Of a stretch of 64,000 nucleotides of DNA, positions 1 to 64,000 are shown one piece after another. Below the pieces are notes generated by a model that saw only the letters and a program-made list of their open reading frames with translations, was not told the DNA's origin and searched no databases. The position numbers and the translations under genes are program-made. Numbering within the stretch: the stretch's first letter is position 1; every line of letters starts with the position of its first letter. This DNA comes from Escherichia coli (GTDB taxonomy: Bacteria > Pseudomonadota > Gammaproteobacteria > Enterobacterales > Enterobacteriaceae): assembly GCF_003790525.1 (NCBI RefSeq), contig NZ_CP033635.1, one strand, 5' to 3'.

Positions 1-3000
1 CCGGGACGGTATCGTAAATCACCAGATACTGCCGCCAGGATTCGCCTTCATTTTCCGGCTCGCGGTACACAACGCCTTTCAGGTGATCGACATTCCCCTT
101 GAAGTAATGTTTAAGACCTAGCTGGATCGCCGCCCCAAGAGAAGCCTCCACGACACGGTCATTACTGTAACTGCTTACCGGGAGCAGAATACGCAACGCT
201 TCTGACTCCAGCTGGCGATAGAGATAGAGATAATCTTCGAACTTCGCCTTTTCGGGTTCCGTGCGATATTTGCAGCTCAAATCATGACGTGGTTCATGAT
301 CGCGAGGACGCTGCACCATGCCGCACCCGAGGCAAACTTTAAACCCGGTTCGCTTCTTCGCTTCTCCGGCAATCATCAACTCATTGGCATCATCCGCCAT
401 TTTGCCGAAGTTGATATCCCGCAGGGTGACTTTGCTTAAAAATTCAAAACCAAACGGAACTTCGCCTTCCTCAATCGCGTATGCCGCCGATACATCTTCT
501 TTTTCGAAACTAACCAATAGCTGACGCTGGAAGAAAGCAGGTTCACGGCTGTCGCTCTCGTCGCTGATCTGGCTATCACGTGCGCTGGCGCGGGCATACA
601 CCTGGCGAAGTTTCAGCAGCGTGGTTTTTTGTCCGGCGTCGGCCCACCCCGGTGTGCCACATTTCGGGCAATATTTATGCTGGTCGCCCGTCTGGTCGAT
701 ATTTTCGCTGTAGTTACAGTGGCTACAGATACGCCAGTTCTCCGGCTCAGAGACCTTCAGGTCTATCTGCTCAATTTCAACTTTATGCCCACCGGCATAG
801 AAATTATTCAGCGGAGCCAGCTCAGCCAGCGCCGTTGATGCCGGGCGTTCATATTCGAAAGTGGTGTTTTGATATTCACGCGCTTCCCCGCCTTCTTTAC
901 GCCGCCAGAGCACAGAACGTAACGTAATACCGGCTTCCGGGAAGGCGTAGTTAGGCAGCAGACCTTCATCCGTGAGGAAATTCAGCGTCTGCTTATTGTT
1001 GATTTGATTTACCAGCGCCATCAGCGCCTGCCGTTCTGAAGTTAACTCGCGCATATCGCTGTCAAAGTTTTGATCGCGCGGCGCGTTCTCCAGCTTATCG
1101 ATACTGCGCTTGAGTTTATCGATGCGTGAACGCAGAGATTTGCGATCTTCCACCAGCAGTTTTAACGCTTCTTCGATACGCTGCACCAGCGAACGCTGTC
1201 CAGGCGCACCCTGAAGATAAGACAACAACTGTTGGCGAGTTTCTGCGGCAAGATCGGGGAAGATCGCCGTAAATTGTGCAGCAATCTCCGCATGATGCTG
1301 TTCGATATATCTCAGTAAGTTATACGGAAAACCCGATTTACGCCCGAACTCCAGCTCATCCAGCATCTGTTTGACGTTTTTACAGATAGCGGATTCTGGT
1401 ACACCGGTTTTCACCCAGTTATCCATACAAAAAGCTGCCAGCTGGCGTTCGAGAATAGCCGTTGCATTGAGGAAGACGCCAGGAGCCTGCACCTGGCCCT
1501 GCATCATCTCCAGTGGTTCTTCAAAGAAAAACTGATCGTGCGGGTTCCCTTCTGCCACGGTAATGTTTAACGCGTTACCATCTTTACGACCGGCGCGACC
1601 AATACGCTGCAAGTAGTTGGCCTGAGCAGGTGGGACAGAACAGAGTAAAACGGTGGAAAGATCCCCAACGTCGATACCCATCTCCAGCGTCGGTGTTGCC
1701 GACAACAGGTTGATATTCCACGGTTGGTTGCCGCGGTAGAACGATTTTTCGGTGGCTTCGCGATCTTCACGGCTAAGCAGCCCCGTGTGTTCTGCGCCCT
1801 GCACGCGCGCGATGTCCATGTTCTCCCAACGCCAGGTCGCCGTATTGTCGACTTCCTGGTAACGACCTTCACAACGTAAAGAGAGACAAGGCGCATTACG
1901 CCACTGCCAGCCTTGATCGGCCGGAGCCCGGACAACCTCACGGCAACATGAGCAATTAAGCTGAACGACGTCACGGCTCACCACCAGCGCCGAAGGCACC
2001 AGTCCCCAGGCTTCACGCCCTTTGGTGTCAAAATCTTTTACTACTCCGGCTATTTTCAACGCCGTAAACAGGCGTCGTAACACCGTTTCCGCAACGCTAC
2101 TGATAAACAGATTATTGCCGTTACTCAGCGTGCGATTGATCCAATGCTGATACCAACTGGGGTTAGACTTCGCGCCAATCAGGCGATGGAAACCATTAAT
2201 TTTTTCAAACGACGCATAAGCCGGTTTACGCGTTTTCGGACCGATAGAAGGCATATAGCGCGAGGTACGCTCTTTTTGCGTCATCATAAAGGTCGTGCCA
2301 TCACGGCGATAACTTTCGAACGCCGGATGCATAACGGCCCCGGCCTGGCGTTGATACCAAATAACCCCCAGCGCCAGGTGCGCGACCTGCTCGACGCTCA
2401 CACCGGACATCTCATCACCCAGCTCTTCACAAAGCTGTTGATGCAGGGCGGTAATTGCCGGATTAAAGCGTTCTTTATCCACTCCGGCAACGGCATAACC
2501 GGTGGCTTCCAGCGTACGTCCGATACGCGCGCGCAGGGTAAATTCGCTGTACACCTCCCAGTCGAGGCGCAGGGAAACCAGCTCCGGCAGATCGGAGTTC
2601 TCCGCCAGTTTGCCTTCATTTTTCAGCGTCTGATAATCATTCAGCCACTGCATATTTGGTGCGATGAAGTTCGCTGCAAAATGAGCATCGTCCGGTGAAC
2701 GTTCACGCGTTTGTTGGCAAACACGCGCCGCGAACGCATCCAGCGGTAATGTCTCTTTTTCGCCAAGAACACTGGCGATTTGCCCACGAATCATCAGCGG
2801 CCAGGTTCGGGCAGTAAAAAAGCTGGCACGATGCGCGGCGTCTTGTACCGAGTCAGAAAACGTAATCAGCTTTTTATGTTCGTTGAACTGGCTGCCATAA
2901 AGCTGGTGAATCATCACCGCCGACAGACTGGCAGCCCGTGACCCCAAAATCGAAATCCCCTGTTTGCTGTTGCAGTACGGGCATTCATTAGCAAACTCCA

Positions 3001-4780
3001 GCTCGTCCTTACGCTCTTTGAGCATATCCGGGATCAGTACCTGCAACAGCTCTGTATGACCACAATGTCCACACTGGACGCTGGACTGTCGGTTCAGTTT
3101 CAGGCAGGTAGGGCACAGTTTCTGGTGTGCGCCACTGACCGCTTTTTCGTTGTTATCCGGGAAAGCGAGGACGATGGAGCGCCCTTTTTCAAAGAACTGG
3201 CGATAAATGCCGTCGAGGTCTGTTTCCAGCTGAACGCTTTGCCCATGACGCAGGCTGGCCCAGCCGGTTGCGTGGCAGTCACGGCAGTGGATAACCGGCA
3301 AATAGTGTTCGCGGTCTTCCACCGCCACATCATCGGCAAACACCAGTCGCGGCGTTTTCGCCACGCTGGCGACCAGACGACGCATCTCACGAAGCCACAA
3401 CTGGGAGCGCAGTTGCACAAATGGCAGCACCGGACGCACTTTCTTCGCCTGGAGACGTTTTTGCCGATCGTGTTCCGTTTCCGGTACTTCGAGACGTGCC
3501 TGCGCGATCAGTGCCAGAATGCTTTGCAGCACGCGTCGGGCATGGTCGGCGCTTTCTGCCAGCATAACCTGGAGATTTTCCAGACACTCTCGTTCAGAGA
3601 GGATCCCGCCTTGCAGATCATGGAGTAAGACATGCATCACGCTGTGGCGGCGTAACAGTGACCCCAGCGCAATACGCTTTTCACGCCCGTCGTCGCTCTC
3701 CAGATCGTCCGGGAGTTGCAAGTCGCTGTCGGGGAACCACAAAGGGATTTGCCCGTTAAGATACGCTACCGGGGTAGCGTAACTCTGCGGGTCCAGGGCC
3801 GAAGCGACCTCCGGCCCCGGATACTGACTGTACGCAATGGCATAATCCTGCAAGTACTCCGCTGCCGTGTAGCGATCTTCGCGAATAACGGCGTCATCGG
3901 TAAACGGCTGGTCAAAGATTGTTTTTGCGTAATCGAGCAGTTGCCCCAGTTCGTCGCCGACGGTAGCTGATGTCCCGACGCAGGCGAATCGTTGGTTATC
4001 CACACCTATGTGATGCTTCAGACGTCGCACCAGACAGGCCAGATCCGACCCTTGCGCGCCATCAAACGTATGCAATTCATCCACGACCAGGTAACGCAAT
4101 GAGCCGGGCTGGTTGTAACGCCAGAGCGGCTGATCGCCAGGGCGCATCAGCAGGTAGTCGAGCATTTTGTAGTTGGTCAACAGGATGTCCGGCGGGCTTT
4201 CGCGCAGCGTGTGCTTACAGGTAATGACCTTTTCTGCCGACATTTTCTTGCTGGGTTCGATTTCGCTGTCGCCGACAAACAAGCCGACGGTCACCTTGCC
4301 ATGCAGTTGTGGATCGCTGGCGATGGTTTTGGCGAAACGGCTGGCCTGATCGGTTGCCAGGGCGTTCATCGGGTAGATGATAATTGCTTTAACCCCGGCT
4401 TGTGACGCGCCCGCGCAGTGGTTGAGCAGCGGGAACATAAAACATTCTGTTTTACCGGAGCCGGTACCGGTTGCGACCAGCGTCGGCTGTGGCGCGTCGC
4501 TTCCCAGACGCTGAAATGCCCGGGCCTGATGCGCGTGCGGCGGGAACGGCAGCGTCAGATTAGGGAAAAAATTCAGCGGTAAGTCACTTTTACGAAACGG
4601 CAACTGGGCGGAAAGGTATGGTCCTTTCAGCAGCGTTTCGGGCTGGGCCAGAAATTGCTCCAGCATTGAGACATTATCGTTATTCTCACCGTTAAACAGC
4701 GGGCTGTTTAGCGGGAACGCCGCCCGTAAAAAGGCGGCAACGCTGTCGGCGACCTGCCGACTGACAACGGACGGCAACAT
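1..4780 (-). CDS. DEAD/DEAH-box SF2 helicase with Cys-rich C-terminal region (DUF1998-like), DrmA/DruE-like; 5' complete, 3' end beyond window start
   Basis: Minus-strand start ATG at 4780..4778 overlaps the methyltransferase stop (TGATG). Hand translation gives MLPSVVSRQ...LVATGTGSGKTECF (Walker A). Near the window start the same frame reads ...FKVCLGCGMVQRPRDHEPRHDLSCKY... and ...PENEGESWRQYLVIYDTVP with no stop codons in the stretches checked. The ORF track lists no terminated minus-strand ORF in this frame, consistent with an ORF that runs off the window. Plus-strand ORFs over 318-4405 look like antisense noise. Confidence 0.6.
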   Translation of the reverse strand, partial: MLPSVVSRQVADSVAAFLRAAFPLNSPLFNGENNDNVSMLEQFLAQPETLLKGPYLSAQLPFRKSDLPLNFFPNLTLPFPPHAHQARAFQRLGSDAPQPTLVATGTGSGKTECFMFPLLNHCAGASQAGVKAIIIYPMNALATDQASRFAKTIASDPQLHGKVTVGLFVGDSEIEPSKKMSAEKVITCKHTLRESPPDILLTNYKMLDYLLMRPGDQPLWRYNQPGSLRYLVVDELHTFDGAQGSDLACLVRRLKHHIGVDNQRFACVGTSATVGDELGQLLDYAKTIFDQPFTDDAVIREDRYTAAEYLQDYAIAYSQYPGPEVASALDPQSYATPVAYLNGQIPLWFPDSDLQLPDDLESDDGREKRIALGSLLRRHSVMHVLLHDLQGGILSERECLENLQVMLAESADHARRVLQSILALIAQARLEVPETEHDRQKRLQAKKVRPVLPFVQLRSQLWLREMRRLVASVAKTPRLVFADDVAVEDREHYLPVIHCRDCHATGWASLRHGQSVQLETDLDGIYRQFFEKGRSIVLAFPDNNEKAVSGAHQKLCPTCLKLNRQSSVQCGHCGHTELLQVLIPDMLKERKDELEFANECPYCNSKQGISILGSRAASLSAVMIHQLYGSQFNEHKKLITFSDSVQDAAHRASFFTARTWPLMIRGQIASVLGEKETLPLDAFAARVCQQTRERSPDDAHFAANFIAPNMQWLNDYQTLKNEGKLAENSDLPELVSLRLDWEVYSEFTLRARIGRTLEATGYAVAGVDKERFNPAITALHQQLCEELGDEMSGVSVEQVAHLALGVIWYQRQAGAVMHPAFESYRRDGTTFMMTQKERTSRYMPSIGPKTRKPAYASFEKINGFHRLIGAKSNPSWYQHWINRTLSNGNNLFISSVAETVLRRLFTALKIAGVVKDFDTKGREAWGLVPSALVVSRDVVQLNCSCCREVVRAPADQGWQWRNAPCLSLRCEGRYQEVDNTATWRWENMDIARVQGAEHTGLLSREDREATEKSFYRGNQPWNINLLSATPTLEMGIDVGDLSTVLLCSVPPAQANYLQRIGRAGRKDGNALNITVAEGNPHDQFFFEEPLEMMQGQVQAPGVFLNATAILERQLAAFCMDNWVKTGVPESAICKNVKQMLDELEFGRKSGFPYNLLRYIEQHHAEIAAQFTAIFPDLAAETRQQLLSYLQGAPGQRSLVQRIEEALKLLVEDRKSLRSRIDKLKRSIDKLENAPRDQNFDSDMRELTSERQALMALVNQINNKQTLNFLTDEGLLPNYAFPEAGITLRSVLWRRKEGGEAREYQNTTFEYERPASTALAELAPLNNFYAGGHKVEIEQIDLKVSEPENWRICSHCNYSENIDQTGDQHKYCPKCGTPGWADAGQKTTLLKLRQVYARASARDSQISDESDSREPAFFQRQLLVSFEKEDVSAAYAIEEGEVPFGFEFLSKVTLRDINFGKMADDANELMIAGEAKKRTGFKVCLGCGMVQRPRDHEPRHDLSCKYRTEPEKAKFEDYLYLYRQLESEALRILLPVSSYSNDRVVEASLGAAIQLGLKHYFKGNVDHLKGVVYREPENEGESWRQYLVIYDTVP

Positions 4781-7700
4781 CAGGCGCTCTCCTTATCTTG
4801 TGCAAAGAACGCCCAGGCCACTTTGTAGTCGTCTTCGCGATCCGGCTTGATAAACGGTGCCTGCCAGGTGACGGTACGGCGCTCGCCTTCGTCGCTGCGG
4901 GTATAGTCATCAAAGGTAACGCTGACGGTACCGGTTTGCAGATGTTTGACATCATCCCAGCCGATGGCTTGATCGGTGCAGTCACCGCCGGTCCAGTCCG
5001 GGCTGTCGACGTTAAAGACAAAGCCGTTTTTCAGGTCAGCTTTACGCGCGGTACGAGGCAAGCCAACGCCCACCAGCCCTTTGCTTGGGGTAAAGATAAT
5101 GCGACCGTTTTGATCGTACCAGGTGTCCGCTTCGTACTGGCGCATCACCGGGAACTGAATACGGTAGATGGCGAGTAGTTCTTCGAGGGTTAGCCCCAGC
5201 GCCTGCGCCACCAGCACGTCGATTTCCACCAGCGCCTGACGGCGGCTGTAGTCGGAGCGTAAGGCGCAGTTACGCTGCCATTCTGGGGTCAGATTGGTGA
5301 AGAAATCCTGGGGGAGCTGTGGGAGATCGCGGCTCCAATATTGTATTTTAAATTCTGAGGAATAAATGGAACACCACAATTTTTTATAATGCTCTGTTAT
5401 ACTAACCAAAGCCATCGACCTTGCATGTAAAGAGGCTCTAAACTTCTCATTACTTAATAATGGAAGTTGATTAACTAATGACTGATTCGCATGCCCCATG
5501 CCAGTACACTTGACTCTATAATCTACGACAATGGACAAAGACATCGAAAAGAAATCAAGTAAATCATAGTCATGTTTAAAAATAGTGCTTAGACACGTAT
5601 TAATATGAGAAATACCGGGAGGTATTATAGTTGCGATGAAAGTTCGTTCAGAAGTTGAACCTATCATTTCCCGATTAACAAATCTATAGCCATTAGTCAC
5701 AGGAAAGACATTACCATCCCAAGAAACTGTCGGAATTCGATTTAGAAAATCGGAATACTCGCAATTAGGAATATAATTAACCCTAGGCATATAATTATCA
5801 GGAATAGTCATCAAATCAATGGAGTCATAGTCACTATTTAATTTACATAAAGTCCGTGGCGTTTTGTAATAAGCATTCCCCACAAAGAAATGTGGTCCAG
5901 ATAATATCCATTGTGAAATTCCAGAGGGGAATTCCGTTTTCCTTTTAGTTGTACCATCTCTTTGAGCAAATGTTTCATCAAACATCACTGTAGAATAATA
6001 ATTATTTTTTATTGAAGATAGTTTTTTTGATTTAACATCAAATTTACGTAAAACTTCCAATAATTGTACTGTATGTAAAGCTGGAAGCCTTGCGTGCAGT
6101 GCAGGTGTTGAATTATCATCAAATATCCCCGCAAACAAACGTAACTCATCAATAGTAATTGTTAATACTCTTGATTTATGGGGTGATATATTCCAATTTA
6201 TTTTCAGTTTATCCCCATTGTAAGATTCTTCCTTGATACCAGGAATTTCCCCTTGATTATCATGCAAAATACTTGAATCTATTGTATACACAGAGAACAA
6301 ATTTGACATGTGTGTAAATGAAGGCGATTCTTGCAATGGACCATAAATATTAATACTAAATGTTGTTGCATGATGAACATCGGGAAAAAGCCCTAATTCA
6401 TTTTGAAATTGATAATGGTCACGCAAACGGCAGTAAATTTTGGCACGAAGTTCCCCCGCCTTGCTATCATCATAAACTCCATCAGGGTGCAATAACCCTG
6501 AAACACCATGTTCAGAAATAAGTCGCCATGAGACTGGTAAAAAACATTTATATAGATTTGTTTTTTGCCCTAACAAGCATGAAAAATTTTGCTGACTATT
6601 TAGATAGTTCTGTAATCCAACGGCAGATTCAAACTCACTTCGCCATGCATCTTCTAATCCATAGACTCGTGCAAAAGATTCTTCTCGGAGAGAAGATATA
6701 TTGGCAGCGCTAAGATTGTGCAGTACAAGCTCAGGTTTATAATCTCCCAATATTCCGCGTTCTTCCCATACAACTTTTAGCCACGGCGGGTTTCCGAGCA
6801 TCAGGTCAAAACCGCCGCGCTCGGCAAACAGGTCGCAGAACTCCAGATCCCAGTGGAAGAAACGGTACTGCTTTCTCAGGGCATCGACAATCGCCAGACG
6901 CGGCAAATGACGGAACAACACCTCGGTTTTCAGACGACCTGCGCCGGAAAACAGTGAAGACTCTTCTCGCAGCAGACCTTCTTCGGCAAACAGATCGCCG
7001 GTGGTGTGCTCCGCAACTTCAGTGACTTTTTCCGTGATTACAATCCCGTCGAGCAGGGTTTCAATCTCAAACAACCAGGTGCCGCGATCCGGTAGCTCAT
7101 CGGCTTTGTCGATCGGCCAGAACCACAGCGCGCACCAGTAGTCCATCACCCAACGCAGCTTCTGGTAGGCACTGTTATCTTCAAGACGACCACTGAAGGT
7201 TTCATCTTTACTGCTCAGCGAAGAACGCGTCTGCTCGCTGTTTTCTGCCGGCCACACCGGGTAGCTGTCGGCGGTTTTCAGACGTTCTGCTTTAAGTTGC
7301 TGGCGATAGGTGTTCCACAGAGCTTCCACCTTTTCGCTGATACGCTGCACATCAGCAATCTCATGCCCGGCAAAGCTTTTAATAAACTCTTTGCGCCAGC
7401 TGTCCAGGGCTTTGAAGTCATCCGGATAACGCTGCTTAACGGTTTTATCGCTGTAGTTAGCCATACCGCCGTCGGGCAGCAGGAAGTGAAAAATCTGCGT
7501 CTCTTCACGCGGCGTGTTCATCGCCAGTTCGACCGGCTCGCTGTTAAGCCAGCTCGGATCTTTGGCTTTTTTGTAGGTCAGTTCACTCTTGTTGAACACC
7601 TGACGGCGCGCGCCCACCAGCGAGTTACCGCAGTGCAGCTGGTAACCAAACCACGGTACAAAGGCATCGCCACTGATGGCGTTCAGCCACAGCGACACTT

Positions 7701-9702
7701 CCGCCAGTTCCACCGCCACCGGGTTTAAGTCCACGCCGAAAACGTTGTTGTCGGCAATGTACATTTTCACCCGCTGTAACTCCTGGGTGTAACGATCCTG
7801 CGGAATACGGCGACCTTCCGCCTGCTGCTTGTGGAACAGATACGCTTCCGCCAGCTGGTTGATGGCTTCGTTAAGGAACGCCGCGCTGCCCATCGCCGGT
7901 TCGCACACGGTGAGGTTTAAGATGGCATCAGCTTTAGCGTGCAGATCGGTAATCGGATCAATTTGCTCTTTAAACAGTTCTTTCAGGGCATATTTAACCA
8001 GTGAGCGGGTCAGCACTTCCGGGGTGTAATAAGAGGCAGATTTCTCACGGTCGCGCCCGGCCATACGGTAGATAAAACTGCCTTTGCGGTGAATGCGCAG
8101 ACTGCCGTCTTTCTCGTAGACCTTCTCGTCTTCGTGGTATTTGCCAATCTCATCCTTACTGACGAAGTAACCCGTCTCCAGCTCGTTAAACTCTTCCCCG
8201 GCTTTCTTCACCTCGTAGAGATCTTCGCTGGCGAAGAATCCGCGATAGGAGAGCAGCGCCTCATACACCGCACCCAACTGGTTGATACCCAACTGGCGAT
8301 AAGAAATACGTCCGCGGCGGTTAAAGCGCCCTTTGCCCGGGCGGCTTAACGACATCGCCTGGATAATCTGTTGCAGGGTTTCGTTACGGAATACCACGCG
8401 GTTAAGAATGCGCGTGTTGTTGGCATCAAACAGATGACTTTCCAGACGCGGGACGCTGAACTGATGACTATGGATGGTGATCCGGTCGCCGCTCTCCAGG
8501 TCACTCTGCATTTTCACGCCGCCGTTGTAGCCTTCGCGCACCAGTTTAAACAGCATATTCAGGCTGTCGTGGAAGTAGCGCCCGTTGCGATCTTCTTCGC
8601 TGGTCAGCGGGATCATCTCCAGATCGCGCAACGTTTCCAGGCTGTAACCTTGCAGATAGGTTTTGGCTGTCATTGGCGCATAACCCAGCTCCGGGCGCGC
8701 TTCAATGTAGAACAGGAACAGCAGGCGGTACATGTAACGCAGACATTCGCGGCTCAGTTCATCCGGGTCCACCGCACGGTTACCGGTATAGTTTGCCAGG
8801 CCACGGTCGATCAGATAATGCATCGCTTCGTTGCCCAACAACTCTATGCTTTCGCGCAGGGCATATTTCAGATCTTCCGAAACACCAAACGCATGTTTGT
8901 GCGAATTGTCATCCAGCGAGTCAAGATATGGTGCCCCACTGCCCGGCAGCAGCGAATCTTTATGTAGCAACACTGCCGTCGCTTTCAGCGTATCCGTTTC
9001 ACGACGACTTAAAATCTCTTCAAAATCAAAACGTAGCAGACGGTTTTGCGCCCACTTAGTACGGTCCAACAACAATAGCTGACGGTTACCGAGCAGCAGC
9101 ACAAAACGCGGCGGTTCATTTTGGGTGAAGACCGCCGTAGAGAGCAGATCCTGCCAGCTGCGATATTCACCGTTGGCTTTTTTGCGCAGGCTGTCGCGCT
9201 TATGTTTGTCGGTATCCGCCGGGAATTGCGCGGTCAGTAAGGAGAGCGCCAGCGGATCCAGCGTTCCTTCTTCCTGATCGTGTGCTTCAACAATCCACAG
9301 CCACGGGCTACCGTCAGTGCTGTTGTAACGCGCCAGTACTGGCAGTGGTGTATCGTCATCCAGCATTTGGATCTGCGGCGTAATTTCGTAGCCCAGCGCC
9401 TTTAACAATGGCTGCCAGCGATTACGTTGATCGGCCAGACGCTGCGGGATCTGACGCTGTTTTTCGTGCTCGGCAAGTTTGCGGAAAAACTCAGTCGCCA
9501 GACTGTTAAACTGGTTCCACGGAGCGCGGTATCCCGGCTCTACGTCTTTGCCCTGTTCACGAGCGGCACGCTCCGCTTCACGCGCTGCATTTTCCTGGGC
9601 TATCCAGGGTTCCAGCACATCGCGGATATCACTGGTGAATACCTCACCCAAATAGTGGTTAGAGTAAAATTCGTTTTCGTTATTAATACCGACCAGCGCC
9701 AT
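4780..9702 (-). CDS. drmMI: N6-adenine DNA methyltransferase, PglX/type IIG-like (DrmMI-like)
   Basis: 1640 aa ORF with an AdoMet-binding-like motif (CEPAMGSAAFLNEA), the PglX-type motif GVDLNPVAVELAEVSLWLN and the catalytic motif LGNPPW. Start lies 2 nt after the upstream SNF2 stop, suggesting translational coupling. Confidence 0.7.
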   Translation of the reverse strand: MALVGINNENEFYSNHYLGEVFTSDIRDVLEPWIAQENAAREAERAAREQGKDVEPGYRAPWNQFNSLATEFFRKLAEHEKQRQIPQRLADQRNRWQPLLKALGYEITPQIQMLDDDTPLPVLARYNSTDGSPWLWIVEAHDQEEGTLDPLALSLLTAQFPADTDKHKRDSLRKKANGEYRSWQDLLSTAVFTQNEPPRFVLLLGNRQLLLLDRTKWAQNRLLRFDFEEILSRRETDTLKATAVLLHKDSLLPGSGAPYLDSLDDNSHKHAFGVSEDLKYALRESIELLGNEAMHYLIDRGLANYTGNRAVDPDELSRECLRYMYRLLFLFYIEARPELGYAPMTAKTYLQGYSLETLRDLEMIPLTSEEDRNGRYFHDSLNMLFKLVREGYNGGVKMQSDLESGDRITIHSHQFSVPRLESHLFDANNTRILNRVVFRNETLQQIIQAMSLSRPGKGRFNRRGRISYRQLGINQLGAVYEALLSYRGFFASEDLYEVKKAGEEFNELETGYFVSKDEIGKYHEDEKVYEKDGSLRIHRKGSFIYRMAGRDREKSASYYTPEVLTRSLVKYALKELFKEQIDPITDLHAKADAILNLTVCEPAMGSAAFLNEAINQLAEAYLFHKQQAEGRRIPQDRYTQELQRVKMYIADNNVFGVDLNPVAVELAEVSLWLNAISGDAFVPWFGYQLHCGNSLVGARRQVFNKSELTYKKAKDPSWLNSEPVELAMNTPREETQIFHFLLPDGGMANYSDKTVKQRYPDDFKALDSWRKEFIKSFAGHEIADVQRISEKVEALWNTYRQQLKAERLKTADSYPVWPAENSEQTRSSLSSKDETFSGRLEDNSAYQKLRWVMDYWCALWFWPIDKADELPDRGTWLFEIETLLDGIVITEKVTEVAEHTTGDLFAEEGLLREESSLFSGAGRLKTEVLFRHLPRLAIVDALRKQYRFFHWDLEFCDLFAERGGFDLMLGNPPWLKVVWEERGILGDYKPELVLHNLSAANISSLREESFARVYGLEDAWRSEFESAVGLQNYLNSQQNFSCLLGQKTNLYKCFLPVSWRLISEHGVSGLLHPDGVYDDSKAGELRAKIYCRLRDHYQFQNELGLFPDVHHATTFSINIYGPLQESPSFTHMSNLFSVYTIDSSILHDNQGEIPGIKEESYNGDKLKINWNISPHKSRVLTITIDELRLFAGIFDDNSTPALHARLPALHTVQLLEVLRKFDVKSKKLSSIKNNYYSTVMFDETFAQRDGTTKRKTEFPSGISQWILSGPHFFVGNAYYKTPRTLCKLNSDYDSIDLMTIPDNYMPRVNYIPNCEYSDFLNRIPTVSWDGNVFPVTNGYRFVNREMIGSTSERTFIATIIPPGISHINTCLSTIFKHDYDLLDFFSMSLSIVVDYRVKCTGMGHANQSLVNQLPLLSNEKFRASLHARSMALVSITEHYKKLWCSIYSSEFKIQYWSRDLPQLPQDFFTNLTPEWQRNCALRSDYSRRQALVEIDVLVAQALGLTLEELLAIYRIQFPVMRQYEADTWYDQNGRIIFTPSKGLVGVGLPRTARKADLKNGFVFNVDSPDWTGGDCTDQAIGWDDVKHLQTGTVSVTFDDYTRSDEGERRTVTWQAPFIKPDREDDYKVAWAFFAQDKESA

Positions 9703-9704
9703 GA

Positions 9705-12563
9705 TTAACCCTCCGCTCCGGTGATAACAGCAATTACCTGAATGTAGGGTTCTTTTTCAGTCGTCATGGTGTCCTCAATCCATTCGATATAGCTGTCAAA
9801 ATTGTGTTCGATTTCGCGTTGTCTCTGCTCTTTACGGCTCTGCTTAACTGACAATTGCTGTTTGTTATCGGCAAAATCCAGCTCAAGTTGGCTCAACTGC
9901 CGCCCACGCAAAACGTCCAGCTTTTGCAGATGCTCATTCAGTTGCTGGTTAATGTGCGTTTCAAACGCATTCCGATCATGGATGAATACCTCCCGGGCAT
10001 GAGCAATAGCCGCTTCCAGTAAATCCTGCTGGCGCTGGTGATTACGATCTTTACCGCCGCTGTTAGTCAGCTTGTTACTCAACTGCGGATGACGTTGTAA
10101 AAACTCAGCAAATGGCTGACTGCCGATTAGCGATTCACGGTTAAAGCTCACCACTATCCACGGGTTCACCATCGGATGTGATTTACGGTTCGGGAATAAC
10201 CCGGAAAGAATGAAGTGATCTTCATCGGGTTCAAGCAGGTATGGCAGACGGATAACCGGTGCCTGATGACGACCAAAAGCCGAAGAGATTTTATCGTCCA
10301 GCCACTGCACTACCGGGTTGATTTGCCAGAGATACTGCACATCGGGCCAGGCATGTTGCTCACCGCGAGCGCGTGCAATCGCGTCGGTGATGACGGTTTT
10401 ATCCTGACTTAAATAGAGCTGCCAGTTCTCCGGCGCGATTTCAGGCGGTAGCTGATTGAAGCGGCGGCGTAACTCCTCCGGCGCCACCAGCGACAAGGTA
10501 TTATCAGGCAAGGTTTCATACTGGATAGTTTGACCACTGGCTTTCAGGTAACCCAATGCTCTTTCGCAGTACGCCTGTTCGCTGGCAAACAAGCTGGTGT
10601 CTGTTTCGGTGACCATTGAGGCATCGCTGGAAACCGCACTGCATATTTCGCCAAACAGATCATGTTCGGCGCTTTCCGAGACGTTGCTGTTCAGCAGTTG
10701 ATCAAACAGGCTGGCACCATCATCCTGCATCATGAACTCTGCAACCTGCTCTTCTTCCTCTTCCTGGGTAAATTTGCCGGTAAACTCCGAACTGTCCCCA
10801 ATGTTCTTCTGCGCCTGTTCGTCTTTGTTGATCAACACTTCCAGTACGCGCATATCGCCATTGATCTGCGGTTCGCTGGCCTCGGTAAGCAGATAGCGGA
10901 TTTGAGGCTGATGTTTTTGCCCATAGCGGTCAATACGCCCGTTACGTTGCTGGAATACCATCAACGACCACGGAATATCAAAGTGAATCATTTTGTGGCT
11001 AAGGTGATGCAGGTTGATCCCTTCAGATGCCACATCCGAACAAACCAGAAGACGCAACGGCGACTGCGTTTTACCAAAGGCTTCTACGGTTTCCATCAAC
11101 ACCGTATCGCCCTGATCGCCGCGCAGCGTGGCGATCTGATCATCTTTCAATTTCAGATCCGCTCGCAGTTGCTGTTCGAGGAACTCCAGCGTTTTAATGC
11201 TTTCAGTGAAGATCACCAGGCGATCTTCCGTGTTATTGGCTTTCCAGGCGAGGTCTTTTCGGATGGTGTCGAGCAGCAACTGGTATTTGCTAAACTGGCT
11301 GGCATCAATGTTATTCAGCGCCAACAGCAATGACTCCAGTTCGTTGATCTGGCTCTGGCTATTATGATCTTTACGGCTCTCAAGACGCTTCAGACGATTA
11401 GCCACTACGCTGGCACACGCCATCGGGCTGGAAAATAGCGCTTTTTCGAGGGTTATCTTGAACAGACGACCTTTGTTAGACTGGGCCTGTTCATCGTCAT
11501 CATCACGGAACTGACTCTCAACCAGGCGACGGTATGCTTCTTCTTCGGCACCGGATGCCAGGCGAGTCAGTTTGACAATATTGCGCTCGGGGAACTCGCC
11601 GGACATCTGATCTTTCACGTCTTTTTTGAAGCGACGGACAACCAGATTTTTATCGGCAAAGTCGGCGTATTCATACTCTTTCGGGTTGGCGATCGCCGTC
11701 GGGTCAAGCATGTTCATCAGGCTGGCAAAACTTTCAGCCTTACCATCATGCGGCGTCGCTGAAAGCATAATCAGCGTATCGCTACGCCCGGCGAGCAGTT
11801 TTGCCAGTTTACTGCGTAACGAACTGGTTCCACGTTCTGCGACGTTATGGGCCTCATCAATGACAATAATATCCCACCAGGCATTTTCCAGATGGTGACG
11901 ATATTCAATGTCTTGTTTCAGCGTATCGATGGAGATAATGGTCTTGTCAAAATAGTGAAACGGGTTGTGGTTGGTAGGGATGCGGTTACGCACCTTTTGT
12001 AAACCAGCAGAATCCAGGCGGGTCAATGGGATCGCAAAACGGCTCCAGAACTCCTTCTGGAATTGTGTCAGCATCGATTTAACCGCCAGAACCAGAATAC
12101 GTTTTCCGCGCCCACGACGGATCAGCTCCGAAACCAGAATACCGGCTTCCAGCGTTTTACCCAGACCGACAGCGTCGGCAATGAGTATCCGCTGGCGCGG
12201 CTGTGCCAGAGCCATCCGCGTAGGGTCGAGCTGAAACGGCATGGAATCCATCGCCGCCAGATGACCAAAATGGACTTTACTGTCTGTCGGTACGCGTTGG
12301 CGTAACTGACTTTCGATATACAACTGCGCCGCCTGATAATTGGCGGATTCATCTTCCACCAAATGCGTTTTTGCGGGATCCAGGATCTCTACTTTTTGTT
12401 CCAGTTTGGTCAGAAATAACCCTTCTTTACCGCGCACAAGCTCTGAAATACCATCGCAGGTCAGCAAATACCCACCATCACCACTGTCATCCGCCCGGCG
12501 AATACGCCATTCGGCATCACGAATAACCACCCGCATACCAGGTGCATAATTTTGCTTATTCAT
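9705..12563 (-). CDS. drmD: SNF2-family helicase (DrmD-like)
   Basis: 952 aa ORF with motif I ADAVGLGKT, motif II IIVIDEAHN and the C-terminal helicase motif QRNGRIDRYGQ. First gene of a three-gene minus-strand operon. Confidence 0.65.
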   Translation of the reverse strand: MNKQNYAPGMRVVIRDAEWRIRRADDSGDGGYLLTCDGISELVRGKEGLFLTKLEQKVEILDPAKTHLVEDESANYQAAQLYIESQLRQRVPTDSKVHFGHLAAMDSMPFQLDPTRMALAQPRQRILIADAVGLGKTLEAGILVSELIRRGRGKRILVLAVKSMLTQFQKEFWSRFAIPLTRLDSAGLQKVRNRIPTNHNPFHYFDKTIISIDTLKQDIEYRHHLENAWWDIIVIDEAHNVAERGTSSLRSKLAKLLAGRSDTLIMLSATPHDGKAESFASLMNMLDPTAIANPKEYEYADFADKNLVVRRFKKDVKDQMSGEFPERNIVKLTRLASGAEEEAYRRLVESQFRDDDDEQAQSNKGRLFKITLEKALFSSPMACASVVANRLKRLESRKDHNSQSQINELESLLLALNNIDASQFSKYQLLLDTIRKDLAWKANNTEDRLVIFTESIKTLEFLEQQLRADLKLKDDQIATLRGDQGDTVLMETVEAFGKTQSPLRLLVCSDVASEGINLHHLSHKMIHFDIPWSLMVFQQRNGRIDRYGQKHQPQIRYLLTEASEPQINGDMRVLEVLINKDEQAQKNIGDSSEFTGKFTQEEEEEQVAEFMMQDDGASLFDQLLNSNVSESAEHDLFGEICSAVSSDASMVTETDTSLFASEQAYCERALGYLKASGQTIQYETLPDNTLSLVAPEELRRRFNQLPPEIAPENWQLYLSQDKTVITDAIARARGEQHAWPDVQYLWQINPVVQWLDDKISSAFGRHQAPVIRLPYLLEPDEDHFILSGLFPNRKSHPMVNPWIVVSFNRESLIGSQPFAEFLQRHPQLSNKLTNSGGKDRNHQRQQDLLEAAIAHAREVFIHDRNAFETHINQQLNEHLQKLDVLRGRQLSQLELDFADNKQQLSVKQSRKEQRQREIEHNFDSYIEWIEDTMTTEKEPYIQVIAVITGAEG

Positions 12564-12642
12564 CGGTTTTTCTGTCTATTTGGGGCAGTGGCGGTAACGT
12601 CATCCTGAAAAATGTGGCGCGGCACACTGCGATAAAAAAGAG

Positions 12643-12667
12643 GGCCTTAAAGATATCATGAAGGCCC
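12643..12667 (-). terminator. Candidate intrinsic terminator between the druE-like gene and the SNF2 operon
   Basis: Perfect 7-bp inverted repeat GGGCCTT-N12-AAGGCCC, followed on the minus strand by CTCTTTTTTAT. Confidence 0.4.
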
Positions 12668-12786
12668 CCGGCAAAGTGACAAAATGGGAGGGAATGCGCA
12701 TAATTTGCGCATGATTTTCAAACAAAAATTATTAAAAAGTGAGCTGGGTCAACTCCCCTGGAAGATATCCTCAGGGGAGCAATTAT

Positions 12787-15700
12787 TTATCCAGCGATAA
12801 TATAACTCCTAAGGTCATTACCCGGGGCAACAGCTCGCGCTCGCGTGTTTGCCAGCCGTTCAACTTGCTGCGGTACTCGTAGAGCAAAATCAAAGAAGGT
12901 GTCTTCAATACAGCGCCAGTAGCTAAGCCCCATGTCGAGCAGGACATAATGCTGACTGCCATCGCTGAAGGTGACTGTCAGTTCTCGTCCATGCTCCGTA
13001 CTCTGGTTATCCCCCGTTAACCAGCTAATTGCTCCCAGCCACGCTGGCCCCAGATATCCTTCTTCAAGTAAAGTGGTCACAACCTGCTGACGATCTTCCT
13101 CATTAAGCCACGCGTTATAGAGAGCGTCGTGTTGGCGAGAGTTGTAATCCAATTTTTTGACGCAAACAGTGAGGCTGGCGCGTTCCGCCATTCCCTGTTC
13201 AACCAGCTCAGTTAAGATTTCACCTAACAAACGCGCCGTGAATGGGCTATTAAGATAACGATCGCTGTACTCAACATGCGTTATCTCTTTGTGGCGGGTA
13301 AATGCCTGCTTCCAGCCAGCGTGCTGTTGCGTGACTAACGACCAGAAACGCGAACCAAAACCTTCCAGCGGCCCGTCCAGTTGTTCGCAGAGATTGATGC
13401 GCACCGCCCCGGTGGGTAAGGCGGGCAGTAAATCTTCTGCACTTAAGATCTGACCCAAGAAGGTTTTTCCGGACGTTCCTTTAAGTGTCACTACTGGTGA
13501 AGACGCACTTTGTCCCCATAATTCACCAGGTGCAACGGTAGCGCTGTCGTCTGCGGCCCACTGTTGGCTTTGCCCTTCGCGAGTCACCTGCGCAAGCCAG
13601 CGTCCCTTTCCTTGCATGAGTTGCGCAGTGGCAATGGATTTCACTTGTAAGCGTCCTCCCGGCATCGCCGCCAACGCGGAAAGCTGATGTCTGGAGCTAT
13701 CAGTTAAGTTTGCCAACGGCGTGGCCACCAGCAACTCAACATGCCCACCGGAGGAGGCAAACTGGAGCAACTCTTTAAATAATGGCCATTGGGCAAAATC
13801 CCACTGTTCCTGCGGCCCCGCAAGAACCAGCGAGCAGGAGTCATAAATCTCGCTGTTCAGGCATTGCGCAATACGTAAACTCAGCGGGTTAGTTTCAACC
13901 CGGCTACCATCGCCGAAGTACTGATATTCTGGCGCGAGGTTAAGTCGCTGCAACCGTACATTGGTAAGCAGGGTTAATGCATGGTGACGATCTAATCTGT
14001 TGACATAATGCTGACTGTCGTAGCTGAGCAAGCAGTGGTGACAGAATTTATCGCAACTGCAATCGAGCAATTTTCTGGCGTAATTAAAGACATCAGCCCA
14101 ATGGTCGATCAATTGCACTGCATAACCTGCACCACCCGCATTATTGTCGTAAATGAAGATGGAATATCCGGTATAGCCATTGATATCGCGCGCTTGCTGC
14201 GTCGTCACGCCCAGCTCAGTATTTTCGATACCCAATTTATGCGCTAACCCTTCACGCAAAGCGACCGCAAGGGATCGCGCGGCAACCTCATCACGGATCA
14301 ACAGGCCATTATCATCATTGAGTTGCAGCTCAACCATATCTGTACGACTGCTATACCCCAACCACAGATCTTTATGCACATGACCGTGGCACAATTTATT
14401 GCTCCCCTGACGATCGTTACTGCCCCCTCGCAACAGGTAATGCGTATTTTCCCTCTCTGGGTTCTTAAGATTTTCAGGGGTACGCTGGGGTTGATTTTGA
14501 GATTCTGCCCGACCACATGAGAGGCAAATTGCGTAGCCGTGCCCAAATTCCCCTTCACTGAAGTGGAACAATTCCCCACTATGGCTAAAACGGTAACGTC
14601 CTAGCCCAGCATCGGGTAAAGAAACCCACACCGAAGACGGTACAAGAACACGTGGATCTTTCCAGGGAAGTTGTGCAGGCATGGATACATCATTATGCGC
14701 CTGATAACGGATATCTGTCGCAAAACCAACAGGCTGTAAATAACGCTTCACATCAAGTTGCTGTATATCCGCTTTGCAGTGACTACATTCGACAGGACGG
14801 GTAGTACTGGTTGCCCCCGCACCACATTTACGACAATGCCAGAACCACGGAATATGATGATCGCCTGACAGCTCCTGCCCGCTGGCAAGTACCTTGCCAA
14901 GCATAATGCCCGAGGAACGATATACTTTTCCGCCCAATACCACATCTGCACCTGGAGCATACTCGCGTAATGCTGTAGGCAAATCACGGCTGGGCAATTT
15001 TTCAATACGACGAGAAAAGCTTTCTCCCCCTTCATTAGGGTCAGCCTGAGTGGCTTTTATTGCGCGACGTTTTTCCAGCTCATCTGCCGTCAGATAATTG
15101 AAATTGACGACGCCAACCGGGAAACCATGCCCCGGCAGGAACGCTTCACTAATGAGTTTAGAAAACAGATATGCACCGCGATAATCACGAAGCTGATAAG
15201 CGATGGCTTTACCTGCTGGCGTTTCTTCCCACGCGCTGTTATCCGCCTTCAACGCTTCGATATTTTCCAACAGTATCGCAAGTTGGCTTCTCCAGCGGAT
15301 ATCAACCTGCTGCATCATTGCTTGTGTGCGGGTCAAGAGCTGGGTTGCCGTCAATGACATCAGGACGGTTCCCTGAGTAAGGCGTTTAAGTTTATCCGCC
15401 AGCTGATCGGCCTGGTTATTTAACCAATGGAGAAAACGAAGACACTGGCTCTCATCACCTTCAAAGAACCATTTGCAACTCAGTTTTGTCGCATCAGGAA
15501 CTTCAGCTCGTAAAAACAGACCTAAAACCAGGGCATTAACATGTCGTTGAACAATACTGCTGCTCCCAAAACGAACCCGTGGCGCACTGGCAGTAGTGTT
15601 GAACGCCCAGAGGGGGTCTTTGAATACCTCCATTCCATGCGCCGTGTTTTTACATAACGTAATGGCAGCAGATGCACTCTCTCCACGTCGACCCGCGCGG

Positions 15701-18700
15701 CCTGCACGCTGCAAATAATTTGCCGGAGCTGGAGGAACGTTGTTCATTGCCACCAAACTCATACCACCAATGTCCACCCCCATCTCCATGGTCGTGGAGC
15801 AGTTCAGCACATTAACTTTGCCTGACTTAAATTGTTTTTCATTAAACTGGTTCTGCTCAGGCGTTCTCTGCGCAGAGTGTTCCTCCAGACGATACCAGCT
15901 ATCTTTCAGGGCCAGTCGGTCGCTGCGAGTAGACCATAATCCTTCCTCGCGGGCATGTTGAATCAGCGCATTACTTTCCAGCCACTCCAGACGTTCTTCT
16001 CGGGCGATTTCTCCACCACCAGACAAACGCCAGTGACGTACAGGAAGCTCAGGCATTTCAATCAACACTGCTTTTTCAGGTGCAATTTCTTTGCTACCCG
16101 GCAAATACGGAGAGTATCCCAGTAACGTGACGTCTAACGCACGTCGAGTATAGGGGCAACGCCACACTTGCTTTGGACTGTAAAATTCAGCTTGTTGTTT
16201 AATATCCAGCTGATAACCCGACTCAAACTGACGTAAGCAGGGTCGAATTGCATCCCAGACCTCAATCATTAAGTGGTTAACTAACGATTTCCAGTGAGCC
16301 TGCTCAGGTTGTATTGCCGGAAAGACTGCAATTAATAGCTTAATGACCCGGTTATAATGGCGATCGCGTATTTGTGGCCAAAGTTGATCACGTTTCTGCC
16401 CTTTGTTTTTTTTATCTGGACCCTGGAGCATTTTTACCGGGAAACGAGCCCCCATCCAGCGAGGGTATTGCTCGTTTTCGTAAAAAACGGCACTGTTTTC
16501 ACGTATAAAGAAATCAAGAGTAATCTTCAATAAATTACGCCATTCCGCTAATTGCTTATCGGGATCGGGTAATAATGTCTTCCAGTCCTGCGGGCAGGTT
16601 GTAACTTTATCAATAAATGGATAGTGAATGGCTACCAGACCCAGACTTTCGAGGGTCCAGGCATTTTTAGGGCGGCGACCAAACTCACTGTATAAACAAA
16701 AATCTGCAAACTGTTGTTTAGTAAGATCAAGCCCAGACAATTCTTTAAAACTGCCTCTCATTCTATCGGCAAGGTCCACACTGCCAACCAGCTGTTCAGA
16801 CAGTGTTTGCCATGACATGGTTTTCTTCTGCTGATTGCCAGAGTTAGCCTGGAGTATTTGCATCGCTTCAGCATGATCCGGGCTTAAGGAACTCACCATC
16901 GGCTCGATAATTTTAAGTGCCTGAATGTCCGCCGGGCTAAGCTCTTCATTAGCAACCATCGCTTTTTTCAGCGCGTCAATAGAGTTTTTTAAAGGAAGGA
17001 TAGAAAACTGGGTAATAAAACTCTCTAACAATGCGCAGTGTGCCGGGCTGAGCTTTGCTGATGGCTCATTAATATTGGCCAACTCCTGGTAACAAAGAGC
17101 TCGCAACGTCGCTTTATCGGCATCCTGCTGTAAGCGGGCAGAAATGCGGGCAGTGCCCTGACGTGAATCCGTAAAGGTGAGCAGACGTCGACCATTAAAC
17201 GGTCCTAACTGCTCTTCTCTTGTCTGCGGTAATGGTGAAAACTCCAGCAGAGTAGGAATAATTTCATTTAAAAAAAAGGGCGCGCCAAGTCGAAGCGGAC
17301 GGAATAAAGGATTATTTTTTCGTTGGGTGTCACCACAGCAAACACAAGCAAAGGAATTATTACGTCCCTCACCTCGAGATTCCGGTCTTAACAGGTTTAT
17401 TTCATAGTGCTTTTGCGCTTCACTATCAATTTTCCCCGCCGTCGTTTCTTCCAGAGAAATGATATATTTTTCACCATCGATCGCAATCAGACGATCAAAT
17501 TGAGAGTTATTGTCTAATTCGTCGTTGTCTTCATCTTCAGAATAAACATCTACATCAAGAGCAAATTCATCCACTTCGGCAGCGGCGGGTTGCGCTACCA
17601 ACCAGTTCGTTCCATCACCGCGCACCTCCTCTTTGGCAGACAAATAAGCTGAACCACACCCGGAGCAACGTAAAACTTCAAATACCGGCGCACCACAGTC
17701 ACAATATTGGCGCTGCTCAAACCATACCTGACCAAATGGCCAGTCACTCTGATTTAATTCATGCGCTTTATGTGAGCATTGTTTGTTTGAACATGCCCAT
17801 AGACCCGCCAGTGTTCTGATAAACCCATGCATACGTAATGGCGTAAAAGCCAGTTCACCTTCTCGCGATCTCGCCATTAGGTCGAGGAGTTGCAGTAACT
17901 CACGGTGATTAATATCTGGCCAGGTTCTTCTGGCAACATTGAGCAACTCACTCAAACGTACTGCCTGCCGTCCGGGATGAGTTAACGCCTGACGCAATTG
18001 CTGGGCCACACGGTAATGACAAAGCTGTTGGTAAAGATCCTGAGGGCTCAAAGATTTAAGAGAAGTTAAAGATGTGGGATATTCATGACGAATCAGCGAC
18101 TCCGATACCCGCGGTATTTGTCGATAGCCGCGAACCACTTTGACATCACGTTCTGTAACGCCCGCGAGATCAGCGACAAATTTAGCAAGCTCCTTATTAC
18201 CTTCAGGAGAGTCTTCACCAATAGTGGCAGAGGTCGCGATAATCTGCACAGGTTTATCTGTGCCCGGTCCAACATTGAAAGCCTGCATAACACGACGTAA
18301 AAGCAGCGCTAACTCAGCAGCCTGAGAACCAATATAACTATGGGCTTCATCCAGGACGATATACTTTAACATCCCCTGAGACTTTTCGATGATTGGGGCA
18401 TCTTTACGACGAATCAGCATATATTCCAGCATGGTGGTATTCGTCACCATGATGGAAGGTGGTGCTTCGTAAATGGCTTCCCGACTCAAAGCTTGTTCAG
18501 GTACTTTCAACTGATCTTCCTGAACTTCGTATTTGGTATGCCGGGTTTCGCCATTATATAGCGCGAAGCGTATTTTCCCCTTAAATCCGCGCGTCCATTC
18601 GCGAAGCCGCTCCTGTTGGCTGTTAATTAATGCATTTAACGGATACAAGAAAATAGCTTGTGTCCCTGTTAGTGACTGACGGGTCGATTTTTGCTGACGA

Positions 18701-19110
18701 ATAAGATCTTCCAGAACCGGTACCATAAAGCATTCTGTTTTCCCGGATCCCGTACCGCTGCTCACTAACAAGGATTTTTTGTCTTCCAGAATCGTTCGCC
18801 ACGCCGTAAGTTGATGACGAAATGGCACCGGCGCTTTGCTCAATGCATCAACCAGCGGGCTGGAAATTAGCTTGTCCCGCAAATCCTCCATTGTTTCATC
18901 CGCAGGCATCCAGCCGAACGTGCTTTCGAATACCGGGTCTGCAAGCAGTGACCCCTCCTGACCGGGAGGCTGGAAATATTGTGATTCCAGATAATGAGTC
19001 AACGACTTGCTCCGCAATGCCAACTGACTTACCACCGACCTCACCGCGCGCTGATGAAGCTGATTTAGAAGTGGCGCATAATGCAGTTGCTGAACGTCCA
19101 TCAATGACAT
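12787..19110 (-). CDS. druE: DruE-like large helicase (Druantia type III-like)
   Basis: 2107 aa ORF with Walker A SSGTGSGKTECFM, DEAH-type box VLDEAHSY and a C-terminal Cys-rich region (CLSCG..., CSCDKFCHHC). Overlaps the upstream gene by 10 nt. Confidence 0.6.
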   Translation of the reverse strand: MSLMDVQQLHYAPLLNQLHQRAVRSVVSQLALRSKSLTHYLESQYFQPPGQEGSLLADPVFESTFGWMPADETMEDLRDKLISSPLVDALSKAPVPFRHQLTAWRTILEDKKSLLVSSGTGSGKTECFMVPVLEDLIRQQKSTRQSLTGTQAIFLYPLNALINSQQERLREWTRGFKGKIRFALYNGETRHTKYEVQEDQLKVPEQALSREAIYEAPPSIMVTNTTMLEYMLIRRKDAPIIEKSQGMLKYIVLDEAHSYIGSQAAELALLLRRVMQAFNVGPGTDKPVQIIATSATIGEDSPEGNKELAKFVADLAGVTERDVKVVRGYRQIPRVSESLIRHEYPTSLTSLKSLSPQDLYQQLCHYRVAQQLRQALTHPGRQAVRLSELLNVARRTWPDINHRELLQLLDLMARSREGELAFTPLRMHGFIRTLAGLWACSNKQCSHKAHELNQSDWPFGQVWFEQRQYCDCGAPVFEVLRCSGCGSAYLSAKEEVRGDGTNWLVAQPAAAEVDEFALDVDVYSEDEDNDELDNNSQFDRLIAIDGEKYIISLEETTAGKIDSEAQKHYEINLLRPESRGEGRNNSFACVCCGDTQRKNNPLFRPLRLGAPFFLNEIIPTLLEFSPLPQTREEQLGPFNGRRLLTFTDSRQGTARISARLQQDADKATLRALCYQELANINEPSAKLSPAHCALLESFITQFSILPLKNSIDALKKAMVANEELSPADIQALKIIEPMVSSLSPDHAEAMQILQANSGNQQKKTMSWQTLSEQLVGSVDLADRMRGSFKELSGLDLTKQQFADFCLYSEFGRRPKNAWTLESLGLVAIHYPFIDKVTTCPQDWKTLLPDPDKQLAEWRNLLKITLDFFIRENSAVFYENEQYPRWMGARFPVKMLQGPDKKNKGQKRDQLWPQIRDRHYNRVIKLLIAVFPAIQPEQAHWKSLVNHLMIEVWDAIRPCLRQFESGYQLDIKQQAEFYSPKQVWRCPYTRRALDVTLLGYSPYLPGSKEIAPEKAVLIEMPELPVRHWRLSGGGEIAREERLEWLESNALIQHAREEGLWSTRSDRLALKDSWYRLEEHSAQRTPEQNQFNEKQFKSGKVNVLNCSTTMEMGVDIGGMSLVAMNNVPPAPANYLQRAGRAGRRGESASAAITLCKNTAHGMEVFKDPLWAFNTTASAPRVRFGSSSIVQRHVNALVLGLFLRAEVPDATKLSCKWFFEGDESQCLRFLHWLNNQADQLADKLKRLTQGTVLMSLTATQLLTRTQAMMQQVDIRWRSQLAILLENIEALKADNSAWEETPAGKAIAYQLRDYRGAYLFSKLISEAFLPGHGFPVGVVNFNYLTADELEKRRAIKATQADPNEGGESFSRRIEKLPSRDLPTALREYAPGADVVLGGKVYRSSGIMLGKVLASGQELSGDHHIPWFWHCRKCGAGATSTTRPVECSHCKADIQQLDVKRYLQPVGFATDIRYQAHNDVSMPAQLPWKDPRVLVPSSVWVSLPDAGLGRYRFSHSGELFHFSEGEFGHGYAICLSCGRAESQNQPQRTPENLKNPERENTHYLLRGGSNDRQGSNKLCHGHVHKDLWLGYSSRTDMVELQLNDDNGLLIRDEVAARSLAVALREGLAHKLGIENTELGVTTQQARDINGYTGYSIFIYDNNAGGAGYAVQLIDHWADVFNYARKLLDCSCDKFCHHCLLSYDSQHYVNRLDRHHALTLLTNVRLQRLNLAPEYQYFGDGSRVETNPLSLRIAQCLNSEIYDSCSLVLAGPQEQWDFAQWPLFKELLQFASSGGHVELLVATPLANLTDSSRHQLSALAAMPGGRLQVKSIATAQLMQGKGRWLAQVTREGQSQQWAADDSATVAPGELWGQSASSPVVTLKGTSGKTFLGQILSAEDLLPALPTGAVRINLCEQLDGPLEGFGSRFWSLVTQQHAGWKQAFTRHKEITHVEYSDRYLNSPFTARLLGEILTELVEQGMAERASLTVCVKKLDYNSRQHDALYNAWLNEEDRQQVVTTLLEEGYLGPAWLGAISWLTGDNQSTEHGRELTVTFSDGSQHYVLLDMGLSYWRCIEDTFFDFALRVPQQVERLANTRARAVAPGNDLRSYIIAG

Positions 19111-22100
19111 ACTCCTGCTTGTTCAAAATAATATTGATAGATTACCCCTAATTGCTGCGGGGCTTGCTGATAGTGGAATTCAAAAAGCGCAGACAGTTGA
19201 TGTATCAAGTTATTATCTTTTTGGGTTAACAGCGCTGCGACTAACATCAAATTAAAACGTTTTTCAAGCCGTGAGTGATATTTATTTTTAATCCAAAGCT
19301 TATTAAAAACAGATTTTAACTCTGGAGTAATCGCACTAGACCAAAGTTCTTTAGGGAAGATACTGATACGCCCAAAGCTGTCGGGGTTCCTTAATAGCAT
19401 CTGTTTAGCTTCATTAAACTGCTCACGACTAACAGTTGGCAAGACATTACAACCGGCTGGTAGGAGTTTGCTATATGTAAGTAACATATTCGCAATGGGA
19501 GCCAGACGACGATCGATATGTGCACGATGGTTCATAAAAGCAATAAAGGGTTGCAATATATGTAATGCTAATGTTTTATCGTTAATCTGTTTTTCCAGAT
19601 AAGCCCAACACTTTTGAAAAACATCTTTCCAGATTGAAACGGGAATCCATCCCCATGAAAAGGGTAATTCTTCCTGTATATCATAAATCGTATCGCTATC
19701 ACCAGAAAGACATGATGATATTAACAACTGAACAACTACGCGGTAATTACTCGAAATACCTCTGAACAAATCCAGATCCAGCAAGGATAAGCCATTATTC
19801 ATTTTGTATTTCTTAATATACTCCGTTAATAAACAGCAATAATTTTGCAAAGGATTGTTATCTATTTCAAAAATTAGCTCATTAAAATATTTTTTTCGCT
19901 GTTCGGAATCCGCTTCGCATAGAGCATTAAGTAATAAATCATTTGTCTGTAATACAGGTAGCCCCCATTTAATTACTGGTGCAATGCGAGCTGTACCATC
20001 AAGTTTCCCCACAATTAACCATGGGCTATCCTGAACATTCAGAGCTGAAAGATCATAAGCAAATTCATCTTTTTTTAGCAACGATATGTGTAAGCCAGGA
20101 TCCTTAAGAGAAATAGCATCAACAACCAGCTCGTCTATTCTATTTGCAGGAAAAACAACAGAATTTTTTATATCAACCAGTAACCCTTGATCGTGTTCAA
20201 TAAAACTACCATCGTAGCGTTTAATACTGAGTGTTGCTTTATCCTTTCCAAATCTGTCAGAGTAAAAATCAACACATAATGTACTATTGCTGCTCCATGC
20301 ACATGCCAGCATAGCATTTAGCAAATTATAGTTCTCATAAAGTGAAATTTGTTTTAATTTGTCATTGCATCCTGATAAAAGAGGAAGGTCGGCATGTAAA
20401 TAACGGAATTTTTCAGCTACTGGATTTTCATCCAACAACTCGATATTAAGATATCCTCTTCCAGCACAAGATATGGTTAACAACTCAGCATCTATTCCAT
20501 GCAAATGCGCTATAGATGCCACACCATCAAAATGAACAGAACCATCATGAGTTACAAATCGGCCACCGCTAACCGGCTTAGGTAATAATAGTTTAAGATT
20601 AGAACCATCTTTCCAGGAGACCCGTAAATCAACGGTATTTTCCAGCATCTCCGATGAATTATAATAAATAGCACACTCGTTTTGTGAATAATCGGACTTA
20701 AGTGTTACTTTTTCATTGTTTGAATATTTGTCAATTCTAGTATCCGTTATACCAGAAAGCATTATGATGCCTTGCTGAGCACTCTCAGGTATAATATTAA
20801 TATCGAAGTCAGCTGGTAAAACTACAACTTTACCGCTAAATAAAACCTCATCATTAACTATTCGTCTGACTTCTATCTGTCCTTTTGGCATTTTTGATGC
20901 GACAGAATACCAGGCATTGTTACCTGAACGAATGGAACGCCAAAAAAGTTCTTTCTCCGGTACAATGCCATATTGCAGATCCTTTTTCCAACCGATCTTC
21001 GGCCAGGCTCGATGGACAGGATAATCCGATTTAACCAGTTCAACTTCTGTCGATTTAATATAATATTCAATCGCAGAATCATAAAGTTGCTGGGTGCGAA
21101 TTGTACAAACTGCACCATCATGTAAAACAACGCTAAATACTCCACTTATTTTAGTTAAGCTGCGTTCACTGTTTTTCAGCAACCTTGGGATATCAAACTC
21201 ACCTTCTCCACTAATATCTAAATGGCTATTTTTCGGTAGCGAAATAAACAGAGCATTTAGCCTGGAACTCACAGACCCCATACCGACAAGTTTTAGCTGC
21301 GATTCACTCTCATTCATCGCTTCAAAAACCCAGGGGAGTTCTTCAGTAAGTTCATAACCGCCTTTTGGAATTGTGTGGCCTAACAGAATTGGACCTTCAT
21401 GAAGCGACAACGAGATTTCGGCCATTGCATCTGCACCAGAGAGCTTTTGCATCGCAATAGGTAATAACTCGACCCGCCAATCTTGCTGCTCATAACGGCT
21501 TAGCATTGCCAACCTTGCCCCGCCATTTCTCCATTTTCCTGAAATGATGAGTCGGGTCTGCTCCGGCTGAATATTGCATTCAAACAAAGAGGTTAACTGT
21601 TCTGTACGCATTGTGGCCGGGAATCGGAACCGGGCATCACAATACCAACTGTCATCAACATCGACCCAGATTCTTTCAACCTGAAGACTACTTGCACTGC
21701 GTATTTCAGAAGATTGAGAAAGTAATCGCCTTACAATCTCTGCAGCATTCGCTTCGGGGAGAACGAGTGGAAGTTGAAGGTGCCAGTCTGGAGAGAGCTT
21801 ACGTAATGCAGAAACGGGATCACTGCTTTGAGGTGGATGCTCACTAAGTAATCGGCAGAGAGTCTCGCAGAATTCACCGGCTATTTCATAGACCAGTTCG
21901 TTTTGCATTGTGACAGGAATCGTATCGCCTAATTCTTGTGCAATTTTAGCGGCAGGATATTGAGATGCTTGCCCACGAAGCGCCTGATATATCCTTCTGA
22001 AATAGGTAATCAAATAACCGCTCTCATTTTCAATCATGCGGATAGGTAAACCACCTTCACAAGCCAGTGTATGCAGATAACCCGAAGCTTGCCCCAGGTT

Positions 22101-22460
22101 TCTTATCTTTCTTTTCCAGTAGCGAATGCCATCATTAACCAGCTTCTGTCGATGAACATACGGAACTTTCCAGTCAATAGAATCTAAAATTGTGTCCCAT
22201 TTAGGGTGTCCGACCGTATGAGTCCGGCGGATAAACTCTGCGGCATATATGCTAAATAGAACATCGCTATAGGAAATGAATATCGTTCTTGGATAACTAC
22301 GGGGGGCATATGTACGCAGTAGTTCTGCCAAACTTTCGTACTCTGTATCAGTACAACGGTAAGCATATAACGCCCGTCCATCAGCTCCGGATAATGAACG
22401 GCGACTAAAAAACATGTTAAGCCATTGCAAAAGTGGGTTAACTGGAGTTTTCACAAGCAA
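19101..22460 (-). CDS. druH: Large protein of unknown function, DruH-like (partner of DruE)
   Basis: 1119 aa ORF immediately upstream of and overlapping the DruE-like gene, AT-rich. Assignment is by size and context only; no catalytic motif recognised. Confidence 0.45.
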   Translation of the reverse strand: MLVKTPVNPLLQWLNMFFSRRSLSGADGRALYAYRCTDTEYESLAELLRTYAPRSYPRTIFISYSDVLFSIYAAEFIRRTHTVGHPKWDTILDSIDWKVPYVHRQKLVNDGIRYWKRKIRNLGQASGYLHTLACEGGLPIRMIENESGYLITYFRRIYQALRGQASQYPAAKIAQELGDTIPVTMQNELVYEIAGEFCETLCRLLSEHPPQSSDPVSALRKLSPDWHLQLPLVLPEANAAEIVRRLLSQSSEIRSASSLQVERIWVDVDDSWYCDARFRFPATMRTEQLTSLFECNIQPEQTRLIISGKWRNGGARLAMLSRYEQQDWRVELLPIAMQKLSGADAMAEISLSLHEGPILLGHTIPKGGYELTEELPWVFEAMNESESQLKLVGMGSVSSRLNALFISLPKNSHLDISGEGEFDIPRLLKNSERSLTKISGVFSVVLHDGAVCTIRTQQLYDSAIEYYIKSTEVELVKSDYPVHRAWPKIGWKKDLQYGIVPEKELFWRSIRSGNNAWYSVASKMPKGQIEVRRIVNDEVLFSGKVVVLPADFDINIIPESAQQGIIMLSGITDTRIDKYSNNEKVTLKSDYSQNECAIYYNSSEMLENTVDLRVSWKDGSNLKLLLPKPVSGGRFVTHDGSVHFDGVASIAHLHGIDAELLTISCAGRGYLNIELLDENPVAEKFRYLHADLPLLSGCNDKLKQISLYENYNLLNAMLACAWSSNSTLCVDFYSDRFGKDKATLSIKRYDGSFIEHDQGLLVDIKNSVVFPANRIDELVVDAISLKDPGLHISLLKKDEFAYDLSALNVQDSPWLIVGKLDGTARIAPVIKWGLPVLQTNDLLLNALCEADSEQRKKYFNELIFEIDNNPLQNYCCLLTEYIKKYKMNNGLSLLDLDLFRGISSNYRVVVQLLISSCLSGDSDTIYDIQEELPFSWGWIPVSIWKDVFQKCWAYLEKQINDKTLALHILQPFIAFMNHRAHIDRRLAPIANMLLTYSKLLPAGCNVLPTVSREQFNEAKQMLLRNPDSFGRISIFPKELWSSAITPELKSVFNKLWIKNKYHSRLEKRFNLMLVAALLTQKDNNLIHQLSALFEFHYQQAPQQLGVIYQYYFEQAGVCH

Positions 22461-22671
22461 CCTGCCTTCCTTTGATACAATTCGTAACAGGTTACTATCA
22501 TCATAAAAAAGCTCAACCCGATGAACTCGCTAAAAATGAGACAAATCATTTATATCTCGAAAAAACTTGTTACAATCATGAGCGCTACACCGAACTTAAC
22601 CATATAAATTATGTGTGTTTTGTTTATTTTTTAAACAATTACAACTATCCATTATTTACACAGGTATCAAA

Positions 22672-24324
22672 ATGTTAGCGCAGCTTTTTGAGCAGTTGTT
22701 TCAATCGATAGACTCTACACTGATCACCAATATTTTCATCTGGGCTGTTATATTCGTATTTTTATCAGCGTGGTGGTGTGACAAAAAAAATATACATAGT
22801 AAGTTTAGAGAATATGCTCCAACCTTAATGGGGGCATTAGGTATTCTGGGTACTTTCATTGGTATTATTATTGGGTTACTCAATTTTAATACTGAAAGTA
22901 TTGATACCAGCATCCCCGTATTATTAGGCGGCCTAAAAACAGCATTCATTACAAGCATTGTAGGTATGTTTTTTGCCATTTTATTTAATGGAATGGATGC
23001 TTTCTTTTTTGCCAATAAACGAAGTGCGTTAGCAGAAAATAACCCTGAATCTGTTACACCTGAACATATCTATCATGAATTAAAAGAGCAGAACCAGACT
23101 CTGACTAAATTAGTCTCGGGTATTAACGGTGATAGTGAAGGTTCTCTTATTGCTCAAATAAAATTACTACGTACTGAGATTAGCGATTCCTCGCAGGCAC
23201 AATTAGCTAATCACACTCATTTCAGTAATAAGCTTTGGGAACAACTTGAACAATTTGCAGATCTAATGGCAAAAGGTGCTACAGAACAAATTATTGATGC
23301 TTTACGACAAGTCATTATTGATTTTAATGAAAATTTAACTGAACAGTTTGGTGAAAACTTTAAAGCACTTGATGCCTCTGTAAAAAAACTTGTTGAGTGG
23401 CAGGAAAATTATAAAACGCAAGTTGAGCTGATGTCAGAACAATATCAACAAAGTGTCGAGTCTCTGGTTGAAACAAAAACTGCGGTTGCCGGGATTTGGG
23501 AAGAATGTAAAGAAATTCCTCTGGCTATGTCTGAACTGCGTGAAGTGCTTCAGGTGAACCAACATCAAATCAGCGAACTCTCCCGCCATTTAGAAACCTT
23601 TGTCGCCATCCGCGATAAAGCTACAACCGTATTACCTGAAATACAGAACAAAATGGCTGAAGTGGGTGAACTGCTGAAATCCGGAGCTGCAAATGTTAGT
23701 GCATCTCTTGAGCAAACCAGCCAGCAAATACTTCTTAATGCAGATTCAATGCGCGTGGCCCTGGATGAAGGTACCGAAGGATTCAGACAATCGGTTACCC
23801 AAACACAACAAGCATTTGCCTCGATGGCACATGATGTCAGCAATTCCTCCGAAACTCTAACCAGCACGTTAGGTGAAACAATTACTGAAATGAAACAAAG
23901 TGGTGAAGAATTCCTGAAGTCACTAGAGTCGCACTCGAAAGAATTGCATAGAAATATGGAACAAAATACGACTAATGTAATTGATATGTTCAGTAAGACT
24001 GGTGAAAAGATTAACCATCAACTATCCAGTAATGCCGATAATATGTTTGATTCAATCCAGACATCATTTGATAAGGCAAGTGCAGGGCTGACTTCTCAAG
24101 TCAGAGAATCAATTGAAAAATTTGCTCTATCCATCAACGAGCAGTTACATGCTTTTGAGCAAGCAACTGAACGTGAGATGAACCGTGAAATGCAATCATT
24201 AGGTAATGCTCTGCTTTCAATCAGCAAAGGTTTTGTCGGTAACTATGAAAAACTTATTAAAGATTACCAAATAATTATGGGGCAGTTACAAGCATTAATT
24301 TCTGCTAATAAACATCGAGGGTAA
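22672..24324 (+). CDS. zorA: ZorA-like MotA/ExbB-family membrane protein with long coiled-coil tail (Zorya type II-like)
   Basis: N-terminal hydrophobic helices (IFIWAVIFVFLSAWW, LMGALGILGTFIGIIIGLL, AFITSIVGMFFAILF) followed by about 400 aa of Q/E/L-rich coiled coil. The internal ATG at 22672 is preferred over the track start at 22615. Confidence 0.6.
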   Translation: MLAQLFEQLFQSIDSTLITNIFIWAVIFVFLSAWWCDKKNIHSKFREYAPTLMGALGILGTFIGIIIGLLNFNTESIDTSIPVLLGGLKTAFITSIVGMFFAILFNGMDAFFFANKRSALAENNPESVTPEHIYHELKEQNQTLTKLVSGINGDSEGSLIAQIKLLRTEISDSSQAQLANHTHFSNKLWEQLEQFADLMAKGATEQIIDALRQVIIDFNENLTEQFGENFKALDASVKKLVEWQENYKTQVELMSEQYQQSVESLVETKTAVAGIWEECKEIPLAMSELREVLQVNQHQISELSRHLETFVAIRDKATTVLPEIQNKMAEVGELLKSGAANVSASLEQTSQQILLNADSMRVALDEGTEGFRQSVTQTQQAFASMAHDVSNSSETLTSTLGETITEMKQSGEEFLKSLESHSKELHRNMEQNTTNVIDMFSKTGEKINHQLSSNADNMFDSIQTSFDKASAGLTSQVRESIEKFALSINEQLHAFEQATEREMNREMQSLGNALLSISKGFVGNYEKLIKDYQIIMGQLQALISANKHRG

Positions 24325-24330
24325 TCGATC

Positions 24331-25038
24331 ATGGATAAGATTATAGGGAAACAATTACCTAAAAAAGATCAAGATAATGAACACTGGGTATCCATGTCAG
24401 ACCTAATGGCAGGGCTGATGATGGTTTTTATGTTCATATCTATTGCTTATATGCACTACGTACGTATTGAAAAAGAAAAAATTAAAGAAGTTGCCGTAGC
24501 CTACGAGAATGCTCAGTTACAGCTTTATAATGCTCTGGATATTGAGTTTGCAAAGGATTTGCAAGACTGGGATGCAGAGATCGATAAGCAGACTCTGGAG
24601 GTTCGATTTAAATCACCGGATGTTTTATTTGGCTTAGGAAGCACAGAGCTTAAACCAAAGTTTAAACTCATTCTTGACGACTTCTTTCCTCGCTACCTAA
24701 AAGTTCTTGATAATTATCAAGAACATATTACTGAAGTCCGCATTGAAGGTCACACAAGTACTGACTGGACTGGAACAACGAATCCTGATATTGCTTATTT
24801 TAATAATATGGCACTATCACAAGGTCGTACACGTGCAGTATTACAATACGTTTATGATATAAAAAATATCGCGACACACCAACAATGGGTTAAAAGTAAA
24901 TTTGCCGCAGTAGGTTATTCATCTGCACATCCCATTCTTGATAAAACCGGCAAGGAGGATCCTAATCGCTCTCGTCGTGTCACCTTCAAAGTTGTAACAA
25001 ATGCCGAGTTGCAGATTAGAAAGATTATTCAGGAGTAA
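24331..25038 (+). CDS. zorB: ZorB-like MotB/OmpA-family protein
   Basis: Single N-terminal transmembrane segment (LMAGLMMVFMFISIAYM) and a C-terminal OmpA-like peptidoglycan-binding signature (EGHTSTDWTG...ALSQGRTRAVLQYV). Starts 6 nt after the zorA-like stop. Confidence 0.65.
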   Translation: MDKIIGKQLPKKDQDNEHWVSMSDLMAGLMMVFMFISIAYMHYVRIEKEKIKEVAVAYENAQLQLYNALDIEFAKDLQDWDAEIDKQTLEVRFKSPDVLFGLGSTELKPKFKLILDDFFPRYLKVLDNYQEHITEVRIEGHTSTDWTGTTNPDIAYFNNMALSQGRTRAVLQYVYDIKNIATHQQWVKSKFAAVGYSSAHPILDKTGKEDPNRSRRVTFKVVTNAELQIRKIIQE

Positions 25039-25041
25039 GAG

Positions 25042-26145
25042 ATGAAATTATCTATCGACATTTCAGAACTTATTCAATTAGGGAAGAAAATGTTACCAGA
25101 AGGAGTCGATTTTTTTCTGGATGAATCCCCTATTGACTTTGATCCTATAGATATTGAGTTATCCACGGGTAAAGAAGTTAGTATCGAAGATCTTGACCCT
25201 GGTAGCGGGCTAATCTCTTATCATGGCCGCCAGGTTCTTTTATATATTAGGGACCATTCAGGGCGTTATGATGCGGCTATCATCGATGGCGAAAAAGGAA
25301 AACGTTTTCATATTGCCTGGTGCAGAACTCTTGATGAAATGCGCCATAAAAATCGATTTGAAAGGTATCATGCAACTAACCGCATAGATGGTTTATTCGA
25401 AATTGATGATGGTTCAGGCCGGAGCCAGGATGTTGATTTACGGGTATGTATGAATTGTCTGGAACGACTTAATTACAAAGGAAGTATTGATAAACAAAGG
25501 AAAAGAGAGATTTTTAAATCATTCTCATTAAATGAGTTTTTTTCAGATTATAGTACCTGTTTTCGTCATATGCCTAAGGGTATCTATGACAAAACAAATA
25601 GTGGGTATGTCGAAAACTGGAAAGATATATCAAAATCAATACGAGAAAAGGCCAAGTATACTTGTAATGATTGTGGTGTGAATTTATCAACCGCCAAAAA
25701 CTTGTGCCATGTCCATCATAAAAATGGCATCAAATATGATAATCACCATGAAAACCTTCTTGTTCTGTGTAAGGATTGCCATCGTAAACAGCCCCTCCAT
25801 GAAGGTATATTCGTTACCCAAGCTGAGATGGCTATCATTCAACGTTTACGTTCCCAACAAGGGTTATTAAAAGCCGAATCCTGGAATGAAATATATGACC
25901 TGACTGATCCATCAGTACATGGTGATATTAATATGATGCAACATAAAGGCTTTCAACCTCCTGTTCCTGGGTTAGATCTTCAAAACTCAGAACATGAAAT
26001 TATTGCAACCGTAGAAGCAGCATGGCCAGGCCTTAAAATTGCAGTTAACCTTACTCCCGCCGAAGTCGAAGGATGGAGAATATATACCGTGGGTGAGCTG
26101 GTTAAAGAAATACAAACAGGAGCCTTTACGTCAGCAACGTTGTAA
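25042..26145 (+). CDS. zorE: ZorE-like HNH endonuclease
   Basis: HNH motif CNDCGVNLSTAKNLCHVHHKNGIKYDNHHENLLVLCKDCH. Starts 3 nt after the zorB-like stop. Confidence 0.6.
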   Translation: MKLSIDISELIQLGKKMLPEGVDFFLDESPIDFDPIDIELSTGKEVSIEDLDPGSGLISYHGRQVLLYIRDHSGRYDAAIIDGEKGKRFHIAWCRTLDEMRHKNRFERYHATNRIDGLFEIDDGSGRSQDVDLRVCMNCLERLNYKGSIDKQRKREIFKSFSLNEFFSDYSTCFRHMPKGIYDKTNSGYVENWKDISKSIREKAKYTCNDCGVNLSTAKNLCHVHHKNGIKYDNHHENLLVLCKDCHRKQPLHEGIFVTQAEMAIIQRLRSQQGLLKAESWNEIYDLTDPSVHGDINMMQHKGFQPPVPGLDLQNSEHEIIATVEAAWPGLKIAVNLTPAEVEGWRIYTVGELVKEIQTGAFTSATL

Positions 26146-26354
26146 ATTCCGAAACTCCGTGAAAGTTAAGACTTTCACGGAAGATAAATAAAATTTTCCT
26201 GATTTGTGACTCAAATTACAAAAGTCGTTTATGGCATAACTTGTCTGTTTTTTTGGTGTAATAGGTATAAAGGCATATGCTATGGTTAGCCTTATATTTA
26301 AAACTTTCCTCATACGGGTGAAGGTTAAAGCTTGGTAGATAGGTTACAGTCACA

Positions 26355-26853
26355 ATGAATAAAGCAATAACGGTGCTTGCTATAATGATGGCTTCATTTT
26401 CCGTAAATGCGTATGTATTACCGGAAACGCCTGTGCCATTTAAAAGTGGTACCGGAGAAATTGATAACAACACTGTCTACATTGGTTTAGGTAGCGCAGG
26501 TACGGCATGGTACAAGCTGGAGAAACAGACCAAAGATAAAAAAATGGACAGCGTTAGCTGCATTTCCTGGTGGACCGAGAGATCAAGCAACCTCTGCATT
26601 TATTGATGGCAATCTGTATGTGTTTGGCGGCATTGGCAAAAACAGCGAGGGCTTGACTCAGGTATTTAATGACGTACACAAATACAACCCCAAAACCAAT
26701 AGCTGGGTTAAATTGATGTCGCACGCGCCGATGGGCATGGCGGGTCATGTGACATTTGTACACAACGGCAAGGCTTATGTTACTGGCGGTGTTAACCAGA
26801 ATATCTTCAACGGCTATTTTGAAGATCTTAACGAAGCTGGAAAAGATTCAACA
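26355..26853 (+). pseudogene. nanM: nanM (N-acetylneuraminate epimerase, Kelch repeat) remnant: frameshifted and 3'-truncated
   Basis: N-terminal signal peptide and Kelch-repeat sequence closely resemble E. coli NanM. The frame breaks in the A8 run at about 26541-26548 (nanM-like sequence continues in another frame), and similarity ends after ...NEAGKDST at about 26853. Confidence 0.7.
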
Positions 26854-26971
26854 TACCGAACGCCGGAGAACTGGACGACGACACCACGAAGCAGTCATTT
26901 CAGTCGGGGGATGATTGTAGACAAATTTGTTGACGCTATTTTGCGGTTTTGGCGTGAAGGGTGAGCATTCA

Positions 26972-27613
26972 TTAATTTGCATCCATCAACGCTTTTAACT
27001 GCTCCGGCGAAAACGGTGGTTTGCGTCGGTGCAACATCGCATGGCAATTAGGGCACACAGGAAGCAAATCATTAACTGGATCCAGCTGGTAATCCTCTTT
27101 AATGGCTGAAAGCGGCACCAGGTGATGCATATGGATAAAACCCTCAGCGATATCGCCATAGATCTTCACCAGATCAACGCCGCATACGTTGCACTGGCAT
27201 CCATGATGTTCGACCGCTTTATCTCGGGCCTTTTTATCGCGTTCATAGCGGTTTACTGTCACCTTTATCGCCGCACCTTCAACGTATGTCTCCTGCGACG
27301 GCAACTCATCCGGGAACAGAACGTCGGCTATGGGAGCCGCAGCGGCTTTATCCTGATGAATATGAAATCCCTGCTCTATGAGTAGTTTGACGCATTTAGA
27401 TTTTATTCCGCCGGTGAAATCCGCAGGGGTAAATTGCGTCCCCGTCATCAATGTCGCTGCGATGCCAGCAATCGCCTTCGAGGGGTAACGTCGGCCATGA
27501 TATTCAATCTTATACAACCGCGCAGGCTGGAACTGATGAGTTTCTCCCGCATCCCATAAATGGATAGCTTCGATGATATACCGCCGCGGAAGATGATCGG
27601 GGAGTTTATTCAT
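26972..27613 (-). CDS. HNH endonuclease-domain protein with unassigned N-terminal domain
   Basis: 213 aa ORF with C-terminal HNH-type motif CQCNVCGVDL...HMHHLVPL...PVCPNCHAMLH. Divergent from the next gene. Confidence 0.5.
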   Translation of the reverse strand: MNKLPDHLPRRYIIEAIHLWDAGETHQFQPARLYKIEYHGRRYPSKAIAGIAATLMTGTQFTPADFTGGIKSKCVKLLIEQGFHIHQDKAAAAPIADVLFPDELPSQETYVEGAAIKVTVNRYERDKKARDKAVEHHGCQCNVCGVDLVKIYGDIAEGFIHMHHLVPLSAIKEDYQLDPVNDLLPVCPNCHAMLHRRKPPFSPEQLKALMDAN

Positions 27614-27692
27614 GGAGAATGTCCTTATACGTTCTCAGAACAGGCAGCAAAAAAACAAATGAGATCAAGGTAATATATCTTCACTTGCAGGC

Positions 27693-28622
27693 TTGAACAG
27701 CAGAAAATTTGCGAGCATGATCGCAACTATTTCACTGCCAGGGATATCAATGGCTTCCAGTAAATCGCTACAGCAGGCAATCGCCAATATAAAAATCTGG
27801 CACAAGGGTGAACAGCGCGCGCCGCATAAACCATTGTTACTGCTATACGTATTAGCGGGATACCTGAATGGGCATCCGCGCCTTTTCGATTATGGATTGG
27901 AAATCTACGAACCTCTGCACAATTTACTGGAACGTTTTGGGCCACAGCGTTCACAGTACCGACCTGATATGCCGTTCTGGCGATTACAAGGCGACGGATT
28001 CTGGCAATTACACAATGCCGAGCTTTGCTCAACAGCAGGGAGCAGCCGACAACCGCCAGTGAAGGAACTGAACGAATACCACGTTGCAGGCGGTTTCGAT
28101 GAACAGCACTACGCCCTGGTAACCGGCAATAAAAAACTCATCAATACTCTGGCGCAACAGATACTCGAAGCGCACTTCACCGAGAGTATTCAGGAAGAAA
28201 TTGCTGACGAGCTGGGTTTTGATCTCCAGCAAATCCGTAAACAGCGTGACCCGTTATTTCGCAAAAATGTATTACGCGCTTATAACTACCAGTGCGCGAT
28301 ATGTGGCTTTAATATGCGCCACGACGACACCACCGTCGCGCTGGAAGCGGCGCATATAAAATGGAAACAGCACGGCGGTCCTTGTGAAATTCCTAATGGC
28401 CTGGCGCTTTGCGCAATTCACCATAAAGCCTTTGATAAAGGATCGATTGGCCTGGATGAAAATATGCGGGTACTGGTCTCGGATGCGGTAAACGGCGGAG
28501 GGATCGTTGAGAGATTATTCTGGGATTTTGATGGGAAAACTATTGCGTTGCCACAGGTGCGTAAAAATTACCCTTTTGAGGGGTTTGTGGAGTGGCATCG
28601 AAAAGAGGTTTTTAGGGGGTGA
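27693..28622 (+). CDS. HNH endonuclease-domain protein with unassigned N-terminal domain (candidate modification-dependent nuclease)
   Basis: 309 aa ORF with C-terminal HNH-like motif YQCAICGFNMRHDDTTVALEAAHIKW...LALCAIHHKAFD. The N-terminal roughly 180 aa are of unknown fold. Confidence 0.5.
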   Translation: MNSRKFASMIATISLPGISMASSKSLQQAIANIKIWHKGEQRAPHKPLLLLYVLAGYLNGHPRLFDYGLEIYEPLHNLLERFGPQRSQYRPDMPFWRLQGDGFWQLHNAELCSTAGSSRQPPVKELNEYHVAGGFDEQHYALVTGNKKLINTLAQQILEAHFTESIQEEIADELGFDLQQIRKQRDPLFRKNVLRAYNYQCAICGFNMRHDDTTVALEAAHIKWKQHGGPCEIPNGLALCAIHHKAFDKGSIGLDENMRVLVSDAVNGGGIVERLFWDFDGKTIALPQVRKNYPFEGFVEWHRKEVFRG

Positions 28623-28733
28623 GGTTGATAACTATCGCGTCCCTATAATCTTGCCATCTCGTGCATTGAGATGTTAAAAGCTACAAATGTTCTCCCTATT
28701 TTTCAATGTAGACATTTATAGCAATATCAAAAT

Positions 28734-39054: not shown

Positions 39055-39229
39055 AACATTCTCCCTCTGAGACGGAAGCCACTATAGTACTCGCCCGCCA
39101 ATTAAGCAAAGAAACTTTGCTTAATTTTTATTTATAGCAATGTTATTTGTTTTGATGTCATTCGCCTTCTATACTCAGTCGGTATATCAAACCGCAATTG
39201 ATTAACCTGCAAATAAGAATAAAACTGAT

Positions 39230-40123
39230 ATGTACTACTCAAAGTTTCTTGAGAAACACAAATCCCCCCTCAGCCACGCACAATGGTTGCGCTTGCGCTA
39301 TATTGAGCGCCAGCTACTGTGGGAACGAAAGGTCACTTCGCGCATGATTGCTGAAGAGTTTGGCGTCTCGGCGCAACAAGCTCGTACTGATGTAAGAACC
39401 TATATGGAGGTCGCTCCAGGCAATGCTATTGAGAAGGGGGCCGGCCGAAAAGGGTATTTCCCCAGTACGACGTTTACGCCTGTTTTGCTGGGAGACAACG
39501 ATCTGGTCTGGCGTACGACGGTAGAATTTCAACCGCCGCAAGCGGCCCACGCGCAGGAAATCCCGCTCATCCATCGCGCAGTGCATAGCCGCACGCTGGC
39601 AATTTTTTTGTCAGCAATCGAACAGAAAGGACAAGTAAAAGTGACTTATGCGTCAATGGAAAACCCGGAAGGCATATCTCGTACACTAAGCCCTACGGTA
39701 ATTATCACCGTTAACGGGCGTCAGCATGTGCGAGCCTATGACTGGGGAAGTTCGGCGTTTAAGGACTTTGTTTTGGCGCGATTTCTGGACTTGCCGGAAC
39801 TGATTGTTCCTGCACCCGCCCCGCCACGCAAAGATACCGCGTGGGAGGTCATAATCCCCGTGCGTTTTATAGCCAATCCAACACTAAACAAAGCGCAACA
39901 AGAGGTAATTAAGCGGGACTATTTACTTGAACCCTCTGAATTCAACATTCGTGCACCAATGATTTTTTATTTATGCCCTGAAAACAATCTGCCTAAAACA
40001 GATGATGAATATGCACAAGCTACTGACGCCAGCAGCCACGGCCCCTTTATCTACCCTGTTCTAGCTGTGCACGCCCAAACAGGGGAGCCTATTCATAAGT
40101 ACCGCCATGCAGGTGAGAGATAG
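39230..40123 (+). CDS. Candidate HTH/WYL-domain transcriptional regulator, divergent from the Wadjet operon
   Basis: 297 aa ORF with an N-terminal HTH-like segment (SRMIAEEFGVSAQQARTDVRTY) and a central region resembling a WYL domain. Divergently transcribed from the jetA-like gene with a 175-bp shared intergenic region. Confidence 0.4.
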   Translation: MYYSKFLEKHKSPLSHAQWLRLRYIERQLLWERKVTSRMIAEEFGVSAQQARTDVRTYMEVAPGNAIEKGAGRKGYFPSTTFTPVLLGDNDLVWRTTVEFQPPQAAHAQEIPLIHRAVHSRTLAIFLSAIEQKGQVKVTYASMENPEGISRTLSPTVIITVNGRQHVRAYDWGSSAFKDFVLARFLDLPELIVPAPAPPRKDTAWEVIIPVRFIANPTLNKAQQEVIKRDYLLEPSEFNIRAPMIFYLCPENNLPKTDDEYAQATDASSHGPFIYPVLAVHAQTGEPIHKYRHAGER

Positions 40124-40269
40124 ACATTCTGTTTACTAATAATTTATAGCCATTCACTGTTCCTGCATCATAGATATGGTGCAGCAACATTAAACACCAG
40201 CCATCTAAAAATTATGATTTATTAATTTCTGATTCAGTTAAATTCCTCTGAAAATAGATCCGTTATAGT

Positions 40270-40530
40270 TCCATGCATCTTTTGAAATCCCGACCAAATA
40301 ATGGGGTCGGCAAACATCTATTTGAGACGTTGGTTCTCATCCTCAAGATCTTTGATTATTTTAATATCAGAAGATTCCATACCACCGTATCTGGACTTCC
40401 AGTTGTAGTAAGTGGCTCAGAGAAGCCTGCCTCCCGGCAGACATCTTTAACAGTTCGCCCGTATTCAAGCGATTTAATCACGGCGATAATCTGATGCTCA
40501 GTAAAAGGGGCTTTACGCATAGCGATCTCC
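40270..40530 (-). pseudogene. IS3-family transposase OrfA remnant (frameshifted and truncated)
   Basis: Minus-strand translation MRKAPFTEHQIIAVIKSLEYGRTVKDVCREAGFSE..., then a frame break, then ...DIKIIKDLEDENQRLK*. Only about 260 bp of the element remains. Confidence 0.5.
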
Positions 40531-40594
40531 TTCATTGGCAGATTGATTATGCCGGAGGATCTCTAAATGTTAATGGCACGATTATGCGGGATAT

Positions 40595-41500
40595 TTACAA
40601 TACCAGTCCAACCCTCAGCTTACTGCAATGCCCATCAAGAGGGATGGTCCACATTGACGTATCAAAATCGCTCTCTGACCAGCGAGCAAAACGCAGCTCA
40701 CTGGATCGAATAAAGATAAGCAGAGTGAGTTCTGTCGCCCAGCGGGTTAGCGGCCTGCCGGTATAGCTGTCTATTTTCTCAAGTAACTCAGGGATGCGCT
40801 TTAACTCCAGCGCCGGACGATGCTGTCGATTACTGGAAGCAACCGCCCCCGCCATCTCCTGCGCCGGATTGTAATGAATTAACCCGCTTTGCACTGCATA
40901 ACGCATGATGGCCGTGGTGCGCTGTTGAAGGCGGGAAGCCACTTCAAAACGTCCAGATTTCTCCACGGCTTTAATGGGAATTAACAGATCGCGGGTGCCC
41001 AGTTCAGCAATATTGCGAGCACCAATTGTTGGGAAGATATTGTCCTCCAGGCTCTTTTTTCCACGATTAGCATGATCTTCCGACCATTTTTGGTTTGTCA
41101 CGAGCCACTCTCTGGCAACCTTCTCGAAAGTAATAATCTCTTTCGCCTGCTCTTCTTTCACAGCACGTTTATGCTCACGAGGATCGATACCAGCAGCGAC
41201 CAGCTTTCTGGCCTCTTCCCTTTTCTTCCGCGCATCCGCCAGCGAAACATCCGGGTAAACGCCGAACGCCATCAAATGTTGTTTACCACCAAAACGGAAA
41301 CGAAATCACCAATACTTTGAACCGCCAGGTTTTACAAGTAAAGACATGCCGTCGCCGTCAACAAGTGAATACTCTTTCTCCTCTGACTTCACAGAACGAA
41401 CTTTAGTATCCGTTAGGGCAATAATGGTCTTCCTTCCATTGGTATCTCGTGAGTATACAAGCAATATCGAATCGGCAAATATACTCATAAGTATACTCAC
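40595..41500 (-). pseudogene. P4-type tyrosine integrase, decayed (frameshifted, catalytic C-terminus missing)
   Basis: Two ORF fragments: 41306-41500 (...LTDTKVRSVKSEEKEYSLVDGDGMSLLVKPGGSKYW) and 40595-41275 (...GVYPDVSLADARKKREEARKLVAAGIDP...RFARWSE...). Both resemble the N-terminal two-thirds of the intact integrase at 51562-52815. Confidence 0.6.
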
Positions 41501-41622
41501 AAGCCTGTTGATGTGGGTTGAGTCAGGTTGACTTCAGTTGAGAAGAAAAGCTGGAAAAGCCTTGCGTGGCGCGGATTTCAGGCATAAAAAAAGACCTCAG
41601 TTGAGGTCTATTTACATACTTT

Positions 41623-41645
41623 TGGTGCGAAGGCCGGACTCAAAC
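41623..41645. repeat. Degenerate copy of the leuX 3' end (att remnant / tandem-island junction)
   Basis: tggtgcgaaggccggactcaaac matches the leuX 3' end tggtgccgaaggccggactcgaac at 52979-53002 except for one deletion and one substitution. Confidence 0.6.
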
Positions 41646-41847
41646 ATCAAAATAAGTTAATGATAAAAAACAAATAATAAAACACAACAATGAAATATGC
41701 CCCCTTTTGTGCCCCCACTGTTTTTCTGACCAATCTATTTTCAGCCCATCAATAAATCGGAAAGTTAAATCATTTTTAATCAGTAAGTTTGGATCCGTAG
41801 CTCGGCTCCAAACCAGTGCATCTTTTATCCACATAAAAAATTTTTTT

Positions 41848-42135
41848 TCGAAAGAACTGTTCACACTGTTCACCTTTCTGTTTTCTCCTTTTATTTCATA
41901 GTGATAGGTGGTGAATAATGGGTGAAGGGTGAACATTCGATTCTTCACCTCCGGCATTCTGCCGGTGTGACTTGTGCAGGGGATTAATTTCCCGTGCTGA
42001 AATCACACCGGAAGAAAAAAGTTTTTTTTGATTTGATTGTTCACACTGTTCACCTTTCGTTTTTCTCTTTTAATTTCAGTGTGATAACGGGTGAATATAC
42101 GGTGAAGGGTGAACAGTGGATTGTTCACCTTCGGG
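41848..42135. repeat. P4 crr-like cis-replication region: two roughly 110-bp direct repeats carrying TGTTCACC iterons
   Basis: Near-identical units at about 41848-41950 and 42020-42135 separated by about 70 bp. Each contains TGTTCAC(A/C)CTGTTCACC and inverted GGTGAA copies. Confidence 0.6.
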
Positions 42136-42146
42136 GAATTCAGGGA

Positions 42147-42172
42147 TAAAAAAAGACCGGCAGATGCCGGTC
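42147..42172 (-). terminator. Intrinsic terminator downstream of the alpha gene
   Basis: GACCGGCA..TGCCGGTC hairpin followed on the minus strand by a T7 run, a few nt after the alpha stop. Confidence 0.55.
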
Positions 42173-42179
42173 AGGTGGG

Positions 42180-44513
42180 TCAGGCTGTTGCAGGGTCGTC
42201 ACATTTTGGCAGCCAGTCGCCGTAGCTTTCCTCTTTCAGCGTCAGGTTGGTCTGTATCCCCTGTTTGGTATGGCGCTTCTCGTAATTCAGTCCGTATTCC
42301 TTCAGCATCACCGGCAGCCCCAGCCCGAACATTTTCAGACTGAGTACATTCCGGTAGCCGTTTGCCTCCATGTAGGCCAGATAGGCGTGATAGAGGTATT
42401 TACGGTAATTGCGCGGGATGATACTGGCGTTCCCCATATACATGCCGCTGGTCTGCGGCAGGGTTTCCAGATAGCCGATAAAATCAAACGTCGGGTCGGC
42501 ATCCCGTTTGATGTTCAGTGCCTCGTCTGAGTTCTGCTGGGACTGAAGCAGTGACCGGGCGAGCATCGGGTCGCTGAACTTCTGCATCAGGTGACGCACG
42601 ATGACCGCCAGCTCGCGGGTGATTTTGTCCTTAAGCTGCGGGTCGCGCTCCTGCGGGGCTATCTGTTCCGGGAAGTGAATAATCACCCGCCGGCGTGACA
42701 CGCCGCCGCTGCGGTCGGTGAAGCGCATCGGGTTATTGTTCACGGCCAGAATTACCGCCGGGATATGCGTGGAGTATGCATCCCGGTATTTCGGGTCAAC
42801 GGACACCGCATCGCCGCCGGTGATGGCCTTGAGTCCGGCACCGTCGCCGCTCCATTTTTCCTGGTCCGGCAGGCGTATCAGTGAGAAGCCAGTTAACGCG
42901 GCACGTTCACGCGGGGATTCCAGCGTCTCGATGGTGGCCGACGTGGCGTTATCCTCCCCGGCCAGCAGGGTGGCTATTTCGGCCATGATACTTTTGCCGC
43001 TGCCGCCGGGACCGGTCACCTCCAGAAAGAGCTGCCAGTCGTAGCGGTTTGCCAGCACCATAAACAGTGCGGCCAGAATCACGTCGCGTTTTTCCGCACG
43101 GCCACCGGCGGCACGGTCAAGCCAGCACCAGAACGCGGGGGCGTGGGTCTCCAGCGTTTCACCGTCCACCGGCGGGGTGAAATCCACATCGCACAGGGTG
43201 CGCATCCAGTGTGACGGACTGTGCGGGTGGAACGTGCCGTTCTGCGTGTCGAGCACGCCGTTACGAAAGCCAATCAGGCGGCGGGAGGGGGCTTCCTGCT
43301 GCGGAATAATCAGCTTCAGGGTGTCCACCACGGAGGCCACCTTCCCGGAGGAGAACGGCGCGCGCAGACGCTGAAACAGCCCGGCCACATCCCGGGCAAA
43401 GTCCTGTGGTGGCAGCACCTTCCAGACACCATTTTCATAACGGGACAGAAGCTGGCCGTTGGCATCGACCGCGAGCGCCTCGCCGTAATGCTCATAGATA
43501 CGCATGGCCTTTTCGCTGGTACTCATGGCGGAAAACTCCGCTTCACTCATGGTGTCGAACGGGCTTTCAGCCGGTGGCCGGATGGCATCGTAAATGGCCT
43601 TACGGGTGGCCTCCCCGCCGTACTGCGTGAAGGCATCATTCCAGTCACCGAAGACCGGTGGCAGGGCAACAACACCTTCACACGCATCTGCGGCTGCGGC
43701 GGCTTTTTTCTGGCCATCACCGCTGAGGTCACGGTCAGCGGCAAGGACAATCTGACAGGCGGGGTGCTTCTGCCGGGCAAGGCTGGCCAGAGAAAGGAGG
43801 TTCACGGAAGAAAGCGCCACCATCACCGTTTCACCGGTCAGGTGATGCACGGTAAGTGCGGTCGCGTATCCCTCCGCTATCCACAGACGTTTTCCGGCCT
43901 GATTCTGTCCTTCAAGGATGTGACAGGTGCCCCTGACCTGTCCGCCTTTCAGGGTGCGCTTACGGCCGTCAGCACTGATTAACTGAAGGTTAACCAGTTC
44001 GCCGCTGTCGTCATACAGTGGCACCACAAGGTCACCGGCGCGCCAGCTCACGCCACCGGCTCTGTGTGTGCCGGTCAGCATCCGGCATTCCCGGCCGGGA
44101 AAGCCCTTGCGGGTCAGGTAGGCGTTACCGGTTCCGGGACGGGTTTTCGCCATCAGGGTTTGTGCCAGTGCGGCGGCGTTCTTCCGGGCAGCGTCTGTTT
44201 CAGCACCGGCGGCAGCCGTCACTGCCGGGTCAGCCGGGGGCAGGCTGCCGGTCACGGCAGCCACCTTTGTGGCCGCGTCGGACGGGGAGACACCAAACAC
44301 CTTTTCAACCAGTTTCAGGCCGTCACCGGCACCACACTGATTGCAGTACCAGGTGCCGCGCCCCTCCCTGTCATCAAAACGGAAGCGGTCACTCCCGCCA
44401 CAGACCGGACAGGGCTGATGACGGTTCTTCAGCACCTGAATCCCCAGCGCCGGGAGAATACGCGGCCAGTGGCCGAGCGCATGGCTGACGGTGGCGGTTA
44501 CGTTCATTTTCAT
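42180..44513 (-). CDS. alpha: P4 alpha-like primase-helicase
   Basis: 777 aa ORF with an N-terminal zinc-binding primase motif (CPVCGGSDRF...YCNQCGAGDG), next to the TGTTCACC iteron clusters. Confidence 0.8.
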   Translation of the reverse strand: MKMNVTATVSHALGHWPRILPALGIQVLKNRHQPCPVCGGSDRFRFDDREGRGTWYCNQCGAGDGLKLVEKVFGVSPSDAATKVAAVTGSLPPADPAVTAAAGAETDAARKNAAALAQTLMAKTRPGTGNAYLTRKGFPGRECRMLTGTHRAGGVSWRAGDLVVPLYDDSGELVNLQLISADGRKRTLKGGQVRGTCHILEGQNQAGKRLWIAEGYATALTVHHLTGETVMVALSSVNLLSLASLARQKHPACQIVLAADRDLSGDGQKKAAAAADACEGVVALPPVFGDWNDAFTQYGGEATRKAIYDAIRPPAESPFDTMSEAEFSAMSTSEKAMRIYEHYGEALAVDANGQLLSRYENGVWKVLPPQDFARDVAGLFQRLRAPFSSGKVASVVDTLKLIIPQQEAPSRRLIGFRNGVLDTQNGTFHPHSPSHWMRTLCDVDFTPPVDGETLETHAPAFWCWLDRAAGGRAEKRDVILAALFMVLANRYDWQLFLEVTGPGGSGKSIMAEIATLLAGEDNATSATIETLESPRERAALTGFSLIRLPDQEKWSGDGAGLKAITGGDAVSVDPKYRDAYSTHIPAVILAVNNNPMRFTDRSGGVSRRRVIIHFPEQIAPQERDPQLKDKITRELAVIVRHLMQKFSDPMLARSLLQSQQNSDEALNIKRDADPTFDFIGYLETLPQTSGMYMGNASIIPRNYRKYLYHAYLAYMEANGYRNVLSLKMFGLGLPVMLKEYGLNYEKRHTKQGIQTNLTLKEESYGDWLPKCDDPATA

Positions 44514-44527
44514 GGTGTTGTTCTCCT

Positions 44528-44848
44528 TCAGTGCAGTACCGGCGCTTTTATGTGACGGGCACAGAGTTCATCCATCACAACCAGCCCGAGAAAGGACAGC
44601 GACGGCGCGGCCTTCAGGGGGCCGGATTCCATTAAATCTTCCAGCAGGGCACAGGCTATCTGACGCCCTTTTTCCTCACCGTGCTGGCGCAGATAAAAGC
44701 CTTCCAGCTCAGCGGCGATGGCCGCCTCCAGTGACTCAAGGGTGAGATGCGGGTAGCGGTGCTGACGTTCGCACACGGTCAGCCAGGCACAGGCGACAGC
44801 GCGACGGTAAAGGGCAGCGCGTAAGACGGGCGGTAAGGGTGTTTTCAT
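44528..44848 (-). CDS. Small P4-type protein (orf106/Cnr-like), function uncertain
   Basis: 106 aa ORF immediately upstream of alpha in the same operon. Confidence 0.45.
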
Positions 44849-44983
44849 TTGTTTTCCTCCCTGTGACAGATGACTGCATTCCGTGCCGGTTGCATTAACT
44901 GATAAGGCATATCTGCGTCTCCTGAAGACGTGCGTATCCCTGCGCGAATACGCACATTTAATTTTTCGGGTGTCGTTTTTTAA

Positions 44984-45439
44984 TTACAGATAATTGCGGT
45001 AACTGTTATCCGGGGTGATTTCCGGGTCAGGCTCCGTGCGGGGAATTTCCCGCCATTCCCGCGCCACCGGTGCCGCCCGGCTGACCGGAACAGTGTCCTG
45101 CGGGTAAATATCCAGATATTTCTCCCGCCATTTCTGTAATTCCGGGTCTCCGGCCATTTCTTTCAGTACCGCATGCCGGTTTACGGGGCTGCGTTTGAAC
45201 AGGTCAGGACGGTCACAGGTAAATTCCCGCAGAAAACGCCCCAGCGGGATGTCTGTGGTGCGCCCGTCGGCGAGGATACGCACAAGGATACTGAATTTAC
45301 GGCGGTACGGGTTCCAGACAATGTCCGGGCAGCGGTACGGCATTTCCCACGGAATACCGTCTTCCAGAATGCCGACCACGGCCACATCGGGAAAACCGGC
45401 AGAACGGTAAATCTCACCGGGCTGGGGAAAATCAAACAT
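44984..45439 (-). CDS. P4 orf151-like protein
   Basis: 151 aa ORF in the epsilon-alpha operon position. Confidence 0.45.
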   Translation of the reverse strand: MFDFPQPGEIYRSAGFPDVAVVGILEDGIPWEMPYRCPDIVWNPYRRKFSILVRILADGRTTDIPLGRFLREFTCDRPDLFKRSPVNRHAVLKEMAGDPELQKWREKYLDIYPQDTVPVSRAAPVAREWREIPRTEPDPEITPDNSYRNYL

Positions 45440-45719
45440 GCGTCCTGTCTCCCCGGTCTTTCTGCTGGGCGAGAAAATCGCGGCACAGGCCTTTGGCTTT
45501 CAGCTCATTCAGCACAAAATCAATATCTTCATTCAGGTAGCTGAAAATATGCGGAATGTAGAGCTGATGCAGGCCGGAGAGTTCACGGTGAATCAAATCA
45601 CCCCCAACAAACTGGGATACGGCGCTGGCGCGGTTGAGCTTATGGTAAGCCTCAATGCTGAGGTGTTCACGGGCGTCATGACGCGCTGAGACGGTCTGAG
45701 GGGCTTTTTTATTACGCAC
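45432..45719 (-). CDS. P4 epsilon-like small protein (putative GTG start)
   Basis: 95-codon frame beginning at a GTG at 45719..45717 ([20 protein letters not shown]...). The longer track ORF 45432-45959 has an implausible N-terminal extension. Confidence 0.35.
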
Positions 45720-46298
45720 GGGACACCTCCACCACCGGCAGACGGGCAGCAAGGGAGAGCACATAGTCACGGACAAGGGAACGGCGGGCGCTGCGTTCAT
45801 CACCGGCGACGGTGCGAAGCATGCAGATACGGGGATGACGGTCTGCGCGACGGACAGCCGCAAACACAAAGACAAATTCAGGGTGTGAGGGGGTAAGGGT
45901 TGTAGCCATAAGGCAGCCTCCTTCGAGTAGCAAATAACTGCTATCGCCGGAGTTCTCACGCTCGATGGCGATAGCCCAGACGGGGGTGAGAATACCGGCC
46001 TCGAAGAATACCGGCCAGCCCGGAGGCTGCCCCGCCTGAGCTACCATTGACTCAGTGGCATAACATGCGATTGCGAACAGGATAATACCTGCACGGCAAA
46101 CCACACGCCACACCATAATCTGGCGCTCTGTGGCGTTGATTGCGACACAAAAAAAGACGCATGGCGCGTCATATGTCGCCTTCGAGTTACACGGGTTCTC
46201 ACGCCCGGCTGCCGATTTTGCGGCAACGGAAAGACTATATCCGCAAATGCCGGAAAAAGGCAAGCCAGAAAAAGGGAGTTTTTGCAGAGCGGGCATCA

Positions 46299-46565
46299 TC
46301 ATGCGTCATACCCCCGTTTGCGTCCGGCAATGCGGCCGGCCATCCATGCGGTGACTTCAGAGTGCAGCCAGGCCACATTTTTACCGCCAAGACTCACCTG
46401 CGGCGGAAATTCCCCCTTACGGATGAGTTCGTAGATGGTCGAGCGTGACAGGCCGCACAGGTGCATCACTTCCGGAAGACGCAAAAAACGCTCCTGTGTG
46501 ATGTCCGGCTGCGGCATCAGTGGCGTCACAGGGGCGGGAGACGGGGAAGAAAAAACAGCTTGCAT
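46299..46565 (-). CDS. vis: Vis/AlpA-family small DNA-binding regulator
   Basis: 88 aa ORF with an AlpA-type HTH ([26 protein letters not shown]), at the head of the leftward operon. Confidence 0.6.
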
Positions 46566-46844
46566 CGGGCTACCTCGTTAATGTCCATACAGCACCGGAT
46601 AAGTCTGTCCGGCTTCGGGTAGCGCTTTATTTTGTGAATATTTTCAGCAGACGCAACAGGGGGGATTTGTTCCGGCAGCCTTACAATGCTTGTGTGTTTT
46701 TTGTTCATCTCCACTTAAAGTCATTTAAAGCCACTTAAAGCAATTCGTAATTTTTATAGTGAAATACAAATCGTTTTTTCTTATTCATTCCCGGCGAATT
46801 AATAAAAACAAACAGTAGTAAACAGCACAAAAAGCCCATCAACG

Positions 46845-46948
46845 GGTGAACAGTGGTGAACAGACGGTGAACAGTCATTACTGCGATTGTTCACCCTTTA
46901 ACTTACTGTATTACTTATCTTTTTTCTTATGGCGAACAGAGGTGAACA
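46845..46948. repeat. ori-like iteron cluster (GGTGAACAG repeats)
   Basis: Three tandem GGTGAACAG copies at 46845-46874 with 1-2 bp spacers, an inverted TGTTCACC at 46888-46895, and further copies at 46932-46948. Confidence 0.5.
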
Positions 46949-47117
46949 GTAAAATATAAAAAAACAAACAGTAAGACGGTTTTTCCTGCGACCTTTTCCT
47001 GGCTTGCCGGTGTGAGGATGAGTCTCCTGTGTCAGGGCTGGCACATCTGCAATGCGTCGTGTTGTTGTCCGGTGTACGTCACAATTTTCTTAACCTGAAG
47101 TGACGAGGAGCCGGAAA

Positions 47118-47852
47118 ATGTCTGACAACACCATCCCTGAATATCTGCAACCCGCGCTGGCACAACTGGAAAAGGCCAGAGCCGCCCATCTTGAGAACGC
47201 CCGCCTGATGGATGAGACCGTCACGGCCATTGAACGGGCAGAGCAGGAAAAAAATGCGCTGGCGCAGGCCGACGGAAACGACGCTGACGACTGGCGCACG
47301 GCCTTTCGTGCAGCCGGTGGTGTCCTGAGCGACGAGCTGAAACAGCGCCACATTGAGCGCGTGGCACGCCGGGAGCTGGTACAGGAATATGACAATCTGG
47401 CCGTGGTGCTGAATTTTGAACGCGAACGCCTGAAAGGGGCGTGTGACAGCACGGCCACCGCCTACCGGAAGGCACATCATCACCTGCTGAGTCTGTATGC
47501 AGAGCATGAGCTGGAACACGCCCTGAATGAAACCTGTGAGGCGCTTGTCCGGGCAATGCATCTGAGCATTCTGGTACAGGAAAATCCGCTCGCCAACACC
47601 ACCGGGCATCAGGGCTACGTCGCACCCGATAAAGCTGTCATGCAGCAGGTGAAATCATCGCTGGAACAGAAAATAAAACAGATGCAAATCAGCCTCACCG
47701 GCGAGCCGGTTCTCCGGCTGACCGGACTGTCAGCGGCAACACTCCCGCACATGGATTATGAGGTGGCAGGCACACCGGCACAGCGCAAGGTGTGGCAGGA
47801 CAAAATAGACCAGCAGGGAGCAGTGCTTAAGGCCAGAGGACTGCTGTCATGA
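47118..47852 (+). CDS. sid: P4 Sid-like capsid size determination protein
   Basis: 244 aa from the internal ATG (MSDNTIPEYLQPALAQLEKARAAHLENARLMDE...). Stop overlaps the delta start (ATGA). Confidence 0.75.
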   Translation: MSDNTIPEYLQPALAQLEKARAAHLENARLMDETVTAIERAEQEKNALAQADGNDADDWRTAFRAAGGVLSDELKQRHIERVARRELVQEYDNLAVVLNFERERLKGACDSTATAYRKAHHHLLSLYAEHELEHALNETCEALVRAMHLSILVQENPLANTTGHQGYVAPDKAVMQQVKSSLEQKIKQMQISLTGEPVLRLTGLSAATLPHMDYEVAGTPAQRKVWQDKIDQQGAVLKARGLLS

Positions 47853-48349
47853 TTTACTGCCCGTCGTGTGGACATGTTGCTCACACCCGTCGCGCACATT
47901 TCATGGACGATGGCACCAAGATAATGATTGCACAGTGCCGGAATATTTATTGCTCTGCGACATTTGAAGCGAGTGAAAGCTTTTTCTCTGACAGTAAAGA
48001 TTCAGGAATGGAATACATTTCAGGCAAACAGAGATACCGCGATTCACTGACGTCAGCCTCCGGCAGTATGAAACGCCCGAAAAGAATGCTTGTTACCGGA
48101 TATTGTTGTCGGAGATGTAAAGGCCTTGCACTGTCAAGAACATCGCGGCGTCTGTCTCAGGAAGTCACCGAGCGTTTTTATGTGTGCACGGATCCGGGCT
48201 GTGGTCTGGTGTTTAAAACGCTTCAGACCATCAACCGCTTCATTGTCCGCCCGGTCACACCGGACGAACTGGCAGAAAGCCTGCATGAAAAACAGGAACT
48301 GCCGCCAGTACGGTTAAAAACACAATCATATTCGCTGCGTCTGGAATGA
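47849..48349 (+). CDS. delta: P4 Delta-like late-gene activator (tandem Ogr-type zinc fingers)
   Basis: 166 aa ORF with two zinc-finger modules (MIYCPSCGHVAH...CRNIYC and CCRRCKGLAL...CTDPGC). Confidence 0.8.
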   Translation: MIYCPSCGHVAHTRRAHFMDDGTKIMIAQCRNIYCSATFEASESFFSDSKDSGMEYISGKQRYRDSLTSASGSMKRPKRMLVTGYCCRRCKGLALSRTSRRLSQEVTERFYVCTDPGCGLVFKTLQTINRFIVRPVTPDELAESLHEKQELPPVRLKTQSYSLRLE

Positions 48350-48422
48350 GGGCTGCCGGTTAACACCGGCCGTCGCCGCACACCGTATTTTTATTCTTCA
48401 GCATGATGAGAAAGAGATAACG

Positions 48423-48995
48423 ATGGAAAGCACAGCCTTACAGCAGGCCTTTGACACCTGCCAGAATAACAAAGCAGCATGGCTGCAACGCAAAAATGAG
48501 CTGGCTGCGGCCGAACAGGAATATCTGCGGCTTCAGTCCGGGGAAGGCAGAAACGTCAGTCGCCTTGACGAATTACGCAATATTATCGAAGTCAGAAAAT
48601 GGCAGGTGAATCAGGCCGCCGGTCGTTATATTCGTTCGCATGAAGCCGTTCAGCACATCAGCATCCGCGACCGGCTGAATGATTTTATGCAGCAGCACGG
48701 CACAGCACTGGCGGCGGCACTGGCACCGGAGCTGATGGGCTACAGTGAGCTGACGGCCATTGCCCGAAACTGTGCCATACAGCGTGCCACAGATGCCCTG
48801 CGTGAAGCCCTTCTGTCCTGGCTTGCGAAGGGTGAAAAAATTAATTATTCCGCACAGGATAGCGACATTTTAACGACCATCGGATTCAGGCCTGACGTGG
48901 CTTCGGTGGATGACAGCCGTGAAAAATTCACCCCTGCGCAGAACATGATTTTTTCGCGTAAAAGTGCGCAACTGGCATCACGTCAGTCTGTGTAA
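48423..48995 (+). CDS. psu: P4 Psu-like polarity suppression protein
   Basis: 190 aa ORF, third gene of the sid-delta-psu late operon. Confidence 0.75.
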   Translation: MESTALQQAFDTCQNNKAAWLQRKNELAAAEQEYLRLQSGEGRNVSRLDELRNIIEVRKWQVNQAAGRYIRSHEAVQHISIRDRLNDFMQQHGTALAAALAPELMGYSELTAIARNCAIQRATDALREALLSWLAKGEKINYSAQDSDILTTIGFRPDVASVDDSREKFTPAQNMIFSRKSAQLASRQSV

Positions 48996-49368
48996 AATTC
49001 CCCGAAAATCCGCCCGTTTTTACTGAAAAAAGCCATGCATCGATAAGGTGCATGGCTTTGCATGCGTTTCCCTGCCTCATTTTCTGCAAACCGCGCCATT
49101 CCCGGCGCGGTCTGAGCGTGTCAGTGAAACTGCATTAAAACCGCCCCGCAAAGCGGGCGGGCGAGGCGGGGAAAGCACTGCGCGCATGATATAAAAGAGT
49201 ATTAAGAATTTTACAGAAACAGCTAATACAGACGCTGAAGTAAAATCATTGAGACCATTCGTGATTTGATGCAAAAAATTGCACAACATAAGCTCCTATG
49301 GTTCATAGTAATACTATTAAACCTATCTTTTCGTTGGTATATTACCCATTTTGTAATGGAGAATTGAA

Positions 49369-51501
49369 ATGCTTTCTACTCAGGATATAAACGGTTTTTT
49401 TAATGCTGTTGACTCTCTCAAAAGGTTTAAACGAGCAGAAATAAGGGACAACAAAGATAAACCACTTATTGATTCACTTTACACAGATCTATTGCCAAAC
49501 AATCACGTCTTCAAAATGTGCTACGGGGAAAACACTACATTTTTAATTGGAAGAAAAGGCACAGGAAAATCCACAATAATTCTTAAACTTGAAAGTGAGT
49601 ACAGAAAAGAATCTTCATACCTCCCATGCTATATAGATACAAAAACAGTATTCGAAAGTGTTAGAGGTGAGTATCAAAAAATAGACTACCTAAAAGGGAA
49701 GATACCTGAAGAGCATCTAGAAAAATATTTAGTCGAGCGTGCATTCATTAAAAACATCTTGAAATCAATCGGTGACGAATTGAATATTCGAGCAGAAAGC
49801 ATATTCTCAAAACTAGCAGGGATTGTTAATGCAAGCAAAAAACAAGCGGTAAAAGCAAAAATAACAAAACTACTTTTAATGGTGGACAATAACCAAATAA
49901 TAAAAGAAATTGAAATACCCGTAATAACAGAAGTAAATACTAAACTTACTAAGGCGAACGAATCAGAAAATGGAACTACCCAAAACTATAACTCTGAGCT
50001 AACTGTAAAAATCGGAACATCACAACATGAAGGTGGTGGAAAAATAGGAGCGGTAAAAGGAATCACCTCAAGACAGAAAAACAATGACGCTTGGGAAAAG
50101 AGTTTCTCTACAGCCCTTCTAAAGGTTTTTCAAATCACATCAGTAATTGAAGAAATTAAAATCATATTAAGAGAGCTAGGAGTAAAAAAGCTTGTAATAT
50201 TTTTAGACGATTTCTCTGAAGTTGAAGAGAAGACGCTAAAAAACTTCGTCGATGTTGTACTTGCTCCGCTAAATAACTGGGCTAATGATTTCATTTGTTT
50301 TAAAGTCGCTGCCTACCCAAGTCGCATATATTATGGCGACATTGATGTTGGCAAAATAGATGTGGTAAATTTAGATTTTTATAATTTATATTCTAATTAT
50401 GATAAATCTACGATGGAATCCTTATCAGCTGACTTCACCAAGAGACTTTTAAATCAAAGGCTTAATCAGTTTTGCACATTGAAGTTTGAAGATTATTTTG
50501 ATACATCTTCAGCTACTCCAGAAGAGTACTATGATCTTATATTTAAAGTATCCATGAATGTCCCTAGAATTATAGGATACATTCTTTATTACTGCCATCA
50601 AACCAATGTATCTCTTGGCAGAAAAATAAATAAAGGCTCAATCGAGAAAGCAGCTCAGACTTATTATGAGCAAGTTGTATCTAAGTTTTTCGATATTGCC
50701 ACGCATAGTCTGATGTCTTTCAGTGAAAAAGTTTCTGAACTTCAGCAAAAAGAGATTCTAAATCTCTTCGTTCAGAAATTAAAAACGATTAAGCGACAAA
50801 TAATAACAAATGAACTAACTGGCACAATTTACAATAGAGACAGAACAAATCCTTATTGTAGTCATTTTTATTTTCAACCTAATCTTGAACATTTTCTGCG
50901 TACATTGGAGCTTAATTTCTTCATTACCAAATATAATGAATTAGTAAATAAAGACGGAAACAAGGTCTCGATATATGGAATAAATTATGGATTAGCTCGA
51001 AGTGAAAACCTCAAATGGGGAAAACCTGAAGGTAATCAGTTCCGTAGTTATTTCGTAGAAAGACCATTTGATTTCAACAAAGATATCGAAGATTTCTTAA
51101 GAGAATCGAAAAAAATCGTATGTCTTAATAGCTCTTGTGATAAAACCTATCCATATGAAGAACTTGCATTTCTTGAATATAATAAAATGAGATGTATTGA
51201 ATGCCAGTCGCCTGTTGAAGTAAGATCGTTTTCTGAAAGTATCAGTTCTGAAATATCTAAAATTGACAACGCTAAACTTTTACCAAAATTAGAATTAATG
51301 ATATTACATGAACTGAATAAGGCAGACGATCATCTCCTAGCTCGAGACATTGCTGAGGAACTAGACGCTTCATCACAATTAATTGCCAAACGGGCTGAAA
51401 AATTAGACAGAAAAGGTCTTGTTTTTAGAGATAAAAGTGATGCATTAATTAAGTATTCAATAACAAATAAAGCAGTAGAAGGTTATTTCTATGATGACTA
51501 A
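49369..51501 (+). CDS. Uncharacterised P-loop NTPase with C-terminal zinc ribbon and winged-helix-like domain; candidate anti-phage defence gene in the P4 psu-int hotspot
   Basis: 710 aa ORF, conspicuously AT-rich compared with flanking P4-like genes. Walker A LIGRKGTGKST, Walker B-like LVIFLDDFSEVEE, Cys4 cluster CLNSSCDKTYPYEELAFLEYNKMRCIECQSP, and a C-terminal wHTH-like segment. Confidence 0.6.
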   Translation: MLSTQDINGFFNAVDSLKRFKRAEIRDNKDKPLIDSLYTDLLPNNHVFKMCYGENTTFLIGRKGTGKSTIILKLESEYRKESSYLPCYIDTKTVFESVRGEYQKIDYLKGKIPEEHLEKYLVERAFIKNILKSIGDELNIRAESIFSKLAGIVNASKKQAVKAKITKLLLMVDNNQIIKEIEIPVITEVNTKLTKANESENGTTQNYNSELTVKIGTSQHEGGGKIGAVKGITSRQKNNDAWEKSFSTALLKVFQITSVIEEIKIILRELGVKKLVIFLDDFSEVEEKTLKNFVDVVLAPLNNWANDFICFKVAAYPSRIYYGDIDVGKIDVVNLDFYNLYSNYDKSTMESLSADFTKRLLNQRLNQFCTLKFEDYFDTSSATPEEYYDLIFKVSMNVPRIIGYILYYCHQTNVSLGRKINKGSIEKAAQTYYEQVVSKFFDIATHSLMSFSEKVSELQQKEILNLFVQKLKTIKRQIITNELTGTIYNRDRTNPYCSHFYFQPNLEHFLRTLELNFFITKYNELVNKDGNKVSIYGINYGLARSENLKWGKPEGNQFRSYFVERPFDFNKDIEDFLRESKKIVCLNSSCDKTYPYEELAFLEYNKMRCIECQSPVEVRSFSESISSEISKIDNAKLLPKLELMILHELNKADDHLLARDIAEELDASSQLIAKRAEKLDRKGLVFRDKSDALIKYSITNKAVEGYFYDD

Positions 51502-51561
51502 ATAGAAACTAACAATGAAAAGCTCAACGCTGATTCTAGGGCGTTGAGCTACTTAATAATT

Positions 51562-52815
51562 TTAGATCCTAGCAAAATCATAGGCCGTAATATTTTGATA
51601 TCGATTAATATCTAGATAGTCAGCCCACCATTGCATCATCAAACGACGCTCTTCTAAATGCTCTGAAGTATGAATATAAGCTGCGCGTACATTGTTACGT
51701 TCTGAATGGCTCAATTGACGTTCTATCGCATCATCACTCCATAGTCCCGATTCCCCCAACGCCCCGCGTGCCATAGTCCTAAAACCATGGCCACATACTT
51801 CTGTTTTTGTGTCATATCCCATTACACGCAATGCATTGTTTACCGTATTTTCACTCATAACCTTAGTTGCGTCATGATCGCCCGGGAAAAGAAAGTCTCT
51901 ATCACCACTAATCTGCTTAAGCTGTTCTAACAATATAATCGCCTGTCGGCTAAGCGGAACTATATGCTCCTCTTTCATTTTCATGCCACGATACGAGTAA
52001 CGTACGCCTTTAATTTCTTCTCGTTTAGCAGGAATACGCCAAGTAGCGTTATCAAAATCAAATTCTTTCCAACGAGCAAAACGTAATTCACTTGAACGAA
52101 CAAAAGTTAGTAAAGAAAGCTCAACCGCAATTTTCGTCATCATACGCCCACGATATACATCAAGACGTGCCAAGAACTCATGGAAACGATGTGATGGTAG
52201 CGCCGGGTAGTGCCGCGTTTTCGCCGTAGATAACGCACCGGCCATATCAATTGCAGGATTTGAGTCTACATAATCGTTCTGAACAGCATAGCGCATAATA
52301 GCAGTGACACGTTGCTGAAGACGCTGCGCTACATCATGCTTACCACTGGCATCAACTTTTTTTATCGGTGCCAAAAGGTGACTAGTTTTAAGCTGTCGAA
52401 TATCAGACGAGCCAATATAGGGAAAGATATAAAGCTCTAGATAGCGAAGAACCCGTGCCCGATGTTCCTCACTCCAACGCTTATTGCTGGCATGCCATTC
52501 ACGAGCAATAGTTTCAAAATTATAAGCACCAGCATTAACTGCTTGGGCCTCTTTCTGTACTGCTTTTGGATCTATACCTTGCACCAGCAACTTTTTGGCT
52601 TCATCCCTTCTAGCTCTAGCTTCAGCAAGCGTCACAGTCGGCCAAACACCAAAAGCAAGACGATCCTCTTTTTTGTCGGAAGGTCGTCTATATTTCATAC
52701 GCCAATATTTAGAGCCTTTGACAGAAACCTCGAGGTACAAACCGCCACCATCGGCCATTTTATAGGTTTTATCTTTTGGCTTTGCGGTCTCGACCTGTCT
52801 GGCGTTGAGCTTCAT
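51562..52815 (-). CDS. int: P4-type tyrosine integrase (IntB-like), intact
   Basis: MKLNARQVETAKPKDKTYKMADGGGLYLEV... with a complete C-terminal catalytic region (...HGFRTMARGAL..., ...HSERNNVRAAYIHT). Begins about 165 bp from the leuX 3' end, in the same orientation. Confidence 0.85.
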   Translation of the reverse strand: MKLNARQVETAKPKDKTYKMADGGGLYLEVSVKGSKYWRMKYRRPSDKKEDRLAFGVWPTVTLAEARARRDEAKKLLVQGIDPKAVQKEAQAVNAGAYNFETIAREWHASNKRWSEEHRARVLRYLELYIFPYIGSSDIRQLKTSHLLAPIKKVDASGKHDVAQRLQQRVTAIMRYAVQNDYVDSNPAIDMAGALSTAKTRHYPALPSHRFHEFLARLDVYRGRMMTKIAVELSLLTFVRSSELRFARWKEFDFDNATWRIPAKREEIKGVRYSYRGMKMKEEHIVPLSRQAIILLEQLKQISGDRDFLFPGDHDATKVMSENTVNNALRVMGYDTKTEVCGHGFRTMARGALGESGLWSDDAIERQLSHSERNNVRAAYIHTSEHLEERRLMMQWWADYLDINRYQNITAYDFARI

Positions 52816-52978
52816 TTGGGGGCACATCCCTAATCGAAGTTAAGATGCCCCCAATTATGCCCCCAATGACATCCGGATTTCAACGTACAACCTCGGACGA
52901 CTCGGGACGTTAAAATCACTGCAAGCATTGATTTTTAAGGAATTATTGGACTTTCTCGGATGGTCTAGGAAGTGCTTA

Positions 52979-53063
52979 TGGTGCCGAAGGCCGGACTCGA
53001 ACCGGCACGTATTTCTACGGTTGATTTTGAATCAACTGCGTCTACCGATTTCGCCACTTCGGC
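52979..53063 (-). tRNA. leuX: tRNA-Leu (anticodon CAA), leuX
   Basis: Reverse complement reads GCCGAAGTGGCGAAATCGGTAGACGCAGTTGATTCAAAATCAACCGTAGAAATACGTGCCGGTTCGAGTCCGGCCTTCGGCACCA, an 85-nt class II tRNA with CAA anticodon and encoded CCA. Confidence 0.9.
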
Positions 53064-53258
53064 ACTGAAGAGGTATGCGGAAAACGTTGTGGATTATACC
53101 TGTCGCACGCCACCATGCAAGCGCCAGCTTGCTCGCATCTCGCTAAGTGCTGAAATTTTCAGCATTACACTCAGCGATGTGTAACCTTTGTCACACTCCA
53201 GGCACCCCGCCCTGCCATGCTCTACACTTCCCAGACAACACCAGAGAAGGACCAAAAA

Positions 53259-54278
53259 ATGTCGATGATAAAAAGCTATGCCGCAAAAGAAGCGGGCGGC
53301 GAACTGGAACTTTATGAGTACGATCCCGGTGAATTGAAGCCACAAGATGTTGAAGTGCAGGTGGATTACTGCGGGATCTGCCATTCCGATCTGTCGATGA
53401 TCGACAACGAATGGGGATTTTCACAGTATCCGCTGGTTGCCGGGCATGAGGTGATTGGTCGCGTGGTGGCGCTCGGGAGTGCCGCACAGGATAAAGGTTT
53501 GCAGGTCGGTCAGCGTGTCGGGATTGGCTGGACGGCACGCAGCTGCGGGCATTGCGATGCCTGTATTAGCGGTAATCAGATCAACTGCGAGCAAGGTGCG
53601 GTGCCAACAATTATGAATCGCGGCGGTTTTGCCGAGAAGTTGCGTGCGGACTGGCAATGGGTGATTCCGCTGCCAGAAAATATCGATATCGAGTCCGCCG
53701 GGCCGCTGCTGTGTGGTGGTATCACGGTCTTTAAACCACTGTTGATGCACCATATCACTGCTACCAGCCGCGTTGGGGTAATTGGTATTGGCGGGCTGGG
53801 GCATATCGCTATAAAACTTCTGCACGCAATGGGATGCGAGGTGACAGCCTTTAGTTCTAATCCGGCGAAAGAGCAGGAAGTACTGGCGATGGGTGCCGAT
53901 AAAGTGGTGAATAGCCGCGATCCGCAGGCACTGAAAACTCTGGCGGGGCAGTTTGATCTCATTATCAATACTGTGAACGTCAGCCTCGACTGGCAGCCTT
54001 ATTTTGAGGCGCTGACGTATGGCGGTAATTTCCATACGGTCGGTGCGGTTCTCACGCCGCTGTCTGTTCCGGCCTTTACGTTAATTGCGGGCGACCGCAG
54101 CGTCTCTGGCTCTGCTACCGGCACGCCTTATGAGCTGCGTAAGCTGATGCGCTTTGCCGCCCGCAGCAAGGTTGCGCCAACTACCGAACTGTTCCCGATG
54201 TCGAAAATTAACGACGCCATCCAGCATGTGCGCGACGGTAAGGCGCGTTACCGCGTGGTTCTGAAAGCCGATTTTTGA
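53259..54278 (+). CDS. ahr: NADPH-dependent aldehyde reductase Ahr (YjgB), zinc-type alcohol dehydrogenase
   Basis: [45 protein letters not shown]... with zinc-ligand and GxGxxG motifs. Internal start preferred over the track start at 53217. Confidence 0.9.
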
Positions 54279-54281
54279 AAA

Positions 54282-54845
54282 TCATTCGCAGCGCTGATCT
54301 GAGGCGCTGCCCCCTTTCGCACATATTCTGTCTTGTCGTATCGCCAGCACGGCCTGCCGACATTGTTCGGTGACATTGGCAATATCATGGTTGATATCAA
54401 TGCGCACAATATCCTGTTCATCTGCTTGTGGACGCTCCAGCGCCTCAAACTGACTTTTTAGTAACGCTACCGGCATAAAATGCCCAGCCCGCCGCTGCAT
54501 TCGCGCGAGAATAGTTTCATAGTCGCCATCTAACCAGAGGAAATGAACATGGGGGCTACCCTTGCGTAAAATATCACGATACTGTTTTTTTAATGATGAA
54601 CAGACAATAAATCCTGTTTCATTCTTTTTATAAAGACTGTATGAAGCATCATTTAAGCGTTCCAGCCAGGGAAGTCGATCTTCATCAGATAATGGAATAC
54701 CCTGCGACATTTTATCTATATTTTTGGCTGGATGAAGATCGTCACCATCAATAAATTTAGCAGATAATAACGTGGCAACCTTGCTACCAATTAATGTTTT
54801 ACCACTCCCTGAAACGCCCATCAAAATAAAGCTTTCACCCGCCAT
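54282..54845 (-). CDS. idnK: Gluconokinase IdnK
   Basis: MAGESFILMGVSGSGKTLIGSKVATLLSAKFIDGDDLHP... (P-loop), divergent from idnD. Confidence 0.9.
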   Translation of the reverse strand: MAGESFILMGVSGSGKTLIGSKVATLLSAKFIDGDDLHPAKNIDKMSQGIPLSDEDRLPWLERLNDASYSLYKKNETGFIVCSSLKKQYRDILRKGSPHVHFLWLDGDYETILARMQRRAGHFMPVALLKSQFEALERPQADEQDIVRIDINHDIANVTEQCRQAVLAIRQDRICAKGGSASDQRCE

Positions 54846-55061
54846 TTAAAATCTCCTGAGTCATCTTACCTGCTGCGATACTACGCCTGGTGGCATAATA
54901 ATTTCACGTTTTTTTATTTCTGCTGATAAGAATTACAAGGCACATCACGTTATGCGTAACATAGTAATGTAACAATTTTCTGACGTGATCTTCATCACAA
55001 ATAATGACAATTAAAACCGCTTAAATGCTTCCGAGGTGTCTACCTGACCAGTGAGGAATTT

Positions 55062-56093
55062 ATGCAAGTGAAAACACAGTCCTGCGTTGTTGCGGGCAAG
55101 AAAACTGTTGCCGTTACCGAGCAGACGATAGATTGGAATAATAATGGAACATTAGTACAAATAACCCGAGGTGGAATTTGCGGTTCCGATTTACATTATT
55201 ATCAGGAAGGAAAAGTAGGTAATTTCATGATAAAGGCACCGATGGTGTTAGGTCATGAAGTTATCGGTAAAGTTATTCATAGCGACTCATCAGAATTACA
55301 TGAAGGGCAAACGGTAGCCATTAATCCGTCTAAACCGTGCGGTCACTGCAAATACTGCATTGAACATAACGAGAATCAGTGTACAGATATGCGTTTTTTT
55401 GGCAGTGCCATGTATTTCCCTCATGTTGATGGTGGTTTTACCCGTTATAAAATGGTCGAAACGTCGCAATGTGTCCCTTATCCGGCCAAAGCTGACGAAA
55501 AGGTTATGGCTTTTGCCGAACCTTTAGCCGTCGCGATTCATGCCGCACATCAGGCCGGCGAGTTACAGGGCAAGCGAGTATTTATTTCTGGTGTTGGGCC
55601 CATTGGCTGCCTGATTGTCAGTGCTGTGAAAACACTGGGGGCCGCGGAAATTGTCTGTGCCGATGTGAGTCCCCGTTCCCTTTCGCTGGGCAAAGAGATG
55701 GGGGCGGAGGTGCTCGTAAACCCACAAAACGACGACATGGATCACTGGAAAGCGGAAAAAGGCTATTTCGATGTCAGCTTTGAAGTGTCCGGTCATCCTT
55801 CATCAGTGAATACCTGCCTGGAGGTCACTCGTGCACGCGGCGTAATGGTGCAGGTAGGGATGGGAGGCGCGATGGCAGAATTCCCAATGATGACGTTGAT
55901 TGGTAAGGAGATTTCACTCAAAGGCTCTTTCCGTTTTACCAGCGAATTTAATACCGCAGTGTCATGGCTGGCGAATGGCGTTATCAATCCACTGCCTTTA
56001 CTGAGTGCTGAATATCCCTTCACTGACCTGGAAGAGGCGCTACGTTTCGCCGGTGATAAAACCCAGGCAGCAAAAGTCCAGCTTGTTTTCTAA
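55062..56093 (+). CDS. idnD: L-idonate 5-dehydrogenase IdnD
   Basis: 343 aa zinc-dependent MDR-family dehydrogenase; first gene of the idnDOTR operon. Confidence 0.85.
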   Translation: MQVKTQSCVVAGKKTVAVTEQTIDWNNNGTLVQITRGGICGSDLHYYQEGKVGNFMIKAPMVLGHEVIGKVIHSDSSELHEGQTVAINPSKPCGHCKYCIEHNENQCTDMRFFGSAMYFPHVDGGFTRYKMVETSQCVPYPAKADEKVMAFAEPLAVAIHAAHQAGELQGKRVFISGVGPIGCLIVSAVKTLGAAEIVCADVSPRSLSLGKEMGAEVLVNPQNDDMDHWKAEKGYFDVSFEVSGHPSSVNTCLEVTRARGVMVQVGMGGAMAEFPMMTLIGKEISLKGSFRFTSEFNTAVSWLANGVINPLPLLSAEYPFTDLEEALRFAGDKTQAAKVQLVF

Positions 56094-56116
56094 GAGATAA
56101 ATAAAGGAATAATACA

Positions 56117-56881
56117 ATGAACGATCTATTTTCACTGGCAGGAAAAAATATCTTGATTACCGGTTCAGCACAGGGCATTGGCTATTTACTGGCAACCGGC
56201 CTGGGTAAATATGGCGCACAAATAATTATTAATGATATTACTGCCGAACGCGCAGAACTTGCTGTAGAAAAACTCCACCAGGAGGGTATTCAGGCCGTTG
56301 CCGCACCTTTTAATGTTACTCATAAACATGAAATTGATGCCGCCGTTGAACATATCGAAAAGGACATCGGCCCCATTGATGTGCTGGTGAATAACGCCGG
56401 TATCCAGCGCCGTCATCCTTTTACTGAGTTCCCTGAACAAGAGTGGAATGATGTGATCGCAGTAAACCAGACCGCCGTGTTCCTGGTATCGCAAGCGGTA
56501 ACTCGTCACATGGTTGAACGCAAGGCAGGTAAAGTTATTAATATTTGCTCGATGCAAAGCGAACTGGGACGTGACACCATCACCCCTTATGCCGCATCGA
56601 AAGGGGCGGTAAAAATGCTCACCCGCGGCATGTGCGTCGAGCTGGCGCGCCACAATATTCAGGTCAACGGTATTGCGCCGGGCTATTTCAAAACAGAAAT
56701 GACTAAAGCACTGGTTGAGGACGAAGCCTTCACCGCCTGGTTGTGCAAACGGACCCCCGCCGCACGCTGGGGAGATCCGCAGGAACTGATTGGTGCTGCG
56801 GTGTTCCTTTCTTCAAAAGCCTCTGATTTCGTAAACGGCCACCTGTTGTTTGTTGATGGCGGCATGTTAGTGGCTGTTTAA
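56117..56881 (+). CDS. idnO: 5-keto-D-gluconate 5-reductase IdnO (SDR family)
   Basis: 254 aa ORF with SDR motifs TGSAQGIG and Y-x3-K. Confidence 0.85.
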   Translation: MNDLFSLAGKNILITGSAQGIGYLLATGLGKYGAQIIINDITAERAELAVEKLHQEGIQAVAAPFNVTHKHEIDAAVEHIEKDIGPIDVLVNNAGIQRRHPFTEFPEQEWNDVIAVNQTAVFLVSQAVTRHMVERKAGKVINICSMQSELGRDTITPYAASKGAVKMLTRGMCVELARHNIQVNGIAPGYFKTEMTKALVEDEAFTAWLCKRTPAARWGDPQELIGAAVFLSSKASDFVNGHLLFVDGGMLVAV

Positions 56882-56945
56882 CACCTACTACCCTACGTGC
56901 AGCGCGAAAGCGCTGCTTTTCTGGCACTAATAAGAGATAAAGACT

Positions 56946-58265
56946 ATGCCATTAATCATTATTGCGGCAGGCGTCGCGCTGCTTCTTATCCTGATGATCG
57001 GCTTTAAAGTTAACGGCTTTATTGCCCTCGTTCTGGTCGCTGCCGTCGTCGGATTTGCCGAAGGGATGGATGCACAGGCCGTCCTGCACTCTATACAAAA
57101 TGGTATCGGCAGCACGCTCGGCGGGCTGGCAATGATCCTCGGTTTCGGGGCCATGTTAGGCAAGCTGATTTCTGATACGGGCGCGGCACAACGTATCGCC
57201 ACTACGCTGATTGCTACTTTTGGTAAAAAACGCGTGCAATGGGCGCTAGTGATCACCGGTCTGGTTGTCGGCCTCGCCATGTTTTTTGAAGTGGGTTTTG
57301 TCCTGCTGCTGCCGTTGGTATTTACCATCGTGGCATCATCTGGATTACCCCTGTTGTATGTTGGCGTACCGATGGTAGCAGCGCTCTCTGTAACCCACTG
57401 TTTTCTGCCGCCACATCCAGGGCCTACTGCCATCGCGACTATCTTTGAGGCTAATCTCGGAACGACTCTACTGTATGGATTTATCATTGCCATTCCGACA
57501 GTTATTGTCGCAGGACCGCTGTTTTCTAAACTGCTAACTCGCTTTGAGAAAGCACCACCGGAAGGCTTATTTAATCCTCATCTGTTTAGCGAAGAGGAGA
57601 TGCCCTCCTTCTGGAACAGTATTTTCGCTGCAGTGATCCCGGTCATCCTGATGGCTATCGCCGCCGTTTGTGAAATTACGTTACCGAAAACTAACACCGT
57701 GCGCCTCTTCTTTGAATTTGTCGGTAACCCTGCCGTTGCGCTGTTTATTGCCATTGTTATTGCGATTTTCACACTGGGCCGACGTAATGGACGCACCATC
57801 GAGCAAATCATGGATATCATTGGGGATTCTATAGGCGCTATCGCGATGATTGTGTTTATTATCGCTGGCGGCGGCGCGTTTAAGCAGGTATTAGTAGATA
57901 GCGGTGTCGGGCAGTATATTTCACACTTAATGACCGGAACTACACTTTCGCCGTTATTGATGTGCTGGACTGTTGCGGCGCTGTTGCGTATCGCTCTGGG
58001 CTCTGCCACCGTCGCGGCCATTACCACCGCGGGTGTGGTGTTGCCGATTATCAACGTTACCCATGCCGATCCCGCTTTAATGGTACTGGCAACTGGTGCG
58101 GGCAGCGTGATCGCGTCACACGTAAACGACCCTGGCTTCTGGCTATTTAAAGGGTATTTTAATCTGACGGTTGGTGAAACGTTGCGTACCTGGACGGTGA
58201 TGGAAACCCTTATTTCTATTATGGGTTTGCTGGGCGTGTTAGCCATTAACGCCGTATTGCACTGA
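56946..58265 (+). CDS. idnT: Gluconate/idonate transporter IdnT (GntP family)
   Basis: 439 aa polytopic membrane protein in the idn operon. Confidence 0.85.
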   Translation: MPLIIIAAGVALLLILMIGFKVNGFIALVLVAAVVGFAEGMDAQAVLHSIQNGIGSTLGGLAMILGFGAMLGKLISDTGAAQRIATTLIATFGKKRVQWALVITGLVVGLAMFFEVGFVLLLPLVFTIVASSGLPLLYVGVPMVAALSVTHCFLPPHPGPTAIATIFEANLGTTLLYGFIIAIPTVIVAGPLFSKLLTRFEKAPPEGLFNPHLFSEEEMPSFWNSIFAAVIPVILMAIAAVCEITLPKTNTVRLFFEFVGNPAVALFIAIVIAIFTLGRRNGRTIEQIMDIIGDSIGAIAMIVFIIAGGGAFKQVLVDSGVGQYISHLMTGTTLSPLLMCWTVAALLRIALGSATVAAITTAGVVLPIINVTHADPALMVLATGAGSVIASHVNDPGFWLFKGYFNLTVGETLRTWTVMETLISIMGLLGVLAINAVLH

Positions 58266-58331
58266 AAGAATAAAATATTGTGATGTAGTTTCGGGGGAAG
58301 ATTGAAGATTCCCCCGACGTTGGGAGAAGTT

Positions 58332-64000: not shown

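Follow-up and report, generated by a model that had tools for sequence, protein, structure and literature searches.

The open reading frame at positions 49369..51501 (+ strand) of the 64,000-nucleotide stretch of Escherichia coli DNA analyzed here (the window) is almost certainly the gene for DS-39, a mobile single-gene anti-phage system that a P4-like satellite carries as cargo in its cos-int hotspot. DS-39 is already known: it was catalogued in 2022, and validated and named in 2025-2026. The remaining point of interest is therefore its mechanism. DS-39 lowers phage plating by up to 10^6.7-fold with no recognizable enzymatic effector and on a replication-initiator fold, and its family covers many bacterial phyla and some archaea. 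Leads for the mechanism are provided by the methylase-linked, TIR-fused relatives, by the hypervariable helical insert of the ATPase, and by the recurrence of the family in the cargo slots of P4, P2, and plasmids.

The DS-39 gene and its satellite

The reading frame starts with ATG and encodes 710 aa (ORF list of the window). Its translation is identical to the RefSeq coding sequence annotated WP_042346724.1, with 100% identity at both the DNA and the protein level. This accession was listed as a P4 hotspot occupant, labelled 'hypothetical', in Rousset et al. (2022, Table S1), and appears in DeWeirdt et al. (DefensePredictor, Science 2026, PMC13092281, Table S6) under the working id AAA5, with defensive = TRUE and the name DS-39. 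In addition, two sequence fragments printed in the tables of DeWeirdt et al. occur exactly in the window ORF. The identification came from supplementary tables; the accession itself was not met in a full-text literature search.

According to the tables and passages of DeWeirdt et al. drawn on here, E. coli is protected by the DS-39 gene under its own promoter, the plating of five phages falling by 10^1.4 to 10^6.7 (PMC13092281). The log10 plating reductions were 6.70 for Bas1, 4.46 for Bas3, and 3.0 for Candy, and were weaker for SECphi18 (1.49), Bas67 (1.40), and T7 (0.70) (PMC13092281 Table S7). On its own and in the absence of the satellite, the gene protects MG1655 against phages of different families (PMC13092281). 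In the same parts of the article, neither DS-39 mutants nor an individual main-text discussion of DS-39 was found, nor any mention of its location in the P4 hotspot, of a winged helix at the C terminus, or of TIR-fused relatives. These data indicate that the earlier note, which had proposed a single-gene defence cargo of the P4 psu-int hotspot, recognized a real defence gene from the raw sequence alone, whereas its suggestion that the gene may be undescribed is overtaken by the hotspot catalogue of 2022 and the later validation and naming as DS-39.

The surroundings of the gene are those of a P4-like satellite. On the left, the conserved flank of this hotspot is psu (polarity suppression protein; 48423..48995, + strand), labelled 'phage polarity suppression protein' by RefSeq on the identical locus, and the right conserved flank is a P4-type tyrosine integrase gene (51562..52827, - strand; ORF and RefSeq annotation), which is convergent with the DS-39 gene. 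A tRNA-Leu(CAA) gene (52979..53063, - strand; RNA gene search and RefSeq) lies beside the integrase, and the satellite is integrated next to it. The P4 markers of the element comprise the alpha primase-helicase, the C4 antisense RNA (74 bits), isrK, and tRNA-Leu(CAA). The DS-39 gene thus occupies the psu/cos-integrase position, of varying content, that characterizes the P4 psu-int hotspot, as the earlier note had placed it. The note's impression of a higher AT content than in the P4-like surroundings was also correct, the GC content being 0.327 in the DS-39 gene, 0.562 in the P4 backbone (42180-49178), and 0.438 in the integrase gene. The hotspot ORF list also contains two short antisense ORFs of 67 and 54 aa, and an Rfam search of 48996-51561 gave no RNA family match.

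Between psu and the cargo, the backbone contains a 19-nt sequence, GGCGAGGCGGGGAAAGCAC (49160..49178, + strand), which we take to be the P2/P4 cohesive-end (cos) site; this 19-mer has one exact match in the window, where shuffles expect 0. The P4 backbone similarity stops near 49202, because more than 2000 E. coli records align solely to query positions 1-303, and the cargo-specific upstream DNA therefore extends over about 49203-49368. This AT-rich region (+ strand) is the presumed native promoter site; a promoter search found no strong sigma-70 match in 49203-49368, and an imperfect palindrome is present at 49297-49325. The earlier note had regarded the whole of 48996-49368 as the native upstream region, which holds for the cargo-specific part, whereas the rest is P4 backbone including cos.

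Domain organization and known families

DS-39 very probably forms a five-part chain, in which an Orc1/Cdc6-like AAA+ ATPase bearing a variable, helical insertion of ~180 residues is followed by a lid, a winged helix of the Cdc6 type, a Cys4 zinc ribbon, and finally a winged helix resembling that of MarR. The AF2 model (pLDDT 85, pTM 0.84) contains the AAA+ base, the helical lid, and the winged helix in the Cdc6 fold, and Foldseek with this model, a structure search proposed in the earlier note, gave matches to Cdc6 (2e-5), RdrA (4e-4), and BrxC (7e-4). The HHpred domains tabulated for AAA5, AAA+ at 53-540 with a Cdc6 match and ZF at 583-615 (PMC13092281), agree with the present analysis of the identical sequence.

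The catalytic motifs are conserved among 59 homologues, down to 24% identity to the query. For the Walker A motif or P-loop (GRKGTGKST, residues 61-69; 49549..49575, + strand), G61, G64, G66, K67, and S68 within GRKGTGKS (residues 61-68) are invariant. For the Walker B motif and the motif that follows (LVIFLDDFSE, residues 275-284; 50191..50220, + strand), in which VIFLDD (residues 276-281) is followed by FSE, D280, D281, S283, and E284 are invariant. These two segments match the GxxxxGK[ST] (61-68) and hhhhD[DE] (276-281) motifs of the Orc1/Cdc6 clade. R364 and R400, the latter in an NxPR motif, are also invariant; both are candidates for the arginine finger or sensor-2 arginine, with R400 the candidate sensor-2 residue. 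As judged from conservation, the invariant Walker A and B residues, R364, and R400 point to a working ATPase cycle.

The ~180-residue helical insertion in the AAA+ base (residues ~91-270; 49639..50178, + strand), delimited by AF2 secondary structure and pLDDT, falls between Walker A and Walker B and shows the lowest conservation in DS-39 (0.32, compared to 0.58-0.63 in the ATPase core). It is a candidate counterpart of the initiator-specific helical insertion of the Orc1/Cdc6 clade. Its tip (residues 201-236) is predicted to be disordered by AF2 and varies from 28 to 56 residues in length among the homologues. The first winged-helix domain, of the Cdc6/Orc1 type, covers residues ~496-560 (50854..51048, + strand). 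The Cys4 zinc ribbon (residues 585-612; 51121..51204, + strand), coinciding with the published HHpred 'ZF', is formed by C585, C590, C609, and C612, of which C585 and C612 are invariant and the other two are present in at least 90% of the homologues. The second, MarR-like winged helix-turn-helix covers residues ~640-706 (51286..51486, + strand). The Walker A, Walker B, Cys4, and C-terminal winged-helix features that the earlier note had picked out were thus all found and are conserved throughout the family. Of the two winged helices, the C-terminal one is net acidic in DS-39 (K+R 0.17, D+E 0.21) and the first is only weakly basic, which runs counter to a DNA-binding view of the protein. In the profile and structure searches, no nuclease, NADase, protease, membrane, or other enzymatic effector domain was recognized.

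The C-terminal part raises the question of a transcription factor that mainly regulates host or satellite genes, such as those for phage receptors, so that the protection would be indirect. A MarR_2 match covers residues 641-688 (E = 1.8e-4), the structural matches of this part include MarR regulators (chains of 131-161 residues), and a palindrome lies upstream of the gene. However, MarR proteins, at about 140-150 aa, are dimeric and have one winged helix and dimerization helices, whereas the MarR-like part of DS-39 amounts to ~65 of 710 residues, the MarR dimerization architecture is absent, and the rest includes an ATPase whose invariant AAA+ catalytic set a simple repressor would not need. 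In addition, the upstream regions of the homologues are unconserved, the gene travels as isolated cargo among unrelated elements, and the protection reported in the consulted parts of DeWeirdt et al. is seen without the satellite and across phage families. A regulatory role of this kind is therefore very improbable. The RefSeq product name 'MarR family transcriptional regulator', which describes less than 10% of the protein, is misleading and deserves replacement.

No shared operator or motif was found upstream of six homologues, leaving an autoregulatory operator at the palindrome unsupported. This lack of a common operator is also an observation counter to the DNA-binding view.

Among known families, the Orc1/Cdc6 initiators (PDB 2qby, 1fnn, and 7mca) share 12-13% sequence identity with DS-39, and the Pfam ORC-CDC6-like family matches 5 of the 59 family members at E <= 0.001. 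Compared to Orc1/Cdc6, DS-39 adds the insertion between Walker A and Walker B, the zinc ribbon, and the second winged helix. A role as the replication initiator of its carrier, to which the fold pointed, was rejected, since P4 has the alpha primase-helicase, a 6-kb plasmid that carries a homologue has its own Rep, and the DS-39 gene is an infrequent and variable cargo. STAND/NLR-like proteins (Avs, bNACHT), defined by NB-ARC or NACHT, TPR, LRR, or WD40 repeats, and an effector, differ from DS-39 in these features.

In searches of PADLOC-DB 2.0.0, PHROGs, and PDB sequences, the ATPase part was unmatched, and the weak matches in PADLOC-DB 2.0.0 were confined to the C-terminal winged helix (CARF3/Csa3/CasR winged helix, E >= 2e-4). 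The earlier note had reported no match to a named family, which is understandable because no PADLOC 2.0.0 model covers the ATPase. The PADLOC BrxC and RdrA models gave no match to DS-39. BREX BrxC/PglY and RADAR RdrA belong to multi-gene systems, in which they work with methyltransferase/PglZ and adenosine deaminase, respectively, whereas DS-39 stands alone.

The P4 hotspot also houses Reve, likewise a single P-loop ATPase gene (KAP/ORC-like; Moura de Sousa et al., bioRxiv 2026). Reve differs from DS-39 in its length (587 aa), its Walker A motif (GEWGVGKT), and the absence of a zinc ribbon. Identity of the two was rejected, as the best BLASTP match to the translated synthesized DNA of Reve (Dataset E1, Moura de Sousa 2026) was insignificant (E = 0.036 over 81 residues). 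Membership in the NCBIfam family NF047389 ('P-loop ATPase, Sll1717 family') was also rejected, with DS-39 scoring 37.1 bits and three of its relatives 42-45 bits, below the curated cut-off of 75. PADLOC mad8 (MADS) matched 7 of 10 family members tested, at E = 2e-6 to 6e-3, and the MADS preprint provided no usable annotation for mad8 function. On these profile scores, Sll1717 and mad8 appear to be remote relatives of the ATPase region rather than families to which DS-39 belongs.

Distribution, genomic context, and TIR-fused relatives

In E. coli, five full and three truncated copies of DS-39 were found in 5426 genomes, of which about 2250 have the psu flank, and the copy is truncated by IS1 in 3 of the 8 complete genomes bearing the gene. 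The family extends over at least six phyla and into the archaea, its length holding steady at ~700 aa. Homologues occur in the cos-adjacent slot of a Yersinia satellite, between the tail-fibre and tail genes of a P2-like prophage, and on a 6-kb mobilizable plasmid. The Sphingobacterium homologue adjoins a thymidylate-synthase/5-hmdU-kinase/NMAD cluster and a STAND-type ATPase, and the Leptolyngbya homologue adjoins a toxin-antitoxin pair. No conserved neighbour gene was seen across eleven homologue contexts inspected by eye. Members of the family are found singly, in mobile or defence slots that are unrelated to one another.

Two distant relatives, P0227 and P0270, which are 42% identical to one another, have a C-terminal TIR domain. 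In a search seeded with P0227, the identity between the TIR subclade and other family members was about 24-32%. A C5 (cytosine) DNA methylase gene lies 8-27 bp upstream of each TIR-fused gene, and a SacI-type restriction gene also adjoins one of them. If the chassis common to the family reads DNA, a methylase-TIR arrangement of this kind would be expected.

The methylase link was seen only in the diverged TIR subclade and in none of the close-homologue contexts, which is a further observation counter to the DNA-binding view.

By analogy with these relatives, the chassis could serve as an effector-requiring sensor, and the TIR-less form may depend on an effector encoded elsewhere. DS-39 would then be the sensing half of a system, recruiting or activating a nuclease, a protease, or another housekeeping enzyme of E. 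coli. The lack of an effector domain in a gene that works alone in MG1655, the attachment of a TIR effector to the same chassis in relatives, and the partner-dependent action of the structural relatives BrxC and RdrA are all consistent with this arrangement. However, the host partner would need to be universally conserved, because the family spans at least six phyla and archaea, at ~700 aa, with no conserved neighbour. Dependence on a host enzyme is thus quite unlikely.

Possible modes of action

A tentative interpretation, plausible though short of probable, is that DS-39 is an ATP-dependent DNA-binding switch that blocks the phage directly, with no separate enzymatic effector. Upon infection, the winged helices and the zinc ribbon would recognize the DNA of the phage or an intermediate of replication or packaging; DS-39 would then use its AAA+ interfaces to assemble into a nucleoprotein complex resembling an initiator or a filament, and this complex would directly block phage DNA replication, expression, or packaging. 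We infer DNA sensing because DS-39 has three modules of commonly nucleic-acid-binding kinds and because the TIR-fused relatives stand behind C5 DNA methylase genes.

A more specific form of this proposal, which is rather unlikely as a whole, is that DS-39 is an effector-less 'pseudo-initiator', that is, an Orc1/Cdc6-type ATPase that would read a feature of phage DNA and neutralize the phage by assembly on the DNA. The feature read could possibly be the modification state, because each TIR-fused cousin lies directly behind a cytosine methylase gene. To our knowledge, no stand-alone bacterial defence protein has been demonstrated to confer immunity by occupying DNA, as opposed to cleavage, the depletion of NAD, or damage to the membrane.

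Abortive infection, in which DS-39 senses a phage protein or DNA and the activated oligomer hits the host, so that the cell stops growing or dies before phage release, is a common mode among single-gene P-loop defence proteins. The oligomer could, for example, act as a rogue initiator that clamps the replication origin or the chromosome of the host. The TIR-fused relatives are expected to deplete NAD, which is typically abortive, and the IS1-truncated copies could reflect a fitness cost, although IS1 insertion in AT-rich DNA may be neutral. Small plaques are recorded on DS-39 cells for Bas3 and T7 in the part of the plating data consulted (PMC13092281 Table S7), and they also fit this mode. 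Conversely, no toxic domain is recognizable in DS-39, and the 10^6.7-fold plating drop for Bas1 is compatible with direct and abortive defence alike. An abortive mode is doubtful for DS-39 on this balance.

The plating data are a further observation counter to the direct DNA-binding switch. Strong protection against only a few phages fits a specific trigger as well as it does generic DNA sensing, and the hypervariable insert would possibly read a phage protein as that trigger.

DS-39 gene and its P4-like satellite

The 710-codon ORF with an ATG start at 49369..51501 (+) lies, exactly where an earlier note on this DNA had placed it, between psu (48423..48995, +) and a convergent tyrosine integrase gene (51562..52827, −), beyond which lies tRNA-Leu(CAA) (52979..53063). 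The element around the gene is a P4-like satellite, as shown by the P4 marker alpha primase-helicase (42180..44513, −; 777 aa), the C4 antisense RNA (45964..46051; 74 bits), and isrK (67 bits) and the c4-a1b1 target element (50 bits), which were found in window 45964-46240. Since these immunity RNAs (C4, isrK and the a1/b1 target) are intact, the satellite looks regulatory-competent. The gene is AT-rich, as had been noticed by eye, with a GC content of 0.327 versus 0.562 in the P4 backbone; that of the integrase gene is 0.438.

Between psu and the gene, the 19-mer GGCGAGGCGGGGAAAGCAC at 49160-49178 is present, which we take to be the P2/P4 cohesive-end (cos) sequence. Backbone similarity, shared with over 2000 other P4-like elements of E. 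coli, reaches ~49202. The position of cos between psu and the cargo therefore indicates that the variable hotspot starts after cos (~49203), not directly after psu. The interval 48996-49368, proposed earlier as the native upstream region of the gene, deserves that name only past ~49202; the part before it is P4 backbone, including cos. A cos-like sequence was also seen upstream of the Yersinia homologue (L005, about 7900).

The window locus is 100% identical to that of E. coli Ec42 across 2701 bases, and the translations of the two genes are identical. In a full-text literature search, the accession of the protein, WP_042346724, was found in no paper's main text, and it is present in the supplementary tables of two papers. 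In the P4 hotspot table of Rousset et al. 2022 (Cell Host Microbe, PMC9122126), it is a lone "hypothetical" occupant with three occurrences, and no sign of it was found among the systems tested in that study. In Table S6 of DeWeirdt et al. (DefensePredictor, Science 2026, PMC13092281), WP_042346724.1 is listed as AAA5, with defensive = TRUE, the DS_name DS-39, a DefensePredictor log-odds of 9.54 and the category "Predicted novel defense gene". The AAA5 clone was challenged with 24 phages, and Table S7 of the same paper gives log10 plating reductions of 6.70 for Bas1, 4.46 for Bas3 (small plaques), 3.0 for Candy, 1.49 for SECphi18, 1.40 for Bas67 and 0.70 for T7 (small plaques).

The protein is thus DS-39 itself, and the finding was already known. 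The proposal that the gene is a single-gene defence cargo was right, as an identical protein protects E. coli, and the suggestion that it may be undescribed was not, as the protein had appeared in the 2022 table and had been validated and named by DeWeirdt et al. As a discovery, the gene is ordinary and already published. In the available material of PMC13092281, DS-39 is given no individual discussion in the main text, and neither mutants nor a mechanism were found. No later papers naming "DS-39" together with DefensePredictor were found in the literature search.

Predicted domain architecture

All four motifs and domains that had been read from the translation were located: Walker A (GRKGTGKS, residues 61-68), a Walker B-like motif (VIFLDD, residues 276-281, followed by FSE), a Cys4 cluster (C585, C590, C609 and C612) and a C-terminal winged helix (Pfam MarR_2, residues 641-688, E = 1.8e-4). 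In an alignment of 59 homologues, with identities to the query down to 24%, G61, G64, G66, K67, S68, D280, D281, S283, E284, C585 and C612 are invariant, and C590 and C609 are kept in at least 90% of the sequences. Judged from the sequences, the Walker, Cys4 and winged-helix features are not chance occurrences.

The AlphaFold2 model built from this alignment has a mean pLDDT of 85.3 and a pTM of 0.84, with pLDDT below 50 only at residues 201-236. In the Foldseek search that the earlier note had proposed, the model matched Cdc6 (E = 2e-5), RADAR RdrA (3.7e-4), BrxC (7e-4) and also ORC4/5, and Pfam ORC-CDC6-like matched 5 of the 59 members at E <= 0.001. The two comparisons concur that the predicted fold is Orc1/Cdc6-like. 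The HHpred table of DeWeirdt et al. (PMC13092281) likewise assigns AAA5 an AAA+ ATPase at 53-540 (Cdc6, 7MCA_I, probability 0.985), and a zinc finger at 583-615.

Read from the secondary structure of the model, the domain order is N-terminal helices (residues 1-52), the first part of the AAA+ base with Walker A (53-90), a long helical insertion (~91-270) with a disordered tip (201-236), the remaining AAA+ base with Walker B (271-345), a lid (346-445), a connecting helix (446-495), a Cdc6-like winged helix (~496-560), a Cys4 zinc ribbon (585-612) and a MarR-like winged helix (640-706). The lid contains the invariant R364 and an NxPR motif, whose invariant R400 is a candidate sensor-2 arginine. 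Conservation is 0.58-0.63 in the AAA+ core, 0.54 in the first winged helix, 0.32 in the insertion and 0.28 in its tip, the length of which varies from 28 to 56 residues among homologues.

In its predicted working, DS-39 most resembles an Orc1/Cdc6-type AAA+ protein, and the nearest defence proteins are BrxC and RdrA, to whose families no sequence model assigns it. The search of defence models that had also been proposed (PADLOC-DB 2.0.0) gave weak matches to the C-terminal winged helix only, and DS-39 is absent from that set. Membership of the NCBIfam Sll1717 family was rejected (37 bits versus a cut-off of 75), and the 587-aa Reve protein, a single-gene KAP/ORC-like ATPase of P4 hotspots, taken from its preprint's sequence file, has no significant similarity to DS-39. 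The RefSeq name "MarR family transcriptional regulator" covers less than one-tenth of the protein, and it is highly improbable that DS-39 protects indirectly, as a transcription factor.

Possible mode of action and TIR-fused relatives

Protection of E. coli has been published, the ATPase motifs are strictly conserved and DS-39 contains no recognisable enzymatic effector: none of the profile and fold searches gave a match to a nuclease, NADase, protease, kinase or transmembrane domain. DS-39 could be a sensor that relies on a host-encoded effector, which we regard as quite unlikely. The model shows three additional or retained modules of nucleic-acid-binding kinds on the putative Orc1/Cdc6-like fold. 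We tentatively suggest that DS-39 may be an ATP-dependent DNA-binding switch, which would recognise phage DNA or a replication or packaging intermediate, assemble on it in the manner of initiators, TnsC or MuB, and thereby block later transactions of the phage DNA. Specificity would most plausibly be set by the hypervariable insertion. Two observations count against this DNA-binding switch: the C-terminal winged helix is net acidic, and no conserved operator was found upstream of the homologue genes. In addition, strong protection against only a few phages would be expected of a protein trigger just as much as of DNA sensing. Abortive infection, with DS-39 acting on the host chromosome or its replication, would also yield protection and is rather unlikely.

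A TIR domain is present at the C-terminus of two distant members, P0227 (828 aa) and P0270 (810 aa; Candidatus Aureabacteria MAG), which share 42% identity. The TIR domain of P0227 matched the NCBIfam retron-TIR model (E = 5e-14, residues 673-798), PADLOC PDC-S66 (E = 2.7e-15) and ThsB (E = 5e-6), and precomputed Pfam TIR_2 matches are recorded for both proteins. Each of the two genes directly follows a co-oriented C5 cytosine DNA methylase gene, with gaps of 8 bp and 27 bp (L019, 6977-10433; L020, 1796-6992), and one of them also has genes for a SacI-type restriction endonuclease and an integrase nearby. These results show that the body common to DS-39 and the TIR relatives can act as the sensor or switch within an immune protein and that, in the TIR subclade, it is genetically coupled to DNA methylation. 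The methylase and the AAA+/TIR protein may constitute an undescribed two-gene system. The effector-less, initiator-like build and the methylase-linked TIR relatives make DS-39 a reasonable target for mechanistic work.

Distribution and genomic contexts

A word-indexed search for DS-39 homologues gave 849 matches, and a search of cluster representatives gave 436 at E <= 1e-3 and 149 at E <= 1e-30, with the family length held at about 700 aa. Members were found in Gammaproteobacteria (Yersinia, Cronobacter, Serratia, Vibrio cholerae, Shewanella, Aeromonas and Pseudoalteromonas), Bacteroidota (Sphingobacterium and Polaribacter), Cyanobacteria (Leptolyngbya), Firmicutes (Bacillus, Brevibacillus, Listeria, Clostridium and Blautia), Planctomycetes, Actinobacteria, Leptospira and Campylobacterota, with distant archaeal members in Methanosarcina and one MAG labelled Lokiarchaeota.

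The slots in which the gene is found are mobile or defence-type and unrelated to one another, and it is on its own in them. In Yersinia enterocolitica (74% identity), it ends a P4-like satellite, after ogr/delta and a cos-like sequence, and in a P2-like prophage (72%; L015 and L016, 10001-12130), it lies between the tail-fibre and the tail-tube/sheath genes, the sort of slot in which P2 carries accessory genes. On a 6-kb mobilizable Enterobacter plasmid (33%; L010, NZ_CP058193.1, 2830-4986), it directly follows the plasmid rep gene, beside ccdAB. Homologues adjoin a filamentous prophage and an IS in Vibrio cholerae (about 60%), an HNH protein gene in Serratia (63%), a DUF4917 protein gene in Pseudoalteromonas (61%), a Gp49/HTH toxin-antitoxin pair in Leptolyngbya (48%), and a thymidylate-synthase/5-hmdU-kinase/NMAD cluster and a STAND-type ATPase gene in Sphingobacterium (55%; L008, 10231-13299). 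No conserved neighbour gene was found across the contexts compared, which fits the published sufficiency of the single gene.

The Sphingobacterium cluster (5-hmdU DNA kinase HMUDK_hel, NMAD protein and thymidylate synthase) resembles in gene content the validated DS-4, as described in the available material of PMC13092281, and two STAND/AAA-type ATPase genes lie further along that locus. The Enterobacter plasmid is of the MOBP type; the homologue takes up one-third of its length, and its start overlaps the end of rep by 4 bp. According to a recent preprint, defence genes are almost never exchanged between P4 and P2; the DS-39 family occurs in both, and the 72% identity indicates no recent exchange.

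Full-length V. cholerae copies are chromosomal (L001, 8001-10139), beside a filamentous prophage with Rep_trans and Zot genes and an IS. The filamentous vibriophage KSF-1phi (7.1 kb; L011, NC_006294.1, 6535-6873) carries a fragment corresponding to residues 10-122 (71% identity), which spans the annotated ORFs XII and XIII, and host DNA, captured or excised imprecisely, may be part of its record. Several AFDB50 entries from Klebsiella pneumoniae (188-535 residues, 69-76% identity) are protein fragments, separately named "KAP NTPase domain-containing", "MarR family" or "Uncharacterized", suggesting that the gene is split or frameshifted in some assemblies of Klebsiella.

Among 5426 complete E. 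coli genomes, the DS-39 gene is rare (five full-length and three truncated copies), and the psu flank matches about 2250. The truncations, in three of the eight genomes bearing the gene, involve IS1. Of two such copies (L017, NZ_CP059929.1, 4288-6137; L018, NZ_CP017220.1, 5470-7518), one has lost to IS1A its 5' half and all that remained of the satellite as far as fimB, and the other has lost to IS1B its 3' end and a portion of the integrase gene; the third copy (NZ_OY757949.1) has, from the match alone, a pattern like that of the IS1A case. Either a fitness cost or neutral activity of IS1 in AT-rich DNA could account for these truncations.
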